Part shown: piece by piece, positions 1 through 64,000 of the stretch
How the letters are laid out: every line of letters starts with the position of its first letter
Numbering within the stretch: position 1 is the stretch's first letter
Origin: an uncultured Actinomycetota bacterium
GTDB lineage: Bacteria; Actinomycetota; Actinomycetes; Propionibacteriales; Nocardioidaceae
DNA length: 64,000 bases
NCBI GenBank assembly: GCA_963780275.1
Contig: CAWABE010000003.1
Coordinates: 124,958-188,957, forward strand
Direction of reading: 5' to 3'
Position numbers and translations under genes: made by a program
The notes under the pieces: generated by a model
The model's input: the letters and a program-made list of their open reading frames with translations, nothing else
Told to the model about the DNA's origin: nothing
Database searches by the model: none

Positions 1-938
1 GCGCCGGGCGCGATGCTTCGGTGGCCACCGGCCACGGTGATGCCGTCGTCGAACAGGTCGACGACACGGGGGTCGACGTACGAGCCGCGTGCGACGGTGG
101 CGGTGTTGCCGAGATGGTCGGCGACTTCGCGCATGGCCGCAGCGATGGATCGCTTGCGCGCGGTCTTGTTCGACGCGTCGGACATCGAGAGCGCGTGTGC
201 GGCGATGACCGTCCCTCGCCAGGTGCGGAAGTCCTTGGCGGTGAACTCCTCGCCGAGTCGGTCCTTGACGTAGTCGTTGACGTCCTCGGCGTTCAGGTCG
301 CGCCACTGCCGGCCGTTCTTGTACGCGAGCAGGCGATTGCCGCCACCGCGTCGGCGCAACAGCGCGTCGAGCACCGCGGCCACCCGGTCGTCGCGGACGG
401 TGACCTCGACCTCCTGCCCGGACTTCGCCGGATAGCTGAACGTCAGGCCGCGGCCATTGCGGGTGACGTGATTCTTCTCGATCGTGGTGAGGCCGTAGCT
501 CTCGTTCACCTCGGTGTAGCGCTCCGACCCGATGCGGAACATGCCGAGGTCGAGCAACGAGAATGCGGCCGCCGCCACCGTGACCAGCTCCATCTCGCCG
601 CCGAGATCGCGCCGGGTGGTGCCGCGGTGCCGGATCAGCGACCGCGCGAACCGCTCCATGTGGAGGAACTTCTCCGCATCGCGACGGGTGCGCCATGCGG
701 GGTGGTAGAGGTACTGACGCCGGCCGGCATCGTCGGTGCCCAACGCCTGCAGGTGCCCGTTCTCGATCGGACAGATCCACACCTCGGTCCAGGCCGGCGG
801 GATCACCAGCTGCCTGCACCGCTCGATGTCGACGGCGGTGAGTGGGGCTCCGTCCTCATCGAGGTAGCGGAAGCCGCGCCCGTGACGCACGCGCGACCAG
901 CCCGGCATGCTCGCCGACACGCGGCGCAGTCGCACCAT
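1..938 (-). CDS. DNA topoisomerase IB (bacterial, poxvirus-like); runs off the left edge
   Basis: Manual translation from ATG at 938: MVRLRRVSASMPGWSRVRHGRGFRY..., GRRQYLYHPAW, FSYPAKSGQE, FTAKDFRTW, GNTATVARGSYVDP (catalytic Tyr motif). Absent from the ORF track because no stop falls inside the window. Confidence 0.92.
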   Translation of the reverse strand, partial: MVRLRRVSASMPGWSRVRHGRGFRYLDEDGAPLTAVDIERCRQLVIPPAWTEVWICPIENGHLQALGTDDAGRRQYLYHPAWRTRRDAEKFLHMERFARSLIRHRGTTRRDLGGEMELVTVAAAAFSLLDLGMFRIGSERYTEVNESYGLTTIEKNHVTRNGRGLTFSYPAKSGQEVEVTVRDDRVAAVLDALLRRRGGGNRLLAYKNGRQWRDLNAEDVNDYVKDRLGEEFTAKDFRTWRGTVIAAHALSMSDASNKTARKRSIAAAMREVADHLGNTATVARGSYVDPRVVDLFDDGITVAGGHRSIAPG

Positions 939-1012
939 GCGCGAAGCCTACGGTGCGTCGCGTGTCGGCGCCGGTTCTCGTGATGATGTGCGGTCTCCGC
1001 GGACTGGGCGCC

Positions 1013-1693
1013 TCAGGTCGACGTTCGGGTCTCGGGCTGAACCGACCGTGCAAGGCCGTCCAGGATCACGTCCAGTCCGTACTCGAACTCCTTGCCGTAG
1101 TCGTAGCCCGGCCTCATGACGTGCTCGGTCGTGAACTCGATGAGGTGTGGGTAGTCGTCGGGGGAGTACTGCGCCATCATCTGCTCGGCCACCTCGGGGA
1201 CGGGCTCAGGGCCGTTGATGGGCAGCGACGCCTCGGACAGGGCGAACCCGTACACGTATGCGTCGATCAGGGCATACGCATGCGCGGTCATCACCACGGA
1301 GAAGCCGGCTGCCCGCAGGGCCCCGATGACCGCGTCGTGGTGATGCAGCGTGGCCGGTCCGGGGTTGGTGCGCGACTCGAGGAGGCCGATCGCCCACGGG
1401 TGGCGGCGCAGTGCTTCGCGGGCTGAGCCGGCACGCCGTCGCATCTCCTCGCGCCAGTCGCCCCCCGGCTCGGGGAGCTCGATCTCGCTGAAGACGATGT
1501 CGACGATGCCGTCGAGGATCTCCTCCTTGTTCGCGACGTGGTGGTAGACCGACATCGGCTTCACGCCGAGCTCGGTGGCCAACGAGCGGATCGTCAGGGC
1601 CGCGATCCCGCCCGCGTCGGCCACCGCGACGGCGCCGCGCAGCACTCGTTCCCGGCTGAGCGGGGCGCGGCCGCTGCTGTCTGGTGAGGCCAT
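1013..1693 (-). CDS. TetR/AcrR family regulator with TetR_C-type C-terminal domain
   Basis: N-terminal HTH LSRERVLRGAVAVADAGGIAALTIRSLATELGVKPMSVYHHV; C-terminal FEYGLDVILDGL. Start placed at MASPD. Confidence 0.9.
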   Translation of the reverse strand: MASPDSSGRAPLSRERVLRGAVAVADAGGIAALTIRSLATELGVKPMSVYHHVANKEEILDGIVDIVFSEIELPEPGGDWREEMRRRAGSAREALRRHPWAIGLLESRTNPGPATLHHHDAVIGALRAAGFSVVMTAHAYALIDAYVYGFALSEASLPINGPEPVPEVAEQMMAQYSPDDYPHLIEFTTEHVMRPGYDYGKEFEYGLDVILDGLARSVQPETRTST

Positions 1694-1732
1694 CTGTAGT
1701 CCTCCGTGGTTCCTTCGGGCCATTTGGCATTT

Positions 1733-1769
1733 CGTACTTTGTACGGTAGCGTAACCGTACTTAGTACGG
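1733..1769. promoter_or_regulatory. Two palindromic operators in the divergent TetR/dehydrogenase promoter
   Basis: CGTAC-TTT-GTACG (1733-1745) and CCGTAC-TTA-GTACGG (1755-1769). Binding by the adjacent TetR is inferred. Confidence 0.65.
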
Positions 1770-1797
1770 CGACTCACCCGACACGAACGGATCGACC

Positions 1798-2829
1798 ATG
1801 AAGAAGACCATCACCTCGATCGAGGCAGACCCATCAACGGCGGCGGGCGGAATGATGCAGGCCATCGTCCAGGACTCGTACGGCACCGCCGACGTCTTCC
1901 GTCACGAGCGGACCCACCGACCCGAGATCGCCGACGACGAGGTGCTCGTGCGGGTGCACGCCGCGGGTCTCGATCGCGGGACGTGGCACCTGATGGCCGG
2001 CAAGCCCTATCTCATTCGCGTCATGGGCTTCGGGTTCCGCCGGCCGAAGAACCGGGTGCCGGGCCTGGACGTGGCCGGCACGGTCGTCGCCATCGGTTCG
2101 GCGGTCACCCGGTTCTCCGTGGGTGACGAGGTGTACGGCATCGCCCGCGGGTCGTTCGCCGAGTACGCAGCGGCGCCAGAGAAGAAGCTCGCCATCAAGC
2201 CGGCGAACCTGTCCTTCGAGCAGGCGGCCGTCGTTCCCGTGTCGGCGAGCACTGCCCTTCAAGCGCTCGATGCCGGCCGGATCCAGACCGGCCAGAAGGT
2301 GCTCGTGCTCGGTGCGTCCGGGGGAGTCGGCACCTTCGCGGTGCAGCTCGCCAAGGCCTTCGGCACGGAAGTCACCGGGACCGGCAGCACCGCGAAGCTC
2401 GATCTCGTTCGGGCCCTCGGCGCCGATCACGTGATCGACCACACCCGCGACGACTTCGCCGACGGAGCTCAGCGGTTCGACCTGATCCTCGACATCGGCG
2501 GCAACCCCACGCTCTCCCGACTGCGTCGCGCCCTCACGTCCACCGGGACGGCTGTCATCGTCGGCGGTGAGCAAGGCGGAGTCGTCACCGGCGGGTTCGG
2601 CCGGAGCCTGCGGGCACCGCTGGTATCACCGTTCGTGCGCCAGCGTCTGGCGATGCTGGTGTCGATCGAGGACGGCCGGTTCCTCGAACGGCTCACGCCA
2701 CTCATCGAGGCCGGCCGGGTGACGCCGAGCATCGATCGGACCTACCCACTCGATCAGGTGGCCGACGCCATGCGTCACCTGGAGGCCGGCCGCGTACGCG
2801 GCAAGGTCTCCGTCACCATCTCGCCGTAA
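1798..2829 (+). CDS. NAD(P)-dependent alcohol dehydrogenase / quinone oxidoreductase-like protein (MDR family)
   Basis: VPGLDVAGTV, GASGGVGTFAVQLAK, GKVSVTI motifs. Confidence 0.88.
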   Translation: MKKTITSIEADPSTAAGGMMQAIVQDSYGTADVFRHERTHRPEIADDEVLVRVHAAGLDRGTWHLMAGKPYLIRVMGFGFRRPKNRVPGLDVAGTVVAIGSAVTRFSVGDEVYGIARGSFAEYAAAPEKKLAIKPANLSFEQAAVVPVSASTALQALDAGRIQTGQKVLVLGASGGVGTFAVQLAKAFGTEVTGTGSTAKLDLVRALGADHVIDHTRDDFADGAQRFDLILDIGGNPTLSRLRRALTSTGTAVIVGGEQGGVVTGGFGRSLRAPLVSPFVRQRLAMLVSIEDGRFLERLTPLIEAGRVTPSIDRTYPLDQVADAMRHLEAGRVRGKVSVTISP

Positions 2830-2935
2830 CTCGCTCGCCAACCGACACCCGCATCGTGGCGTTCAGTGGCGCTTCAGTGCGGCCGGAGGATGCTGACGAT
2901 GAGCCGACGGGATGTGTGGGGGAAGGTGGTCGATC

Positions 2936-3706
2936 ATGCACACGGCACGCATGGTGGTGGCGGGGCTGGTCGCGCTGACAGTGGGCGCCTGCGGATCGGA
3001 GTCGTCCAGCGACGCGTGCTTCGACGAGGGGAAGAGCTTCGAGGGCGAGGCGCGGCTCTACATCGAGCACAACGCCACCGACCGGGACACCGGGTTCCAC
3101 GGCATGTTCGACCAGGAGGGCCTGTCCGAGGGCTGCATCGTCACACCGGACGGCACCGAGGTCATGTTCGTCAACCCGACCGGGAAGCTCGACGGCCTGG
3201 GCATCAACCAGTTCTTCTTCGAGTCCCGTGAACCCCCGAACGACGAGTACTCCATCGCCGACCTCAAGAGGGATTTTCCCGAGGGTGAGTACCGCATCAG
3301 CGGCTTCGACTACCGAGGCGAGAGGCGGGTGGGATCAGCGGAGTTCTCACACGCGATTCCCGCCCAGCCGACGATCGTCTCGCCGAAGGTCGTGCCCGAG
3401 GAGGAGGCTGAGTCGAACCTGCTCCGGCCGCGTGGGGTCACCGTGAGATGGAAGCCGGTCGAGACGACGATCGACGACGAGCCGGTCACCATCACGGGCT
3501 ACGAGGTCATCGTCACGAAGGAAGAGCATGACGACCCGCACGGCCTCTCCCGGCCGGAGTACGACGTGCACGTCCCACCCGACATGACCGAGCTGACGGT
3601 TCCGGAGGAGTTCCTCCAGCCGGACACTGTCTATGAGCTCGAGGTGCTCGCCCTCGAGCAGAGCGGCAACCAGACCATCACGGTCGGATTCTTCACGACC
3701 CGCTGA
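2936..3706 (+). CDS. Putative lipoprotein, acidic, with beta-rich fibronectin type III-like C-terminus
   Basis: Signal peptide with lipobox VALTVGA-C; C-terminal WKPV...ITGYEVIV...YELEVLA..GNQTIT pattern. Confidence 0.6.
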   Translation: MHTARMVVAGLVALTVGACGSESSSDACFDEGKSFEGEARLYIEHNATDRDTGFHGMFDQEGLSEGCIVTPDGTEVMFVNPTGKLDGLGINQFFFESREPPNDEYSIADLKRDFPEGEYRISGFDYRGERRVGSAEFSHAIPAQPTIVSPKVVPEEEAESNLLRPRGVTVRWKPVETTIDDEPVTITGYEVIVTKEEHDDPHGLSRPEYDVHVPPDMTELTVPEEFLQPDTVYELEVLALEQSGNQTITVGFFTTR

Positions 3707-4589
3707 CGGGCGCCTGCCCGTCCAGCCAGGACCGGATGGTGGGGACGACCAGGTCCGGAGTACGCACCCACCGGAAGTGGTCCGTCCCGGAAAGGCCGCG
3801 TGCGCTCGGATCGGCGTGCACACGCGTCAGCGTGAGTGACGGCATCGTCGCCACCAGCCCGTCGACCGCGCGAGCCGGTGCCAGGGAATCGCCTTCGATG
3901 GACACGACGAGCGCCGGAAGAGCGAGCCGGCGCAGCGCTTGCTGGTGATCGGTCCTCGGCCTGCCGAAGCGCAGGCTCCCGGTGCGCGCGAACCGGGCCC
4001 AGTCAGCCATCACCCCGCGCGCCTCACGCCCGCCGAAGCCGAGGCGTGTCCCTGGGTGGTGGCCGATCAGATGCGCCAGCAGCGCGACTCCCTGAGTCAG
4101 GATCAGGTGCTTGACGGACCACAGTCGCCAGTGGATGGATCCCGCCGCCACCATGATCAGGCCGGACACCCTCTCGGCGTGGTGCGCCGCGTAGACGCTG
4201 GAGACGTGCGCACCCAGGCTGTGGCCCAGGAGACAGATGGGCGAATCCGGCGATATCCGGCCCAGATGGTCGACAGCAGCCGCGACGTCGTCGACGAGGT
4301 CCGCATACCCGAAGTTGTATCGCCACCCCGGCAACCGTCCACCCGAGGTCTCGTGGCCGCGCAGCTCCATGACGCTCGCTCCCAGCCCGCTGGCGGCCAG
4401 GTCCGAGATCAGCTTGTCGTAGTACCCGGCCGGCATTCCCATGGCGGGCACGACCAGCACCGTCGCGCGTCCGGGGGAAGGTGCGCGCACCAGGGTGATG
4501 GAGAAGCGTGTTCGTTCTGCACGGGTGAGGGTGAACGTCTCCGGCTGAATCGTCACGCGATGGCCCGCGGACGGGAAGGACTGCGTCAT
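3693..4589 (-). CDS. Alpha/beta fold hydrolase
   Basis: VPAMG oxyanion region, GHSLGA nucleophile motif, C-terminal DHFRWVR. Confidence 0.85.
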   Translation of the reverse strand: MTQSFPSAGHRVTIQPETFTLTRAERTRFSITLVRAPSPGRATVLVVPAMGMPAGYYDKLISDLAASGLGASVMELRGHETSGGRLPGWRYNFGYADLVDDVAAAVDHLGRISPDSPICLLGHSLGAHVSSVYAAHHAERVSGLIMVAAGSIHWRLWSVKHLILTQGVALLAHLIGHHPGTRLGFGGREARGVMADWARFARTGSLRFGRPRTDHQQALRRLALPALVVSIEGDSLAPARAVDGLVATMPSLTLTRVHADPSARGLSGTDHFRWVRTPDLVVPTIRSWLDGQAPVSGS

Positions 4590-4689
4590 GTCGGTCTCCT
4601 CGGTCGAACCACCGACGTCCAGCCTGACCCTGGCGGTGCCTGGTGTCGATGACCTGTGAGGTCATGACGGTGCTTGCCAGGTATGCGCA

Positions 4690-4712
4690 GAAGGCGTCTG
4701 ACCTGCGCCTTC
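4690..4712. terminator. Hairpin immediately 3' of tRNA-Arg
   Basis: GAAGGCG...CGCCTTC inverted repeat enclosing TCTGACCTG. Confidence 0.45.
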
Positions 4713-4715
4713 GAG

Positions 4716-4791
4716 TGGTGCCCCCGGCAGGATTCGAACCTGCGGCACTCGGTTTAGGAAACCGATGCTCTATCCCCTGAGCTACGGGGGC
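4716..4791 (-). tRNA. tRNA-Arg (anticodon CCT), CCA encoded
   Basis: Reverse complement GCCCCCGTAGCTCAGGGGATAGAGCATCGGTTTCCTAAACCGAGTGCCGCAGGTTCGAATCCTGCCGGGGGCACCA folds as a full cloverleaf; anticodon loop TTCCTAA. Confidence 0.97.
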
Positions 4792-4806
4792 GCACCAGCG
4801 GTGATG

Positions 4807-5112
4807 TTACCGGTGGCTCCCGTCCGTCGAGCCATTCAGGACGGCCTCGCGCTCGGCGATCTCGGCCACGGCCTTGGCCCGCTTCGCGAGGATCTCGGTG
4901 TAGGTGACGACGAGCGTGGCGTGGTACTCCGCTGCCGCCGGATCCTCGGTGATCGCGGCGGCTTCGCGGTTGATCTCGGCGAGCACCAGCTCGGGTAGCG
5001 CATCACCGCACTTGGCCCAGGCGTAGTCCTGGGCTTGCTTGGCCTCGCTCACCGGCTTCCGCGCTGGGTGGGCGGCGCTCCCGGTGACCTTCGGCGGGGC
5101 GTGTGTGCTCAT
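4807..5112 (-). CDS. Small hypothetical protein (about 101 aa)
   Basis: Ala/Glu-rich, helical-looking ORF with normal composition, ending 16 nt before tRNA-Arg. No recognised motif. Confidence 0.6.
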   Translation of the reverse strand: MSTHAPPKVTGSAAHPARKPVSEAKQAQDYAWAKCGDALPELVLAEINREAAAITEDPAAAEYHATLVVTYTEILAKRAKAVAEIAEREAVLNGSTDGSHR

Positions 5113-5156
5113 CGCTTGGCCCTCGTCCACGTCTCGATCGTAGAGCGCCCCTGTCG

Positions 5157-6107
5157 TCAGGCGATGGGGAGACCGAACGCTTTGGCCATGTCGGGCGCGT
5201 TCCTGCCCTTGTTCATCGGCTCGGTCTTGCCGATGTCGGCGAGCAGACGGTGCAACGAGTACAGCGTGAGCGGCCGGGTGACCACGTTGCTCTTCTGGCT
5301 GGGATGGATGACGGCCGTGAGGATCCTGTTGCCCTCGTTGTGGTCGTCCTCGTCGGCGGTGACGATGATCAGCAGCCGGCCGGTCTTCCAGTCCGGCCCG
5401 GACATGGCCACCTCGACCCGGTCGGCGATCCAGTCGTCGGCGGTCGGGATGGAGCAGTCGTGGGAGTTGTGGCAGTTGTCCGGGATGAGCATCCCGACGG
5501 TCGCGAGGTCACCCGCGGCGACGTCACCGGCGAACTCGCCGGCGTCGACGACGAACTTCTCGCACAGGTCGCGCTCGTTGACGTAGTAGGTCCAGGGAAC
5601 GTGGCGCGGGACGTACTTGCCGTAGTTGTTCGGCCGGCAGTTCCGCGAGCCCATGCTGTCGGCCCAGATCTTCGCTGTTCCGCCCGCCTTGACCGTGTTG
5701 CCGAACACCGAGGGCTGCCGCAGCCGGATCGACCGGGGGAAGTCGTTCCTCCTCACGCCCAGCGTGCTCCCCGACGCCATCACGATGTAGTTGGGCAGCG
5801 ATGGATGCACGATCGCCCGGAAGTCCGTCGCATATCCGTACTCCTCGGCGAGAGCCCAGATGCGCGGAGCCCGGGCCTTTATCTGGCTGTACGACTTGTT
5901 CTCCACCACCACCACGAGCACCTTGTCGATGCCCGTGGCCACCGACGGGAAGTCCAGCGGTGACTCGGACTCGGTCGGCGTCGGGCTCGGAGCGTCGATG
6001 CTCGAGGGCGGCGGCGCGGGTTTCGGCGCCTTGACCGTCGGCTGGTCGCCACCGCACGCGGACAGCAGCGCGAGGGACAGTGTGGCGACAGCGAGACGTG
6101 CGCGCAT
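5157..6107 (-). CDS. Phosphoesterase / alkaline-phosphatase-family lipoprotein
   Basis: Lipobox LLSA-C; VVVVENKSY, HPSLPNYI, RHVPW, NCHNSHDC, TADEDD motifs. Confidence 0.85.
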   Translation of the reverse strand: MRARLAVATLSLALLSACGGDQPTVKAPKPAPPPSSIDAPSPTPTESESPLDFPSVATGIDKVLVVVVENKSYSQIKARAPRIWALAEEYGYATDFRAIVHPSLPNYIVMASGSTLGVRRNDFPRSIRLRQPSVFGNTVKAGGTAKIWADSMGSRNCRPNNYGKYVPRHVPWTYYVNERDLCEKFVVDAGEFAGDVAAGDLATVGMLIPDNCHNSHDCSIPTADDWIADRVEVAMSGPDWKTGRLLIIVTADEDDHNEGNRILTAVIHPSQKSNVVTRPLTLYSLHRLLADIGKTEPMNKGRNAPDMAKAFGLPIA

Positions 6108-6315
6108 GAGGGTCCTTCGGGCGACGGTGCCGAGTCCGGACATCATCTCAGGATTGCCCCTCTGCCCAGTGGCGTATGAGGGAATTCGGCTCGCCCAAGA
6201 CGCTCGGCATGATCGGCACGTGGCATGCGCGATCGGGAGTCGACGTTGCTACCCTGTCGAGACGTCCGGGGGGCCACACCTCGTCGCCCGGATCCAGATC
6301 ACATCGGAGTGATAC

Positions 6316-7212
6316 GTGAAGGTTCTCCTGATCGGGGCCAGCGGAGTCATGGGTCGTTCGACGATCCCGGCTCTCCACGACGCCGGCCACACGGTGCTCG
6401 GACTGGCCCGGTCCCCCAAAGCGGCCGCCGTGGTCGCTGGCTGTGGAGCCGAACCGGTTATGGCCGACCTCTTCGACGCCGGCGCGCTGGTGAGGGCGAT
6501 GCGCGGCTGCGACGCCGTCATCAACTTCGCCACACACGCGCCCGTCGGGTTCACCATCTTGGTTCCCGGCGCCTGGCGTGCCAACGACCGCATCCGGAGT
6601 CACGGGGTCGGCATCGTCGCCGCCGCCGCTCGGGAAGCCGGGATCGGCCGGCTCGTGCAGCAGAGCCTCAGCTTCGTCTACGCAGACCATGGGGACGACT
6701 GGATCGACGAGCACAGCGCCATCGAGCTCACCCGCGCGTCCGAGCACGTCGTCGTCGCCGAGGGCGAGGTCGACGACTTCACCCGCGCGGGTGGCGTCGG
6801 CGTCTCCCTCCGGTTCGGCCAGATCGCCGGTCAGGACCCCAACACCGCGTGGCTGCTCCGCCGGGCGCGGGCCGGTCGCCCGACCGGCATCGGCGAGCCC
6901 GACTCGTGGACGCACGTGGTGCACGCCGACGACGTCGGCACGGCCGCCGCCGCGGCTCTCACGGCGCCCGCGGGCGCCTACAACGTCGGTGCCGAACCGG
7001 TGAAGCGCGGCGACATGGCCGACACGTTCGCGCTCGCGATGGGGCGCGAGGATGGCCGGTTCTTCTCTCGCGCGATGATGCGGCTCGGGGGTCAGCGCAT
7101 CGAGATGGTCTCGCGATCGCAGCGCGTCAGCTCGCAGCGATTCTGCGACCGCACGGGCTGGCATCCGCAGTATCCCAAGCTGACCCCGGACTGGTTCGAC
7201 GATGTCGTCTGA
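6316..7212 (+). CDS. NAD-dependent epimerase/dehydratase family protein
   Basis: GASGVMG Rossmann motif; HVVHADDVG; AYNVG. Confidence 0.88.
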   Translation: MKVLLIGASGVMGRSTIPALHDAGHTVLGLARSPKAAAVVAGCGAEPVMADLFDAGALVRAMRGCDAVINFATHAPVGFTILVPGAWRANDRIRSHGVGIVAAAAREAGIGRLVQQSLSFVYADHGDDWIDEHSAIELTRASEHVVVAEGEVDDFTRAGGVGVSLRFGQIAGQDPNTAWLLRRARAGRPTGIGEPDSWTHVVHADDVGTAAAAALTAPAGAYNVGAEPVKRGDMADTFALAMGREDGRFFSRAMMRLGGQRIEMVSRSQRVSSQRFCDRTGWHPQYPKLTPDWFDDVV

Positions 7213-7390
7213 CGACCGTCCCGGTCCGGATGGGGCCGAGCGAAAGCGCCGCCGGCGCGCCGAACGGATGCTCGGGGACCTCCTGCCCGACACGACGGGC
7301 GACGAGACCGACGAGGGCTGGAGCGAGACGGACGGCGACTCGCGCGACGACGAGCTGCATCGCGATGTTCCGCCCCACCACGGCGGGTAG
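7202..7390 (+). CDS. Small conserved actinobacterial hypothetical protein (62 aa)
   Basis: GDLLPDTT.DE...W and C-terminal VPPHHGG, a pattern I recognise next to mscL in actinobacteria. Confidence 0.7.
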   Translation: MSSDDRPGPDGAERKRRRRAERMLGDLLPDTTGDETDEGWSETDGDSRDDELHRDVPPHHGG

Positions 7391-7395
7391 TCGTC

Positions 7396-7782
7396 TCAGA
7401 GCGGTCGACGCTTCAGCTCGTCACGGATCTCCCGCAGCAGCGCGATGTCCTCCGGCGCTGCCTCGGGCTCGTCGGCGGCACCCCGGCGCAACCCTTGCAG
7501 CTTCTGCACCGGCACCACGATGGCGACGTAGATGACGGCCATCGTCACGACGAAGACGATCACCGCGTTGATGAGAGCGCCGATGTTGACGAACGTCGCT
7601 TCATTGGTGATCTCGAAGCCGAAGCCCCGTGAACTGTCGCCGCCCGCGACGGCGACGATCGGGTTGACGAAGTAGGTGCCGAAGGCTCCGACCAGCGTCG
7701 TGAACGCGACGCCGATGGCGATGCCGACGGCGAGGTCGACGACGTTTCCCCGCATCAGAAAGTCCTTGAAACCCTTGATCAT
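7396..7782 (-). CDS. mscL: Large-conductance mechanosensitive channel
   Basis: MIKGFKDFLMRGNVVDLAVG...LLREIRDEL. Confidence 0.97.
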   Translation of the reverse strand: MIKGFKDFLMRGNVVDLAVGIAIGVAFTTLVGAFGTYFVNPIVAVAGGDSSRGFGFEITNEATFVNIGALINAVIVFVVTMAVIYVAIVVPVQKLQGLRRGAADEPEAAPEDIALLREIRDELKRRPL

Positions 7783-7832
7783 GGTGCCCCCAGGCAAGAC
7801 GACGCTGTGACCCGATCATGATGGCAGGGCGG

Positions 7833-8432
7833 CTACGACCGCGAGGTCAGCACGCTCAGCCGCGCGTCGAGTGCCCGCTCGGCCAGTCGGAGCGCGGCCT
7901 CCTCGGTGGTCGCCACGCCGACCGACACGCCTCCGGACGAGCCGTCGGGACGTGGCAGGGTGACGATCTCGGCGGCTCGCGCGACCACGGCGGTCTCGGA
8001 TCCGCCCTCCGGGTCGACGGCCACCACGTCGACCCGGTCGCCGACTCCCAGGCTCGACAGCGCGTCGGCATCAGCGAGACGGATGGTGGCCAGCACCGTG
8101 CCGTCGGGGAAGCCGCTCATGCGGTCGGCGCGGACGACGCGGCGATCCGTGACGACCTCGCCCCGGCGCATGGGCCCGGCGATGGTGCGTCCGACCACGT
8201 GGTCGACCCGATCGGTGCTCTCGGCCGGCACCGCCGGCTCGGGCAGCTGGACACGCCGGACGTCGTCGGCCGCGAGCACGGTGCCGCTGTCGAGGTCATG
8301 GGCGGCGACGACCACCCGGCGGCCCGGCGGCTCGGACCGGACAGCACCGAGGGCGAGCAGCACGGCGAGACCGGCGAACAGGGCGGCGAGCGGACGGCGG
8401 TGGCGCAGCAGCAGGCGCGAGATTCTCTCCAC
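7833..8432 (-). CDS. SAF-domain (CpaB-like) protein
   Basis: VVVAAHDLDSGTVLAADDV, GRTIAGPMRRGEVVT, GDRVDVV; sits beside mscL and FmdB as in other actinobacteria. Confidence 0.82.
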   Translation of the reverse strand: MERISRLLLRHRRPLAALFAGLAVLLALGAVRSEPPGRRVVVAAHDLDSGTVLAADDVRRVQLPEPAVPAESTDRVDHVVGRTIAGPMRRGEVVTDRRVVRADRMSGFPDGTVLATIRLADADALSSLGVGDRVDVVAVDPEGGSETAVVARAAEIVTLPRPDGSSGGVSVGVATTEEAALRLAERALDARLSVLTSRS

Positions 8433-8482
8433 GCCCGGAGGCTAGGACGGGAGGACGGATGCCCGCCCCGCTCGATCCACAG

Positions 8483-8884
8483 TCAGGAGAGCTGATGCTC
8501 CGCCAGCCAGGCCGCGGCGGCCCGTTTGCCGGCTCGTGCCAGCCACGCGTCGTAGATGGTCTCGGCCAGCTCGTCGCGGTCGAGCTCGCCGATCCGGCTG
8601 CCCCGCAGCAGCACGGAGGGATGCCCGGCGAAGTGCGGAGTCGTGAAGAACGGCGTCGACTCATCGAGCACGAGCGCCTGCTTCTCCTCCTCCGACGCGA
8701 CCCAGAAGACGATCACGTCGTCGTAGCGCTCGCCGGTGTCGGGGTCGACCGCGTCGGGTCGCGGTGTGCGGAAGAACACGAAGCTCCGACCGCTGACCTG
8801 GTAGACCCGCCCCTCCGCCGTGACCGCAGCTCCCGGCATGCCACGAGCGATCTCGTGGACGTCGTCGACGGTGGCGCGGGTCAT
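8483..8884 (-). CDS. MmcQ/YjbR family protein
   Basis: C-terminal part of the 770-aa track ORF, starting MTRATVDDV; FFTTPHFAGHPSVLLR, ELAETIYDAW. ATG overlaps the FmdB stop. Confidence 0.85.
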   Translation of the reverse strand: MTRATVDDVHEIARGMPGAAVTAEGRVYQVSGRSFVFFRTPRPDAVDPDTGERYDDVIVFWVASEEEKQALVLDESTPFFTTPHFAGHPSVLLRGSRIGELDRDELAETIYDAWLARAGKRAAAAWLAEHQLS

Positions 8885-9189
8885 CCGCCTGTCGGGGCCG
8901 GTGTGCTGGTCGTGGTCGGGCCGCTCGCGGAGGAGTCCGTCTTCGCGGGCTCGGCCTTCTTCGTGCCGTTGGTCGACGGCTCGCTCTTCGGGGCGTCCGA
9001 GGACGTCGACGAGGATCGGCTGTCGTTGCGGTAGAAACCGGAGCCCTTGAAGACGATGCCGACCGCGTTGAAGACCTTGCGGAGGCGTCCGGCGCACTCC
9101 GGGCACTCGGTCAGGGCGTCGTCGGAGAACGACTGGATGACCTCGAGTGCTGCACCGCATTGGGTGCACTGGTACTGGTACGTGGGCAC
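8881..9189 (-). CDS. FmdB family zinc-ribbon protein
   Basis: MPTYQYQCTQCG...CPECAGRLRKVF..VGIVFKGSGFYRND. Confidence 0.93.
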   Translation of the reverse strand: MPTYQYQCTQCGAALEVIQSFSDDALTECPECAGRLRKVFNAVGIVFKGSGFYRNDSRSSSTSSDAPKSEPSTNGTKKAEPAKTDSSASGPTTTSTPAPTGG

Positions 9190-9274
9190 GACGTTCTCCG
9201 CTCGTTCCGTAAGCCGCCCCCAAGGGTACAGTTGCGGTCATCGTGGCCGATCCCGTCCCTGCCGGACCAGTCTC

Positions 9275-10641
9275 ATGACCGAGTGGTTGCTGCTCGCGCT
9301 CTCCTTCTTCCTGATGCTCGCCTGCGGCGTCTTCGTGGCGGCCGAGTTCTCGTTCGTCACCGTCGACCGAGCCACGGTGGAGCGTGACGCGGAGGCCGGT
9401 GACCAGGGCGCCGCCGGCACCCTGAAGGCCCTGCGCTCGCTCTCCACCCAGCTCAGCGGTGCCCAGCTCGGGATCACGATCACCAACCTGGCCATCGGAT
9501 TCTTGGCGGAGCCTGCCTTGGGCACCCTGCTGCACGGGCCATTTGAGGATCTGGGGCTCGGTGAAGGAGGATCCAGGGCCGCGGCGTACGCCGTCGCCCT
9601 GGTCGTCAGCACCGTCGTGACCATGCTCGTCGGAGAGCTCATCCCCAAGAACATCGCTCTCGCGCTCCCGCAGGCCACGGCGTCGATCACTCAGCTGCCC
9701 CAGCGATGGTTCACGCGGGCGATGGCGTGGCCCATTCGCGCGCTCAACGGAACAGCCAACGCCATTCTGCGCTGGGTCGGCGTCGAGCCGCAGGAAGAGC
9801 TGCGCTCGGCCCGCTCGCCGATCGAGCTCCGGTCGCTCGTGCTGCGGTCGGCCCAGAAGGGCGCCATCGACGACGAGACGGCCGAGCTCGTCGCGCGCAG
9901 CATCGCCTTCGGTGATCGCACCGCTGCGGACGTGCGGACGCCTCGGGTGCACGTGCGATTCCTGGAGGGTCGGGACACCGCGCAGGACGTCATCGAGGCG
10001 GCTCGCGAGACCGGCCACTCGCGGTTCCCCGTCATCGGCCGGACCCCGGACGACGTGCTCGGCATCGTGCATGTCAAGCAGGCCGTGGGTGTCGAGCCTG
10101 AGCGCCGGCGCTCGGTCCGGCTGACCGAGATCACCGACCCCGCCACCACCGTCCCCGACAGCATCGAGCTCGACCCCCTTCTCACGCTGTTGCGTGACCA
10201 GGGCATGCAGATGGCGGTGGTCGTCGACGAGTACGGCGGCACCGATGGTGTGGTCACGCTGGAGGATCTGGTCGAGGAGATCGTGGGCGACATCGCCGAC
10301 GAGCACGACAAGCTGTCGACACTCAGCCGGCACCGCGGCGACGGTGCGTGGTCGCTGTCCGGTCTGCTCCGGCCCGACGAGGTCGCGGAGCAGACCGGCA
10401 TCGTGCTGCCGGAAAGTGAGGACTACGAGACCATCGCCGGCCTGATCAACGCCGATCTCGGCCGGCTCGCGACGCGTGGCGACTCCGTCACCCTCCGACT
10501 CGACCGGACCGGAGAAACCGACGAGAACGGTGCGCTGCCGCTCGTCGTGCACCTCGCCGTCGAGCACATGGATGGCCGACGCATCGACCGTGTGGTCATG
10601 ACGGTCGACGACCCGCCTGAGCGGAGGAGGAGGAGTCATGA
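9275..10641 (+). CDS. Hemolysin-family / CNNM (CorC/HlyC-like) CBS-domain transporter, with apparent 1-nt frameshift just before its stop
   Basis: FVAAEFS, QLGIT, GELIPKN, CBS pair, VVVDEYGGTDGVVTLEDLVEEIVG, CorC domain ending RIDRV. The frame misses the ATGA-overlap stop by one base (see findings). Confidence 0.88.
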
Positions 10642-11675
10642 GCACCTGGCTCGGCCTCGTGATTGCGCTCGTCCTCCTGGGTCTGAACGCTCTTTTCGTC
10701 GCCACGGAGTTCGCCCTCGTCTCCGCGCGTCGCACCCAGCTCGAGCCTGCGGCGCAAGCCGGTTCGGGCACCGCTCGCCTGGCGCTGCGTGCCATCGAGA
10801 ACGTCGGTCAGGCGATGGCTGCAGCGCAGCTGGGCATCACCATCTGCTCGCTCGGCCTGGGCGCGGTCGGGGAGCCGGCAGTCGCCCACCTCCTGGAGCC
10901 GGTGTTCGACGCGGTGTCGATGCCATCGGAGCTGGTCCACACGGTGTCGTTCGTCGTCGCCATGTCGATCGTGGTCTTCGCACACGTGGTGCTCGGCGAG
11001 ATGGTGCCGAAGAACCTCGCACTCGTCGGTCCCGACCGGGCCGCGCTGTACCTGGGACCGTTCATGCTCGCCGTCATCGCGGTGCTTCGCCCGTTCGTCG
11101 TCCTGCTGAACGGCATCGCCAACGTGGCGGTGCGGCTGGTTCGCATCGAGCCCAAGGACGAGGTTGCTTCGGCGTTCTCGCACGATGAGGTCGCCGGGCT
11201 GGTGAAGGAGTCGCGTCGCGAGGGACTGCTCGACGAGGACGAGTACGACCTCGTCTCCGGTGCCCTGGAGTTCCACGAGGGCAAGGTCGAGCAGGTACTC
11301 CTTCCGCTTCGAGGCCTGGTCACCATCGAGCCGAGCGCCACCCCGGTGGAGGTCGAACGGGCGTGTGCGGTCACCGGCTTCTCGCGGTTCCCGGTCTCCG
11401 ATGCGTCGGGCGAGATCACCGGCTACCTGCACATCAAGGACGTCCTCGAGACCGACGACGAGGCTCGCAGCGTGCCCATCGCCGGCAAGTGGGTGCGACC
11501 GCTGGCCACCGTGGCCACCGGCTCGAGCCTGTACGAAGCGCTGCGCACCATGCAGGCGCGGGGTTCCCACATGGCCCGGGTGGCCGACGGCGACGGCACC
11601 GTGCTCGGGGTCATCATGCTCGAGGACGTGCTGGAGGAGCTGGTCGGCGAGATCCGCGAGGCCGGCCGGTCGTAG
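10638..11675 (+). CDS. Hemolysin-family / CNNM CBS-domain protein (second of tandem pair)
   Basis: FVATEFA, QLGITICSL, GEMVPKN, GFSRFPV, MLEDVLEELVGEI. Confidence 0.92.
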   Translation: MSTWLGLVIALVLLGLNALFVATEFALVSARRTQLEPAAQAGSGTARLALRAIENVGQAMAAAQLGITICSLGLGAVGEPAVAHLLEPVFDAVSMPSELVHTVSFVVAMSIVVFAHVVLGEMVPKNLALVGPDRAALYLGPFMLAVIAVLRPFVVLLNGIANVAVRLVRIEPKDEVASAFSHDEVAGLVKESRREGLLDEDEYDLVSGALEFHEGKVEQVLLPLRGLVTIEPSATPVEVERACAVTGFSRFPVSDASGEITGYLHIKDVLETDDEARSVPIAGKWVRPLATVATGSSLYEALRTMQARGSHMARVADGDGTVLGVIMLEDVLEELVGEIREAGRS

Positions 11676-11696
11676 ACCCCGTCGTCGCCATGCACA

Positions 11697-14177
11697 ATGG
11701 GCAGGGTGCGTCGCGTCGTGGTCGTCTTGGCAGCTCTGCTCGTCGCGCTTCTGGTGGGGCTCTCGTTCGCCGCACTCACCACGATCCGCAAGTCGTTCCC
11801 CGACACCACCGGAGAGGTTCGCCTCAACGGGCTGCATGGCACGGTCGAGATCAAGCGCGACGGCCACGGCATTCCGCAGATCTTCGCCGACGACGCGGCT
11901 GACCTGTTCTTCGCGCAGGGTTACGTGCAGGCTCAGGACCGCTTCTACGAGATGGACTACCGCCGTCACGTGACGGCCGGGCGGTTGTCCGAGCTCATCG
12001 GCGAGGACGGCCTGGAGACGGACGGCTTCGTGCGCACCCTGGGTTGGCGCCGCGTGGCCGAGCAGGAATGGAATCAGCTGGGTTCTGGGGCCCGGTCGAA
12101 CCTGGAGGCGTACACGCGGGGCGTCAACGCCTACATCGACGGCAAGTCCGGCTCGGACCTCTCTCTGGAGTACTCCGTGCTCTCGCTGACCCGCCCGGAC
12201 TACCGGCCCGAGCCGTGGACGCCCGTCGACTCGGTCGCTTGGGTGAAAGCGATGGCCTGGGATCTGCGCAGCAACATGGTCGATGAGATCGATCGGACGA
12301 TGGCCTCGCGGCAGATGACGGTCGACCAGGTCGAGGAGCTTTATCCAGACCCGCCCCGGAGCCACGAGCCGATCGTCACGAATCGCCGGGTCAACGCCGC
12401 CACCAGGAACGCCCCGAAACCGGCGAGGCCCGACCATGTCGTCGATGCGTCGCTGACGAGGGCTCGCGACGCGGCCCGGAAGCTGCCCGCCCTGCTCGGC
12501 ACGGATGAGGGCATCGGCTCCAACTCCTGGGTGGTGGACGGCGAGCACTCGACCACCGGCAAGCCGATCCTCGCCAACGACCCGCACCTCGCACCGACGA
12601 TGCCCGGCGTCTGGTATCAGGTGGGCCTGCACTGCCGCGCGCTCTCCGACGACTGCCCGTACGACGTGTCGGGCTTCTCCTTCTCCGGCATGCCTGGCGT
12701 GGTGGTGGGGCACAACCGTCGCATCGCGTGGGGGGTGAGCACGATGTACGCCGACGTCACCGACCTCTATCTCGAGCGGGTCGATGGCGACACCTACGAG
12801 TACAAGGGCAAGAAGGTCCCGCTGGAGACCCGGCGCGAGACGATCGAGGTCGCCGGAGGCGAGTCGCGCACGATCACCGTCCGGTCGACGCGACACGGCC
12901 CGATCCTCTCCGACCTCGACGACGAGATCGGAGCCGTGGGCGGCCCGGAGCACGAGGTCGCGCTGCGATGGACGGCGCTGACGCCCAGGCCGACGATCTC
13001 GGCCGTCTTCGCGCTCAACCGGGCCCAGAACTGGACGGAGTTCCGGGCCGCGGCCAAGCGATTCACCGTCCCCTCGCAGAACCTCGTGTACGCCGACGTC
13101 GAGGGCAACATCGGATACCAGGCGCCCGGCGCCATCCCGATCCGCAGCCGCGGCGACGGCCGCTGGCCGGTGCCGGGCTGGGACGGCAAGCACGAGTGGA
13201 AGGGGTACGTGCCGTTCAAGGCCCTGCCGCGCGAGCTGAACCCCACGGAGGGCTTCGTCGTCACCGCGAACAACCGGGTCGCCGGCGACCGCTACCGGTA
13301 CCTGCTCGGTGCCGACTCCGCGGTCGGATACCGCTCCGAGCGGATCCGCGACCTCATCACGTCGAAGGATCGCCTGTCGGTGCGTGACATGACCCGGTTC
13401 CAGACCGACTCGTACAACCCGAACGCGGAGCAGCTGGTGCCCCACCTGCTCGACATCGAGCTGGACGGCGCGTTCGCCAGCCAAGGGCAGGAGACGCTCG
13501 AGGGATGGGACTACCGGCAGTCCGCCGACTCCGCCGCTGCCGCCTACTTCAGCGCCGTGTGGCGCAACGTGCTCGAGCTGACCTTCCACGACGAGCTGCC
13601 CCGCGAGCAGTGGCCCGACGGTGGGGAGCGGTGGTTCAACGTCGTGCGGACCATCCTCGACCAGCCGAAGAGTCGCTGGTGGGACAACCTGGCGACGCCC
13701 ACCGTGGTCGAGCGGCGCGATGACATCCTCGAGGAGTCGATGATCCGCGCCCGCGACGAGCTGACGAGCATCATGTCGCGTGACACCTCCGGCTGGGCCT
13801 GGGGAAATCTGCACCGACTGACCCTCGTCAACCCGACGCTCGGTGAGTCCGGGGTCGGGCTGGTCGATCGCCTGTTCAACCGCGGGCCGGTGCGGGTCGG
13901 TGGCGGCAGCGGACTGGTCGACGCATCGGCGTGGGATGCTGCCGAGGGCTACGAGGTCACCGCCGTGCCGACCATGCGCATGGTGGTCGACCTGGCTCAC
14001 TTCGACCGCTCCCGATGGATCCAGATGTCGGGCAGCTCAGGCCACGCGTACCACGAGCACTACGTCGATCAGCTGCCGTTGTGGATCGACGGCCGAACGC
14101 TGCCGTGGGCGTTCGGCCACCAGGCCGTCTCGACGTCCACCGAGGACACGTTGACGATGCGCCCCACGACGCAGTAG
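11697..14177 (+). CDS. Penicillin acylase family (Ntn-hydrolase) protein
   Basis: GYVQAQDRFYEMD, catalytic G-SNSWVV, LANDPHL, SQNLVYAD, TANN. Confidence 0.93.
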   Translation: MGRVRRVVVVLAALLVALLVGLSFAALTTIRKSFPDTTGEVRLNGLHGTVEIKRDGHGIPQIFADDAADLFFAQGYVQAQDRFYEMDYRRHVTAGRLSELIGEDGLETDGFVRTLGWRRVAEQEWNQLGSGARSNLEAYTRGVNAYIDGKSGSDLSLEYSVLSLTRPDYRPEPWTPVDSVAWVKAMAWDLRSNMVDEIDRTMASRQMTVDQVEELYPDPPRSHEPIVTNRRVNAATRNAPKPARPDHVVDASLTRARDAARKLPALLGTDEGIGSNSWVVDGEHSTTGKPILANDPHLAPTMPGVWYQVGLHCRALSDDCPYDVSGFSFSGMPGVVVGHNRRIAWGVSTMYADVTDLYLERVDGDTYEYKGKKVPLETRRETIEVAGGESRTITVRSTRHGPILSDLDDEIGAVGGPEHEVALRWTALTPRPTISAVFALNRAQNWTEFRAAAKRFTVPSQNLVYADVEGNIGYQAPGAIPIRSRGDGRWPVPGWDGKHEWKGYVPFKALPRELNPTEGFVVTANNRVAGDRYRYLLGADSAVGYRSERIRDLITSKDRLSVRDMTRFQTDSYNPNAEQLVPHLLDIELDGAFASQGQETLEGWDYRQSADSAAAAYFSAVWRNVLELTFHDELPREQWPDGGERWFNVVRTILDQPKSRWWDNLATPTVVERRDDILEESMIRARDELTSIMSRDTSGWAWGNLHRLTLVNPTLGESGVGLVDRLFNRGPVRVGGGSGLVDASAWDAAEGYEVTAVPTMRMVVDLAHFDRSRWIQMSGSSGHAYHEHYVDQLPLWIDGRTLPWAFGHQAVSTSTEDTLTMRPTTQ

Positions 14178-14288
14178 CGGCGAATTATCGACAGGAATCC
14201 CCGTCGGTCAAGGAACGACACGCCTGTGACGCATGTTTTTTGTGGGATTTCTGTTCCCCGTGGGGCGAATCGACATTACGTTGTCAGG

Positions 14289-15506
14289 ATGCGTCTCTTC
14301 CCCGTCGCGATCCGCGGGCTCGCCGTGTGCATGCTGCTCACGGTGGCGAGCGCGCCGCTGGCGCAGGCGGACGACCCATCGGTCGGTGAGCTGCAGGTGC
14401 GGCTCGTCCAGTCACGCATGCACCTCAACGACCTCCTCGCCCGCTCCGCCGCGGCGGCCGAGCGGCTCAACGGCGCAACGTTCGAGCTCGCCGAGGCCGA
14501 GGCGGAGCTCGAGCGGCAGCGGGCAGCCGTCGAGCGCGCCGAGGCCCAGCTGGCCGACCAGCGCGAGGTCGTCGCGGCGTTGACGGTCGAGCAGCTGCAG
14601 TCGGGCACCGGGACTGCACGCCTGAGCGCCTTGTTCGAGAGCGACGGCCCTCAGCAGCTGCTCGAGCGGGCCGGCGCCTACACCAGCACCAACGAGGCCA
14701 TGAATGCCCGCATCGATGCACTCACCGCCCGACAAGTCGTCCGCGATGCCGCCGTCGATCGTGCCGATGCCGCTCAGGAAGGGCTCCGCTCGGCGGTGAA
14801 GGAGCGGAAGGTGGCGGCGGCCGGCATCGATCGAGCGATCGCCACGGCCGAGTCTGCCGTCGAGTCGACGAGCCGCGAGCGCGATGCCCTGATCGAGCAG
14901 CTCGCGTCAGCGCAGGGCGTCACCGTGCAGGCGGCGGCGAGGAACCAGGACAAGATCGACGAGCGGATCGACCAGGGCGGACCGTCCACACCGGTTGGAG
15001 GCCCGGCGACGGACCCGATCACGAGCCCGGAGCCCACCGAACCGGCACCGAGCATCCCGAAACCGACCGAGCCCAAGCCGAATCCGACCGTTGCTCCCAA
15101 GCCCAAGCCCACGCCCAAGCCGGCCGACCCGCCGCCGGCGTCGGGTGGCAAGGCCGACCGGGCCATCGCCTACGCCCAGGCGCAGCTCGGCGAGCCGTAC
15201 AAGTGGGGCGGTGCCGGGCCGGGATCGTGGGACTGCTCCGGTCTGGTCATGAAGGCGTGGGGCTCGGCCGGCGTCAGCCTGCCGCACTCCGCGAGCGCGC
15301 AGTACTCACGGACACAGAAGGTGTCCCTGGGCAGCATCCAGCGCGGAGACCTCGTCTACTGGGGCAAGAGCCCCGGCTCGATCTACCACGTCGCGATGTA
15401 CCTCGGCGGCGGCAAGATGATCCACGCTCCGCGGCCGGGCCGCGACGTCGAGATCGTCCCCATCACCTACTGGATCAAGCCGAGCTTCGCGTCACGTCCG
15501 GGCTGA
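14289..15506 (+). CDS. Secreted NlpC/P60 (C40) peptidoglycan endopeptidase with coiled-coil and Pro-rich linker
   Basis: Signal peptide; YKWGGAGPGSWDCSGL; HVAMYLGGGKMIHAP. Confidence 0.93.
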   Translation: MRLFPVAIRGLAVCMLLTVASAPLAQADDPSVGELQVRLVQSRMHLNDLLARSAAAAERLNGATFELAEAEAELERQRAAVERAEAQLADQREVVAALTVEQLQSGTGTARLSALFESDGPQQLLERAGAYTSTNEAMNARIDALTARQVVRDAAVDRADAAQEGLRSAVKERKVAAAGIDRAIATAESAVESTSRERDALIEQLASAQGVTVQAAARNQDKIDERIDQGGPSTPVGGPATDPITSPEPTEPAPSIPKPTEPKPNPTVAPKPKPTPKPADPPPASGGKADRAIAYAQAQLGEPYKWGGAGPGSWDCSGLVMKAWGSAGVSLPHSASAQYSRTQKVSLGSIQRGDLVYWGKSPGSIYHVAMYLGGGKMIHAPRPGRDVEIVPITYWIKPSFASRPG

Positions 15507-16168
15507 CGATCCGTCGACGAACCGTGACCCGACGGTGTAGCGGCCAGCCAGCCGAGTCCGACGAGGGACACCACGGCCGATCCGGCGATGAACGAGACCA
15601 ACGGCCCGGGCGCGGTCAGCATGACGCCGGCGCCTCCAACGCCTACGATGACCGCAGCCGTACGCGGTGCCATCCGGGAGCGGAAGATCGCGGCTCCCAG
15701 CAGCAGCCAGCCGATCGCGCCGATGATCAACAGCAGGTATCCGATGAAGCCGAGCGGCGCCGTCGAAGCGGTGTCGAACAAGGCCACCATGGCACCGCGG
15801 TCGTCGGCCTGGGCCGCCGTGGAGGCGACAGCCGACACCTCGGCGAAGTCCACGAGCCCGAACCCGCCGACTACGGCGAGCACCCGCCCTGTACCGGCCA
15901 TGCGCCTCGACCCGCCTCGCGCCAACCGTCCGACGGCGATGGCGGCGACCGCATACAGCAAGCCGCTCAGGTAGGTCAGCACGACCCCCAGCTCGTGTGC
16001 GGACTGGTTCTCAGCGATCGCCGTCATGATGCGGTCCCAGTCCGTCACGTTGTTCGTCTGGATCCATGGCGTGAGCAGCAGCCGGGCGACGACAGCCACG
16101 GCCGGTGCCGAGACGAGTGCGAGCGCAAGGGTGAGGCGATGTCTGGTCATGATGACTCCTTGGGTCAT
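15467..16168 (-). CDS. Multi-pass membrane protein (DUF4386-like)
   Basis: About six hydrophobic segments; family assignment tentative. Confidence 0.6.
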   Translation of the reverse strand: MTQGVIMTRHRLTLALALVSAPAVAVVARLLLTPWIQTNNVTDWDRIMTAIAENQSAHELGVVLTYLSGLLYAVAAIAVGRLARGGSRRMAGTGRVLAVVGGFGLVDFAEVSAVASTAAQADDRGAMVALFDTASTAPLGFIGYLLLIIGAIGWLLLGAAIFRSRMAPRTAAVIVGVGGAGVMLTAPGPLVSFIAGSAVVSLVGLGWLAATPSGHGSSTDRQPGRDAKLGLIQ

Positions 16169-16235
16169 CCACGACGCTAGGAGTCGACGCCGGGTCGCGT
16201 CGTCAGCAGCAGCACCGGATTGCCGCTCCGTGCTG

Positions 16236-16802
16236 CTACGCAGGCGGGACGCGAAAGATCCCGGTCTCGGTGACGGCCATCTGCACCGGGACGTCGTGGT
16301 CGTCGTGGGGCACCGTTTCCACCAGCTCGTTCGCGTGGACGACGGCGCAGATCGGCGCCGTCACGGACGCCAGCGCGCGGTCGTAGTAGCCGGCGCCTCG
16401 CCCGAGCCGGTGTCCGGCGTGATCGACGGCCATCGCCGGCACGATGACCAGGCCCGCGTCCGCGAGCGCCTCCGGCCCGAGCCTCGGACCGTCCGGCTCT
16501 GGAATGCCGATGGATGAGAGACGGAGCGGGGCGGCCGGGTCGAAGACCACCCACTCCAGCTGGTGGTCCTCAGAGCGTGTGACGGGGACGAGGACGTCGA
16601 CGCCGCGCTTCAGCAGGCCGGTGATCAGTGGTCCGGTGCCCGGCTCGGTGCCCATGGAGAGGTGGCAGGCGACGCGGTCGACCTGCGTGAACGGTGCGGC
16701 GAGCAGGTGCGCGGCGATCGCGTCGGCCACCATGAGTCGCTGCTCGGCTCCACGCTGCTGGCGGCTCTGCAGGACCTGGCGCCGCAGCGCGTCCTTGCTC
16801 AC
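16236..16802 (-). CDS. 5-formyltetrahydrofolate cyclo-ligase
   Basis: SKDALRRQV, EPGT, VPAMAVD..G.RLGRGAGYYDRAL, HDVPV; GTG start at 16802. Confidence 0.93.
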   Translation of the reverse strand: MSKDALRRQVLQSRQQRGAEQRLMVADAIAAHLLAAPFTQVDRVACHLSMGTEPGTGPLITGLLKRGVDVLVPVTRSEDHQLEWVVFDPAAPLRLSSIGIPEPDGPRLGPEALADAGLVIVPAMAVDHAGHRLGRGAGYYDRALASVTAPICAVVHANELVETVPHDDHDVPVQMAVTETGIFRVPPA

Positions 16803-16818
16803 GCGCCGACGATAACCT

Positions 16819-18189
16819 GTGCCGGTGAGTGGATTGGCCCGGGCGCAGCAGAAGATGACCGACGCCGGGGTTCCCCAGCGGGCCATCGACGTGTTCACCT
16901 CCTTCTACGCCCAGCTCGAGGGCGGAGCGACCGGGATGATCGCCGAGGCGGAGGTGGATCCGCTGACCGACCTGGTGCGGGCGGCGGACCTCGCGCTCGA
17001 CGACCTCAACACGGAGGCGGTCGCGTCCACGGCCGTCATCAAGCTCAACGGTGGGCTCGGCACCTCGATGGGCATGGACCGCGCCAAGTCGCTGCTGCCG
17101 GTGCGGGCCGACCTGTCGTTCCTCGACATCATCGTCGGGCAGGTGCAGCACATCCGTCGCACCCACGATGTCGGGCTGCCACTGCTGTTCATGAACAGCT
17201 TCCGCACCCACGACGACACTCTGGCCGCACTCTCGCGGTACGACGACCTCGCGGTGGACGGACTGCCCCTCGACTTCCTGCAGAACCGCGAACCCAAGCT
17301 GCGTGCCGACGACCTGAACCCGGTCGACTGGCCGGACGACCCATCCCTCGAGTGGTGCCCGCCAGGCCATGGCGACCTCTACACGGCTCTGGAGACGTCG
17401 GGAGTGCTCGCCGCGCTGCTCGATGCGGGCTTCAGGTACGCCACCGTCTCCAACGCCGACAACCTCGGCGCCGCTCCCGACCCGGCGATGATGGAGTGGT
17501 TCGCTGCCTCCGGCGCCCCCTACGCGGCGGAGGTCTGCCGCCGCACGCCGGCCGACGTCAAGGGCGGCCACCTGGTCGTGCGCCGTGAGGATGGTCGGCT
17601 GGTGCTGCGGGAGACAGCGCAGACTCCGCCCGACGACGCCGAGGCCGCCGCCGACCTCACCCGGCACCGCTACTTCCACACCAACAATCTCTGGTTCGAC
17701 CTCGAGCAGCTGGCGCAGACGCTGGCCGAGCGTGACGGCATCCTCGGCCTTCCGCTCATCCGCAACGAGAAGACGGTCGACCCCACCGACCCGTCGTCGC
17801 CGCGTGTCGTCCAGATCGAGTCCGCGATGGGGGCAGCCGTCGAGGTGTTCGACGGTGCGACGGCGATCGAGGTCGACCGCTCGCGGTTCCTCCCGGTGAA
17901 GACCACCAACGACCTCCTCGTGCTGCGCTCCGACGTCTACGGCGTCGGAGACGACTTCCGGCTCCGTGCACAGGTGGAGCCGGCGCTCGTCGATCTGGAC
18001 CGGCGCTTCTACGCCACGATCGGCGACTTCGACGCGCGTGTGCCCGACCCACCGTCGCTCGTCGAGGCGACGTCGCTCACCGTTCGAGGCGACTGGAGGT
18101 TCGGCCGAGGCGTGGTCGTGACCGGTGACGTCCGACTCGACGACGAAGGCACAGCTCGCAGCATCCCCCCGGACACACGGTTAGGCTGA
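16819..18189 (+). CDS. ugpA: UTP--glucose-1-phosphate uridylyltransferase, eukaryote-type (UDPGP family, Bifidobacterium UgpA-like)
   Basis: KLNGGLGTSMG...KSLL, MNSF.T, WCPPGHGD, SNADNLGA, FHTNNLW, RFLPVKTTNDL. Confidence 0.92.
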   Translation: MPVSGLARAQQKMTDAGVPQRAIDVFTSFYAQLEGGATGMIAEAEVDPLTDLVRAADLALDDLNTEAVASTAVIKLNGGLGTSMGMDRAKSLLPVRADLSFLDIIVGQVQHIRRTHDVGLPLLFMNSFRTHDDTLAALSRYDDLAVDGLPLDFLQNREPKLRADDLNPVDWPDDPSLEWCPPGHGDLYTALETSGVLAALLDAGFRYATVSNADNLGAAPDPAMMEWFAASGAPYAAEVCRRTPADVKGGHLVVRREDGRLVLRETAQTPPDDAEAAADLTRHRYFHTNNLWFDLEQLAQTLAERDGILGLPLIRNEKTVDPTDPSSPRVVQIESAMGAAVEVFDGATAIEVDRSRFLPVKTTNDLLVLRSDVYGVGDDFRLRAQVEPALVDLDRRFYATIGDFDARVPDPPSLVEATSLTVRGDWRFGRGVVVTGDVRLDDEGTARSIPPDTRLG

Positions 18190-18194
18190 CCCGC

Positions 18195-19637
18195 ATGTCG
18201 TCGGAAACCCCGGACTCCGGGTCTGATCAGAGCATGCTGCCGCTCGACTCGGACCGTCCGTCCGAGGACACCGAATCGGACACCGGATCGTCCACCATCG
18301 CTCAGGCGCCACCCGACGAACCAGAGCGCGAGGCCCACTCCAGCGATGCACCGGCCGATCCCGAGGTGCCGTCGCACGCGCGTCCTCGCACCCGTCCGGC
18401 GAGCATCAGCGACGACCTGATCACGGTCGAAGACCATCTCGAGCGGATCCTGCGGGGCATCGGTCCGCTGGAAGCCTACGACCAGCCGATCGTGGAGTCG
18501 CTCGGCCTGCCGCTGCACGAGAACTTCGTCGCCCCGATCGACCTGCCGCGGTTCGCCAACTCCGGCATGGACGGCTACGCCTTGCGCGCCGAGGACGTCA
18601 CCGGCGCGACGCCCGAGTCGCCGGTGACGTTGCCGGTGGTCGGCGAGATCGTGGCCGGTTCGGCGAAGCCGTTCGCCATCAGCGCCGGCACCGCGGTCAA
18701 GATCATGACCGGGGCACCCATCCCGCGGGGCGCCGACACGGTCATCGCGTTCGAGCGCACCGACCGTGGCAACGCGCGCGTGAGCATCCATGAGGCCGCG
18801 CCGGTCGGCGCCAACGTCCGCACCCAGGGCAGCGACGTCCAGGCCGGCGACCTCGTGCTGTCTGCCGGCACGGTGCTCGGGGCGCGGGAGATCGGGCTCC
18901 TCGCCGCCCTCGGCGCGCCACGGGTGAAGGCGCGTCCGCGACCGCGGGTCGTCATCATCTCCACCGGCAGCGAGCTGCGCGAGCCGGGCACCCACCTCGA
19001 CTACGACTCCATCCACGACGGCAACAGCTACATGTTGGCCGCCGCCGTACGCGCCGCCGGCGCGATCGCCTACCGGGTCGGCGCCGTCGACGACACGCCT
19101 CGGACCTTCCGCAAGGTGCTCGCCGAGCAGCTGGTTCGCGCCGACCTCGTCGTCACCAGCGGCGGGGTCAGCATGGGCGAGAAGGACGTCGTCAAGGAGA
19201 CTCTGTCCGCGTTGGGCACCGTCTCGTTCGACAAGGTGGCCATGCAGCCGGGCAAGCCGCAAGGCTTCGGGCGGGTCTTCGACGAGCAGAAGCCGATCAT
19301 CACGCTGCCGGGCAATCCGGTCTCGGCCTATGTGTCGTTCGAGGTGTTCGTGCTCCCGGCCATCAGACGCCTGATGGGTCGCACGCCGTATCGGCGCCCG
19401 ATGGTGCACGCCGTGCTGGCGTCCGACCTGCAGTCGAAGCCGGGCCTGCGCCAGTACGTGCGCGGCTTCTTCGAGGTCACCCACCGGGGCGCCAAGGTCA
19501 CGCCGGTGCAGGGTCACGGCTCGCACCTGCTGGGCGCGCTCGCGAAGTCCAACGCGCTGATCGTCGTGGGGGAGGACGAGACGGCGCTCAACCTCGGCGA
19601 CACGGTCCGCACCCTGGTGCTCGACAGGCCGTTCTGA
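18195..19637 (+). CDS. moeA: Molybdopterin molybdotransferase (gephyrin-like)
   Basis: FANSGMDGYA, IMTGAPIP, STGSEL, SGGVS, MQPGKPQG, LPGNPVS. Confidence 0.95.
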   Translation: MSSETPDSGSDQSMLPLDSDRPSEDTESDTGSSTIAQAPPDEPEREAHSSDAPADPEVPSHARPRTRPASISDDLITVEDHLERILRGIGPLEAYDQPIVESLGLPLHENFVAPIDLPRFANSGMDGYALRAEDVTGATPESPVTLPVVGEIVAGSAKPFAISAGTAVKIMTGAPIPRGADTVIAFERTDRGNARVSIHEAAPVGANVRTQGSDVQAGDLVLSAGTVLGAREIGLLAALGAPRVKARPRPRVVIISTGSELREPGTHLDYDSIHDGNSYMLAAAVRAAGAIAYRVGAVDDTPRTFRKVLAEQLVRADLVVTSGGVSMGEKDVVKETLSALGTVSFDKVAMQPGKPQGFGRVFDEQKPIITLPGNPVSAYVSFEVFVLPAIRRLMGRTPYRRPMVHAVLASDLQSKPGLRQYVRGFFEVTHRGAKVTPVQGHGSHLLGALAKSNALIVVGEDETALNLGDTVRTLVLDRPF

Positions 19638-20122
19638 TGGGGGACGAGCTCAGCCACCTCGACGAGTCCGGTGCCGCTCGCATGGTCGACGTCTCCGACA
19701 AGCAGGTCACCGCCCGATCGGCCACGGCACGCGGACGCGTCGAGGTCTCGAGCCGGGTCGTCGAGCTGTTGCGAGGCGAGGGCGTGCCCAAGGGTGACGC
19801 GCTCGCCGTCGCCCGCGTCGCCGGGATCATGGCCGCCAAGCGCACACCCGACCTGGTCCCGCTCTGCCATCCACTCGCCATCAGTGGCGTCGACCTGAGT
19901 CTCGACGTGGCGGATGATGCCGTCGAGATCTCCGCCACGGTACGGACCACTGACCGTACAGGCGTCGAGATGGAGGCCCTCACGTCCGTCACCGTCGCCG
20001 CGCTCACCGTCATCGACATGGTCAAGGCCGTCGACAAGCACGCCCGCATCACCGACGTCGAGGTGATCGCCAAGTCGGGCGGACGCAGCGGCGACTGGAG
20101 CCCAGGAAAAGGGACAGCGTGA
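19637..20122 (+). CDS. moaC: Cyclic pyranopterin monophosphate synthase
   Basis: MVDVSDK, PLCHPL, TGVEMEALT, DMVKAVD. Confidence 0.96.
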   Translation: MGDELSHLDESGAARMVDVSDKQVTARSATARGRVEVSSRVVELLRGEGVPKGDALAVARVAGIMAAKRTPDLVPLCHPLAISGVDLSLDVADDAVEISATVRTTDRTGVEMEALTSVTVAALTVIDMVKAVDKHARITDVEVIAKSGGRSGDWSPGKGTA

Positions 20123-20604
20123 AAGGGGCCGTCGTCGTGGCGTCCGGCCGAGCGGCCGAGGGAGTCTACGACGACACGACCGGGCCGCTGCTCGTCGATG
20201 CCCTCACCGACTGGGGCTTCGAAACGCCCGCTCCAGTGGTCGTTCCCGACGGTGACCCGGTCGGCGAGGCCGTGCGGAACGCGCTCGACGACGGCGCCGA
20301 CGTCGTCCTGACCACCGGCGGCACCGGCATCAACCCCACCGATCGCACGCCGGAGGCCGTCCGTCCGCTGCTCGACCGCGAGCTGCCCGGTGTGGCCGAG
20401 GCGATCCGCGCGCACGGAATCGCGAAGGGCGTCCCCACCGCGATGCTGTCGCGCGGGCTGGCGGGCGTGTCCGGCCGCGCAGTGGTGGTCAACCTGCCCG
20501 GGTCGCGCGGGGGAGTGAAGGACGCCATCGATGTACTCGCCGACGTCCTGCCGCACGCGGTCGACCAGCTCCGCGGCGGCGATCACGAACGGGGCGGCTC
20601 CTGA
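20119..20604 (+). CDS. MogA/MoaB family molybdopterin adenylyltransferase
   Basis: DTTGP, TTGGTGINPTDRTPEA, NLPGS. Confidence 0.92.
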   Translation: MKGAVVVASGRAAEGVYDDTTGPLLVDALTDWGFETPAPVVVPDGDPVGEAVRNALDDGADVVLTTGGTGINPTDRTPEAVRPLLDRELPGVAEAIRAHGIAKGVPTAMLSRGLAGVSGRAVVVNLPGSRGGVKDAIDVLADVLPHAVDQLRGGDHERGGS

Positions 20605-21200
20605 CCAGAGGGTGGCCGGTCACGCTCCGGTACGGACACGTCGGCGTCCGGCCGTTGCGTCGGCGCGACGCCTCGACGTGGCAGCGCCTGCGTCGCGACA
20701 ACGCGGGCTGGCTCGGCCCGTGGGAGGCGACTCTTCCGCCAGAGGCCGGACGTCCGTCGATGTCGTACCGCGCCATGATCGGCGCGATGCGGCGTCGTGC
20801 GCGTGCCGGCCGGTCGATGCCGTTCGCGCTCACGTGGGATGAGGAGATGGTCGGCCAGCTCACCGTCAACGGCATCTCCTGGGGCTCGGCGCGATGGGCG
20901 AGCCTCGGCTACTGGGTCGCGCAGAGCCATGCCGGCCGCGGCATCACCACGACCGCGGTCGCTCTGGTGTGCGACCACCTCTTCACCGAGTTGAAGCTGC
21001 ACCGCGTCGAGATCGCCATCCGGCCGGAGAACGCGGCAAGCCTGCGGGTAGTCGAAAAGCTCGGGTTCACCGAGATCGGCACGGCACCGGAGTTCCTGCA
21101 CATCGCCGGCGACTGGCGCGACCACCGCGTCTTCCAGGTGCTCACCGGCCAGGTCGGCGACGGTCTGGTCACGCGACTATCCGCCTCGTCGGCTGAATAG
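20601..21200 (+). CDS. rimJ: GNAT acetyltransferase, RimJ/RimL family (probable CTG start)
   Basis: GWPVTL..., WLGPWEAT, LGYWV, HRVEIAIRPENAASLRVVEKLGF, GDWRDH. First ATG/GTG/TTG in frame is at 20655, downstream of the conserved WPV. Confidence 0.88.
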   Translation: MTRGWPVTLRYGHVGVRPLRRRDASTWQRLRRDNAGWLGPWEATLPPEAGRPSMSYRAMIGAMRRRARAGRSMPFALTWDEEMVGQLTVNGISWGSARWASLGYWVAQSHAGRGITTTAVALVCDHLFTELKLHRVEIAIRPENAASLRVVEKLGFTEIGTAPEFLHIAGDWRDHRVFQVLTGQVGDGLVTRLSASSAE

Positions 21201-21295
21201 TTCACCGGTCTAGTCACACCAGCCACAGAAGGTTTCAGGCGACACACGGCGGCACGTGCCGAGAATCGGCGATCCTGGGGCCTACGGTTTTGCAC

Positions 21296-22159
21296 GTGGG
21301 CACTGGGCTGATCGTTGCGTTCGTCGTCGCCATCTGGGCGGCGTACTTCGTGCCCCTCGTGCTCCGTCGCTACGACGAGGCGAGCACGTCGTCGTCCCTG
21401 GAGGACCTGAGCCCGCTCAGCCGGGTGATCACCCCACCCGCCACCACCGCGGAGCAGGCCGAGACGCCGGAGCCCACACCGGCCGTCGCCGCGCCGTCGT
21501 CCGCGACCGAGACCGAGTCCGATACCGACACCACGCCTCCACCCCGCCCACGGGCGACCGGCCCCCGAATGACTGGCGCAGCAGCGCGGCGGGCCGCCCG
21601 GCGGCGGCGCCGCACCCTGCTCACGCTGCTCGTCGCCACCGCCATCGTCGGTGGCCTGGTCGGTTTCCGGCTGGTGCCGGTCTGGTCGGTCGCGATCCCG
21701 GCCGGACTCGTGCTCGTGTGGCTGGTCGCCTGCCGGGTGCAGGTGCGTCACGAGCGCGGCATCTCCTCGCCAAGGAAGCGGACCGCCAATTCGGTGAAGG
21801 CGTCCGATGCGGAGAGGACCGACGACGAGGTCACGGTCATCGTGTCCGGCCAGGCCGAGGACGTGAATCCTGCCCGCCCCCATGTCATGGAGTCCACGCC
21901 ACTGGAGGTCGACGCCCTCGACGAGCAGCTCGTCATCGCCGCTCCGTCGGTCGCCACCACCGGCGAGCTGGTCTGGGACCCGCTGCCCGTCACCATCCCG
22001 ACGTACGTCACGAAGCCGCGCGCCGGCCGCACCGTGCGCACGATCGACTTCGCCCAGCCGGGCGCCTGGACCTCCGGTCATGTCGAGGGCGAGGACGTCG
22101 AGCTGCCGGGTCGCGAGCGGACCGCCGACGACGCTCAGCGCCGGGCCGCCAACCAGTAG
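21296..22159 (+). CDS. sepX: SepX/GlpR-family divisome membrane protein
   Basis: N-terminal TM ending WAAYFVP, RRRR plus two TMs, C-terminal WDPLPVTIPTYVTKP; lies between rimJ and tRNA-Ala. Confidence 0.75.
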   Translation: MGTGLIVAFVVAIWAAYFVPLVLRRYDEASTSSSLEDLSPLSRVITPPATTAEQAETPEPTPAVAAPSSATETESDTDTTPPPRPRATGPRMTGAAARRAARRRRRTLLTLLVATAIVGGLVGFRLVPVWSVAIPAGLVLVWLVACRVQVRHERGISSPRKRTANSVKASDAERTDDEVTVIVSGQAEDVNPARPHVMESTPLEVDALDEQLVIAAPSVATTGELVWDPLPVTIPTYVTKPRAGRTVRTIDFAQPGAWTSGHVEGEDVELPGRERTADDAQRRAANQ

Positions 22160-22197
22160 AGCGGCGTCCACCGCCTGATATCCTCGGCGTTGATCCC

Positions 22198-22270
22198 GGG
22201 GCTATGGCGCAGTTGGTAGCGCGTCTCGTTCGCAATGAGAAGGTCGGGGGTTCGAATCCCCCTAGCTCCA
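22198..22270 (+). tRNA. tRNA-Ala (anticodon CGC), CCA not encoded
   Basis: GGGGCTATGGCGCAGTTGGTAGCGCGTCTCGTTCGCAATGAGAAGGTCGGGGGTTCGAATCCCCCTAGCTCCA; G3-U70 pair; loop TTCGCAA. Confidence 0.97.
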
Positions 22271-22348
22271 CCGCCCGTGCTCGGCCCCCTCCTCTGAGGA
22301 GCGCCGGCGCGGGTTCGCCATGTCGCCGAGGGGGCCGAGCGCGGGCGG
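22271..22348. repeat. 21-bp imperfect inverted repeat directly after tRNA-Ala
   Basis: CCGCCCGTGCTCGGCCCCCTC (22271-22291) versus GAGGGGGCCGAGCGCGGGCGG (22328-22348), one G-T wobble. Confidence 0.8.
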
Positions 22349-22385
22349 ACGGGCAGAGCGATTCGGGGAGGAGCCTGCGACGGAG

Positions 22386-22403
22386 TCCCCCTAGCTCCAC
22401 CGC
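22386..22403 (+). repeat. Exact 18-bp copy of the tRNA-Ala 3' end (att-like remnant 1)
   Basis: TCCCCCTAGCTCCACCGC at 22257-22274 and 22386-22403. Confidence 0.9.
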
Positions 22404-22455
22404 ACAGCAGCGCGCTTCTCCTTCGGGAGAGGCGCGTTGTGCTCGTACGGGCCGC

Positions 22456-22502
22456 TTGACAGTCCGGAGGTTCATTCATACATTCACACCAGATTTGTAT
22501 GA
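22456..22502 (+). promoter_or_regulatory. Sigma-70-type promoter with overlapping palindromic operator
   Basis: TTGACA (22456-22461), 17 nt, TACATT (22479-22484); TCATACA-N13-TGTATGA (22476-22502). Confidence 0.7.
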
Positions 22503-22516
22503 TTGAAGGGACTCGC

Positions 22517-23992
22517 ATGAGCTTGGGCAGGACAGCGGTGGTTCTCGGCGGCAGCGTCGCCGGACTGTGCGCGGCGGGCGCGCTGGCTCCGCACTTCGAC
22601 GAAGTGCTGGTGCTCGAGCGCGACGAGCTGCCGGCCGATGCCGAGCACCGGCGCGGGGTGCCCCAGAGCAAGCACCCGCACTTCTTCTTGAACTCGGGTC
22701 GCCGGGCCGCCAATGACCTGTTCCCCGGCTTCGAGGAGGACCTCGTGGCCGCCGGTGGAATGCCCCTGGTGGCGTCGATGGACACCGCCTACCTGGATGG
22801 AACCGGCTGGGCGCCACGCAAGCGGGGGGCGCTGTCGATGGTTTATGGATCCCGCATCCTGATCGAGCGAGTCCTTCGTGACAAGGTGCGCGAGCTGGCG
22901 AACGTGAAGGTTCGCGAGGGCGTCTCGGTGAGCGGCCTGCATACCGACGGTGGTGGCATGCCTCGGGGGCGGGTCACCGGCGTCCAGGTCGGTGACGAAC
23001 GGGTCGATGCCGATCTGGTGGTCGACGCGCTCGGACGCGGTTCGTCGGTGTCGAGCTGGCTCGTCGAGGCGGGCTGGCCGGCGGCGCCGGTGATGACGCT
23101 CGACGCCAAGGTGACCTACGTGTCGCGGTGGTACGAGCTCCCGGACGCCGAGTCGCGCGCCGACGCGTGGTGGTGGCAGCACCTGGTGTACATGCCGACG
23201 CAGGAGAACGACGAGCATCCTGACGAGCACGAGTACCTCGTCAACTTCTTCCCGATGGAGGGGAACCGCAGCATCGCCTGCATGGGGTCGTGGGGCCTGG
23301 ACATGCCGCGAACCGTCGACGACTTCCAGGCATCCGCCGAGAGGTTGCGAGCACCGGCCTTCGCGAACGCGATGGCGGCGTCCGAGCCGATCTCGGAGGT
23401 CCACCTGACGCGTTCGACCGGGAACGCGTGGCGCCGGTACGACCAGCTCCCGCACCCGCCGCTCGGGCTGGTGCACGTCGGTGACTCCATCTGCGCGTTC
23501 AACCCCTTCTACGGCCAGGGCATGAGCTCGGCCGCCCTCTCGGCCCGGCTGCTTCGCGACACGCTGGCGTCGACGACCGCGCTGGATGCCGCGTTCTTCA
23601 GGACATTCCTCGCCGCCCAGCGCAAGGAGCTCAAGGTGCCGTGGGGCATGGCGATGGCGCGCGATCGAGGCTACGAGTGCGCCACCGGGACCGAGACCGC
23701 ACCGGACTGGCAGCGCCGCATCCTGGCAGCCATGACCTGGCCGATGTTCAACCTGATCACCGGCGCCGCGCGGGAGTACCCCGTGGTCGACGAGCACTTC
23801 GCCCGCGTCTTCAACATGGACGAGTCACTGAGGGAGATGATGACCAGCCCCCGGGTCATCGTCGCGCTGATCCGGTTCAAGGTCCGGTCGGCCCTGGGCC
23901 GGCTCAGCCTGCCGTTCGGGTTCGACTCCCAGCAGGACCCGCCCGGGAAGGACTGGACGGAACTGGCGGGACAGCAGGTGGAAGCCCGATGA
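22517..23992 (+). CDS. FAD-dependent oxidoreductase/monooxygenase (MonCI/Lsd18 epoxidase-like family)
   Basis: AVVLGGSVAGL, ERDELP....RRGVPQ..H.H, DLVVDALGRGS, GDSICAFNPFYGQGM. Confidence 0.82.
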   Translation: MSLGRTAVVLGGSVAGLCAAGALAPHFDEVLVLERDELPADAEHRRGVPQSKHPHFFLNSGRRAANDLFPGFEEDLVAAGGMPLVASMDTAYLDGTGWAPRKRGALSMVYGSRILIERVLRDKVRELANVKVREGVSVSGLHTDGGGMPRGRVTGVQVGDERVDADLVVDALGRGSSVSSWLVEAGWPAAPVMTLDAKVTYVSRWYELPDAESRADAWWWQHLVYMPTQENDEHPDEHEYLVNFFPMEGNRSIACMGSWGLDMPRTVDDFQASAERLRAPAFANAMAASEPISEVHLTRSTGNAWRRYDQLPHPPLGLVHVGDSICAFNPFYGQGMSSAALSARLLRDTLASTTALDAAFFRTFLAAQRKELKVPWGMAMARDRGYECATGTETAPDWQRRILAAMTWPMFNLITGAAREYPVVDEHFARVFNMDESLREMMTSPRVIVALIRFKVRSALGRLSLPFGFDSQQDPPGKDWTELAGQQVEAR

Positions 23993-25107
23993 GCGCCACC
24001 TGCGATCCATCGGCGGAACAGGTCACCCGCACGCTGGGTTTCGACTGCCACGACGTCAGTCCGGTGGTCTCGTTGCACAACCCCTTCGACCTGGCCCACT
24101 GGTCGATGCCGATCCTCGAGCTGTTGATCATCGCCGGAGCGGTCTTCGCGCTCGTGCACGCGATCCGCCGGTTCCGGGGAGGCGACCCGATCAGTCTGGC
24201 GCTGTGGTTCGCGCCGCTGGTCTACTTGTTCGTCACCGAGCCGCCGTTGTACTTTCCCGAGTGGTTCGGCCTGGACGATCGCTTCGGCTTCATCTTCGCC
24301 CACAACATCTTCACGGTGCAGTTCATGTGGGACCGCCTGCCGCTCTACATCATCGCCATCTATCCGGCACTGACCATGCTGGCGTACGAGGTCGTGCGCG
24401 TTCTCGGCATCTTCCGGCACCGTGGCGCCCTGGCGGGATCGGTCGCCGTCGCGTTCGTCTGTCAGGTGTTCTATGAGGTCTTCGACCAGCTCGGCCCGCA
24501 GCTGAAGTGGTGGGCCTGGAACGACGACAACCTGCAGGTCAACCATCCCGCCCTGGCATCCGTGCCCATGAACAGCATGCTGCTGTTCGCCTCCGTCTCC
24601 TTCGGCGTGATGACGTATCTGGTGGTCCGGCTGGTCGGGTCACCGGCCCCCGACGGCGGACCCCGCCGGGGCTGGTCTCTGGCAATGCGCATCGTGTTGG
24701 CCGGCGTCGTGAGCCCGCCGGCGATGGCGGTGGCCGGGATCCCGGCCGGTGTATTCGGCGGGGACTCTCCCAACCTCACCGCGCAGGCGTGGGTCATCGG
24801 CATCGAGCTCGCCCTGGTGTGGCTGGGCGGCGCTGGGGTGATCGTCACCCATCTCCGCCGCCGCAGCGCTGAGGAGCAGGAGCCGATGACGCCGTTCGCC
24901 CGGATCTATCCGGTCACGTACCTCGTCGTGATGACGGTGCTCTGGATGGGGGCGCTGCCGGCCTTCCTCGACGCCCAGGGCGGCGTCACGGCCGACGGCA
25001 CCCCGATCGGGAGCGGGCTCTACACGATCGCCTGTTTCGCGGGGGCTGCGGCCATCCTGGCAGCGCTCCACACCGGCCGGCGTCGCGCCGAGGTCATGGC
25101 GGGCTGA
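23989..25107 (+). CDS. Multi-pass membrane protein of unknown function (DUF7802-like)
   Basis: About nine TM segments; FTVQFMWDRLPLYI, YEVFDQLGPQLKWWAWN; ATGA-coupled to the oxidoreductase. Confidence 0.7.
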   Translation: MSATCDPSAEQVTRTLGFDCHDVSPVVSLHNPFDLAHWSMPILELLIIAGAVFALVHAIRRFRGGDPISLALWFAPLVYLFVTEPPLYFPEWFGLDDRFGFIFAHNIFTVQFMWDRLPLYIIAIYPALTMLAYEVVRVLGIFRHRGALAGSVAVAFVCQVFYEVFDQLGPQLKWWAWNDDNLQVNHPALASVPMNSMLLFASVSFGVMTYLVVRLVGSPAPDGGPRRGWSLAMRIVLAGVVSPPAMAVAGIPAGVFGGDSPNLTAQAWVIGIELALVWLGGAGVIVTHLRRRSAEEQEPMTPFARIYPVTYLVVMTVLWMGALPAFLDAQGGVTADGTPIGSGLYTIACFAGAAAILAALHTGRRRAEVMAG

Positions 25108-25111
25108 CGAC

Positions 25112-25708
25112 GTGGGGCACCACGGCTGGCAGGGGAACCCGCCGCGGACCGAGGACGAAGCGCGACGCCGGATCATCGCCGCCACGACGTCGTGCGTCGA
25201 GAAGCACGGCGCGGCCAAGACGACGGTCTCCGTCGTCGCGGCCGAGCTGGGCGTCACCCGGCAGACGGTCTACCGCTACTACCCCAGCCACGCCGAGCTT
25301 CTGGAGGCGGTTGCCCAGGCCGGGCTCGCCGATTTCGCCGACCGGATGGTCGCGCACCTGTCCGCGTTCACCACACCGGCCGACGTCGCCATCGAGTCGA
25401 TCGTGTTCGCGGTCGAGACCATCCCCCAGGACCCGGCGATCGGCCTGCTCTTCCAGGCCGGCGAGACCGAGATCTTCGGTCGTGACGTCACGTCGTCCAT
25501 GTCGTTCTCGGTCGGCGCGGACATCCTGCGCCGCGTGCCGGTCGACTGGTCCGAGATCGGCGTCCGGGACGACGAGCTCGAGGGTCTCGCCGAGATCCTG
25601 ATGCGCCTGTTCGCCTCGCTGCTGCAGTACCCGGCCGACCCGCCCTACTCCGCCGACGAGATCCGCGCTCTCGCCCGGCGTTGGCTCGGACCTGCCCTCC
25701 GTGCCTGA
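25112..25708 (+). CDS. TetR/AcrR family regulator
   Basis: ARRRIIAA...VAAELGVTRQTVYRYY HTH. Confidence 0.9.
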   Translation: MGHHGWQGNPPRTEDEARRRIIAATTSCVEKHGAAKTTVSVVAAELGVTRQTVYRYYPSHAELLEAVAQAGLADFADRMVAHLSAFTTPADVAIESIVFAVETIPQDPAIGLLFQAGETEIFGRDVTSSMSFSVGADILRRVPVDWSEIGVRDDELEGLAEILMRLFASLLQYPADPPYSADEIRALARRWLGPALRA

Positions 25709-25727
25709 TCTCTGACGAGACACATGG

Positions 25728-25865
25728 ATGGACGCGCCGCGGGACGAGACGACCCGCTGGGTGGACCGCCAAGGCGAGCTGCTCGAGTGGGACGGACTGC
25801 CTCCGATGTTCACCTTCGACGACCCGGACGGGAATCGCTTCTACGTCGTCGCGGCCGGCGACTGA
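25728..25865 (+). pseudogene. C-terminal remnant of a VOC/glyoxalase-family gene
   Basis: Manual translation MDAPRDETTRWVDRQGELLEWDGLPPMFTFDDPDGNRFYVVAAGD*; the F.DPDGN motif is present but the N-terminal half is missing. Confidence 0.65.
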
Positions 25866-25981
25866 GCCGAGAAGTGAGACCGCCGAGCCGCAGCATGCGT
25901 CCGGAGCGGTAGACTGCACGTGTCGCTGCATCTGATGCACGGCGTGGAGAGGGCCGGTTCACCGCCCGCGAAGCCTTCGTC

Positions 25982-26019
25982 ATGTGAAGGCCGGGGTTCG
26001 AACTCCCCGGCTCCACCGC
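25982..26019 (+). repeat. Degenerate copy of tRNA-Ala from anticodon stem to 3' end (attR-like remnant 2)
   Basis: ATGTGAAGGCCGGGGTTCGAACTCCCCGGCTCCACCGC versus tRNA ATGAGAAGGTCGGGGGTTCGAATCCCCCTAGCTCCACCGC. Confidence 0.72.
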
Positions 26020-26122
26020 GCAACACAGGCCTGACCTGCACCTGTCTCGACCGCCCGGTCGCGGGCTCGAAGGTCGGCACGTCCGTCTCGGCAGCACGCG
26101 GAGGCGGCAGGAGGAGGAGTAC

Positions 26123-28246
26123 GTGGCTCGACGAGGTCAGCGACGGTCCGGGGAGACCCGCACCGCCCCTCGGCAGCAGCAACGCCGCGCCGCCGACAAC
26201 GACGGCATCATTCCGGTGCTCGCCCGGGCAGTGCGCGAGGTCGAGGCGAACGCCCGGCGCGGCCCCGTCACGCCCTCTGGGCGGACCAAGTTCCAGGTGG
26301 TCGCCCTGCTGGCTCGGGAGGAGCGGGCCCGCGTCAAGGCCGACCAGGAGAACACCGAGTCCTACCGCACCGAGCAGCTCAAGCGTCTCGACGGCATCGG
26401 CACCATCCTGGCCAGGACCGCAGCCCGCGACACCTCGCTGCTTGCTCTGCTCGAGGAGGACGCCGATGTCTCGTACGCAGCCACCGAGCTCCGGCACGAC
26501 ATGCTGCGAGCGGCCGGCATCGAGACGCCCGCCGAGGAGGTCGACGACGAGTCCATCCCGCCCGCCAAGGAACGCCGGGTCGTGCCGCAGTCGGTCGTCT
26601 CGCGCCAGCTCGCCAACCCCTTCCTGGCCCCCGACTTCGAGTCGGCCCAGCGCCGCGAGCCCCAGAGCCGCCGGCTGGCCACCTGGGAGCTGCTCGGCCC
26701 GTTGCTCTCCTCGTTCGAGCGTGCCGCCGGCGGGGCGTCGGCCTGCATGGATCTGCCCGAACCGTCGTCCAACCGGGCACCCAGCGGACTGGAGCTCATG
26801 CGGCACCAGGCGCAGCTCGTCACGGCCGCCGCGAACGGACACCGGACGTTCCTGCTCGCCGACGAGCCCGGACTGGGAAAGACCGCCGAAGCGTTGGTCG
26901 CCGCTCATGCCGCTGACGCCTACCCGCTGCTGGCCGTCGTCCCGAACGTCGTCAAGACGAACTGGGCCCGCGAGGTCGGCCTGTGGACTCCCAATCGCAC
27001 CGCGACGGTGATCCACGGTGACGGCGACACGATCGACGCCTTCGCCGACATCGTGATCGTCAACTACGAGGTGCTCGACCGACACGTCGGCTGGCTCGGT
27101 GACCTGGGCTTTCGCGGCATGGTCCTCGACGAGGCGCACTTCATCAAGAACAAGGCGTCGCAGCGCTCGCAGCACGTGCTGCAGCTCTCCGAGCGCATCC
27201 GGGCCCGCACGCCGCGGCCGCTGCTGATGGCGCTCACCGGAACACCACTCATCAACGACATCGACGACTTCCGCAACATCTGGCAGTTCCTCGGGTGGAT
27301 CGACGAGAAGAAGCCGCTGCCCGAGCTGATGCACGCGCTCGAAGAGACCGGCCTCACGCCGATCGACCGGGGATTCTTCGCCGCGGCCCGCAACACCGTG
27401 ATCGACATGGGCATCGTCCGCCGCCGCAAGGTCGACGTGGCCGCCGACATCCCGGCCCGTCGCATCGCCGACCTTCCGGTCGAGCTGGACGACGAGGCCG
27501 GCAGGTCCATCCGCGCGGCCGAACAGGAGCTGGCCCGCCGCCTCGTCTCGCGCTACGAGCGTGCCCTCGAGACCAGGTCGTCTGGTGTCACCGTCGAGGG
27601 CATCGACCACGAGCTCGTGCGTCGTGTGGCCGCGTGGGAGCGCGAGGACACCACCACGACGAAGAGCGAAGAGAACGTCTTCAGCATGATGCGCCGGATC
27701 GGTCAGGCGAAGGCCGGTCTCGCTGCCGACTACACCGCCCAGCTCGCGCGCAGCGTCGGCAAGGTCGTGTTCTTCGCCAAGCACATCGACGTGATGGACG
27801 ACGCCGAGGAGGTCTTCGACAAGCGCGGGATCGGCTTCATCTCGATCCGCGGCAACCAGTCGTCGCAGGCCCGCCAGCAGGGAATCGACGCGTTCGCCAA
27901 CGACCCCGACATCTCCGTGGCGGTCTGCTCGCTCACCGCGGCCGGAGTGGGACTCAACCTGCAGATCGCCTCCAACGTCGTGCTCGCCGAGCTCTCCTGG
28001 ACCGACGCCGAGCAGACGCAGGCCATCGACCGCGTGCACCGCATCGGTCAGGACCAGCCGGTCACTGCCTGGCGCATCATCGCCGCGCAGACCATCGACG
28101 CGAGGATCGCCGAGCTCATCGACAGCAAGGCCGGACTCGCGGCCCGGGCTCTCGACGGTTCCGACGAAGAGGTGGCGTCATCGGTCGACGTCCAGCTCGA
28201 GGCCCTCGTCGCGCTGCTGACGGAAGCGCTGTCAACGGACCAGTAG
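26123..28246 (+). CDS. SNF2-like DEAD/DEAH-box helicase
   Basis: LADEPGLGKT, DEAH, ALTGTP, AAGVGLNL, QAIDRVHRIGQ. Confidence 0.93.
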   Translation: MARRGQRRSGETRTAPRQQQRRAADNDGIIPVLARAVREVEANARRGPVTPSGRTKFQVVALLAREERARVKADQENTESYRTEQLKRLDGIGTILARTAARDTSLLALLEEDADVSYAATELRHDMLRAAGIETPAEEVDDESIPPAKERRVVPQSVVSRQLANPFLAPDFESAQRREPQSRRLATWELLGPLLSSFERAAGGASACMDLPEPSSNRAPSGLELMRHQAQLVTAAANGHRTFLLADEPGLGKTAEALVAAHAADAYPLLAVVPNVVKTNWAREVGLWTPNRTATVIHGDGDTIDAFADIVIVNYEVLDRHVGWLGDLGFRGMVLDEAHFIKNKASQRSQHVLQLSERIRARTPRPLLMALTGTPLINDIDDFRNIWQFLGWIDEKKPLPELMHALEETGLTPIDRGFFAAARNTVIDMGIVRRRKVDVAADIPARRIADLPVELDDEAGRSIRAAEQELARRLVSRYERALETRSSGVTVEGIDHELVRRVAAWEREDTTTTKSEENVFSMMRRIGQAKAGLAADYTAQLARSVGKVVFFAKHIDVMDDAEEVFDKRGIGFISIRGNQSSQARQQGIDAFANDPDISVAVCSLTAAGVGLNLQIASNVVLAELSWTDAEQTQAIDRVHRIGQDQPVTAWRIIAAQTIDARIAELIDSKAGLAARALDGSDEEVASSVDVQLEALVALLTEALSTDQ

Positions 28247-28250
28247 TCAA

Positions 28251-29051
<801 letters not shown>

Positions 29052-29088
29052 GGTGCCATTCTCTCGTGCCCGGTCGCGGCTCCCGACC

Positions 29089-30474
29089 TCAGGTTCCAGC
29101 CATGGCGCTGAGCCGTTCGACGGCCGGCCCGACGTTGGTCAGGTAACGCGTGAGCGCGTCCTGCATGAGCGGTTCGTCGAGGTGCTCGGGGAGCGCACGC
29201 ATCAGATTCAGGCGGCTCGACCCGACCCACGAGTCCACCTCGGGATCCTGCGACCAGCCAAGCTGGGACAGCCAGGTGATGCGCATCATCGGACCCCAGT
29301 CCTCGATGCTGGTGGGGTGCGGGTTGGGCGGGCTCAGCCGGTTCTTGTCCTCGGCGGACGCATCGCGCGACTCGATGAAGCCCAACAGCGCGGCATTGAA
29401 GGGAGGCGACCCGTAGCGCACCTGCTGCAGCACGATCCGGTGGTCATCGAAGATGGGAACGGCTTTCGAGGCGCGCAAGCCGATCGCCGAACAGTCCACA
29501 TGAAGGACGTCCGAGCCAGTCGACACCTCGCCGTCGTCGAGCACGAGGCGATCCGCTTCGATCGAATGCACCCGGCCGAGTCGGACGACGTCCTCGATCT
29601 GTCGCAAGTCCTCGAGCTCAGGCTGGCTGAGCATGGTCGCGCGGAACATCGTCGGCCAGACGCCGGGATCGATTCTCATCAGGCGCCCGGAGGCTTCGAG
29701 CCGTTCGAACCGGTCGGTCAGGTCGCTGGCTTCCGCGGCTGCCTCCGCGTCGCGGGAGATGCCCTCCATGGTCTGCGCCACCTGATCGAGCGGTTGCAGG
29801 TGGGCACGGTCGTTGAACCACATGTCCCGGGGGCGAACCCATCGGATCCGGTCGGGGTCCACGCCGTTGTCGAGCAGCCACAGGCAGGCATCGACGCTGG
29901 TCTTTCCGGCACCGATGACGGTGAACTGCTGGTAGGCATCGGCGACATCGGGCAGGGCGTTGAGGGGCTCGAACGATGCCGCGGATGCCACGGAGAAGGA
30001 GGGTCGGTGCGTGGCGGGGATGGAGGACTCGAGGTAGGTCGCGTCGACGACCTTGCGGCGCACCCGCACCGTGTTGACGTCGCCGCTCGTGAGGTTGCGG
30101 ACCTCGTGCTCCGCCGCGTCGCCGCCGAGATAGTCGTGGCCCCCGAGGAACCGTGCGCGCCCGGTCGACACGAGGCGATCGACGGCGATGTCGAAGTAGT
30201 CGCAGATCTCCAGTGCATCCGCCTGCTCGTAGAAGCCGGCGTTCCGGCCCGACTCGATCAGCTGATCGCCGCCCAGAGGCATCGAGTTCACGCCGTAGTA
30301 CGCCGACGGCGAGTGCAGTCGGACGAACGGGTAGGCATTCCGCCAGTGCCCGCCCGGACGTTCGCGCCGATCCACGAGTACGACGTCGACGTCGGCCTCG
30401 CTCAGCAATGAGTCGGCGAACGCGAGGCCGCTGGCCCCCGCGCCGACGACCAGGTAGTCGGTCTCGATGTCCAT
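29089..30474 (-). CDS. NAD(P)/FAD-dependent oxidoreductase
   Basis: [26 protein letters not shown], second IGAGKT motif. Confidence 0.85.
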
Positions 30475-30528
30475 GGCTTCTCCTGTACGAAAGCACGTTC
30501 ACGGTAGCGGTCTTGTAGGGTCCGATCG

Positions 30529-31275
30529 ATGAAGATCGCCGAAGCCGCCCGCGGGGTCTTCGCCGTCGAGGGCTCCGCCGTCAACTGGACCCTGATCGCC
30601 GAGGGTGACGCGCTGACGCTCGTCGATGCGGGGTACCCGGGCGACCACGACGAGGTGCTGGCGTCGATCGGCGAGATCGGCCATCGGCTCAGTGACGTCG
30701 AGGCCGTGCTCGTCACGCACGCCCACATCGATCACATCGGCTCGCTTCCGCGACTGCTCGAGCAGCACCCGGTGCCGGTGCTGCTGTCGCCGATCGAGGC
30801 GCGGCACGCCCGACGCGAGTACCTCGAGCAAGCCGGCACGGCGGACGTGGTGCGCAACCTGTGGCGACCACGGGTGCTGCCCTGGGCTCTGCACGTCATG
30901 CGCAAGGGCGCCATGAACGATCGAGGCGTCCCGACAGCGACGGACTTCGGTGCGGTGCTCGGCACGGGGAATGTCATCGACGTGCCCGGCCGTCCGGTGC
31001 CGATCGCGACGCCCGGACACACCAGCGGCCACACCGCCTACCTGGTGCCCGGAGCCAGGGTGCTGCTCACCGGGGACGCTCTCGTGACCGGCCATCCGCT
31101 GAGCGCCTCCACGGGCTCGCAGAAGCTCATGACGTTCTTCCACCACGATGTCGACGCCATGGACGCCTCGCTCGACGCGATCGCGGAGGTCGACGCGGAT
31201 GCCGTCGTGCCGGGCCACGGCCCGGTGTTCCGCGGGTCGCCACGCGACGCCGTGGACCAGCTCAGGCGCGGCTGA
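30529..31275 (+). CDS. MBL-fold metallo-hydrolase
   Basis: THAHIDHIG, TPGHTSGH, TGDAL, VPGHG. Confidence 0.93.
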   Translation: MKIAEAARGVFAVEGSAVNWTLIAEGDALTLVDAGYPGDHDEVLASIGEIGHRLSDVEAVLVTHAHIDHIGSLPRLLEQHPVPVLLSPIEARHARREYLEQAGTADVVRNLWRPRVLPWALHVMRKGAMNDRGVPTATDFGAVLGTGNVIDVPGRPVPIATPGHTSGHTAYLVPGARVLLTGDALVTGHPLSASTGSQKLMTFFHHDVDAMDASLDAIAEVDADAVVPGHGPVFRGSPRDAVDQLRRG

Positions 31276-32212
31276 CGCGACGAGCGAGCCGCCACAGGAT
31301 CCACACGACGAGTGCGACCGCGAGCCACGGCGCGAGCACGCCGGCCAGCGACACGATGCCGTTCACCGTGTCGACGAGGGCGTCCCAGCCCCTGGTCAGC
31401 CCGCCCTGGAACCCGCCGGGGGAGACCGAGGAGGCCGACCCCTTCTGGACGAGCTGCACGTGCAGCGTCGAGAGCGTGACCTGATCGGTGAGCGCCTTGC
31501 GCTGGGCCTGCAGGCTCTCCAGCTGTACCTGCCGCTGCGTCAGCGCGTTCTCGGCGCGGACCACCTCGGCACTGGAGCCGGCCTCGGCCAGGATCTTCTC
31601 CAGTCGGTCGATCGAGATCTCGAGTGCCTTGATGCGGGCGTCGAGGTCCCGGCCCTGCGTGGTGACGTCCTCGTTCTGCACGTCCACCGTGCCGATGTCG
31701 CCGTACGTGGCGAGCTCGGCGAGCGCTTCGGACATCTGGCCGCTCGGCACCCGGACGGTCAACGACGCGGACGCGCGCCCCTCGTCGTCCTTGCTCTCGG
31801 TGCGGCCGTCGATCCGTCCCGAGGCCGCCTCGACCCAGACGGCGAATCGCTCGGCGACGTCGCGGGGATCGTCCACCGTCACGTCGACGCTGCCGGTGGT
31901 GACGACCTCGCGCTCGTCCAGCGCAGTCGACTCCGGCGCAGCCTGCTCGGCTCGGCTGCCCGCACTGTCCTCGTTGCCTCCGGCATCAGCGGGCGACTGG
32001 CCAGCACCGAGCGAGTCCGACTGTCCACTGTTCGGGTTGGTCAGCTGCGAGAAGCCCACCCCGCCGATGACGACGACGAAGCAGGCCGTGGCCAGCACGC
32101 CCAGGCCGCGACGGGTGCGGCGGCCCCGTCGGGCCACGTCGTCGTCGACGCTGTTCATGATCGAGGAGCGCATCGCGTCGATGCGACGCTCGTCGAGCTC
32201 TGGAGTGGTCAT
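31262..32212 (-). CDS. DUF4349-domain membrane protein (candidate anti-sigma factor)
   Basis: Short N-terminus, TM, REVVTTGSV, LTVRVPS, DVTTQGRDLDARIKAL, C-terminal TM; ATG overlaps the sigma-factor stop. Confidence 0.8.
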   Translation of the reverse strand: MTTPELDERRIDAMRSSIMNSVDDDVARRGRRTRRGLGVLATACFVVVIGGVGFSQLTNPNSGQSDSLGAGQSPADAGGNEDSAGSRAEQAAPESTALDEREVVTTGSVDVTVDDPRDVAERFAVWVEAASGRIDGRTESKDDEGRASASLTVRVPSGQMSEALAELATYGDIGTVDVQNEDVTTQGRDLDARIKALEISIDRLEKILAEAGSSAEVVRAENALTQRQVQLESLQAQRKALTDQVTLSTLHVQLVQKGSASSVSPGGFQGGLTRGWDALVDTVNGIVSLAGVLAPWLAVALVVWILWRLARRVSRA

Positions 32213-32775
32213 GATGTCTCCCTCATGGAACGCAGGTCGGCGCGCAGGCGGGTCCGCAGCCGGTGCAGGCGATTGCGGACGACCGCGTGCGAGACGCCGA
32301 GCTCGCGGGCGGCCTGCTCGTAGGTGCGATCTCCCTCGACGCACAGCTCGTAGAGCCGCTGGTCGTTCGGCCTCAACGCAGCCACGGCCTTGTCGATCTC
32401 CGCTCGTACCTGCGCCGCCTCGATCTCCTGCTCGACGGATGAGTCGGCACCCTCTGGCGCGTTCTCGTCCAGCGGCTCGCTGCGTCGTCGTGCCGCCCGC
32501 CGGTTGGCGTTGAGCGCGGTGTAGCGCGCCGTCACCAGCAGCCAGGGCAACAGCGAGCCGTCGACCGGGGTGATGGCGCGGATCCGGCGCCATGTGGTGA
32601 CGAAGACGTCCTGGGTGACCTCTTCGGCCTCGCCGGCGTCGCGCACCATCGAGTACGACTGCCAGTACACCGGTCGCACGTGCCGGTCGAACAGCTCGGC
32701 GAACGCGCGCCGGTCGCCCGACTGCGCGCGAGAGAGCAGCTCGACGTCGTCAGCGACCTCGGTCACGGGGCTCAT
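32209..32775 (-). CDS. ECF RNA polymerase sigma factor
   Basis: AFAELFDRH, AEEVTQDVF, LLPWLLVTAR, region 4 YEQAARELGVSHAVVRNRLHR. Confidence 0.92.
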   Translation of the reverse strand: MSPVTEVADDVELLSRAQSGDRRAFAELFDRHVRPVYWQSYSMVRDAGEAEEVTQDVFVTTWRRIRAITPVDGSLLPWLLVTARYTALNANRRAARRRSEPLDENAPEGADSSVEQEIEAAQVRAEIDKAVAALRPNDQRLYELCVEGDRTYEQAARELGVSHAVVRNRLHRLRTRLRADLRSMRETS

Positions 32776-32863
32776 ACCTCTTCCATGTCGATTCCGGGCT
32801 CACCGTCTCACGGTGGGGGCACGAATCCCGGGCCTAGACTCAGGTGGTGATGAGGGAGTCGGC

Positions 32864-33388
32864 GTGAGGCTTCGGGCGCGGATCCTGCTGGCCGCCGTCG
32901 CGGCCGCGCTGGCGCTTGCCGTCGCCGTGCCGATCATCGGCGACGATGAGCGGGTCGATCCGTACCTGAACTTCGTCACCGCCCACCTCGACGTCCTGCC
33001 CACCGAACCACAGGCCGTGTCGTCGGACGCGAAGTTCTCGCGCACCATCGCCAAGTTCACCGATCTCGAGAGCGTCGACCCCGCCCTGGACGCCTGCGCC
33101 GGGCCGGTGGCGGTGCATCTCGGCGACGGCTACCCCAGGCTCGTCGCCGAGCACGACTACTGCGGCGGCTCCAGCTGGATCCCCAGGCTCGACACCAACG
33201 ATGTCGTCCGGCTGGCCGGCCCCGGCGTCGAGGCGGGCCTCTACGCCACCGAGACGGTCAAACACGTCCCGCGCTACGACTCGACCGTGAAGGACGTGCC
33301 GGAGGGCGACATCGTGCTCCAGACCTGTGTCTCGAAATCGACGATGGTGCTCGTCGCCCTGCGGTACGCCGCTCCGGCGACCGCTTGA
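32864..33388 (+). CDS. Membrane-anchored hypothetical protein with sortase-like His/Cys motifs
   Basis: N-terminal hydrophobic anchor; VAEHDYCGG and IVLQTC. Confidence 0.55.
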   Translation: MRLRARILLAAVAAALALAVAVPIIGDDERVDPYLNFVTAHLDVLPTEPQAVSSDAKFSRTIAKFTDLESVDPALDACAGPVAVHLGDGYPRLVAEHDYCGGSSWIPRLDTNDVVRLAGPGVEAGLYATETVKHVPRYDSTVKDVPEGDIVLQTCVSKSTMVLVALRYAAPATA

Positions 33389-33441
33389 CAGTCATCCAGG
33401 TGTTGTCAAGCGGCTTGACATCCGCTACTTTGATGTCAAGC
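33381..33441 (+). promoter_or_regulatory. alkB promoter with two tandem palindromic operators
   Basis: GCTTGACA-N13-TGTCAAGC at 33383-33411 and again at 33413-33441; candidate promoter TTGTCA(33403)-17 nt-TACTTT(33426). Confidence 0.8.
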
Positions 33442-33461
33442 GACCCAAGGAGTACGTCACC

Positions 33462-34670
33462 ATGACGATCGAAGCCACCGTCGACGGTCAGCTCGTCCGC
33501 TGGCGCGACAGCAAGCGCTACCTCTGGCTCCTCGGAGCCGTCATCCCGCTGATCCCGATGGCCATGTGGGGCCTGTACGCCTGGACCGGCTCGACGCTCG
33601 CGTGGTTCTTCGGGCCGTTCTTCGTGTTCGTGCTGATCCCGATCTTCGACCTTCTGGCCGGTCTCGACCCGAACAACCCTCCCGACGAGATCATCGAGGC
33701 GCTGGAGGAGGACCGGTACTACCGGTGGATCACCTATGCGTTCATCCCGCTGCAGCTGGTGGGCCTCATCTGGGGCGCCTACCTGCTCGGCGGCGGCACA
33801 CTGCCCGGCATCGATGACCCCCTGACGGTGGTGCAGAAGATCGGCCTCGCCACCGGGCTGGGCATGGTCGCCGGCATCGGCATCAACACCGCGCACGAGC
33901 TGGGCCACAAGAAGGAGCAGATGGAGCGGTGGGCCGCGCGGGTGGCCCTGGCCCAGACGTTCTACGGCCACTTCTACATCGAGCACAACCGCGGCCATCA
34001 CGTCCGCGTCGCCACGCCGCCCGATCCGGCGAGCGCGCGACTCGGCGAGACCGTCTGGGAGTTCTTCCCCCGCACCGTGTGGGGCAGCCTCCGCAGTGCC
34101 TGGGGCCTGGAGAAGAAGCGCATGGATCGCCGCGGCAACTCCCCGTGGTCGCTGCGCAGCGACCTGATCAACGCCTGGGCGTTCTCCGTGGTGCTCTGGG
34201 GCGGCCTGATGATCGCCTTCGGGTGGGAGATCCTCCCGTACCTCGTGATCCAGGCGGTGCTCGGCATCGCGTTGCTGGAGTCGGTCAACTACCTCGAGCA
34301 CTACGGCATGAAGCGTGAGCTGCTCGACTCCGGACGCTACGAGCGTCCCAACCCCAGCCACAGCTGGAACAGCAACAACATCGGCACCAACGTGCTGCTG
34401 TATCACCTGCAGCGGCACAGCGACCACCACGCCAACCCGACCCGGCGCTATCAGGCGCTCCGCGACTTCAAGGAGGCGCCGGCCCTGCCCACGGGATATG
34501 CCGGGATGATCGTGCTGTCGTGGATCCCGGCCATCTGGCGCAAGGTCATGGACCACCGCGTGGTCGACCACTTCGACGGCGACATCTCGCGCGCCAACCT
34601 GCACCCGCGCACGGAGCCGAAGTACGTGGCCAAGTACGGATCCGGAGCCGTGAGCCAGGAGGCGGCATGA
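33462..34670 (+). CDS. alkB: Alkane 1-monooxygenase
   Basis: His boxes HELGHK, EHNRGHH, NYLEHYG, LQRHSDHHA. Confidence 0.97.
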   Translation: MTIEATVDGQLVRWRDSKRYLWLLGAVIPLIPMAMWGLYAWTGSTLAWFFGPFFVFVLIPIFDLLAGLDPNNPPDEIIEALEEDRYYRWITYAFIPLQLVGLIWGAYLLGGGTLPGIDDPLTVVQKIGLATGLGMVAGIGINTAHELGHKKEQMERWAARVALAQTFYGHFYIEHNRGHHVRVATPPDPASARLGETVWEFFPRTVWGSLRSAWGLEKKRMDRRGNSPWSLRSDLINAWAFSVVLWGGLMIAFGWEILPYLVIQAVLGIALLESVNYLEHYGMKRELLDSGRYERPNPSHSWNSNNIGTNVLLYHLQRHSDHHANPTRRYQALRDFKEAPALPTGYAGMIVLSWIPAIWRKVMDHRVVDHFDGDISRANLHPRTEPKYVAKYGSGAVSQEAA

Positions 34671-34903
34671 GTCAGTTCATCTGCCCGAACTGCGAGTACG
34701 TCTACGACGAGGACACTGGCGATGAGCACGAGGGCTGGCCCCCGGGAACCCCGTTCGCCGAGATCGACCCCGACTGGACCTGCCCCGACTGCGGCGTCCG
34801 TGAGCAGGTCGACTTCCTGCCGATCGAGGAGTTCGAGCACAACGACCAGGACGGCAACATCATCTCCGCTGAGACCCGCGCCAAGCCCGCCGAGGGCTCA
34901 TGA
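34667..34903 (+). CDS. rubA: Rubredoxin, AlkG1-type
   Basis: CPNCEYVYD...WTCPDCGVREQVDF; ATGA-coupled to alkB. Confidence 0.92.
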   Translation: MSQFICPNCEYVYDEDTGDEHEGWPPGTPFAEIDPDWTCPDCGVREQVDFLPIEEFEHNDQDGNIISAETRAKPAEGS

Positions 34904-35517
34904 CCGTCAGCTTCCGAGCCGAGGTCCAGGGGTTGCTGCGCGAGCGGTTGCTCGACGCGGCCTACGAGATGATCGAGGCGTCCGGCTGGTCGTCGGTCAC
35001 CATGTCGAAGCTGGCGGCCGCCGTCGGTGTGAGCCGCCAGACGGTGCACACGGAGGTCGGCACCCGGCACAAGCTGGCCGAGGCCCTCGCCTTGCGCGAG
35101 CTGGCGCGCTTCCTCGACCTCGTCCGAGGCAGGCTCGCCGCCGAGACCGACCTGACGGAGGGCATCCGCGCCACCTGTTGTGGCGTGCTGGAGATGGCGC
35201 AGAGCAGTGTGCTGATACGCACGGTCTTCGGCTCCGTGACCAGTGAGAACGACGCCGACTTCCTGGCCATCCTGACCACCGAGTCAGGCGAGATCATCGA
35301 GGCCGCGGTGGCCGTGGTCACCGGCTCCGTACGTGAGCACTACGCGCCGTTGCCGCTCACCGATGCCGAGCTCGACGTCGCGGCCGAGGCGATCGTCCGG
35401 CTCGTCCTGTCGGCGATCACTCGTCCGTCCAAGCCGCCGGCCGAAGCGGCCGACGACATCGCATGGGTCATCGAGCTCGCACTCGCCGGCGCGAAGGCGC
35501 GGCAAGGCACGAGCTAG
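34900..35517 (+). CDS. TetR family regulator of the alk operon (AlkX/AlkU-like)
   Basis: LRERLLDAA, GWSSVTMSKLAAAVGVSRQTVHTEVG; last gene of alkB-rub-tetR. Confidence 0.88.
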   Translation: MTVSFRAEVQGLLRERLLDAAYEMIEASGWSSVTMSKLAAAVGVSRQTVHTEVGTRHKLAEALALRELARFLDLVRGRLAAETDLTEGIRATCCGVLEMAQSSVLIRTVFGSVTSENDADFLAILTTESGEIIEAAVAVVTGSVREHYAPLPLTDAELDVAAEAIVRLVLSAITRPSKPPAEAADDIAWVIELALAGAKARQGTS

Positions 35518-37067
35518 ATCCAGCGGTCGAACCACATCCGGTTCCGCCAGGCGTCGTAAGGGATCAGCTCATAGGTCCAGATCGGGAAGAAGTACCAGAA
35601 GCCGATCACCACGGCGCTGGTCAGCATGCCGCCGGCCAGCCACACGGCATAGCGACCGTGCGGTGATGTCAGGCGCCGGCGGGCGAGGTCGATCGCCAGG
35701 CAGAGCGCGATGATCATGAACGGCAGCGATGCCACCGCGTAGAAGGAGAAGATCGGCCGGTTCAGCACGAGCAGCCACGGAACCCAGGTGGCGACGATGC
35801 CGAGGACCGGCACCGACCAGCGCCAGTCACGTTCGGCGATCCAGGCGAAGACCGCGCCCACGGATGCCGCCAGCGCCGGCCACCACACCGCCGGGTTGCC
35901 GAGGATCAGCGTCTCTCGCATGCAGCTGGACGATGCCGCAGCGCCGCACTGGTCGGCCGGCACGTCCAGCTTCACCGCGACACTCACCGGCCGGTCGAGG
36001 GCGAGCCAGCCCCAGGCCCGGGACTGGTAGTCGTGCGACTGGGCGGCGAGATAGTCGCCGGTGTGGAAGTTGAACGTCATCACGTGGTAGTTCCACAGCG
36101 ATCGCAGCGAGTCCGTCACCTGGCCCAGCAGGCCGGAGGACGGGTTCTTCACGTACGAGCCCCACGCCGGTTCGTCGCCGTACCCCATGCCGAAGCGCTG
36201 CTCGTAGACGTCATGGTGGAGCAGCCAGCCAGACCACGTGGCGACGTAGACGAAAGCGGCGACGCCAACCAGTGTCACGAAGGCCGGGACACCAGCCGCC
36301 ATGGCCGAGGTGATGAAGGCCCGGCGCCTGATGGTGACGTGACGGCCGACGACGGTGCGCCGATGATGTCGTCGCGCGACGACCTCCCAGACGACCACGG
36401 CGACGCCGAAAACGGCTAACACGTAGACCCCGCTCCACTTGGTGCCACAGGCCAGGCCCAGGCAGACGCCGGCCAGCAGCTGCCACGGCCGGAACAGCCG
36501 GAGTCCATCGAGCCGAGCCGTCATCCAGTCGTGATCGGCGACGAGGCACGCCACCGCGCAGACGATCCAGAACGTCAGGAACCCGTCGAGCAGGGCCAGC
36601 CGGGACATCACGAAGTGCGCGCCGTCGAGCGCCAGGAGGAGCCCGGCCAGGCAGCCGATGACGGTGGAGCCGGTCAGGCGTCGCACCAGCCGGGCGAGCA
36701 CCAGCACGGTCAGCGCTCCGACGACAGCGGCGCTGACCCGCCAGCCGAACGAGTCCATCCCGAACGCCGCCTCACCCAGGGCGATCAACCACTTGCCGGC
36801 CTCCGGGTGGACGATCTGGGTGGGCTGTCCGGTGAGGAACAGGTCGCTCAGGTTTCCGGCGGCGATCCGCTGGTCGGCCTTCTCGACGGCATCCTGGGCG
36901 TACCCGGCCTCGAGCATCGACCACGCCTGCTTGGCGTAGTACGTCTCGTCGAAGGACAGCGTCCGCGGCCGCTCGAGGTGCCAGAGTCGCCCGCCGAGCG
37001 CGAGCGCCGCGACCGCCAGTGGTCCGAGCCACCCCCACAGGCGCCCGCGGCGGTCGGTCTCGGTCAC
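35514..37067 (-). CDS. pmt: Dolichyl-phosphate-mannose--protein O-mannosyltransferase
   Basis: FDETYYA, VHPEAGKW, FGWR, SRLALLDG, KWSG, GNPAVWW, FSFY, W..RMWFDRWI; divergent from rsmI. Confidence 0.92.
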   Translation of the reverse strand: MTETDRRGRLWGWLGPLAVAALALGGRLWHLERPRTLSFDETYYAKQAWSMLEAGYAQDAVEKADQRIAAGNLSDLFLTGQPTQIVHPEAGKWLIALGEAAFGMDSFGWRVSAAVVGALTVLVLARLVRRLTGSTVIGCLAGLLLALDGAHFVMSRLALLDGFLTFWIVCAVACLVADHDWMTARLDGLRLFRPWQLLAGVCLGLACGTKWSGVYVLAVFGVAVVVWEVVARRHHRRTVVGRHVTIRRRAFITSAMAAGVPAFVTLVGVAAFVYVATWSGWLLHHDVYEQRFGMGYGDEPAWGSYVKNPSSGLLGQVTDSLRSLWNYHVMTFNFHTGDYLAAQSHDYQSRAWGWLALDRPVSVAVKLDVPADQCGAAASSSCMRETLILGNPAVWWPALAASVGAVFAWIAERDWRWSVPVLGIVATWVPWLLVLNRPIFSFYAVASLPFMIIALCLAIDLARRRLTSPHGRYAVWLAGGMLTSAVVIGFWYFFPIWTYELIPYDAWRNRMWFDRWI

Positions 37068-37152
37068 GATGTTGATCGTAGGCGCTCCGCGCCCGGGCAG
37101 ATCGTCTTGGCTCGGCGTCCGGTGCGGTCGCCGTGGCTGGCACGATGGGCCC

Positions 37153-37992
37153 GTGCTCGTGCTCGCCGCCACACCCATCGGACGCGTCACGGACGCGTCG
37201 CCGCGGCTGGCGCAGATGCTTGCCTCGGCCGATGTCGTGGCCGCCGAGGACACCCGGCGGTTGAAGCGGCTCGCGTCGGACCTCGGCGTCACGGTCGGAG
37301 GACGTGTGGTGTCGTACTTCGAGGGCAACGAGCGCGAGCGGACGCCGGAGCTCGTGAACGCCGTTGCTGCCGGGAGCACCGTGCTGCTCGTCACCGATGC
37401 CGGCATGCCCAGCGTCTCCGACCCTGGCTACCGGCTGGTCTCGGCCTGCGTCGACGCCGGCCTGGACGTCACGGCCATACCCGGACCGTCAGCCGTGCTC
37501 ACCGCTCTCGTCCTGTCCGGCCTGCCGGTCGACCGCTTCTGCTTCGAAGGGTTCGCGCCCCGCAAGGCTGGCGAACGTCGCCGGGTGCTCGGCGCGCTGC
37601 GTCGGGAACCGCGCACGATGGTGTTCTTCGAGTCGCCGCATCGCACCGGGGCGACGCTCGTCGCGATGGCCGAGGCGTTCGGTTCCGATCGGCGCGGCGC
37701 GGTCTGCCGCGAGCTCACCAAGACGTACGAGGAGGTGGCTCGTGGAACGCTCGCGGAGCTCGTGACGTGGGCCGAGGGCCAGGAGCACGGGGTTCGCGGC
37801 GAGGTCACCCTCGTCGTCGCCGGGGCGGCCGAGGAGGTACGCGAGCACACCCCGGACGATCTCCGCGAGCTCGTCGCCGAGGCGGAGGCCGACGGGCTGA
37901 GTCGCAAGGACGCGATCGCCCGGGTAGCCGATGAGACCGGCGTCCGCCGCCAGGAGGTCTACTCGGCTGCTCACGCCCGCTCACTAGGATGA
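37153..37992 (+). CDS. rsmI: 16S rRNA (cytidine1402-2'-O)-methyltransferase
   Basis: ATPIG, AEDTRR, VTDAGMPSVSDPG, IPGPSA, FESPHR, RELTKTYEE, RGEVTLV. Confidence 0.95.
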   Translation: MLVLAATPIGRVTDASPRLAQMLASADVVAAEDTRRLKRLASDLGVTVGGRVVSYFEGNERERTPELVNAVAAGSTVLLVTDAGMPSVSDPGYRLVSACVDAGLDVTAIPGPSAVLTALVLSGLPVDRFCFEGFAPRKAGERRRVLGALRREPRTMVFFESPHRTGATLVAMAEAFGSDRRGAVCRELTKTYEEVARGTLAELVTWAEGQEHGVRGEVTLVVAGAAEEVREHTPDDLRELVAEAEADGLSRKDAIARVADETGVRRQEVYSAAHARSLG

Positions 37993-39596
37993 AGCGCGTG
38001 CCTCCCGCAGCCGACAAGAAGTCGTTCTACGTCACGACGCCGATCTACTACGTCAACGACGCTCCGCACATCGGGCACGGGTACACGACGGTGATCGGCG
38101 ACATCATCACGCGATGGCATCGCCAGAGGGGCGAGGACGTCTGGTATCTCACCGGCACCGACGAGCACGGGCTGAAGGTGCTGCGCAAGGCCGAGCAGAA
38201 CAACACCACCCCGCAGGAGTGGGCCGACCGGCTGATCGAGAACGAGTGGATGCCCCTGCTCGAAACCATCGACGTCGCCAACGACGACTTCATCCGCACC
38301 ACCGAGCAGCGTCACCTCGACGGCGCGAAGGCGTTCTGGCAGGACCTCTACGATCGCGGCGCCGTCTTCAAGGGCGAGTTCTCCGGCTACTACAGCGTCG
38401 GCAGCGAGGAGTTCGTCGGCGACGACGACGTCGTCGACGGCGAGGGCGACGACGAGGGGTTCAAGGTGTCCGCGCTCGACGGCAGCCGACTCGAGCACAT
38501 GACCGAGGAGAACTACTTCTTCAAGCTGTCGGAGTACCAGCAGCCGCTGCTCGACTACTACGACGCCCATCCCGACTTCATCCAGCCGGCGTCGGCCCGC
38601 AACGAGATCGTCGCGTTCGTGCGCCGGGGTCTCAACGACCTGTCCATGTCCCGCTCGACGTTCGACTGGGGCATCCAGGTGCCGTGGGACGCCAACCACG
38701 TGATGTACGTCTGGATCGAGGCGCTGCTCAACTACGTCACCGCGGCCGGATACGGCACCGACGAGGAGCGGTTCGCCCAGCTCTGGCCGGCCGACATCCA
38801 CCTCGTCGGCAAGGACATCGCCCGCTTTCACGCGGTCATCTGGCCGGCCATGCTGATGGCCGCCGGCCAGCCGGTGCCGCACCAGGTCTTCGCCCACGGC
38901 TGGCTGCTCGTCGGCGGTCAGAAGATGAGCAAGAGCAAGGCCAACGGCATCCGGCCGGACGAGCTCGTCGACGTCTTCGGATCCGACGCCTACCGCTACT
39001 ACTTCTCGCGGGCGCTGACGTTCGGCAGCGACGGCTCGATCTCCTGGGAGGACTTCCACGCCCGCTATCACGCCGAGCTCGCCAACGGCTTCGGCAACCT
39101 CGCCTCCCGGGTGGCGGCCATGATCGGCTCGTACTTCGGCGGCACGCTGCCCATCTCCGGCGAGCTCACCGACGCCGAGACGAAGATCGTGCGCACGGTG
39201 GAGTCCGCGGTGGCCGACGCCGAAGCCGCCATCGACGCGGTCGCGCCGCAAGACGCCCTGACGGCGGTCTGGCGCATCGTGGAGGACCTCAACGGCTATC
39301 TCACCGAGCAGGCGCCGTGGAAGCTGGCCAAGCAAGAACCGGATGCGACCACCCAGGGCGGTCGCCTGGCCACCATCCTCGTCACCGCGGCCGAGGGGCT
39401 GAGGGCGCTTGCGGTGCTGCTCAACCCGGTGATGCCCAAGTCCTCGGCGGCGCTGTGGTCGTCGCTGGGCGCCGAGCCCGCTCTGGGCGCCCTGGCCGAC
39501 CAGCACGTCGCCGACGTCGCGGCGTGGGGCGTCTTGCCACCGGGATCCACGATCACCAAGGTGCCGAGCCTCTTCCCGCGGATCGAGAACGCGTGA
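37989..39596 (+). CDS. metG: Methionine--tRNA ligase
   Basis: TTPIYYVNDAPHIGH, GTDEHG, YVWIEAL, GKDIARFH, KMSKS. Confidence 0.97.
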   Translation: MKRVPPAADKKSFYVTTPIYYVNDAPHIGHGYTTVIGDIITRWHRQRGEDVWYLTGTDEHGLKVLRKAEQNNTTPQEWADRLIENEWMPLLETIDVANDDFIRTTEQRHLDGAKAFWQDLYDRGAVFKGEFSGYYSVGSEEFVGDDDVVDGEGDDEGFKVSALDGSRLEHMTEENYFFKLSEYQQPLLDYYDAHPDFIQPASARNEIVAFVRRGLNDLSMSRSTFDWGIQVPWDANHVMYVWIEALLNYVTAAGYGTDEERFAQLWPADIHLVGKDIARFHAVIWPAMLMAAGQPVPHQVFAHGWLLVGGQKMSKSKANGIRPDELVDVFGSDAYRYYFSRALTFGSDGSISWEDFHARYHAELANGFGNLASRVAAMIGSYFGGTLPISGELTDAETKIVRTVESAVADAEAAIDAVAPQDALTAVWRIVEDLNGYLTEQAPWKLAKQEPDATTQGGRLATILVTAAEGLRALAVLLNPVMPKSSAALWSSLGAEPALGALADQHVADVAAWGVLPPGSTITKVPSLFPRIENA

Positions 39597-40456
39597 CCGA
39601 CCCGCAGGACGACTGGCCCTGGCCGGACGCCCCGGAGCCGTTGCCGTCACCGGTGGTCGACAACCACTGTCACCTGGACCACCGCACCCAGGGCGGCTTG
39701 CTGATCGACGTGGACGAGGCGCTCGATCGTGCCGCGGCGGTGGGCGTCACCCGGATCGTCCAGGTGGGCTGCGACATCGAGAGCTCGCACTGGGCCGTGC
39801 AGACGGCCCGCGAGCAGCCGGCCATCGTGGCCACCGTCGCGTTGCACCCGAACGAGGCGCCGCTGCTGGCCGAGCAGGGCACGCTCGACGACGCGCTGGC
39901 CGAGATCGACCAACTGGCCCAGGACGACACGGTGCGGGCGGTGGGTGAGACCGGGCTCGACTACTTCCGGACCGGTGTCGGGGGCCGCGAGGCCCAGCAC
40001 CATTCCTTCCGCGAGCACATCCGCATGGCGCACCGGCACGACCGCACCCTCGTCATTCACGACCGCGACGCACACGACGACGTGCTGCGGCTGCTCGACG
40101 AAGAGGGCGTTCCGCCCCGCACGGTGATGCACTGTTTCTCCGGCGATGCGGACTTCGCGCGAGCCTGCGTGGAGCGTGGCGCCCATCTGTCGTTCGCCGG
40201 TACCGTGACGTTCAAGAACGCCCAGTCGTTGAGAGATGCACTGGGAGTGACACCTCATGACCGTATTCTCGTGGAGACCGATGCGCCCTTTCTCACACCG
40301 ACGCCCTACCGCGGACGCCCCAATGCGTCCTTCCTGGTCCCGCTGACGGTGCGTTTTATGTCTGGAATCGTAGGTATTTCCGACGACGACCTCTGTCGTC
40401 AAATCACTGCCAACACCGACCGCGCCTTCGGTGGCCCGTGGGCAGAGCGGATTTGA
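39593..40456 (+). CDS. tatD: TatD family deoxyribonuclease
   Basis: VDNHCHLD, HPNE, VGETGLDY, IHDRDAH, HCFSG, ETDAPFLTP; GTGA overlap with metG. Confidence 0.94.
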   Translation: MTDPQDDWPWPDAPEPLPSPVVDNHCHLDHRTQGGLLIDVDEALDRAAAVGVTRIVQVGCDIESSHWAVQTAREQPAIVATVALHPNEAPLLAEQGTLDDALAEIDQLAQDDTVRAVGETGLDYFRTGVGGREAQHHSFREHIRMAHRHDRTLVIHDRDAHDDVLRLLDEEGVPPRTVMHCFSGDADFARACVERGAHLSFAGTVTFKNAQSLRDALGVTPHDRILVETDAPFLTPTPYRGRPNASFLVPLTVRFMSGIVGISDDDLCRQITANTDRAFGGPWAERI

Positions 40457-40492
40457 CCTGTGATTCGGCATTCGTACGGTGGAAAAGTTGCC

Positions 40493-41641
40493 ATGACCCC
40501 GAGACACAAGGTTGAGACCGTGCGTCACCCGCGTCATTTCCTCTTCCGCACCCATCACACCCGCAAGAAACGCGCACTCATCGCGCTCAACGTCGCCGTG
40601 CTGCTGGTTCTCGCCGGCGGCACCGCCGCTTACGGAGCGCTCAGCAAGACCGTCACCATCAGCCTCGACGGTCGCGCCGACACCGTCCGCACCTTCAGTG
40701 ACTCCGTCACCGGTGTGCTGGCATCGAAGGACGTGAGACTGCGGCCGGACGACAAGCTCAATGTCGCCAGAACCAGTGGTGTCACCGATGGCGACACGAT
40801 CAAGGTCGACTTCGCCAAGCCGGTCACTCTCGCGGTCGACGGCGTGGCCCGTGCGAACACGGTGCACGACAACAAGGTGGGCGACGTCCTCGACCGCTAT
40901 CAGGTCCAGCCCGACGAGGACGCCTACGTCTCGGTCAGCCGGTCCGCCCGCATCCCGCGGCAGGGACTGGAGATCGTCGTCAGCAACCCGAAGAAGATCG
41001 TCGTCGAGGCCGACGGCGACACCAAGAAGTTCACCTCCACCGCGCCGCGGGTCGAAGACGCACTGAAGGAAGCCGACGTTCGACTCGACCGCGACGATGA
41101 GGTCAGCCTCGGTCGTGGCGCGCTGGTGAGCGAGGGAGACAAGATCTCGGTCACGCGCATCGAGATGATCGACAAGACCGAGACGGTCGACATCAAGCCG
41201 CCGGTCGAGTACAAGGACGACGCCGACATGGAGAAGGGCACCACCAAGGTGCTCGAGCCCGGCAAGGCCGGCAAGGCCCGCGAGGACGTGCTCATCACCA
41301 AGGCGGACGGCAAGGTGCGTCACCGCCTGGTGCTGACCTCGAAGGAGCTGGAGAAGCCGGTCACGAAGGTCGTCGCGCGCGGCACCGCGGAGGCGCCATC
41401 GGTCGCCAGCAACAGCGTCTGGGACAAGATCGCCCAGTGCGAGTCCGGCGGCAACTGGCACATCAACACCGGCAACGGCTACTACGGCGGCCTGCAGTTC
41501 AGCGCGGCCACCTGGCGCAGCGTGGGCGGCCCGGGCCTCCCGCACGAGCACAGCCGCGAGACGCAGATCAAGTACGCGAAGATCCTGCAGGCTCGCTCCG
41601 GCTGGGGCCAGTGGGGCTGTGCGCACGCGAGGTTCAACTGA
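40493..41641 (+). CDS. rpfB: Resuscitation-promoting factor RpfB (DUF348 repeats, G5, lysozyme-like domain)
   Basis: [27 protein letters not shown]; tatD-rpfB-rsmA order. Confidence 0.93.
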
Positions 41642-42489
41642 CCCAGCTGCGGCTCCTGGGCGCCGCTGACGTGCGGCGCATCGCCGCCGACATCGGATTT
41701 CGCCCGAGCAAGCAGCGTGGTCAGAACTTCGTCGTCGACGCCAACACCGTGCGCCGCATCGTCCGGACGTCCGGGGTCGGCGTCGACGACGTCGTCGTGG
41801 AGGTCGGGCCCGGCCTGGGCTCGCTCACCCTCGGGCTGCTCGACGTCGCCCGTCGCGTGGTGGCCGTCGAGGTCGATCCGGTGCTGGCGGCCCGCCTGCC
41901 GGCCACCGTGGCCGAGCAGGCGCCCGACCACGTCGACCGGCTCGATCTCGTCGAGGCGGACGCGATGCGCGTCGAGTCTCTGCCGGGTCCGCCACCGACC
42001 GCCCTGGTCGCGAACCTGCCGTACAACGTCTCGGTGCCGGTGCTGCTCAACTTCCTCGAGCAGTTCTCCTCCATCACCTCAGGTCTGGTGATGGTGCAGG
42101 CCGAGGTGGCGCATCGGCTCGCCGCCGGGCCCGGCTCACGAACGTACGGCGTGCCGAGCGTCAAGACGGCCTGGTACGCAGACCTCCGCCTGGCCGGCAC
42201 CATCAGCCGCTCGGTGTTCTGGCCGGTTCCCAACGTCGACTCCGCCCTCGTCGCCTGGGAGCGGCGACCGCCACCCGCCGACGACGAGCTGCGCCCCAGC
42301 ACCTTCGATATCATCGACGCCGCGTTCGCCCAGCGGCGCAAGACCCTCCGGTCGGCGCTCGCGCGGCTGGTCGGGTCGCCTGATGCGGCACAGCGGGCCT
42401 TGGCCGCGGCCGGCATCGACCCCGGCCTGCGGGGTGAGCAGCTGGACGTCGGCGATTTCGCTCGCCTGGCGCGTGTCCTGGCCGACTAG
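41638..42489 (+). CDS. rsmA: 16S rRNA m6,2A1518/1519 dimethyltransferase (start CTG 41638 or GTG 41611)
   Basis: [53 protein letters not shown]. Confidence 0.95.
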
Positions 42490-42498
42490 GTTGAACGC

Positions 42499-43419
42499 GT
42501 GACGTCAGCGACCGCGCGGGTCCCCGCGAAGATCAACCTGTCCCTGGGGGTGGGGCCGATCCGCGCGGACGGCTACCACGCGCTCGCCACGGTCTACCAG
42601 GCGCTCGACGTGCACGACGAGGTCCGGGCGGTGAGCGTCGACGACTCCGACGACATCACCGTGTCCGTGCACATCGAGGCCGACCGGCTGGTCGAGTCGA
42701 TCGACGTGCCCACCGACGACGACAATCTTGCTGTCCGCGCTGCGAAGCTGCTGCGCGACAGCACCGGGGCCGAAGGTGGTGCCCGGCTGGCCATCCGCAA
42801 GGTCATCCCGGTCGCCGGCGGCATGGCCGGCGGTTCGGCCGACGCCGCGGCCGCGCTCGTGGCCTGCAACGAGATCTGGGGCACCGGCCTGGCCCGGCCT
42901 GAGCTCGAGCAGCTGGCCGCCCAGCTCGGCAGCGACGTGCCCTTCTTGCTCCATGGTGGAATCGCGATCGGCGGCGGACGTGGCGAGATCATCAGTCCGG
43001 TGCTGGCCCGCGGTTCCTACTTCTGGGTGGTCGCGGTCGCATCGCAAGGACTCGCGACGCAGGACGTCTACGCCGAGTTCGACCGGCTCAACGACGGTGC
43101 CGACCTTCCCCAGCCGGAGCCCCCGGACGACCTGCTCGCCGCCCTGCGGGCCGGTGACGCCACCGAGCTGGGCGCCAGCCTGTCGAACGACCTCACCGAC
43201 GCCGCCCTGTCGCTGCGACCGGAGCTGCGCGGCACGCTCGACCTCGGCCTCGAGGCGGACGCGCTCGGTGCCGTCGTGTCCGGCTCCGGACCCACCTGCC
43301 TGTTTCTTGCCGAGGACGAGGCGCACAGCCTCGACATCGCCATGGCACTCGCCGGGGCCGGAGTGTGCGCCGACGTCATCCAGGCCCGGGGTCCGGTCTC
43401 CGGCGCCAAGCTGATCTGA
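42499..43419 (+). CDS. ispE: 4-(cytidine 5'-diphospho)-2-C-methyl-D-erythritol kinase
   Basis: PAKINL, IPVAGGMAGGSADAA, GSDVPF, NDL, VSGSGPT. Confidence 0.96.
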   Translation: MTSATARVPAKINLSLGVGPIRADGYHALATVYQALDVHDEVRAVSVDDSDDITVSVHIEADRLVESIDVPTDDDNLAVRAAKLLRDSTGAEGGARLAIRKVIPVAGGMAGGSADAAAALVACNEIWGTGLARPELEQLAAQLGSDVPFLLHGGIAIGGGRGEIISPVLARGSYFWVVAVASQGLATQDVYAEFDRLNDGADLPQPEPPDDLLAALRAGDATELGASLSNDLTDAALSLRPELRGTLDLGLEADALGAVVSGSGPTCLFLAEDEAHSLDIAMALAGAGVCADVIQARGPVSGAKLI

Positions 43420-45185
43420 TGGCGCCGCTGCTCGGCGGAGAGGCGCTGAAGGTGGCGTTTCCGGCCCGGCGTGTGCTCGACGGGGTGAGCCTCGGCCTGG
43501 CGGACGGCGATCGCATCGGCGTGGTCGGGCGCAACGGCGACGGCAAGTCGACCCTGCTGCGGGTTCTGGCCCGGCGGATCGAGCCGGACGACGGCCGGAT
43601 CACCTGGCGCCGCGACCTGCGGGTCGGCGTCCTCGACCAGGCCGACCGGCTCGGCCCCGATCTGGTGGTGTCATCCGCGGTGGTGGCCGACCGGCCCGAG
43701 CACGAGTGGGCCGGGGATGCCCGCATCCGCGACATCATCGCCGGCCTGCTGACGGACGTCCCGTGGACCGGCAGGATCGGCGAGCTCAGCGGTGGTCAGC
43801 GCCGGCGCGTCGCCCTCGCCCAGGTGCTGGTGGGCGAGCACGACGTGGTGTTCCTCGACGAGCCCACCAACCACCTCGACCTCGAGGGCGTCATGTGGCT
43901 CGCCGAGCACGTGAAGTCGCGCTGGCCGCGGGGAGTGGGCGGCCTCGCCGTCGTCACGCACGACCGCTGGTTCCTCGACGAGGTCTGCACCCACACGTGG
44001 GAGGTGCATGACGGGATGGTCGATGCGTTCGAGGGCGGCTACGCGGCGTACGTGCTGCAACGCGTGGAACGCGACCGCCAGGCGGCCGCGGTGGAGTCCC
44101 GCCGGCAGAACCTGATGCGCAAGGAGCTCGCGTGGTTGCGCCGCGGTGCTCCCGCCCGGACGTCCAAGCCCAAGTTCCGCATCGACGCGGCGAATGCGCT
44201 CATCGAGCGGGAGCCGCCGGTCCGTGACCCCACCGAGCTCGTCCAGCTCGCCACCTCCCGTCTCGGCAAGGACGTCGTCGACCTGCTCGACGTCTCGGTG
44301 TCATTCGGTGAGAAGGAGGTGCTGCGCGATGTCGAGTGGCGCATCGGGCCGGGGGAGCGTGCCGGCATACTCGGCGTCAACGGCGCCGGCAAGAGCACGC
44401 TCCTGGGGCTGGTCACCGGAGCCGTGAAGCCCACCTCGGGCCGGGTCAAGCGCGGTAAGACGGTTCGCGTCGGCACGCTGTCGCAGACTCTCGCCGAGCT
44501 GGAGCCGTTCGCCGACGACCGGGTGAGCGACGTCGTCGCGAAGCAGCGCACATCCTTCGTCGCGGGCGGGCAGGAGCTATCGCCCGGCCAGCTGCTGGAA
44601 CGGCTCGGCTTCTCGCACGGACAGCTGGCCACGCCGGTGCGCGACCTGTCCGGTGGCCAGAAGCGCCGCCTGCAGCTGCTGGTCGTCTTGCTGGCCGAGC
44701 CCAACGTGCTGATCCTGGACGAGCCGACCAACGACCTCGACACCGACATGCTCGCGGCGATCGAGGACCTGCTCGACGCCTGGCCGGGCACGCTGCTGGT
44801 CGTCTCGCACGACCGCTACCTGGTCGAGCGCGTCACCGACCACCAGTTCGCCGTCCTCGACGGACGGCTGCGGCATCTGCCCGGCGGCGTCGACGAGTAC
44901 CTGCGGCTGCGGGCCGGCGAGACCTCGTCTCGACCGGTTCAACGACCGCCCCATGAGCCCGCCGCAAGGACGACGGATGCGAAGCAGCAACGGCAGGACC
45001 GCAAGGAGGTCGACCGGCTGGAGCGTCAGATCGAGAAGCTGTCGGCGCGTGAGGCCGAGCTGGAGAAGCTGATGGTCGAGGCGGCGACACACCCGGAGAG
45101 CCTCATCCCGCTCGACGAGGAGCACCGCGAGGTCGTCGCCCGTCGCGAGCAGGCGGAGGACGCCTGGCTCGCACTCACGACCTGA
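43419..45185 (+). CDS. ABC-F family ATP-binding protein (Uup-like)
   Basis: Two ABC domains (GRNGDGKST/LSGGQ/DEPTN; GVNGAGKST/LSGGQ/DEPTN), no TM, C-terminal coiled coil. Confidence 0.93.
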   Translation: MAPLLGGEALKVAFPARRVLDGVSLGLADGDRIGVVGRNGDGKSTLLRVLARRIEPDDGRITWRRDLRVGVLDQADRLGPDLVVSSAVVADRPEHEWAGDARIRDIIAGLLTDVPWTGRIGELSGGQRRRVALAQVLVGEHDVVFLDEPTNHLDLEGVMWLAEHVKSRWPRGVGGLAVVTHDRWFLDEVCTHTWEVHDGMVDAFEGGYAAYVLQRVERDRQAAAVESRRQNLMRKELAWLRRGAPARTSKPKFRIDAANALIEREPPVRDPTELVQLATSRLGKDVVDLLDVSVSFGEKEVLRDVEWRIGPGERAGILGVNGAGKSTLLGLVTGAVKPTSGRVKRGKTVRVGTLSQTLAELEPFADDRVSDVVAKQRTSFVAGGQELSPGQLLERLGFSHGQLATPVRDLSGGQKRRLQLLVVLLAEPNVLILDEPTNDLDTDMLAAIEDLLDAWPGTLLVVSHDRYLVERVTDHQFAVLDGRLRHLPGGVDEYLRLRAGETSSRPVQRPPHEPAARTTDAKQQRQDRKEVDRLERQIEKLSAREAELEKLMVEAATHPESLIPLDEEHREVVARREQAEDAWLALTT

Positions 45186-45188
45186 TGC

Positions 45189-46211
45189 CTAGTCGAAGAT
45201 CGCGCTGTAGACGTTGAGCGCCGGCTGCCCGCCGAGGTGGGCGTACAAGACGGTCGAGTCACGTTCGATCTCACCGGAGCTGACGAGATCGATCAGCCCG
45301 GCCATCGACTTACCTTCGTAGACAGGATCGATGATCATCGCCTCGAGGCGGCCCGAGAGGCGGATCGCCTCGATCGTCGACTCGACGGGGATGCCGTACA
45401 GGTCGCCGGCCCAGCCTTCGAGGACGGTGATCTCGTCATCACGCAGATCCCGGCCGAGCTCGATGAGCTTCGCGGTGTTGCGAGCGATCCGGTCGACCTG
45501 ATCGCGGGTCTTGTCGAGCGTGGCCGAGGCGTCGATGCCCAGCACGCGTCGAGGGCGGCCCCCGGCGCTCTTTTCGAGCGCGGCGAAGCCGGCGATCATT
45601 CCGGCGTGGGTCGAGCCGGTGACGGTGCAGACGATGATGGTGTCGAAGAAGAGGCCGAGCTCCTTCTCCTGCTCGGCGACCTCGAAGGCCCAGTTCGCGA
45701 AGCCGAGGCCACCGAGGCGGTGCTCGGACGCACCGGCGGGGATGCCGTACGGCTTCCCGCCTGCCTTCTCGACCTCCGCGATCGCGTCCTCCCACGACGA
45801 ACGGATGCCGATGTCGAATCCTGATGGGTCCAGGTGCACGTCGGCGCCCATGATCCGCGACAAGAGGATGTTGCCGACCCTGTCGTTGCCGGGGTCGTCC
45901 CAGTCGACCCACTTCTCCTGGACGAGTCGGCACTTGAGACCGAGCTTCGCGGCGACGGCAGCCACTTGACGCGTGTGATTGGACTGAAAGCCACCGATCG
46001 ACACCAGCGTGTCCGCACCCTGCGCGAGCACGTCGGGAACGATGTACTCGAGCTTTCGGGTCTTGTTCCCCCCGAAGGCGAGGCCGCTGTTGCAGTCCTC
46101 GCGCTTGGCCCAGACCCGGGCACCGCCGAGATGCCGGGTCAGCCGGTCGAGGGGATGGATCGGACTGGGCCCGAAGGTGAGCGGATAGCGCTCGAAGTCG
46201 TGGATCGGCAC
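45189..46211 (-). CDS. acdS: 1-aminocyclopropane-1-carboxylate deaminase
   Basis: [46 protein letters not shown] and YAHLGG carrying the Glu and Leu that separate AcdS from D-cysteine desulfhydrase. Confidence 0.93.
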
Positions 46212-46280
46212 ACGTCATGATCCCACGGTGTCTGAGCCGCAGGGCCGTCCGTCAGCCGCCCTTCGGCCGCCATGAGTCGG

Positions 46281-46781
46281 TCAGACGTTCCGCGCGAGGG
46301 CGCGCAGTGCGCTGGCGAGCTTCGTCGCCTCGGCAGCATCGAGCGCTCCGAGGATCTTCCGCTCGTGGGCGAGCAGCTCGTCGAGCGCGGCGTCCACCCT
46401 CTGGCGGCCCGATGCGGTGAGGCGCACGAGCACACCGCGGCGGTCGTCCGGGTCCGGCCGGCGCTCCACCAGCCCGCGGGCGACGAGCCGGTCGACGCGG
46501 TTGGTCATGGTGCCGCTGGTCACCAGCGTCTCGGACACGAGGCGGCCCGGCGAGAGGTCGTAGGGCTGCCCGGCCCGGCGCAAGGCGGCGAGCACGTCGA
46601 ACTCCCAGGTCTCGAGAGCGTGTGCCGCGAAGGCCTGCTTGCGTGCGCGATCGAGGTGGCGAGCCAGCCGCGAGACACGGCTGAGGACCTGCATGGCAGA
46701 GACGTCGACGTCGGGACGCTCGCGCTTCCAGGCGTCGACGATGACGTCGACCTCGTCGGGCTCCTGCGCGGGTGCGGCCAC
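46281..46781 (-). CDS. MarR family regulator (TamR-like)
   Basis: DEVDVIVDAWKRERPD, WEFDVLAALRRAG.PY.LSPG, TSGTMTNRVDRL, DRRGVLV.LT. Confidence 0.9.
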   Translation of the reverse strand: MAAPAQEPDEVDVIVDAWKRERPDVDVSAMQVLSRVSRLARHLDRARKQAFAAHALETWEFDVLAALRRAGQPYDLSPGRLVSETLVTSGTMTNRVDRLVARGLVERRPDPDDRRGVLVRLTASGRQRVDAALDELLAHERKILGALDAAEATKLASALRALARNV

Positions 46782-46797
46782 ACGTCCATGCTAGGTC

Positions 46798-46820
46798 GTC
46801 AAGAATCTTGACGTCGAGAT
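46798..46820. promoter_or_regulatory. Overlapping palindromes upstream of the MarR gene (TamR-like operator)
   Basis: GTCAAGA-A-TCTTGAC (46798-46812) and ATCTTGAC-GTCGAGAT (46805-46820). Confidence 0.7.
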
Positions 46821-46855
46821 GGTTTCGCGCGGATGACGGCGAGTAGCGTGCCGTC

Positions 46856-48196
46856 ATGGACGTCGACGAAGTCGTTGCGGCGGGGGCCACCCAGCAGGTC
46901 ACCGCGATGAGGTCGGGTGCCCTCAGCGCCCGCGAGCTCACGGTGGCCACCCTCGCCGCCGTCGAGCGCGAGAACGCCCGCTTGAACGCCGTGGTGGAGC
47001 TGCTGGCCGACGAGGCGTTCGACGCCGCCGCCGAGGCCGACCAGCGGCGCGCCGACGGCGACGACGGGCCGCTGCTCGGAGTGCCGATCGCCATCAAGAA
47101 CGACCTCGATCTCGCCGGGCATGTCACGGCGCTCGGCAGCCGCGCCGTCACGACTCCGGCGACGGCCGACGCCGAGCTCGTCGCTCGCATCCGGCGCGCC
47201 GGCATGGTTCCGGTGGCGACGACGACCCTGCCCGAGCTGGCGATCTACGGTTTCACCGAGTCCGAGGCCCATGGCATCACCCGCAACCCCCACCACCTCG
47301 ACCACTCCCCGGGAGGGTCGTCGGGCGGATCGGCGGCGCTGGTCGGTGCCGGGGCGGTCAGTGCTGCCACCGCCTCCGACGGCGCCGGCTCGGTCCGCAT
47401 CCCGGCCGCATCATGCGGGCTGGTCGGGTTCAAGCCGACGCATGGAACCATGCCCAGCTCGGGCGGCTGGCACGGTCTGTCGACCCAGAGCGGGCTCGCG
47501 CAGCGCGTCGCGGATGCCGCCCTGTTTCTGCAGACCGTGGGCACCTTCGACGAAAACCTCGTCGATGCGGCCACCACCGATCCGCCGCCCCTGCGGGTGG
47601 GCGTATCGACCAGCGCGTCTGCCGCGACCCGCGCGCTTCCGGTCGACTCCCGCGTCCGGTCGGCCATCGATGCGACGGCCTCGGCACTCGACCGTGCCGG
47701 CCATGAAGTGCGCGAAACGTCCATCCCGTTCCGGCTGGACGCCAGGATGCTCGCGGTTCGTTTCCTGACCGGAATCCGCGACCAGGCCGCGGACGTCGAC
47801 GACCCGTCCCTGCTCGAGAAGCGCACGCGCCAGATCGCCCGACTGGGACGTCCCTTCGGCCCGGGCTCGATTGCCCGGTCACGAGCAGCCGGTGAACGGT
47901 GGGGCGGTTCGGTGCACGACGATCTCGGTGTCGACGTCCTGCTGACGCCCGTGATGAGCGGCCCCGCCCTGCCGGTGGGGCGCTTCGACGGCCGTGGCGG
48001 CATCCGCACCGTGCTCGGGATGAACGCCTTCTATCCGTACACGGTGCAGTGGAACCATGCCGGGACGCCGGCGGTCTCGATACCGGTGGGCCGGACGGAC
48101 GACGGACTCCCGTTGGCCGTGCAGCTGATCGCCCGCCGTGGAGACGACGCCAGACTGATGTCGCTCGCCGGCTGGCTGGAGCGATCGTCAGCGTGA
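46856..48196 (+). CDS. Amidase signature family protein
   Basis: GVPIAIKND, PGGSSGGS, SDGAGSVRIPA..CGLVGFKP. Confidence 0.93.
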   Translation: MDVDEVVAAGATQQVTAMRSGALSARELTVATLAAVERENARLNAVVELLADEAFDAAAEADQRRADGDDGPLLGVPIAIKNDLDLAGHVTALGSRAVTTPATADAELVARIRRAGMVPVATTTLPELAIYGFTESEAHGITRNPHHLDHSPGGSSGGSAALVGAGAVSAATASDGAGSVRIPAASCGLVGFKPTHGTMPSSGGWHGLSTQSGLAQRVADAALFLQTVGTFDENLVDAATTDPPPLRVGVSTSASAATRALPVDSRVRSAIDATASALDRAGHEVRETSIPFRLDARMLAVRFLTGIRDQAADVDDPSLLEKRTRQIARLGRPFGPGSIARSRAAGERWGGSVHDDLGVDVLLTPVMSGPALPVGRFDGRGGIRTVLGMNAFYPYTVQWNHAGTPAVSIPVGRTDDGLPLAVQLIARRGDDARLMSLAGWLERSSA

Positions 48197-48981
48197 GCGG
48201 GTGGGACCCGGACCTCTACCTGCGTCACGCTGACGATCGAGGACGACCGTTCCTCGACCTGCTCGCCCGTGTCGATGTCACGCCCTACTCGATCGTCGAC
48301 CTCGGCTGTGGTCCCGGGCAGCTGACCCCGGTCCTGCAAGAGCGCTGGCCACACGCGATGATCCTCGGTGTCGACTCGTCCGCCGAGATGATCGGGGCGG
48401 CACATGGCCGGGATGACGGTCCGTCCGTCTCGTACGTCCAGGCCGATATCACCAGCTGGGAGCCAGCTGGTCCGGTCGACCTGATCGTCTCGAACGCCAC
48501 GTTCCAGTGGGTGCCGGACCAGCTGGAGGTCATCCGCCGGCTCGCCCGGCACGTCGCTCCCGGAGGCGCGTTCGCGCTCCAGGTGCCGAACAACGTCGGT
48601 GAACCGAGCCATGTCCTGCTCCGAGGCATGGCCTCCAGCGCTCCGTACGCGGAGTACACGACTGGTGTCCGCGAGCCACGGGGCACGGACCCGCAGGACT
48701 ACGTGGAGCTGTTCGCGGGGATGTCCGACGGCCTCGGCTGGAACGTCGACGTCTGGTCCACGACGTACCTGCACGTGCTCCAGGGCGAGGACCCGGTGTT
48801 CTCGTGGATCTCCGGCACCGGTGCGCGCCCGGTCCTGCAGACATTGCCGGACGATCTGCGCGACCAGTTCGTCGTGGAGTACAAGGCTGCGTTGCGTGAG
48901 GCGTACCCCGCCGAGCCCTGGGGGACCGTGTTCCCATTCACGCGCGTGTTCGCCGTCGCCGAGCTGCTGGACTGGCGATAG
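48193..48981 (+). CDS. tam: Trans-aconitate 2-methyltransferase
   Basis: WDPDLY..H...RGRPF.DLL, DLGCGPG, GVDSSAEMI, SNATFQWVP, FPFTRVFAVA; GTGA overlap with the amidase. Confidence 0.9.
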   Translation: MSGWDPDLYLRHADDRGRPFLDLLARVDVTPYSIVDLGCGPGQLTPVLQERWPHAMILGVDSSAEMIGAAHGRDDGPSVSYVQADITSWEPAGPVDLIVSNATFQWVPDQLEVIRRLARHVAPGGAFALQVPNNVGEPSHVLLRGMASSAPYAEYTTGVREPRGTDPQDYVELFAGMSDGLGWNVDVWSTTYLHVLQGEDPVFSWISGTGARPVLQTLPDDLRDQFVVEYKAALREAYPAEPWGTVFPFTRVFAVAELLDWR

Positions 48982-49030
48982 CCGCGGATCCGCAGAAGCG
49001 ACCGGTAGCCTGAGCGTGGTGAAAATGCAT

Positions 49031-49050
49031 TCCCCGGTTGGTCTGCCGGC
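49031..49050 (+). repeat. Exact upstream duplicate of the first 20 nt of the tRNA-Gln 5' half
   Basis: TCCCCGGTTGGTCTGCCGGC at 49031-49050 and 49096-49115; candidate -10 TAGCCT at 49006-49011. Confidence 0.92.
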
Positions 49051-49095
49051 CAAGAGGGTGCTGCCCCGCCTGGCGGGCCCACAATTTCATATCGA

Positions 49096-49141
49096 TCCCC
49101 GGTTGGTCTGCCGGCAGGGCCCGCCTGACTTTGAATCAGGC
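49096..49141 (+). tRNA. 5' half of an interrupted tRNA-Gln (anticodon TTG)
   Basis: Acceptor 5' strand TCCCCGG, D-arm-like GGTC...GGCA.GGCC, anticodon stem-loop (G)CCTGA-CTTTGAA-TCAGG(C). No T-arm follows; the sequence runs into a protein-coding fragment. Confidence 0.8.
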
Positions 49142-50573
49142 CGAGGCGCTACGGTGGCTGGCAGAGCTCTCCACGCCGCTTGGCCAGGGCATCGCGCTGT
49201 GCGACCGGGCGCTCGAGGATGCCGGCACAGACGCGGCCGTCGCCAGCCGGATCCACCGGACCAGAGGCGCGATTTCCTACTTCCTCGGCGACGTGCCCGC
49301 GGCCGAGCACCACGCCAGACTCGGCGTCGAACTCGCGGAACGTAGCGGCGACGACCAGGCGCTGGGCATGGCCATCGCCGAGCTGGCCCACTGGACCTAT
49401 TGCGGCGGCGGAGGTGTGCGCCGCGATCTCCTCGATCGCGCGGTCGCACTCGACGGCTCGGCCGGGGCATCCTCACCGCGCAGTCACCTGGCCAAGGTCG
49501 TCATGGACAACGACGGACATGACGAGGCCCGAGCGCTCCTCACGCTCCTGCTCGACCAGACCATGGAGACCGGCGATCTGTACTCGGCATCGACGCACGA
49601 GTTCCATCTGGCCGAGCTCGACGTGTGGGCCGGAGACTGGCCAGGCGCGATCGAGCACGCCGAGGAGAGCCTCCAGCTGCGACAGCACCTTGACCAACCG
49701 GGCGCTCCTCTGTACGTCGGCGCGATGGCGCGCGCGTGTCTCGGCGACGTCGACGAGGCCCGGAGCCTGGCTGAAACCGGGCTGGTGGAAGCGCGGCGCG
49801 CGGAGGACGTGGTCTTCTGCATGCAGAACCTGCATGTCCTCGGATTCGTCGAGCTGTCGCTCGGCAACTACGAAGCCGCCCAAGCCCTCCTGGGCGAGGC
49901 GACCGATCTGATGCGGTCGCGCTGGAACCGGGAGTTCGGCGACTGTCACGTGGTCCCGGACCAGATCGAGGCGCTCGTGGCACTCGGGGACCTGGCGCGG
50001 GCCGAGGACCTCTCGGAGTGGATGGACGAGGTCGCCCGAGCGACCCAGCGGCCCTGGACGACGGCCACCGGTGCGCGGTCCCAGGCATTGGTGCAGGCGG
50101 CCAGGAACGACCTCGACGGGGCAGACGCGGCCTTGGAGCGGGCGCTGGCGGCGCACGAGCGGCTGCCGATGCCCCTCGAGCTCGGGCGGACGCTCCTGAC
50201 GCGCGGCATCGTCCAACGCAGGATGAAACGTCGAGCGGTCGCCCGCGAGACCCTCGAGCAGGCCCTCGTGCTCTTCGAGGGTCGTGGCGCGACCTTGTGG
50301 GCCGAGCGGGCGCGCTCGGAGATCGCGCGCATCGGCGTGCGGTCAGCCGCGCAGGTCGACCTGACCCCGGTCGAGCAGCGGATCGCGGCTCTGGTCGCGC
50401 AGGGATACACCAATGGAGAGATCGCCGCGTCGCTTTCCTTGAGCAGAAAGACGGTCGAGGCGAACCTCTCGCGCTCCTACCGAAAGATGGGCGTCCGGTC
50501 CCGAGCACAGCTCGTAGCCAGGCTCTCGGAACCGCCTGAGCCCGCGGCCGCCCCCGGCACCAGCAATTCCTGA
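49140..50573 (+). pseudogene. N-terminally truncated large LuxR-family (TPR + HTH) regulator
   Basis: TPR-like helical repeats and C-terminal LuxR HTH (LTPVEQRIAALVAQGYTNGEIAASLSLSRKTVEANLSRSYRKMGVRSR). No ATPase domain or credible start; protein-like sequence begins at the tRNA junction (AEALRWLAEL). Confidence 0.75.
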
Positions 50574-50627
50574 CCACCGGGGGAGTTCCCCGATTACCGC
50601 GTCTCCTCGCCCGCCTACCTTCTTCAG

Positions 50628-50945
50628 ATGGAGTCCGCACTGCAGGAGAGCTTTCTGGTGGAGCGTTACTGGCCTGATGTCGGGCGTGCAGACGTCGCTA
50701 CGGCGGAGGAGCGCCTCTGCCGAGCCGCGGGGGCCCTCACGCTCGACGGGATCCCGATCCGGATCGTGAGCTCGACCTGGATCCCGGCCGATGAGGTCGT
50801 GCTGACGCTGTTCGAGGCGGGCGAGGAGGACGACGTACTCGAGGTCGGCCGGCGCAGCGGCTACCCGTTTGACCGCATACAGCGCGTCGAAGTTGTCACA
50901 GAAGCGAGCCGGAGGTGGCGTGGTGATGAAGAAGAGCATGTCTGA
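50628..50945 (+). CDS. Small protein resembling DUF4242 / SCO4226-like nickel-binding family
   Basis: FLVERYWP, STWIP.DE..L.LFEA, GYPFDRI; family call tentative. Confidence 0.6.
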   Translation: MESALQESFLVERYWPDVGRADVATAEERLCRAAGALTLDGIPIRIVSSTWIPADEVVLTLFEAGEEDDVLEVGRRSGYPFDRIQRVEVVTEASRRWRGDEEEHV

Positions 50946-52164
50946 GACGCAGCGAGTCGACGACGCGGACATCTGGGGGCTGCGACAGGCCATCCGCGGC
51001 CAGGTACTGGTGCCCGACGAGCCGGGGTACGACGAGGCACGGCGGGTGTGGAACGGGACCGTCGACCGGAGGCCGGCGCTGATCGCCCGGTGCGCCGACG
51101 CGACCGACGTGCAGCGAGCCCTGGGCTTCGCGGTGGAGCACGACCTCCCGGTCGCAGTGCGCGGCGGGGGCCACAGCGTCGCCGGCTTCTCCACCTGCGA
51201 CGACGGTGTGCTCATCGATCTCGGCCTGATGCGCACAGTGAGCGTCGACGCGGACGCACGGGTCGCACGGGCCGAGCCAGGGGCCACCGGGGCCGACTTC
51301 GACCGAGCGACCCAGAAGCATGGACTCGCCACAACGCTCGGGGTCGTGAGCACGACCGGGATCGCCGGGCTGACGCTGGGTGGTGGGATCGGGTGGCTGA
51401 TGCGCAAGCATGGGCTCGCCTGCGACAACCTGATCTCTGTCGATCTGGTCACCGCTGACGGCCGCCTCGTCACCGCCAGCTTGGACGAAAACCCGAACCT
51501 CTTCTGGGCCCTGAAGGGCGCGGGAGGCAACTTCGGCATCGTCACCTCGTTCGAGTACCGGCTGCATCCGGTCGGCCCGACGGTGTACGGCGGGAGCGTG
51601 GCATTCGCCTCCGAGCACCGGCGTGCCGTCCTGGAGTCCTACCGGGAGCTAACCGGGAAGGCTCCGGACGAGCTGACGACGTACGCGGCAATGACCGCGG
51701 CTCCGGACGGCTCGCCCGTGGCCGCGATCGCCGCCTGCTACGCGGGCGATCCGGCCGAGGGCGCACGCCTGCTCGACCCCATCAAGGCCGCAGTCGGCGA
51801 GCCGTTGCTCGATGCGCTGGGACCGCTGACCTACACCGAGCAGCAGAGCCGGATGGACGAGGGATACCCGCGCGGTGAGTACCACTACTGGCGCTCGTGC
51901 TTCCTCGACGCCCTCACCGACCAGGTCATCGACGTCTTGGTCGACCGGGCCAGCGACAGCCAGGCGCCGCCAACCCTCGAACTCATCGTGGAGCACATGG
52001 GTGGCGCGATCGCGGCGGGTGACGGATCCTTCGCGCATCGCGACGCGAACTACGACGTCCTCATCGCAGCCAACTGGACCGACTCCGCCGATCAGGACCG
52101 CTGCATCGCCTGGGCGCGCGACACCGCTGCGGCTACTCGAGCCGCACTCACGCGGCGGCACTAG
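50926..52164 (+). pseudogene. FAD-binding oxidoreductase (BBE/6-hydroxy-D-nicotine oxidase-like), C-terminally truncated
   Basis: RRVWNG, VRGGGHS, TGIAGLTLGGGIGWL, ALKGAGGNFGIVT. Ends after WARD without the Y.N / K..YDP.N.F BBE tail; TAG (52162-52164) lies inside the tRNA 3' half. Confidence 0.75.
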
Positions 52165-52193
52165 CGACGCAGGTTCGACTCCTGCCCGGGGAG
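52160..52193 (+). tRNA. 3' half of the interrupted tRNA-Gln
   Basis: T-arm GCAGG-TTCGACT-CCTGC (52169-52185), acceptor 3' strand CCGGGGA (52186-52192) exactly complementary to TCCCCGG, discriminator G. Confidence 0.82.
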
Positions 52194-52210
52194 CGAGAAC
52201 GTGTGTGCTT

Positions 52211-52230
52211 CGGCAGTTCAGGAACTGCCG
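52211..52230. terminator. 9-bp hairpin between the tRNA 3' half and the convergent hydrolase gene
   Basis: CGGCAGTTC-AG-GAACTGCCG. Confidence 0.55.
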
Positions 52231-53111
52231 TGCTGTGACGAGTCCAGTTCGGCTGCCGACCGGACCTCGTTGCCGGACGCCGACGCCTGGCGATCCAGCC
52301 AGCTTCGCATCAACCGTCCCGTCTGGTGTGGGTCGTCGAACATGGGGAAATGACCGACTCCCGACAGAACGTGAGACTCGGCGTGCGGGACGGCCTGGTG
52401 CCACAAGGGCTGCTCGTTGACCATCGGCGTGAATCGGTCCATTTCGCCCCAGGCCAACATGAACGGCACCGTCACTTCAGGTGTCGAATCGAGGCGAAAG
52501 GCCGAGAATCCCGGAAGCAAGTTGGCCCAGTCGCCTTTGGCGCTGTTCTTGCTGATCGCCATCGCCTGTCGAGCGGAGATCCGGTCGCCGTGCTCGAGCA
52601 CCGCGCGCAGCGCGATTCGCCTCATCTGCGGACGCGCGAGGACGACTGGTGCGAGCAGTCGACGGAGCCACGACAGATTGTTCAGTATTTCGAAATGCTT
52701 CACGAGACGCCGGGTTTGCTCCTGATTCGAGCCTCCAGCGGGGCAGATGGCGAGCGCGCTGCGCGCCCTTCCCTCTCTCGCGACGCCGAGCGCTGCAAGA
52801 CCTCCAAGCGAACAGCCAATGATGTGAGCGGACCGAAACCCTGCTCGGTCCATTTCCTCGGCGACACCGCGAGTCAGATCGTCCAGGGTGACTGGGCCGG
52901 TCAGCGGGTTGCCGCCGTCCCAGCCGGCCAGGGTCGGCGCAATGATCTCGAACCTGTCCAGGAGATGCGGAAGCAGGGGCTGCCACTTGCTCCACGGATT
53001 TGCGCCCATGTGAAGCAGGACCAGCGGTTCCCCTGAGCCGATGTGAAGCGTTCGTCGACCGCTGCTGGTGACCTCGACAAACCGCTTGAGACCTCCGGAC
53101 CGGGGTTTCAT
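52218..53111 (-). CDS. Alpha/beta fold hydrolase
   Basis: GSGEPLVLLH, GCSLGG nucleophile motif, AWGEMD, GVGHFPM; start uncertain; visibly more A/T-rich than neighbours. Confidence 0.8.
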   Translation of the reverse strand: MKPRSGGLKRFVEVTSSGRRTLHIGSGEPLVLLHMGANPWSKWQPLLPHLLDRFEIIAPTLAGWDGGNPLTGPVTLDDLTRGVAEEMDRAGFRSAHIIGCSLGGLAALGVAREGRARSALAICPAGGSNQEQTRRLVKHFEILNNLSWLRRLLAPVVLARPQMRRIALRAVLEHGDRISARQAMAISKNSAKGDWANLLPGFSAFRLDSTPEVTVPFMLAWGEMDRFTPMVNEQPLWHQAVPHAESHVLSGVGHFPMFDDPHQTGRLMRSWLDRQASASGNEVRSAAELDSSQHGSS

Positions 53112-53197
53112 CGCAGTATCAAACCAACAAACGTCGTTCGTGGCGGGGAGTTCGTGAAATTGGCGCTCTGCCACGCAGTCGACATCGTCGGCGGCCG

Positions 53198-54286
53198 ATG
53201 CGACGCGAGTCCCTGTGCGACCATGTGCCCGTGGGTACCCGCCCAGCACTTCTTCGTCGCGAGCTTCCCGTTCGACCTGGGCAACGTGACCAGCCGCAAG
53301 ACGACGGCTGGGATTCTCCCCAGTTCCGTGATGGGACGTTCCACAGCTCCGAGCCCACCCACATCTTCGGGGGTCTGGAATGGGTTCCCTTTTGCTTCGC
53401 GTGGTCGGCGCACCGAATTCGACCCGCTCGGAAACTGAGCATCCCGGTGGAGAAGCCGACCTTGGGAACAGCCGACGAGCTGGCTGTGACCTGGCTCGGC
53501 AATGCCAGCGTGCTCGTCGAGATCGACCACCACTGGATATTGATGGACCCGATCTTCGGGGAGCGACCGTCACCCATCGCCCAGGTAGGACCGAAGCGAA
53601 CCCATGCTTCCCCAGTCGAGGTGAGCGGCCTACCGCCACTCACCGCGGTCGTGATCTCACACGACCACTACGACCATCTCGATGCCCCGACGATCGCCGC
53701 AATCGTCACCCTCCAGGACGTGCCCTTTGTCGTACCGCTCGGCGTCGGCTCTCACCTGCGCCGCTGGGGCGTCCCACCAGACCGGATCATCGAACGGGAC
53801 TGGGGAGGGGAAGTTCGCATCGAATCCCTCACCCTCACCTGCACAGAGGCGCGCCACTTCTCCGGTCGGTGGCTCGCGCGGAACAAGACGCTGTGGTCGT
53901 CGTGGGTTCTGGCGAGCGACAACGGTCCACGCGTCTTCTTCGGCGGCGATTCGGGATACACGGCCGCCTTCTCGGGCCTCGGCACCTCCTACGGTCCGTT
54001 CGACATCACCATGATTCCGATCGGGGCCTACGACCGTCGCTGGCCGGACGTCCACATGACGCCCGAGGAGGCGATCGAGACGCACATCAACGTGCAGGGA
54101 GGCACGATGCTTCCGATCCACTGGCTGACATGGGATCTGGCTTTCCACAGCTGGGACGACCCCATCGAGCGCGCCGTGATCGCAGCTGAGTCTCGCGAGG
54201 TGAACATCGCCCTCCCGCGACCAGGCCAGCGACTGGACAGCGGGTGCGTCCCGACCGAGAAGTGGTGGCGGGCGCAACCGGCCTGA
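53198..54286 (+). CDS. MBL-fold metallo-hydrolase (NAPE-PLD/RomA-like); N-terminus uncertain
   Basis: SPQFRDG, DPIFGERPSP, SHDHYDHLD, ARHFSGR, FGGDSGY, PIGAY, HMTPEEA, PIHW.TW.LAFH.W. Confidence 0.85.
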   Translation: MRRESLCDHVPVGTRPALLRRELPVRPGQRDQPQDDGWDSPQFRDGTFHSSEPTHIFGGLEWVPFCFAWSAHRIRPARKLSIPVEKPTLGTADELAVTWLGNASVLVEIDHHWILMDPIFGERPSPIAQVGPKRTHASPVEVSGLPPLTAVVISHDHYDHLDAPTIAAIVTLQDVPFVVPLGVGSHLRRWGVPPDRIIERDWGGEVRIESLTLTCTEARHFSGRWLARNKTLWSSWVLASDNGPRVFFGGDSGYTAAFSGLGTSYGPFDITMIPIGAYDRRWPDVHMTPEEAIETHINVQGGTMLPIHWLTWDLAFHSWDDPIERAVIAAESREVNIALPRPGQRLDSGCVPTEKWWRAQPA

Positions 54287-54353
54287 TGACGAAGTATGTC
54301 TGGAGCCAACGGCACCCGCCGACGCCAGACACGCGACGGTTTCCGTCGGTACG

Positions 54354-55823
54354 TCAGCCCTCCGGCAGCGGTGTGTAGACGGACTTGACCTCGGTGTACT
54401 CCGCCAGACCCTCGGGACCGAACTCGCGGCCGTACCCGGAGTTCTTGTAGCCGCCGAACGGGGCGGCGAAGTCCATCGTGTAGGTGTTCACGCCGATGGT
54501 GCCGGTGCGCACCCGGCGGGCGACGTCGACTCCGGCCTCGAAGTCGGCCGTCCACACCGTGCCGGCCAGGCCGTACTCGGAGTCGTTCGCGATGCGGACG
54601 GCGTCGTCGACGTCGTCGTAGGGGATCACCGAGAGGACGGGACCGAAGATCTCCTCCTGGGCGATCCGCATCTGGTTGTCGACGTCGGCGAAGATCGTCG
54701 GCCGGACGTACCAGCCACGGTCGAGGCCGTCAGGCATCCCGTTGCCGCCGACGACGACTCGAGCACCCTCCTCCTGACCGAGGGCGATGTACTTCTCCAC
54801 CCGTTCCTGCTGGCGCTGCGACACCATCGGGCCGACCTCGGTCTCTGGGTCGCTGGGGTCCCCGACCTTCATCGCCGACACGGTCTCGGCCAGCGCATCG
54901 ACCACGGCGTCGTAGTTGTTCCGGCTGGCCAGGATCCGGGTCTGGGCCACACAGGCCTGGCCGGAGTTCATCAGCGCGATGAACTTCAGCCCCTCCATGG
55001 TGGGACCGAGGTCGGCGTCGTCGAGCACGATGGCGGCGGACTTGCCGCCGAGCTCGAGGCTGACCCGTTTCAGCTGCTCGCCGCACACCTTCCCGATCGC
55101 CCGGCCGGCGGCCGTCGAGCCGGTGAAGGCCACCTTGTCCACGCCGGGATGGGCGACGAGGTGCGCACCGACCTCGCGGCCGGCAGCCACGATGTTCACC
55201 ACGCCCGGGGGAACGCCGGCTTCCTGAAGCAGCTCGGCGAGCAGGTACGGATCGAGCGGCGTTTCCGGCGCCGGCTTCACCACGATGGTGCAGCCGGCCA
55301 GCAGGGCCGGGACGAGCTTGGACATGATCGTGAACTGGGGGACGTTCCAGGGCGGGATGGCCGCCACCACGCCGACCGGCTCGTGCCGGACGATCACGTC
55401 GGCGCCCAACGCACCGGGTCGCGGCTCCTCCCAGGGGAACTCGCGGGCCACGGCGAGGAACGCCTCGATCTGCATCCACGGAGCCGGCGACTGCGCCAGG
55501 TTCGAGAACGACGTCGGCGCGCCCATCTCGATGGTGATCAGGTCGGCCATCTCGCCGAGGCGCGCGGCGTAGAGGGCCGAGAACGCCTCGATCACGGCGA
55601 TCCGCTCGGCCGGCGACATCCGTGGCCACGGCCCCTCGTCGAACGCCGTGCGCGCGGCGGCGACGGCCGCGTCGATGTCGGCCGCCGTGCCGTCCGGCAC
55701 CGTGGCGACCACGTCCTCGCTGTGCGGGGAGATCACCTGCAGCAGGTCTCCGGAGGCGGGCGCGGACCACTCGCCACCGATGAAGAGGGCGTCACGGTCG
55801 AGATTCATGGGTGTCCTTGTCAT
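54354..55823 (-). CDS. Aldehyde dehydrogenase
   Basis: PWNVP, FTGSTAAG, LELGGKS, NSGQAC, EEIFGPV, PFGGYKNSG.GRE. Confidence 0.95.
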   Translation of the reverse strand: MTRTPMNLDRDALFIGGEWSAPASGDLLQVISPHSEDVVATVPDGTAADIDAAVAAARTAFDEGPWPRMSPAERIAVIEAFSALYAARLGEMADLITIEMGAPTSFSNLAQSPAPWMQIEAFLAVAREFPWEEPRPGALGADVIVRHEPVGVVAAIPPWNVPQFTIMSKLVPALLAGCTIVVKPAPETPLDPYLLAELLQEAGVPPGVVNIVAAGREVGAHLVAHPGVDKVAFTGSTAAGRAIGKVCGEQLKRVSLELGGKSAAIVLDDADLGPTMEGLKFIALMNSGQACVAQTRILASRNNYDAVVDALAETVSAMKVGDPSDPETEVGPMVSQRQQERVEKYIALGQEEGARVVVGGNGMPDGLDRGWYVRPTIFADVDNQMRIAQEEIFGPVLSVIPYDDVDDAVRIANDSEYGLAGTVWTADFEAGVDVARRVRTGTIGVNTYTMDFAAPFGGYKNSGYGREFGPEGLAEYTEVKSVYTPLPEG

Positions 55824-56923
55824 CAGGGTGCGAGGTCGAAGTAGTCACTGAAGCCGCTGGGGTCGTGCCGGCCGATGGCACCGTGCTCGAAGAGGCCCCA
55901 GCCCTCCGCACCGTCGCACACGGCGCGGCCGACGTGGTCGATGACGCCGAACATCACTCGGCCGGCGACGTCGGGGTCGGTGAGGTCGTAGGTGACCCGT
56001 TCGGTGAAGCCGGGTCCCTTCCACACCCCGTGGCTCCAGTCGGAGTCGCCGCCGTAGCCACCGCCGACGTGCAGCGGAACCGCCAGCTTCGACTCCACCT
56101 CGAACAGCACCGGCTTCCCCTCTGGAGTCGCGCAGTGGATGGTGGCACCGGTCGGCACCCGGGTGCCCGATGCGTAGGCGATCTCGACCCGCGGCCATCC
56201 CAGCTGCTCGACCCGGCCGTCTGCCCAGATGCGGGTGCAGTCGTTGAGGGTGCGGAAGCCGTCGGGGTCCTCCTGGATGATCAGCACCACGGCGTACTCG
56301 TCGAAGCGCATCGGCACGTAGAGCCACCACATGCCCTCGAACGGCGGGTCGGCCGGGGCGCCCGCCGGCACTGCCTCGCCGGACGGCCGGATGCCCCACG
56401 AGCGGTCCCGGGTGCCGACCCAGGTGTCCGGGGAAACGGTGATCTCCTCGCCGTCGACCGCCAGGCTGCCGCTCCAGGTGCCGACCTGGGCGAACCGCTG
56501 GGCGTCGAGGGTGACGCGGCTGCCGGCACGCATCACGTGCCGCTGCTCCTGCAGCACGTCGAAGGAGCCCTCCCAGGTCAGGTCGCAGGCGATGCCGTCG
56601 GTCTCTTCGAGGATCAGTCGAAGCTTGCGTAGTGGCTCCAGCACGTCGACGCGGTAGCCACCGACGTGCTGGTGAAGTCGGTCGTCGTCGATGGCGTCGG
56701 ACAGGTGGACGGCCGTCTGGACATCTCCTCGCCGGACCAGGAAGAACGCGTCCTTGACGCCGAGGTTCGGGTAGTAGCCCAGGCCGGAGATGACGAAGAT
56801 GTCGCCGGAGCGGTCGTGGGCGTTCAGATAGCAGCGGTCGTAGAAGTTGCGGTCGCTGGAACCGGCCCACCCGACCGGAAGTGGCACCTGGTGCAGCGGG
56901 TACTCGTCGAGCGGGCCGACCAC
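55823..56923 (-). CDS. Conserved actinobacterial hypothetical protein (Rv3169-like partner of phosphotransferases)
   Basis: DEYPLHQ, RNFYDRCY, GTRDRSWGIRP, GLFEH..IG; translationally coupled to the ALDH. Confidence 0.72.
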   Translation of the reverse strand: MVGPLDEYPLHQVPLPVGWAGSSDRNFYDRCYLNAHDRSGDIFVISGLGYYPNLGVKDAFFLVRRGDVQTAVHLSDAIDDDRLHQHVGGYRVDVLEPLRKLRLILEETDGIACDLTWEGSFDVLQEQRHVMRAGSRVTLDAQRFAQVGTWSGSLAVDGEEITVSPDTWVGTRDRSWGIRPSGEAVPAGAPADPPFEGMWWLYVPMRFDEYAVVLIIQEDPDGFRTLNDCTRIWADGRVEQLGWPRVEIAYASGTRVPTGATIHCATPEGKPVLFEVESKLAVPLHVGGGYGGDSDWSHGVWKGPGFTERVTYDLTDPDVAGRVMFGVIDHVGRAVCDGAEGWGLFEHGAIGRHDPSGFSDYFDLAP

Positions 56924-56924
56924 T

Positions 56925-58049
56925 CTAGGCGCCCGCTTCGTCGATGAGTTGCTCGAACAGCCCGCGGTGATGCATGAGCGACTCGACGTCGTCGGGTTGC
57001 TCGATCTCGCCGAAGTGCACCTGACGCGCCCCGGTGCGCATGAAGACGATGCCCCACTGCACGGCGTCGTAGAGCTGGAACCAGCCCAGGTCGCCGACCT
57101 CGATGCCGGTGAGGTCGGCGTACGTCGCCCGCACGTCGTCCTCGCGCAGGAAGTCGGGCATGCCGGGCAGCTCCATCACGCCGGCGATGCTCTCGAACAC
57201 GCGGTGGGCGAACACCAGCCAGGCGAGGTCCATCTCGCGCGGTCCCACCGCGGCCATCTCCCAGTCGAGCACGCCCACCGGCTCGAAGTCGCGGTAGAGG
57301 ACGTTGCCGATTCGGGCGTCGCCCCAGCACAGCACGGTGTCGCCCTCGTCCGGAACGTTCTTCTCCAGCCATCGGAGTCCGCGCTCGATGAGCGGTGACG
57401 GCCCGCCGTCGACGAGTGCGTGGTCGTACCAGGCCCGGGTGCGCGCCAGGTTGCGGCGCAGCGGCGAGTCCCCGACGGCATCCGCATCCAGGAACGCGAA
57501 GGTGGTGGTGGCATCGGGGATGCCGTGCAGCCCGGCGATCGCCGCCACGGTGTTGTCCTGCAGCCGCCGCTGCTGCTCGGCGCTCGCGTCGAAGAGCCAG
57601 TTGTCGCCGAAGTTGTAGGGGAGCACGTCGGGCGGCACCACGCCCTCGACGCGGTCCATGAGGAAGAACGGCGTTCCCAGCACCTCGCCGGTCGGCTCCA
57701 TCCACCGGACCGTTGGCACCGGCACGTCGCTGTGCGTGGCAGCCAGCCGCATCGCGTCGAACTGGTCCTGCAGTCGATAGGACTGGAAGACCGGCATGTC
57801 GTCGGGGGCCGGCGCCACCCGGGCGACGTACTCGCCCTCGCGCCGCTCGCCGTTCTCGGTCCACGAAGCGTCGAGGACCAGGGTCTCGGACGACATCCCG
57901 TTGGCGTCGATGCCGGTGTGCAGCGTGACGGTCGGCTCCGCGTCCGGGGGCAGCACGGTCGCCAGCCAATCCGCGAGGGCCTTCGGCAGATTCGTGGATT
58001 CGCGGCTGGACCGCTGCATCGAGAAGTCCGCCGAGGGAGCCTGGGTCAC
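56925..58049 (-). CDS. Phosphotransferase (APH/ACAD10-like, Rv3168-like)
   Basis: NGMSSET, VARVAP, GTPFFLM, LCWGDARIGN, VLDWEMA. Confidence 0.88.
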   Translation of the reverse strand: MTQAPSADFSMQRSSRESTNLPKALADWLATVLPPDAEPTVTLHTGIDANGMSSETLVLDASWTENGERREGEYVARVAPAPDDMPVFQSYRLQDQFDAMRLAATHSDVPVPTVRWMEPTGEVLGTPFFLMDRVEGVVPPDVLPYNFGDNWLFDASAEQQRRLQDNTVAAIAGLHGIPDATTTFAFLDADAVGDSPLRRNLARTRAWYDHALVDGGPSPLIERGLRWLEKNVPDEGDTVLCWGDARIGNVLYRDFEPVGVLDWEMAAVGPREMDLAWLVFAHRVFESIAGVMELPGMPDFLREDDVRATYADLTGIEVGDLGWFQLYDAVQWGIVFMRTGARQVHFGEIEQPDDVESLMHHRGLFEQLIDEAGA

Positions 58050-58064
58050 CCCCGCAGCATCCGG

Positions 58065-58078
58065 TGGAACGTGTTCTA
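58065..58078. promoter_or_regulatory. KstR-type operator
   Basis: TGGAACGTGTTCTA matches TnnAACnnGTTnnA exactly, about 16 nt upstream of the phosphotransferase start. Confidence 0.65.
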
Positions 58079-58196
58079 GTGTCAAGCACTTCACGGTGCG
58101 GGGGGCGGACGGGTGAATCGGTGTCAGGCCGTCGGTCGCGCTCCATCGGCAATACTGGACGTGGCACCATCAGCGCGCACCACTCGAAGGAGAGCA

Positions 58197-59633
58197 GTGA
58201 GCGAACAGGTCACGGCCATCGTCCTTGCCGCGGGGGCGGGGACCCGGATGCGGTCCAGGCGAGCCAAGGTCCTGCACGAGCTCGGTGGACGCAGCATGAT
58301 CGCGCATTCGCTGCTCGCGGTCCGCGAAGCCGGCGTCGAGCGGACTGTCGCCGTCGTCGGGTACGACCGCGACCAGGTGACGGCAGCGATCGCCGAGCTC
58401 GATCCCGATGTCGTGCTGGCGTTCCAGGAGGATCAACGTGGCACCGGGCACGCGGTGCAGGTGGCTCTCGACGCGCTGGGCTCACGTCCCGAGGGCACCG
58501 TGCTCATCACGTACGGCGACGTACCACTGCTGACGCCGCAGACGCTCGCCGAGCTGGTCGACGACCACAGGTCCGCCGGTCACGTGGTCACCATCTTGTC
58601 GGCCGAGCTGGACGACCCGAGCGGATACGGCCGCATCGTGCGTGACGAGTCGTCGGCGGTCACGGCCATCCGCGAGGACGCCGACGCGGACGACGCCGAG
58701 CGCGCGATCCGCGAGATCAACAGCGGCATCCTCGCCGTCGAGGCGGGCTTCCTGGCCGACGCCGTCGCCCAGCTGGACACCGAGAACGCCCAGGGCGAGC
58801 TCTATCTCACCGACATCGTCGGTCGAGCCGTCGGTGACGGATTGCCGGTCGGCGCGCACGTGCTCGAAGACGTCTGGCAGACCGAGGGCGTCAACGACCG
58901 CAAGCAGCTGGCCCGGCTGGGTCGTGAGCTCAATCGTCGCCTCACCGAGCACTGGATGCGTGAGGGCGTCACGATCGTCGACCCGGACACCACCTGGATC
59001 GACTCCGCCGTCACCCTCGCACCCGACGTCACGCTGCTCCCGGGCACCCAGCTGCTGGGTGCGACCACCGTCGAGTCCGGCGCCACCATCGGGCCCGACA
59101 CGACCCTGCGCAACGTCGAGGTCGGCGCCGACGCCTCGGTCATCCGCACCCATGGCGCCGACGTGACGATCGGGGCGGGCGCCAACGTCGGCCCGTTCTC
59201 GTACCTGCGGGTGGGCACCGAGCTGGGGGAGTCCGGCAAGATCGGCGCGTTCGTCGAGACCAAGAACGCCCAGATCGGGGCCGGAGCCAAGGTGCCGCAT
59301 CTGTCGTACGTCGGCGACGCGGAAGTCGGCGAGGGTGCCAACATCGGCGCCGGCACGATCGTGGCCAACTACGACGGCGTCGAGAAGCACCGCACGACCG
59401 TCGGCAAGGAGGCGCGCACCGGGTCCAACAACGTCTTCGTCGCCCCTGTCACGATCGGTGACGGCGCCTACACCGGCGGCGGCACCGTGGTGCGCGAGGA
59501 CGTGCCGCCGGGGGCGCTGGCGACAAGTGCCGGTCCACAGAGGACCATGGAGGGGTGGGTACAGGCCAAGCGAGCCGGCACCCCGTCAGCCGAGGCAGCC
59601 AGCGAAGCAAAGGACGACGACTCCGGTGAGTAG
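58197..59633 (+). CDS. glmU: Bifunctional UDP-GlcNAc pyrophosphorylase / glucosamine-1-phosphate acetyltransferase
   Basis: LAAGAGTRMRS...KVLH, GTGHAV, YGDVP, GYGRIVR, EINSG, hexapeptide repeats, HLSYVGD. Confidence 0.97.
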   Translation: MSEQVTAIVLAAGAGTRMRSRRAKVLHELGGRSMIAHSLLAVREAGVERTVAVVGYDRDQVTAAIAELDPDVVLAFQEDQRGTGHAVQVALDALGSRPEGTVLITYGDVPLLTPQTLAELVDDHRSAGHVVTILSAELDDPSGYGRIVRDESSAVTAIREDADADDAERAIREINSGILAVEAGFLADAVAQLDTENAQGELYLTDIVGRAVGDGLPVGAHVLEDVWQTEGVNDRKQLARLGRELNRRLTEHWMREGVTIVDPDTTWIDSAVTLAPDVTLLPGTQLLGATTVESGATIGPDTTLRNVEVGADASVIRTHGADVTIGAGANVGPFSYLRVGTELGESGKIGAFVETKNAQIGAGAKVPHLSYVGDAEVGEGANIGAGTIVANYDGVEKHRTTVGKEARTGSNNVFVAPVTIGDGAYTGGGTVVREDVPPGALATSAGPQRTMEGWVQAKRAGTPSAEAASEAKDDDSGE

Positions 59634-60603
59634 CCTGCTCAAGCAGATCCCGACGAAGAAGATCATGCTCTTCTCGGGTCGGGCCCACCCGGTGCTGGCC
59701 GAAGAGGTGGCCAACCTCCTCGAGATCGACCTCGTTCCCACGACGGCGTACGACTTCGCCAACGGCGAGATCTACATCCGCTTCGATGAGTCGGTGCGCG
59801 GTTGCGACGCCTTCGTCATGCAGAGCCACAGCGAGCCGATCAACGACGCGATCATGGAGCAGCTCATCATGGTCGACGCGCTGAAGCGGGCCTCGGCCAA
59901 GCGGATCACCGTGATCCTCCCGTTCTACGGGTACGCGCGGCAGGACAAGAAGCACCTGGGACGCGAACCGATCTCGGCGCGGTTGATGGCCGATCTCTTC
60001 CTCACCGCCGGCGCCGACCGCCTGATGACGGTCGACCTGCACACGGCCCAGATCCAGGGTTTCTTCGACGGACCGGTCGACCACCTGCTGGCCATGCCGA
60101 TTCTCACCCGGCACGTGAAGCGCAAGTACGGCAAGCGCGACCTGACGGTCGTCTCACCCGACGCCGGCCGCATCAAGGTGGCCGAGTCGTGGGCGAACGC
60201 CCTCGCGGGGGCACCACTGGCGTTCATCCACAAGACGCGCGACCCGCGCAAGCCGAACGAATCGATCGCCAACCGTGTGGTCGGCGAGGTGGAGGGACGC
60301 ACCTGCATCCTGGTCGACGACCTCATCGACACCGGCGGCACCATCGTCCAGGCCGCCGAGTCGCTGATGGCCGACGGAGCCGAGGACGTCGTCATCGTCG
60401 CCACCCATGCGGTGTTCTCCGGCCCGGCGATCGACCGGCTGAAGAACTCCACGGCCTGCGAGATCATCGTCACCAACACACTGCCCATCGACGACGGCAA
60501 GCTCTTCGACAAGCTCACTGTGCTCTCCATCGCGCCGCTGCTGGCGCAGGCGACCGCCGCCGTGTTCGAGGACGGCTCGGTCACCAGCCTCTTCAAGAAC
60601 TGA
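59626..60603 (+). CDS. prs: Ribose-phosphate diphosphokinase
   Basis: FANGE, PFYGYARQDKK, DLHTAQIQGFF, VSPDAG, VDDLIDTGGT. Confidence 0.97.
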   Translation: MSSLLKQIPTKKIMLFSGRAHPVLAEEVANLLEIDLVPTTAYDFANGEIYIRFDESVRGCDAFVMQSHSEPINDAIMEQLIMVDALKRASAKRITVILPFYGYARQDKKHLGREPISARLMADLFLTAGADRLMTVDLHTAQIQGFFDGPVDHLLAMPILTRHVKRKYGKRDLTVVSPDAGRIKVAESWANALAGAPLAFIHKTRDPRKPNESIANRVVGEVEGRTCILVDDLIDTGGTIVQAAESLMADGAEDVVIVATHAVFSGPAIDRLKNSTACEIIVTNTLPIDDGKLFDKLTVLSIAPLLAQATAAVFEDGSVTSLFKN

Positions 60604-60744
60604 TTGAGCTAAGGCCCAGATGAGGGCAGCGCCACGCCTTCGGACCGCGAGCGGGACACCCGCCGCCGATTGCGTTTCCCGCCCATCGGACGAAATCGGC
60701 CGCGTCTCTCCATGTCCGATTGCTGGAATCGCCGGGTTTGACGC

Positions 60745-60999
60745 TCAGGGTGTCCCGACGTTGTTGGACTGTTCTGCGTCGGCTGAGGGGTCGTCCGCTA
60801 AAGCTTGATCAGCGCGGGCGTACTGACGTTGGATGTAGTCCTCCAGCTCGACTGCCTCGACCCGCCATTGACCCCGGCCACCGATCTGAATGCCCCGGAG
60901 GTCCCCCGTACGTACCAGGGCATAGACCTGGCGGCTCGTGACGTTGAGTATCTCCGCCACATCGGCGAGCGTGAGGAATCGCGGGGAGTCGGCGGACAT
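60745..60999 (-). CDS. Excisionase-family (HTH_17) helix-turn-helix protein
   Basis: RFLTLADVAEILNV...VYALVRTGDL.GIQIGGRGQWRV. Confidence 0.88.
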   Translation of the reverse strand: MSADSPRFLTLADVAEILNVTSRQVYALVRTGDLRGIQIGGRGQWRVEAVELEDYIQRQYARADQALADDPSADAEQSNNVGTP

Positions 61000-61142
61000 G
61001 TCGCCAGTTTTTCACGCTCAGGTGTCAGATCCCATTCGAGAGGAAGTCGCCCCTGTGGACAACTCGGACCAGCGCCGTGGACGACCTCGCAGCGTCTCTC
61101 GCGCCGGTGGTACCTTCGTCCCTGTCCGGTTGAGGAGGGGTC

Positions 61143-62546
61143 ATGGATCGCTTGAGCCCCCTGGATGCGACGTTCCTCAACCAGGACTCACCCACCGAGC
61201 CGCGCCAGATCGCATCGCTCGCGATTCTCGAGCCGAACGAGTCGCCCCTCAGCTACGACCGGCTCATCCAGGTCATCAGCGAGCGCCTCGACATCGTTCC
61301 CCGTTACCGGCAGGTCCCTCGCAAGATCCCGGGTGCGCTCGGCACGCCGGTGTGGGTCGACGACGAGACGTTCGACATCTCGCTGCACGTGCGGCGCTCG
61401 GCCCTGCCGCGACCGGGCACCCGCCACTCGCTGCACGAGCTGGTCGGGCGCCTCATCGCCCGCCGGCTCGACCTCGACCGGCCGCTCTGGGAGCTCTACC
61501 TGATCGAAGGGCTCGAGAACGACGCCGTCGCCTTGTTGTTCAAGGCCCACCAGGCGCTCGTCGACGGGTCCGAGACCATCGACCTCGCCCAGGTGTTGCT
61601 CGAGGAGACGGCACACGAGCGCGTCATCCCGCACGCCGACTGGATCCCCCGGTCCGAGCCGAACGGTCTGGGCTTGGTGGCGGCCACGCTCGACAGCAAC
61701 GTCCGGAGCCCCGGCGAGGCGCTGCGCATCACCGAGCACCAGCTCGGCCGGCTCGCTCGCCGGCTCCCGCTCATCGGCGGCTCGTCGTCTCCTCTGCGCG
61801 GCGTACTGTCGGCCGAGCTCTCGCGCCATCGCCGGTTCGCCTCCCTGGCCACCAACCTCGACGACTACCGCACCGTCCGTGAGGAGCACGGCGGCACCAT
61901 CAACGACGTCATCCTCGCGTCCATCGCCGGCGGCATCCGCGGCTGGATGTTGACCCGCGCCGAGCAGGTCACCGCCAAGACCAGCTTCCGCGCGATGGTG
62001 CCGATGTCGGTGGTGTCCGACGAAGGCCTGCCGACGTCGCTCGGATCGAAGGTGCGCGGCCACCTCCTCTCGTTGCCGGTCGGGGAGTCCAATCCCGTCG
62101 TCCGGCTGCACCAGGTGTCCTACGCGCTCAAGGACCATCGCGAGACCGGGTCCGCGGTCGCCGCCAACAAGCTCGCCGACCTTCCCGGCTTCGCGACGTC
62201 CACGTTCCATGCCGTCGGCGCACGCGTCGCCGAGTCCGAGAGCGGGCGGGGCCACCAGATCGTCATCACCAACGTGCCCGGACCGCAGGATCCGGTGTAC
62301 ATGGCCGGCGAACCGGTGGCGGAGGTGTACCCGTCGATCCCGCTCACCGAGAGCCGAGCCGTGTCGATCGGGGTCACGTCGTACCGCGGCATGGTCTTCT
62401 TCGGCCTGGTCGCGGACCGCGATGCCGTGCCGGACGCCGACGTCCTGGCTCAGTGCATCGACGAAGCGCTCGTCGAGCTGGTCGAGACCGTCGGCACCCG
62501 CCGGGCCCGTGCACCCCGTGGCCGCCAGCGACCCGGCACGTCATGA
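61143..62546 (+). CDS. WS/DGAT (wax ester synthase/triacylglycerol synthase) family protein
   Basis: RLSPLDA.FL, WVDD..FDI..HVR, LD..RPLWE, HQALVDG, TINDV, TNVPGPQ. Confidence 0.9.
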   Translation: MDRLSPLDATFLNQDSPTEPRQIASLAILEPNESPLSYDRLIQVISERLDIVPRYRQVPRKIPGALGTPVWVDDETFDISLHVRRSALPRPGTRHSLHELVGRLIARRLDLDRPLWELYLIEGLENDAVALLFKAHQALVDGSETIDLAQVLLEETAHERVIPHADWIPRSEPNGLGLVAATLDSNVRSPGEALRITEHQLGRLARRLPLIGGSSSPLRGVLSAELSRHRRFASLATNLDDYRTVREEHGGTINDVILASIAGGIRGWMLTRAEQVTAKTSFRAMVPMSVVSDEGLPTSLGSKVRGHLLSLPVGESNPVVRLHQVSYALKDHRETGSAVAANKLADLPGFATSTFHAVGARVAESESGRGHQIVITNVPGPQDPVYMAGEPVAEVYPSIPLTESRAVSIGVTSYRGMVFFGLVADRDAVPDADVLAQCIDEALVELVETVGTRRARAPRGRQRPGTS

Positions 62547-62556
62547 CCCGGCACCG

Positions 62557-62859
62557 ATGAGGCTCTACCTCAGCGCGGCGGTCGAATCGTTGCGACTGCT
62601 GCGCGACGGCGGATCGGTCACCTTGCCGGCCTTCGCCGCTGGCAGCGACGACGAGGCGGACGAGTTCGCCGCTTTCGCGTCCGCGGCCGAAGGATCGGTG
62701 ATCGTGGTGGTGGCGGATGTCGATCAGGTCGACGACGGCGACGACCAGGCCGTCACGCTCGATCGGGTGGACGCCATCCACGTCGACGTCGACGGCAGCG
62801 GCGACCTGGCCTGGTTCGCGACGCAGGAGATCGACGAGGTGCTGCGGCTGCTCAGCTGA
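62557..62859 (+). CDS. DUF6912-like protein
   Basis: MRLYL..., IHVD, LAWFATQEI. Confidence 0.75.
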   Translation: MRLYLSAAVESLRLLRDGGSVTLPAFAAGSDDEADEFAAFASAAEGSVIVVVADVDQVDDGDDQAVTLDRVDAIHVDVDGSGDLAWFATQEIDEVLRLLS

Positions 62860-63334
62860 GCTGCTGGATGCCCTGCTCGACGTCGCTGCGCAGCGATGCG
62901 GAGACGATCTTGGCGATCTCCGGCTCGATCTTGCGGCCGAGGAACGGCACGTTGACCTTCAGGTCGCCCTCGACGACGAAGGAGACGTCGCCCTCGCCGG
63001 AAAGGACCGCTCGTCCGCGCATGTCGACCGGCTGGCCGATGACCGTGAACCTGATGTCAGCGGCTCGCGTGCCGTCGCCGGCGCCGTTCCAGGTCTCGGT
63101 CTGCTTCACGCGTACCGAGTCGCCGACGAACTTCTTGATGAAGTCGGGCACCTTGGCCGGCTGTGTCTGGATCACGGTGACGGTGTGACCGTCGCCCGAC
63201 GGCTCGATGGTGACCTCGACGTCGGTGCCGCCGACGGTGGCCACGGCTTCTTCGCGAAACTTCTGGTCCGTGATCAGCGCATACACCGACTCGACGTCGG
63301 TGTCCGGGTAGGTGAACGACTCCTTCAGCTTCAT
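62852..63334 (-). CDS. DUF2505 (SRPBCC-like) protein
   Basis: MKLKESFTY, VPDFIKKFVG, GDLKVNVPFLGRKIE; starts at ATG 63334. Confidence 0.82.
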   Translation of the reverse strand: MKLKESFTYPDTDVESVYALITDQKFREEAVATVGGTDVEVTIEPSGDGHTVTVIQTQPAKVPDFIKKFVGDSVRVKQTETWNGAGDGTRAADIRFTVIGQPVDMRGRAVLSGEGDVSFVVEGDLKVNVPFLGRKIEPEIAKIVSASLRSDVEQGIQQLS

Positions 63335-63336
63335 CC

Positions 63337-64000
63337 TTACGCCCGCTCTTCGCTGCCGTCGGCCGACTGCGTGTCGAGCTGCGGGGGTGTGCCCGCGCCG
63401 GCCTTGATCTCGGAGAGCCGGGCCTCGACCTCGGCGGCCGTGGTGTCGCCCTCCAGCTCCTCGAACTGGGCGTCGAGACTCGAGGCGGCGAGCTCGGCCT
63501 GACCGGCGACCCGCGCCTCCTCCCGCCGGACCTTCTCCTCGAACCGGGACACTTCGCTGGTGGGGTCGAGGATGTCGATCGCCTTGACGGCGTCCTGGAC
63601 CGTGGCCTGCGCCTCGGCGGTCTTCGCACGAGCGACGAGCTGGTCGCGCTTGGTCTGCAGCTCGCCGAGCTTGACCTTCATCTGCACGAGGCCGGTCTTG
63701 AGCTTCTCGACGGTCTCTCCCTGCGAGGCGATCATCGGGGCGGCTTCCTTGGCCTCGTTCTCGAACCCGATCTGCTTGCCGAGCGCGACCTTGGCGAGGT
63801 TGTCGAACTTGTCGGCCTCGCCGGGCTGGCCCTCGGCGCGAAGCTTGTCGCCCTTCTGGGAGGCGGCCAGCGCCTTGGCGCCCCACTCCTTGGCGGCGGC
63901 GACGTCCTCGGCATGGTCGGCCTCGGCCATCCGGAGGTTGCCGATCGTCTGGGCCACCGCCTCCTCGGCCTCGGCGATCGAGCTGGTGTAGTCGCGGACG
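63337..64000 (-). CDS. pspA: PspA/IM30 family protein; 5' end outside the window
   Basis: VRDYTSSIAEAEEAVAQTIGNLRM, KRDQLVARAK.AEAQ, RFEEKVRREEA, coiled coil. Confidence 0.9.
   Translation of the reverse strand, partial: VRDYTSSIAEAEEAVAQTIGNLRMAEADHAEDVAAAKEWGAKALAASQKGDKLRAEGQPGEADKFDNLAKVALGKQIGFENEAKEAAPMIASQGETVEKLKTGLVQMKVKLGELQTKRDQLVARAKTAEAQATVQDAVKAIDILDPTSEVSRFEEKVRREEARVAGQAELAASSLDAQFEELEGDTTAAEVEARLSEIKAGAGTPPQLDTQSADGSEERA

Follow-up and report, generated by a model that had tools for sequence, protein, structure and literature searches.

Within the window, that is the whole 64-kb stretch of DNA that was analysed, a tRNA-Gln(UUG) gene is split by a 3-kb insert. It is suspected, with a probability of roughly 0.6, that a DNA fragment was captured at a break in a single illegitimate, end-joining-type event, which left the tRNA gene dead. 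The insertion is exact, a donor-like module is intact in a close relative, the genes at both ends of the insert are truncated, and features of a mobile element, an att duplication or an intron are absent. A break followed by end joining is the mechanism that we infer from this pattern. The features of the locus are as follows:

48166–48981, + strand: tam (trans-aconitate 2-methyltransferase; NCBIfam PRK14103, E = 1e-84), left ancestral flank, start codon approximate
49031–49095, + strand: extra leader unit of 65 nt, direct repeat D11
49096–49140, + strand: tRNA-Gln(UUG) 5′ part, 45 nt, canonical positions 1–43, ending in TCAGG
49141–52159, + strand: inserted fragment, 3,019 bp (3,021 bp counting the ambiguous GG at 49139–49140)
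49141–50573, + strand: 5′-truncated LuxR/MalT-type (LAL) regulator gene, residues 442–920 kept
50628–50945, + strand: small ORF, intact, 105 aa, weakly SCO4226-like
50926–52164, + strand: 3′-truncated FAD-linked oxidase gene, residues 1–402 match, BBE domain gone
52160–52193, + strand: tRNA-Gln(UUG) 3′ part, 34 nt, ACTAGCGAC-GCAGG-TTCGACT-CCTGC-CCGGGGA-G
52218–53111, − strand: alpha/beta-fold hydrolase (Pfam Abhydrolase_6 and Abhydrolase_1), right ancestral flank, start codon uncertain

The 5′ part of the tRNA gene holds the acceptor 5′ strand, the D-arm and the whole anticodon arm, and the 3′ part holds a 9-nt variable region, the T-arm, the acceptor 3′ strand and G73. Both halves had been located in a first-pass annotation of this DNA and both stand, with the correction that the 5′ part stops at 49140 and that C49141 belongs to the insert. 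When joined, the halves are identical at 79 of 79 positions to the intact tRNA-Gln gene of L089, a sister species, in which the 3′ part together with its GCGAG trailer is also identical. Running the joined halves through tRNA callers, as had been proposed, gave tRNA-Gln(ttg) with ARAGORN on the in-silico joins, and the L089 gene, which equals the joined halves, scored 40.1 bits on RF00005 (gathering score 29). On the unjoined window sequence, neither ARAGORN nor Rfam detected a tRNA-Gln in situ. The 5′ part is 100% identical to positions 6974–7018 of the relative L001 and to 120 intact genes, and all 120 of these genome matches are followed by a corresponding 3′ part. Their T-stems vary in paired fashion (GTAGG/CCTAC, GCAGG/CCTGC, GATGG/CCATC, GAAGG/CCTTC and GGTGG/CCACC) and their acceptor stems do likewise; such compensatory changes are those of a conserved functional gene family, and a chance resemblance is therefore impossible.

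The empty allele, which was to be sought in close relatives, is present in L089 and L122. In both, tam, an intact tRNA gene and the alpha/beta hydrolase gene are contiguous, from which it follows that the insertion lies exactly between canonical positions 43 and 44, and the window minus 49141–52159 is colinear with L089. The tam gene is syntenic with those of L001, L089 and L122, while the hydrolase gene is convergent with the tRNA gene and directly adjoins the intact tRNA in L089 and L122. It was confirmed that tam and glmU enclose the locus and that the interval holds no intact tRNA-Gln copy. No base of the target tRNA was lost and none was duplicated. The perfect join and the two empty alleles bear out the earlier proposal of a clean, non-duplicative insertion into a once-intact tRNA-Gln(UUG) gene.

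The insert itself is an internal piece of a three-gene module encoding a LuxR/MalT-type regulator, a 105-aa protein and a FAD/BBE oxidase. This module is intact in L001, a relative of about 99.6% identity, where it is found just behind that genome's own tRNA-Gln, beginning 130 bp downstream of it. The insert is 99.67% identical to L001 8512–11531, with 10 private differences in 3,021 positions; this segment lies 1.5 kb from the L001 tRNA and shares its orientation. Identity to L127–L130, four contigs of more distant relationship, is 88%. Both ends of the insert lie inside ORFs that run on uninterrupted in L001 and L127–L129, the full-length L001 ORFs at the two breakpoints being of 920 aa (regulator) and 458 aa (oxidase). 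The L130 contig starts inside the insert and its homology runs through the right breakpoint. It should also be noted that the L001 contig ends behind the oxidase gene, and that scanning JGI metagenomes for the terminal part of that gene gave 0 matches.

A tblastn search with the 920-aa L001 regulator covered residues 442–920 in the window. The remnant keeps the TPR region and the GerE helix-turn-helix (Pfam matches to GerE and to TPR_MalT, the latter beginning at profile position 82), and residues 1–441, including the AAA_16 ATPase part, are gone; the full regulator gene with AAA_16 is present in L001 and L127–L129. The 105-aa protein is encoded identically in L001 and resembles Pfam PF14026 with E = 1.2e-4, which is under the family cut-off. 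In the truncated oxidase FAD_binding_4 was the sole Pfam domain found, and profile positions 10–377 of 453 of NCBIfam BagK/FevA1 are covered. Its frame is shifted by an extra G near 52131–52133 and closes at a TAG stop (52162–52164) inside the tRNA 3′ part, giving a product of 412 aa (P0110) compared with 458 aa for P0212. The missing module parts, X and Z, occur nowhere in the 64-kb window, and a rearrangement within the window was rejected on this basis.

The first-pass statement that the insert has no integrase held up on inspection of the ORFs and of their Pfam and NCBIfam matches: the regulator fragment, the 105-aa protein and the oxidase fragment include no integrase, transposase or other recombinase. 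A scan of nine further ORFs, lying downstream as far as 64 kb and upstream at 38–41.6 kb, likewise found no recombinase. Terminal inverted repeats were looked for, and none was found that would pair one end of the insert with the other. An insertion sequence or transposon was rejected, there being no transposase, no defined ends and no duplication, and homology crosses the breakpoints. The first-pass suggestion of an excisable element likewise fell, since the insert has no ends of its own, its breakpoints lie inside continuing genes and no repeats able to serve precise excision were found at it.

At the left junction there is a 2-nt GG overlap with the donor-like L001 sequence and at the right junction an overlap of 0 nt. 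A three-base GGC microhomology had been suggested, but the intact gene reads TCAGG|ACTAG without the C, and the comparison with L001 leaves GG on the left and nothing on the right; a GGC target duplication was rejected by the same two comparisons. Overlaps of 2 and 0 nt, the lack of a target duplication and a fragment without mobility functions are what would be expected of NHEJ-type capture. The module that could have supplied such a fragment is intact in L001 and L127–L129, and cut at the contig start in L130. Neither Ku nor LigD was seen among the scanned ORFs of the 64-kb window. Both broken tRNA ends kept all of their bases; many NHEJ scars are less clean, and this counts against capture.

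The following sequence of events is proposed. In the ancestor, an intact tRNA-Gln(UUG) gene would have stood between tam and the hydrolase gene. Both strands of the tRNA gene may then have been broken between canonical positions 43 and 44, and illegitimate repair of the end-joining type (Ku/LigD NHEJ or similar) may have closed the break by patching in a loose 3-kb fragment. The fragment could have come from a conspecific accessory module, like that lying 130 bp downstream of tRNA-Gln in the closest known relative. The tRNA gene would be dead as a result; the regulator gene would have lost its ATPase half and the oxidase gene its C-terminus, with the small ORF left intact. On this reading, no part of the insert is able to move, excise or splice.

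Comparable events have been described under laboratory conditions. In Streptomyces ambofaciens, NHEJ at induced breaks led to the insertion of endogenous DNA pieces ranging from 30 bp to 18.8 kb, two of which stemmed from the region near the break (PMC5869714), and in Sinorhizobium meliloti a linear cassette was captured at a chromosomal break in a Ku/LigD-dependent manner (PMC6379672). As is proposed for the window, non-mobile DNA was taken up at a break, and the junctions shared hardly any homology or none. Those breaks were induced by nucleases and the ends were usually trimmed, whereas the event in the window would be natural and lost no target base. So far, all demonstrations of fragment capture during bacterial end joining have involved engineered breaks. 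Provided that the junctions are correct, the locus would represent a natural, base-resolved capture in an environmental (soil) actinobacterium, for which the empty site and a donor-like module are both known in relatives.

An unlikely alternative is that the module arrived within an integrase island at tRNA-Gln, flanked by attL and attR, and that later deletions or aberrant recombination left only its 3-kb middle; in a variant of this, the island was excised, a failed re-integration broke attB and a remnant of the island was patched in. The clade does use tRNA-Gln as an att site. In six relatives (L020, L035, L053, L071, L102 and L116) a convincing same-strand copy of the 3′ part lies 0.15–5.7 kb downstream of the gene; L066, a seventh regular-expression match, aligns weakly. 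The L001 module follows directly upon tRNA-Gln, and the tRNA 3′ parts of the window and L001 show 4 differences over about 36 positions, including a compensatory T-stem pair, as an attL/attB pair might. The module occurs in varying contexts, and in L130 it stands beside a TrwC relaxase and defence genes. An island history would also explain why the fragment stems from the neighbour of the same tRNA in L001, a coincidence that random capture leaves unexplained.

Against such a history, the window locus has neither an integrase nor an att duplication: there is a single 3′ part, the halves do not overlap and the tRNA is not regenerated. The copies in relatives comprise about 45–48 duplicated nt starting near position 32, in the anticodon loop, and not at 43|44. 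Two independent deletions both ending exactly at 43|44 would be very improbable, and the leader upstream of the L001 tRNA differs as well, which integration at the 3′ end does not explain. A canonical integrase island was rejected for the window allele on the missing integrase and att duplication and the mismatch between 43|44 and position ~32, in agreement with the first reading of the sequence; the att copies of the relatives look different. The locus resembles tyrosine-integrase islands at tRNA 3′ ends in that its target is an att site in relatives and its accessory module occurs in varying contexts, and differs from them in its lack of an integrase, a duplicated att site and a regenerated tRNA, in its genes being truncated at both ends, and in the position of the break.

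The claim that CAA codons are in use was supported by counts in the window, with 34 CAA against 406 CAG and CAA present in 21 of the 41 long ORFs. In the clade, tRNA-Gln(UUG) looks single copy, one stretch per complete chromosome being found among the matches. As CAA is common, loss of a sole copy should be lethal, so a second copy must be assumed, and the 21 long ORFs with CAA lead to the same expectation; it is suspected that another tRNA-Gln(UUG) gene is present in the cell, outside the window. This assumption weighs against capture, as does the circumstance that neither junction is covered by an independent read or contig. That an apparently single-copy core tRNA is destroyed in the assembled strain would imply that a second gene exists, that the population is polymorphic or that the assembly is in error.

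The source contig is from a metagenome-assembled genome, and read support was checked by comparing the contigs of ten public metagenome runs with the locus. Several of the runs carry the L001-like arrangement or intact tRNAs, and three (X25, X3 and X9) yielded 100%-identical pieces of the window strain at 3–10x depth, with no contig of the ten reaching either junction. In junction-centred searches of indexed runs, the left junction was found in 0 runs and the right one matched solely through a generic tRNA word. A scan of JGI metagenomes likewise returned 0 matches to the left junction, and exact-protein look-ups with the hydrolase and the truncated oxidase gave no further contig. The reading frame of the truncated oxidase extends over the right junction, and one 625-kb contig is the sole known source of its product.

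It is conceivable, though improbable, that the allele is an assembly or consensus artefact, in which an empty-site strain and an L001-like strain were mixed by a false assembler path or a chimeric read. Such an origin would fit the lack of backing for either junction from an independent read, contig or protein record, the occurrence of both parental arrangements in soil metagenomes, the low depth (3–10x) of the strain in the short-read runs that contain it and the biologically awkward loss of a core tRNA. It would, however, require two new junctions that are base-exact with respect to the tRNA (45 + 34 nt giving 79/79), and an assembler would not be misled by as little shared sequence as the 0–2 nt at the junctions. 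A random chimera does not put a fragment between exact genomic neighbours, and the insert has 10 private differences from L001. The flanks are otherwise clean, with one indel relative to L001 in 6.9 kb, which is intergenic.

Template switching (microhomology-mediated break-induced replication) appears quite unlikely. Here a fork collapsed in the heavily transcribed tRNA gene would have copied 3 kb from a sister or an incoming L001-like template and then switched back. The 2-nt microhomology at the left junction would suit this, as would the proximity (1.5 kb) and shared orientation of the segment and the tRNA in L001. The right junction has no microhomology, however, the return switch would have had to hit exactly the next tRNA base, and the template module is not found elsewhere in the 64-kb window.

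The view that the gene still works, its transcribed halves being linked or assembled as RNAs or the gene being restored by precise excision, is very improbable despite the break lying at the start of the variable region, a part of the tRNA that tolerates extra sequence, the apparent lack of another tRNA-Gln(UUG) in the clade, the use of CAA and the intact upstream promoter units: no group I or group II intron was found when 48800–52500 was scanned with Rfam at a permissive setting (E up to 10), the flanks form a duplex of −49.0 kcal/mol compared with −48.5 ± 5.4 for 500 shuffles (223 of them equal or better), no excision repeats are present, the insert consists of ordinary truncated genes whose sequence runs on in relatives, and the archaeal splicing endonuclease is not known from bacteria. 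It is just as hard to credit that the halves, transcribed from tandem promoter units as one precursor or separately, are trimmed to a nicked two-piece tRNA or undergo RtcB-type ligation. The suggestion of RNA-level joining was accordingly not upheld by the intron search or by the flank pairing, which stays at the shuffled level. The only Rfam match in the scanned region was a weak YrlA-like one (22 bits vs 69); this and an ARAGORN tRNA-Ser(cga) call at 52141–52237 are spurious, both being made of the orphan T-arm and a downstream hairpin.

Known bacterial tRNA group I and group II introns sit in the anticodon loop and have a ribozyme fold. The locus shares with them an intervening sequence in a bacterial tRNA gene, but its break is at 43|44, no Rfam intron model matches and the insert is made of truncated protein-coding genes, and an intron was rejected on these grounds. 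Separate 5′ and 3′ pieces also characterise the split or disrupted tRNAs of archaea such as Nanoarchaeum, Caldivirga and Caldiarchaeum. There, complementary flanks form a bulge-helix-bulge for the splicing endonuclease and a working tRNA results; in the window the host is bacterial, no flank complementarity and no recombinase-bearing element are found, and archaeal-type pairing was rejected as the flanks pair no better than shuffles. In a study of Caldiarchaeum tRNA-Thr, population heterogeneity was taken to argue for DNA integration and recombination disrupting tRNA genes (PMC3293823). Should the split gene in the window after all supply tRNA-Gln(UUG), it would represent the first bacterial case of a split tRNA that works, observed very soon after a DNA insertion had created it. 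Under the end-joining capture, the appropriate annotation would be a tRNA pseudogene and two truncated genes; the terms intron, island and split tRNA would not apply.

Lastly, the extra leader unit upstream of the 5′ part was found to consist of an exact copy of tRNA nt 1–20 (49031–49050), a spacer, the palindrome CCCGCCTGGCGGG (49065–49077) and a −10-like box. This unit is absent from L001, and homologous leader units precede tRNA-Gln in 1–4 extra copies in 16 of 112 relatives.

Both pieces of the tRNA-Gln(UUG) gene that the first-pass annotation had described as split were located in the window, and the joined sequence was recognised as tRNA-Gln(ttg), which bears out that description. The parts are arranged as follows:

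49096–49140, 5′ half of the gene, TCCCCGGTTGGTCTGCCGGCAGGGCCCGCCTGACTTTGAATCAGG
49141–52159, insert
52160–52193, 3′ half of the gene, ACTAGCGACGCAGGTTCGACTCCTGCCCGGGGAG

When the halves were joined in silico, tRNA-Gln(ttg) was called across a wide range of join points. With the insert in place, no tRNA-Gln was called in the window by ARAGORN, and a permissive Rfam scan gave no tRNA or intron between or around the halves. Judged from its sequence, the gene as assembled is predicted to be dead. Two calls within 52141–52249 were rejected, namely a spurious 97-nt tRNA-Ser(cga) of ARAGORN (52141–52237) and a false-positive, sub-threshold Rfam match to YrlA (Y RNA-like; 22 bits vs. 69). Both were built on the orphan T-arm and a downstream hairpin (GGCAGTTCAGGAACTGCC, 52212–52229), with which the convergent hydrolase gene overlaps at its stop codon.

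A 36-nt pattern taken from the 5′ half was used as the query for relatives and matched at least 120 genomes (Nocardioides, Aeromicrobium, Marmoricola, Microlunatus, Propionibacteriaceae and Intrasporangiaceae). Among the matches listed, all are intact genes of the form ...TCAGG-A[CT]NAGCGAC-GNNGG-TTCGACT-CCNNC-CCGGGGA-G, in which T-stem and acceptor-stem changes are paired. The intact gene scores 40 bits against RF00005 (gathering score 29). The unusual 9-nt stretch 3′ of the anticodon stem is normal for this tRNA, as it is present in every listed gene. A search for the empty allele proposed in the first-pass annotation found it in two relatives, L089 from a sister species (MAG MFD04212.bin.1.158; ~80–86% identical) and L122 (hydrolase with 89% protein identity), with tam, an intact tRNA-Gln and the hydrolase gene contiguous in both. 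Without 49141–52159 the window is colinear with L089, the tRNA being identical at 79 of 79 positions, and both have the GCAGG/CCTGC T-stem and the GCGAG trailer. It follows from this contiguity and alignment that the two pieces and their outer flanks represent the ancestral locus. The insertion separates canonical position 43 precisely from position 44, and no base was lost or duplicated. The 'GGC' repeat pointed out earlier at the junctions is not a target duplication, with the intact gene reading TCAGG/ACTAG.

The insert was found to contain three ORFs:

+ strand, LuxR/MalT-type regulator: TPR_MalT (from profile position 82) and GerE, without the AAA_16 ATPase
+ strand, 105-aa ORF: weak match to SCO4226-like proteins
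+ strand, FAD_binding_4 oxidase: profile positions 10–377 of 453 of the nearest NCBIfam model, without the BBE domain

Among these ORFs there is no integrase, transposase or recombinase, in agreement with the earlier claim of an insert lacking an integrase. Through the 105-aa protein, a 177-kb ENA metagenome contig (L001) was reached which is ~99.6% identical to the window outside the tRNA locus. This relative carries tam, an intact tRNA-Gln(ttg), a 130-bp spacer, a 920-aa regulator, the 105-aa ORF and a 458-aa oxidase in this order, with the regulator and the oxidase full length. Absent from the window are L001 7019–8511 (the tRNA 3′ half and regulator codons 1–441) and all of L001 starting at 11532 (the 48 codons at the 3′ end of the oxidase gene plus its stop), and neither stretch was found elsewhere in the 64 kb. 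In the comparison with L001, 2 nt (GG) overlap at the left junction (tRNA ...CAGG, donor ...CGGG/CCGAGG) and none at the right. Eight of the ten differences between the insert and L001 fall within its last 330 nt (51829–52159), the first 2.7 kb being 99.9% identical. One of the eight, an added G at about 52131, causes a frameshift in the oxidase gene, which was truncated already. These differences suggest that the fragment is decaying; alternatively, their clustering may reflect a recombination boundary, or a right end that came from another donor.

The trio of LAL regulator, ~104-aa protein and BBE-oxidase forms a conserved three-gene module, the nearest NCBIfam model for the oxidase being the BagK/FevA1 oxygenase. 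Three more distant contigs (L127, L128 and L129) carry it intact, at a nucleotide identity of 88%, while a fourth (L130) begins inside the regulator gene, leaving only the remainder of the module visible:

L127, 6886–11374, trio
L128, 3277–7765, trio
L129, 6173–10661, trio
L130, 9–2805, remainder of trio

These four contigs represent three unrelated neighbourhoods, none with a tRNA nearby, which together with that of L001 gives at least four. The neighbours in L130 are Kiwa (KwaA), AbiE, type I restriction-modification, RadC and a TrwC relaxase. The trio looks like an accessory cassette travelling with mobile or defence regions. Homology crosses both window breakpoints uninterrupted in every contig reaching them, which makes the 3 kb an internal fragment rather than a unit that has ends of its own.

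The most likely mechanism is illegitimate double-strand break repair, in which a break in the tRNA-Gln gene would have been repaired by taking in a loose, non-autonomous DNA fragment. We infer this because the insertion is single, clean and non-autonomous, shows 0–2 nt of homology at its junctions and carries a truncated gene at either end. In Streptomyces ambofaciens, repair of I-SceI breaks by NHEJ was accompanied by endogenous insertions of 30 bp to 18.8 kb, two of which originated close to the break (PMC5869714), and in Sinorhizobium meliloti a linear cassette was captured at a chromosomal break in a Ku- and LigD-dependent manner (PMC6379672). The locus is best filed as a natural case of end-joining-type fragment capture inactivating a tRNA gene, a known kind of event. 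Of the earlier interpretations, a clean non-duplicative insertion stands, given the 79/79 join with nothing duplicated; an excisable element and RNA-level joining do not.

The module in L001 is the immediate neighbour of tRNA-Gln, which is suggestive with regard to the origin of the fragment. The tRNA 3′ halves of L001 and the window differ at four positions, including a compensatory T-stem pair and CCA vs. CGA. The last kilobase of tam (window 48070–49013, L001 6000–6942) is ~4% diverged vs. ~0.4% elsewhere and holds 40 of the 65 flank differences, which indicates a probable recombination tract from a more distant lineage, ending at the tRNA locus. The leaders just 5′ of the tRNA (17 nt in the window, 31 nt in L001) are unrelated. 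The module position, the 3′-half differences and the tam divergence point to a recombination hotspot, at which alleles with and without the module appear to have been exchanged. Loss or excision of a module-bearing island, with a remnant patched into the break in the tRNA gene, is a coherent but unproven variant. Replication template switching is a weaker alternative, given the lack of microhomology at the right junction.

That the junctions are an assembly artefact is unlikely. In its favour, neither was crossed by any of the public runs or contigs searched; the left junction was not found in JGI metagenomes, and the truncated oxidase product spanning the right one has been recorded from a single 625-kb contig. 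However, two junctions restoring a 79-nt gene to the base with 0–2 nt of shared sequence are not the output of an assembler or chimeric reads, and the flanks are otherwise clean. A transposon (no transposase, terminal repeats or target duplication at the insert), an intron (no match in the permissive Rfam scan) and an archaeal-type split tRNA (the 60 nt 3′ of the 5′ half and the 60 nt 5′ of the 3′ half showed no stronger pairing than shuffled sequence, at −49.0 vs. −48.5 ± 5.4 kcal/mol) were dropped.

A canonical island was also dismissed, as the window has no tRNA duplication, unlike seven relatives with a second same-strand match to the tRNA-Gln 3′ part 0.15–5.7 kb downstream. This copy aligns well in six (L066 matches weakly), starting at CTTTGAATCAGG in the anticodon loop in L053, L102 and L116 and within or next to the anticodon arm in L035, L020 and L071. 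Such copies are the attL/attR signature that integrated or decayed islands leave, making this tRNA-Gln a recurrent integration site in the clade. The integrase island previously implied at tRNA-Ala(cgc) (22198–22272) came down to a short remnant, 18 nt that repeat its 3′ end (TCCCCCTAGCTCCACCGC, 22384–22401), 130 nt downstream, with no integrase adjacent; the next ORF has a weak FAD-oxidoreductase match.

The locus occupies a conserved core position between metG-rpfB-ksgA-ispE and glmU-prs, and one matching stretch in each of three complete chromosomes among the matches listed suggests that tRNA-Gln(UUG) is single-copy in the clade. CAA codons are in use, as noted before, accounting for 34 of 440 glutamine codons in the window and occurring in 21 of 41 long ORFs. 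With this core-position gene dead, the strain therefore requires another tRNA-Gln(UUG) gene beyond the 64 kb, unless the allele is a minority form or a product of assembly. Should the strain have no other such gene, there would be a small residual chance of something remarkable.

Directly 5′ of tRNA-Gln(UUG), one to four extra tandem units with a 58–65-nt period were observed in the window and in 15 of 112 relatives, but not in L001:

49031–49095, window
4716–4967, L032
3431–3682, L043
7641–7831, L119
also in L034, L054 and others

In each unit a copy of the initial ~20 nt of the tRNA is followed by a spacer, by the palindrome CCCGCC(A/T)GGCGGG and by a −10-like box. Within one genome the units are nearly identical, and the fold of a unit is a long hairpin of −25 to −27 kcal/mol. 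A sixteenth locus (L021) carries instead a second complete tRNA at a distance of 155 nt. The units may represent promoter amplification, a leader RNA or the scar left by repeated rearrangements. The TPR and helix-turn-helix half of the regulator now lies directly 3′ of these putative tRNA promoter units, a possible side effect of the insertion. It should also be noted that amidase and tam are two overlapping genes in the window (46856–48196 and ~48166–48981) and L001, and were called as one 709-aa product in L122 (7316–9445), reflecting a true fusion or else an effect of gene calling.

Follow-up and report, generated by a model that had tools for sequence, protein, structure and literature searches.

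The tRNA-Gln(UUG) gene of a soil actinobacterium, a member of an uncultured Nocardioidaceae, Aeromicrobium-like population, is split between nucleotides (nt) 45 and 46 by 3,019 bp of protein-coding DNA, and this arrangement is probably the outcome of a single illegitimate, i.e. homology-independent, insertion of the end-joining type into an empty tRNA-hydrolase site. The locus, whose features are collected in Table 1, lies in a window of 64 kb (the whole stretch of DNA that was analysed) and has the look of a repair scar left by one event rather than of a new DNA-capture system.

Table 1. Features of the split tRNA-Gln(UUG) locus, in window coordinates
Feature	Position	Strand	Remark
Repeat unit, 65 nt, just upstream of tRNA	49031..49095	+	Native locus, outside insert
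tRNA-Gln(UUG) 5' part, nt 1-45	49096..49140	+	Acceptor 5' strand, D arm, whole anticodon stem-loop
Inserted fragment, 3,019 bp	49141..52159	+	Internal piece of regulator/small protein/oxidase cassette
LAL-type regulator, 3' part, 477 codons (444-920)	49140..50573	+	ATPase half absent
Inverted repeat GGGGA-GT-TCCCC	50580..50591	.	Between regulator stop and small ORF
Small ORF, 105 aa, complete	50628..50945	+	Weakly SCO4226-like (PF14026)
FAD-linked BBE-type oxidase, 5' part, ~411 codons of 458	50926..52159	+	BBE domain lost
tRNA-Gln(UUG) 3' part, nt 46-79	52160..52193	+	Variable region, T arm, acceptor 3' strand, discriminator G
Native right flank: terminator-like hairpin GGCAGTTC/GAACTGCC, then alpha/beta-hydrolase gene	52194..53111	-	Abhydrolase_1, Abhydrolase_6 (Pfam)

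Put back together, the two halves of 45 nt and 34 nt make a 79-nt tRNA, Gln(ttg) according to ARAGORN. Its sequence is the same, base for base, as that of the unbroken gene in the syntenic relative L091, where the 3' half reads ACTAGCGACGCAGGTTCGACTCCTGCCCGGGGAG. Positions 49131-49133 are the anticodon TTG, and the split comes just after the 3' strand of the anticodon stem, outside the anticodon loop. No uninterrupted gene is left at this locus. With the Rfam tRNA model, scores of 36.8-40.1 bits were obtained for three intact orthologues (L007, L017 and L034), above the curated threshold of 29 bits (RF00005), and ARAGORN called 230 intact orthologues tRNA-Gln(ttg); the split copy gave no Rfam tRNA match. 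Nucleotides 1-45 are identical in every other copy retrieved with a 36-nt probe which was itself drawn from inside these 45 nt, with compensated acceptor-stem changes in three copies. Compensatory variants were seen both in the T stem (GTAGG/CCTAC, GCAGG/CCTGC, GATGG/CCATC, GAAGG/CCTTC and GGTGG/CCACC) and in the acceptor stem (CCCCGG/CCGGGG, CCCCAG/CTGGGG and CCCTGG/CCAGGG). Among the matches listed, which include three complete chromosomes, there is one copy of tRNA-Gln(UUG) per genome, and the split gene appears to be the housekeeping one. No second tRNA-Gln(UUG) was found with ARAGORN within the 64 kb, and CAA accounts for 23 of the 338 Gln codons in the window genes. As CAA codons are used and the gene is broken, a back-up tRNA-Gln(UUG) is needed elsewhere in the genome, otherwise the disruption should be lethal. 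This raises a concrete question, namely how CAA is decoded in a genome whose tRNA-Gln(UUG) gene is broken. Two other RNA calls at the locus were rejected: a tRNA-Ser(cga) reported by ARAGORN at 52141-52237 is a miscall from the tRNA 3' half and the downstream hairpin, and a YrlA match (22 bits against a threshold of 69) is an artefact of the same 3' half and terminator hairpin.

BLAST homology of the insert to three native cassettes, L001, L002 and L243, starts at 49139/49140 and stops at 52159, and the donor loci continue beyond both points. Identity of the insert is 91.8-92.0% to L001, 87% to L002 and 99.67% to L243. The fragment ends at codon 444 of the 920 of the regulator and at about codon 411 of the 458 of the oxidase, both inside coding sequence. 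An earlier note on this DNA, made from its sequence alone, had described the insert as a piece cut mid-gene to mid-gene from a regulator, small protein and oxidase unit, and the donors with full-length genes bear this out. Its truncation points at the tRNA junctions, 49141 and 52159, coincide with the limits of the cassette homology; the end coordinate under which the finding was listed, 52164, takes in 5 nt of the tRNA. No target bases were duplicated or lost at the split. Microhomology amounts to 1 nt at the left joint (G 49140, common to tRNA and donor) and to 0 nt at the right one, and these flush junctions agree with the likeness to end-joining capture at a DNA break which the note had pointed out. 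The fragment ends share no motif or repeat, and the longest matches between them, 6 nt inverted and 7 nt direct, are at chance level. The insert holds neither a transposase nor a target-site duplication, and Pfam searches found no recombinase or integrase domain in its three ORFs or in the flanks (about 16.5 kb upstream and 12 kb downstream). The absence of terminal inverted repeats and of a recombinase, as first noticed from the sequence, was thus confirmed in the insert and the scanned flanks. The window contains no second copy of the insert and a single copy of the tRNA 3' segment. Plasmid and phage collections returned just distant FAD-domain matches to the cassette, which gives no sign of a plasmid- or phage-borne cassette.

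The gene on the left of the insert has TPR_12, TPR_MalT and GerE (LuxR HTH) as its only Pfam domains. It aligns to residues 333-794 of P0009 and corresponds to codons 444-920 of the 920-aa protein P0121, whose N-terminus carries AAA_16, the full architecture being AAA_16 - TPR - LuxR HTH. AAA_16 is also found in the upstream parts of L001 and L002; the window copy lacks this N-terminal ATPase half, as the earlier note had seen. Full-length P0121 and the L001 frame A run across the left break, with ...PAGPGR before it and AEALRWLAEL... after it, and the 480-aa product proposed by the gene caller starts at the TTG at 49131, which is the tRNA anticodon. The gene on the right has FAD_binding_4 without BBE. 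Over residues 2-402 of the L001 oxidase (457 aa), in which BBE occupies residues 411-453, identity is 90%; the full-length oxidase of the cassette is P0126 (458 aa). A private 1-nt insertion at 52131-52134 shifts its last 9 codons, and its stop TAG (52162-52164) sits in the variable loop of the tRNA, which upholds the view that this gene lacks the BBE tail and borrows its stop from the tRNA 3' half. The small gene and the palindrome upstream of it had been singled out as whole. The small ORF is complete and its 105-aa protein is identical in the sister strain L243, homologous ORFs of 94-104 aa are present in L001, L002 and L003, and the core of the inverted repeat is kept in donors (GGGAGTTCCCC), in L001 and L002 as GGGAGTTCCCCGATTAC with the left arm one base shorter. 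This repeat could be a terminator or an operator, and the match of the 105-aa ORF to PF14026 (E = 1.2e-4) is under the curated threshold. None of the three broken genes, those at the two ends of the insert and that of the tRNA, would be functional any longer.

The order Tam - intact tRNA - hydrolase, i.e. the empty site, is present in the syntenic relatives L091 and L244. The right flank of L091 is 85.8% identical over 303 nt and contiguous with its intact tRNA, and in L244 the hydrolase is followed by an 80-nt gap with the tRNA and then by Tam. A search for homologues of the hydrolase returned no conspecific copy, with relatives, the empty site L244 among them, at no more than 89% identity. 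One further contig, L247, begins at window position 52194.

Contigs L243 and L246 of a conspecific sister strain are 99.6-100% identical to the window backbone. In this strain the same tRNA gene is intact, and the full three-gene cassette follows it downstream at a distance of 130 nt, oriented as in the window, as strain-variable DNA between tRNA and hydrolase. The presence of the cassette beside the same tRNA indicates that the fragment is a local relic of strain-variable DNA and not a random sample from a distant donor; on comparison of these sequences, donor and target are linked. In the protein collection, the window's own assembly has neither a regulator nor an oxidase of full length at 90% identity or more, so the fragment is the only remnant of the cassette there. 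The insert differs from L243 at 9 positions and by one indel, a divergence of 0.3% compared with about 0.4% for the backbone, and its first 2.7 kb show just 2 differences. Around it the picture changes: the last 170-250 nt before the window tRNA are 9-13% diverged from the sister strain, 3 of the 34 nt of the tRNA 3' part differ, and the first 500 nt of the available right flank are 3% diverged. A practically identical insert between diverged near-flanks is what is expected of a fragment placed into a different local context, and the sharp change of similarity at both junctions favours insertion over erosion in place. The 3' tRNA allele of L243 (ATT/GTAGG, against ACT/GCAGG in the window) was considered as proof of an integrase-borne attP and rejected, since the empty-site locus L244 shares it.

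According to the end-joining explanation, the tRNA gene, once uninterrupted within a Tam - tRNA - hydrolase empty site, would have been broken in both strands at 45/46. The same cell probably contained, as donor, a copy of the local island or cassette that had been broken, excised or displaced or had come in from outside, and from this copy a 3,019-bp linear piece may have been joined into the break by an end-joining route, possibly the Ku/LigD-type NHEJ of actinobacteria. There was no Ku or LigD among the 26 window ORFs scanned with Pfam. A replicative variant, with the fragment copied into the break from the cassette alongside and the remainder of the island lost afterwards, fits the data as well as simple ligation does. 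Scenarios of the HFIR and MMBIR type were set aside, as they do not account for both joints more simply than a single insertion. Several observations speak against the end-joining explanation: no independent read or contig was found to cross the joints in the runs searched, the position and orientation of the cassette in the sister strain are also predicted by two-sided erosion, and lethality is expected unless a second copy of the tRNA exists.

That the island eroded in place is a less likely origin, yet one with a real chance of being correct. The ancestor would have resembled the sister strain, with the order tRNA (attL) - cassette - rest of the island - partial tRNA (attR) - hydrolase, and either two deletions or an abortive excision, with cuts in both tRNA copies, resection of the island from both ends and religation of the remainder, would have produced the present locus. 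On the left the loss would comprise tRNA nt 46-79, the spacer and regulator codons 1-443, and on the right oxidase codons 411-458, the rest of the island and nt 34-45 of attR. Such a course is consistent with the shared position and orientation of the cassette in the two strains and with the divergence of the insert, which is near that of the backbone. It also suits a tRNA-Gln(UUG) gene that is a proven integrase target: partial tRNA copies occur at eight loci and a tyrosine integrase (PF00589) adjoins the intact tRNA-Gln in L055. Contigs from the sister samples (ERZ25039516 and ERZ25039530) moreover break at the locus, suggesting structural heterogeneity: contig_35166 begins 9 nt past the stop of the oxidase and contig_21674 ends in the middle of the hydrolase gene. 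However, erosion requires two deletion end points at the same coordinate, 45/46, in two different tRNA copies, and this coordinate differs from the crossover region of the elements at this tRNA, whose repeats run from nt 34. It does not predict near-flanks diverged by 3-13% around an insert of 99.7-99.9% identity, and no integrase or other remnant of an island was detected in the insert and the scanned flanks.

An assembly or library artefact, in which a chimeric read or a wrong path in a metagenome assembly graph would have put the insert into the tRNA, seems improbable to us. The source is evidently a metagenome-assembled contig, the relatives and the sister contigs being MAG or Flye-style assemblies, and the apparent inactivation of an essential gene and the breaks of the assemblies at this locus in two sister samples would also fit an artefact. 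The junctions were not confirmed by the independent runs searched: no reads or contigs crossed either joint, the eight soil runs richest in the region held parts of it and not the joints, and a k-mer search for the junctions only and a search restricted to Nanopore data gave no matches. On the other hand, a simple chimera of two sequences cannot yield two joints which restore the tRNA exactly around 3 kb, neither joint holds a shared repeat that could cause mis-joining, and no other assembled copy, L243 included, matches the insert exactly.

It is also conceivable, with only a very slight chance, that the split gene still gives a functional tRNA-Gln(UUG), the insert being removed from a long precursor or the halves being joined or assembled in trans. 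A working split tRNA would account for the lineage tolerating disruption of a seemingly single-copy, needed tRNA. Bearing on this are the use of CAA, the mutation-free state of both halves and the orientation of the insert, which is the same as that of the tRNA and behind its promoter. If true, this would be the first functional split or protein-coding-interrupted tRNA gene known in Bacteria.

The earlier note had also considered an enzyme sampling DNA in trans, i.e. a dedicated or recurrent mechanism placing fragments at position 45/46, and had proposed that other genomes be searched for splits at this position. The clean junction, the hot spot for mobile DNA that this tRNA represents and the 63-nt partial duplications upstream could be taken to suggest such a system. 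Yet not one of 240 further copies of this tRNA, collected from genomes and metagenomes, is interrupted: 231 are intact, and the other 9 run into a contig end or masked bases. Likewise, in a scan covering 241 million metagenome contigs the 36-mer was never followed by a base other than A at position 46, against at least 119 contigs that matched the control with A. The eight loci with partial tRNA copies have tRNA-like sequence from around the anticodon loop (nt 34) onwards and not from nt 46, four of them starting at CTTTGAATCAGG, and all other partial copies have an ordinary integrase-type boundary; no candidate enzyme gene is located nearby, in the insert or the scanned flanks. With the recurrence test negative, a recurrent capture system is not supported, and we give it hardly any credence.

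Virtually no weight can be given to the idea that the 3 kb are mobile DNA, be it a transposon or an island with an integrase, or an intron of the tRNA gene. It is well known that islands target tRNA genes and that in some bacteria group I introns do so too, but the insert encodes neither a transposase nor an integrase and shows no terminal inverted repeat, target duplication or duplicated segment of the tRNA, its end genes are truncated in relation to full-length homologues, and it lies outside the anticodon loop in a region (48000-53500) where Rfam, at E up to 10, found no intron or ribozyme, the YrlA-like match being the only weak hit. Group I introns of bacterial tRNA genes carry a ribozyme in the anticodon loop, and the split tRNA genes of Nanoarchaeum rely on complementary leader sequences and the archaeal splicing endonuclease. 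The window locus is similar to both in that a tRNA coding sequence is interrupted or in two pieces; unlike them, it has no ribozyme and no complementarity between the sequences flanking the tRNA halves, and its insert is ordinary truncated protein-coding DNA. Islands of tyrosine integrases, such as the one in L055 (intact tRNA-Gln - integrase - ... - partial tRNA copy), share with it the target gene and the strain-variable donor DNA alongside. Those islands have an intact tRNA, a direct repeat from the anticodon loop and an integrase, whereas the window has none of these and a joint at 45/46.

To our knowledge, end-joining capture of DNA at breaks in bacterial chromosomes has been shown with engineered breaks only, and we know of few natural, base-resolved examples that allow empty site, full-length donor and product to be set side by side. 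The window locus would be a natural case in which all three are comparable. Among the engineered systems, the closest is that of Streptomyces ambofaciens, where NHEJ-type repair of I-SceI breaks gave five insertions, from 30 bp to 18.8 kb and all of endogenous DNA, two of which came from near the break, and where mutants served to test what NHEJ contributes to the mutagenic repair of breaks (Hoff et al. 2018, PMC5869714). The window locus resembles these insertions in the actinobacterial host, the arbitrary fragment, the little or no microhomology, the endogenous donor and the lack of a recombinase or repeats. It differs from the laboratory breaks in that the event is natural, the target is a tRNA gene and a role of Ku/LigD is presumed. 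In Sinorhizobium meliloti, a DNA cassette brought in by electroporation was captured at a chromosomal break in a way that depended on Ku/LigD; compatible I-SceI ends and marker selection were used, and such capture was proposed as a route of DNA acquisition (Dupuy et al. 2019, PMC6379672). There too a linear fragment was ligated into a genomic break without homology; unlike that case, the window locus has no engineered ends or selectable function and its fragment comes from conspecific DNA. The locus suggests that no integrase is needed to reshuffle DNA located beside a tRNA integration hot spot, and such reshuffling may be one origin of island remnants and of truncated "orphan" genes.

The repeat unit just upstream of the tRNA holds a copy of tRNA nt 1-20 (49031-49050, a 20/20 match to 49096-49115 by self-BLAST) together with promoter-proximal sequence. 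The same unit, 63 nt long there, is repeated in tandem 4-5 times in L045 and L034, and 27 of 188 loci carry one or more additional copies.

The tRNA-Gln(UUG) gene of the window is split between nt 45 and nt 46 by a fragment of a three-gene cassette (regulator, small ORF and FAD-linked oxidase), and in silico joining of the two pieces of this 79-nt gene gives tRNA-Gln(UUG). No base of the tRNA is missing or duplicated, so the insert is 3,019 bp long. It lies among core actinobacterial genes. At the split site ARAGORN called no normal tRNA, only an odd "tRNA-Ser(cga)", and a permissive Rfam scan of 48000-53500 returned a single weak chance match. Both the tRNA-Ser(cga) and a YrlA (Y RNA-like) match are false, being made of the orphan T arm, the acceptor strand and the downstream terminator hairpin, and automatic annotation would probably propagate them.

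Positions and characteristics of features at the split tRNA gene and in compared loci (L-numbers)
Feature	Sequence	Position	Characteristics
Upstream flank	window		metG, rsmI, rpfB-like, ksgA, ispE, ABC-F, PLP-dependent enzyme, MarR, amidase, Tam methyltransferase
Extra 63-65-nt unit	window	49031-49095	one copy
tRNA 5' piece	window	49096-49140	nt 1-45
TTG start of P0001	window	49131-49133	tRNA anticodon
Insert	window	49141-52159	3,019 bp
Regulator	window		TPR + GerE/LuxR only, codons 444-920; full form (P0121) 920 aa with N-terminal AAA_16
Small ORF	window		105 aa, complete, weak SCO4226-like match; identical in sister strain
Oxidase	window		FAD_binding_4 only, about 411 codons; full form 457-458 aa, BBE domain at residues 411-453
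Private 1-nt insertion, oxidase	window	52131-52134	
False tRNA-Ser(cga)	window	52141-52237	97 nt
False YrlA match	window	within 52141-52249	22 bits
tRNA 3' piece	window	52160-52193	nt 46-79
Hydrolase and MBL-fold genes	window	52200-54300	G+C 0.63-0.65 vs about 0.70, low GC3
Downstream flank	window		alpha/beta hydrolase, MBL-fold protein, aldehyde dehydrogenase, APH, glmU, prs
Native cassette	L001	4543-9324	92% nucleotide identity to insert
Private 1-nt insertion, regulator	L001	6037	
Native cassette	L002	360-5295	87% nucleotide identity to insert
Native cassette	L003		about 67% nucleotide identity to insert
Cassette of sister strain	L243	7095-11669	
Intact tRNA-Gln(UUG)	L017	1511-1589	
Intact tRNA-Gln(UUG)	L007	4825-4903	
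63-65-nt units	L045	3393-3701	4-5 copies
63-65-nt units	L034	4697-4986	4-5 copies
Intact tRNA	L055	~81-159	
Tyrosine integrase ORF	L055	288-2012 (-)	PF00589
Partial tRNA	L055	near 5.8 kb	

Orthologues were sought in the GTDB set (one genome per species) with a 5'-half probe of 36 nt, which gave at least 120 loci; the matches listed are from Nocardioides, Aeromicrobium, Marmoricola, Microlunatus, Propionibacteriaceae, Knoellia, Janibacter, Terrabacter and Intrasporangium. At every locus listed the probe lies inside a 79-nt gene, TCCCCGGTTGGTCTGCCGGCAGGGCCCGCCTGACTTTGAATCAGG followed by ACTAGCGACG(T/C)AGGTTCGACTCCT(A/G)CCCGGGGAG. The intact genes are tRNAs by Rfam (37-40 bits, threshold 29), Gln(ttg) was called by ARAGORN for 230 intact orthologues, and compensatory changes are found in the acceptor and T stems. 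It is an unusual tRNA: the D arm has 18 nt, the variable region has 9 nt and these Rfam scores are modest (e.g. in L017 and L007). Despite this odd form the 5' probe is exact in Nocardioidaceae, Propionibacteriaceae and Intrasporangiaceae. Directly upstream of the gene a tandem unit of 63-65 nt can be present, consisting of tRNA nt 1-19/20 and about 44 nt of promoter-proximal sequence with a small hairpin; at least one extra unit was seen in 27 of 188 loci, though none in the sister strain, and in the two loci with 4-5 copies these are 97-99% alike within a genome and different between genomes. Two relatives show the site empty and the tRNA uninterrupted, L091 (left flank 78% identical to the window over 2 kb, right flank 86% over 303 nt) and L244, where the order is hydrolase - tRNA - Tam.

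The analysis confirmed every element of what the earlier note had read from the sequence: a left gene with TPR repeats and a LuxR domain and no ATPase half, a right gene deprived of its BBE tail and using a TAG of the tRNA, a whole middle gene, and neither terminal inverted repeats nor a recombinase. In L001 the AAA_16-bearing frame crosses the point equivalent to 49140 unbroken (...PAGPGR followed by AEALRWLAEL...), which identifies the window regulator as the C-terminal part of the full form. The oxidase copy ends about 144 nt short of the native stop and therefore has no BBE domain; its last nine codons are out of frame through a private 1-nt insertion, and its terminal TAG belongs to the tRNA variable loop. 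The regulator frame is open upstream through the tRNA 5' half, and its called product, P0001, has 480 aa. No terminal repeats of the insert beyond chance were detected, nor any recombinase domain in the insert or the scanned flanks (about 16.5 kb upstream, 12 kb downstream), and the insert lacks the defining features of integrase islands, transposons and tRNA introns.

Native cassettes were located via protein homologues, and three loci (L001, L002 and L003) all have the order regulator - small ORF - oxidase with BBE domain (457-462 aa). By BLAST of the window against L001 and L002 homology is limited to 49140-52159, while the likeness of these two loci extends beyond the insert ends for about 1.35 kb on the left and 0.35 kb on the right, so the cut points match the joints as the earlier note had expected. 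At the left joint the window reads ...AATCAGG before CCGAGGCG and the donor ...GACGAG before CCGAGGCG, with one G in common; at the right joint GCGGCGGC is followed by ACTAGCG in the window and by TACGTC in the donor, with 0 bases in common. The cassette occurs in three unrelated contexts (L001, L002 and L243). On the upstream side inter-locus homology reaches about 20-90 nt beyond the regulator; past the oxidase, where L001 and L002 could be compared, it stops after about 200 nt. Independent lesions break the regulator, namely the 1-nt insertion in L001 and, in L002, an insertion of ~88 nt that detaches the AAA half. The three genes look like a portable unit whose regulator often decays.

Exact-sequence look-ups of window proteins led to a sister strain. 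The window regulator and oxidase fragments cluster with the 920-aa regulator and a 458-aa oxidase, and a protein identical to the 105-aa one is encoded by contig L243 (ENA ERZ25039516, contig_35166). This contig is 98.8% identical to window 42071-49050 (about 99.6% without the last 500 nt) and has the same gene order (ksgA ... amidase - Tam), with an intact tRNA-Gln and the complete cassette 130 nt downstream. The insert is 99.67% identical to its equivalent there (9 mismatches and 1 indel). L243 ends 9 nt past the oxidase stop and a second contig of the sample, L246, begins mid-hydrolase (window 52794; 99.0% identity to the right flank, 100% further out), which places the sister cassette between tRNA and hydrolase, oriented like the window fragment. 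Judged from these comparisons, the donor is local strain-variable DNA and not a distant random locus. The earlier proposal of a mid-gene-to-mid-gene fragment captured by end-joining is thus supported, with the correction that this fragment is left over from DNA normally found beside the same tRNA. No full-length cassette proteins from the window's own assembly were present in the protein collection.

In the reading we favor, an empty-site tRNA would have been broken at 45/46 and the break would have taken up a fragment of cassette DNA. In a sub-variant the nearby cassette would be copied into the break and the island lost later, with the same outcome as simple ligation. Alternatively, a sister-like island bounded by a second partial tRNA copy could have lost DNA on both sides. 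Such partial copies were found in eight loci: the tRNA-like sequence starts around the anticodon loop, in four of the eight at CTTTGAATCAGG..., nt 34 (the eight are L055, L118, L104, L209, L037, L022, L183 and L073; copies are shorter or degenerate in L037, L022 and L183, and L073 has a diverged near-full copy). Together with the integrase directly after the intact tRNA in L055, they mark tRNA-Gln as a hot spot for integration, of the anticodon-loop class. However, 45/46 differs from the recombination site of elements using this tRNA, and for erosion two deletions would have to end at one and the same coordinate in separate copies of the tRNA. Both joints are also marked by a sharp change in similarity to the sister strain: the last 170-250 nt before the tRNA are 9-13% diverged, the first 2.7 kb of the insert have 2 differences, the tRNA 3' part differs at 3 of 34 nt, and the available right flank is 3% diverged over its first 500 nt. 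These abrupt shifts mean that the fragment and its immediate surroundings differ in history, which fits insertion better, and we therefore rate insertion as clearly the more probable. The joints are homology-independent in either case. On either side (48570-49095; 52794-54800) divergence from the sister climbs from 0-0.4% to 3-13% as the tRNA is approached, and the right flank near the tRNA (52194-52800) is closest to L247, from a third lineage (1.3-2% divergence vs 4-5% further out); such mosaic flanks point to frequent recombination around the locus.

The joints were seen in the window's assembly alone. Public runs contain the flanks, insert pieces at 100% identity and a native cassette at about 97%, continuing past both breakpoints, and no contigs crossing either joint were found in them; an assembly artefact is nevertheless unlikely, because two joints restoring the gene to the base are incompatible with a simple chimera and no repeat at either joint could mislead an assembler.

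Interruptions are absent from the 240 further probe copies listed from genome and metagenome collections: 231 copies are intact and the other nine run into a contig end or masked bases. The metagenome collection gave no match for the probe followed by a non-A at nt 46, while the control scan with A gave at least 119. The insertion looks like a one-off, and the undescribed capture system, for which the earlier note had envisaged other fragments at this position, is not borne out. tRNA-Gln(UUG) occurs once per genome among the matches listed, three complete chromosomes included. CAA is in use (23 of 338 Gln codons in window genes, including metG, ispE and glmU), so a functional tRNA-Gln(UUG) must exist elsewhere in the genome; ARAGORN found no second one within the 64-kb window.

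In its anatomy the locus resembles repair scars obtained by experiment. Healed I-SceI breaks in Streptomyces ambofaciens had gained five insertions, 30 bp to 18.8 kb long, which were all endogenous, two of them from near the break (PMC5869714), and in Sinorhizobium meliloti cassette capture into a chromosomal break is Ku/LigD-dependent (PMC6379672). We file the insert as a natural member of the kind "DNA captured during end-joining repair", and for the window event we infer Ku/LigD involvement. It is a neat natural case of a known process.

The pair of hydrolase and MBL-fold genes, an adjacency shared with L091 and L244, may have been acquired at this tRNA at an earlier time. Three long sister-sample contigs end at the locus, L243, L246 and L247, the last exactly 1 base past the tRNA 3' end (52194), a sign that in natural populations the locus may be structurally heterogeneous or contain repeats.
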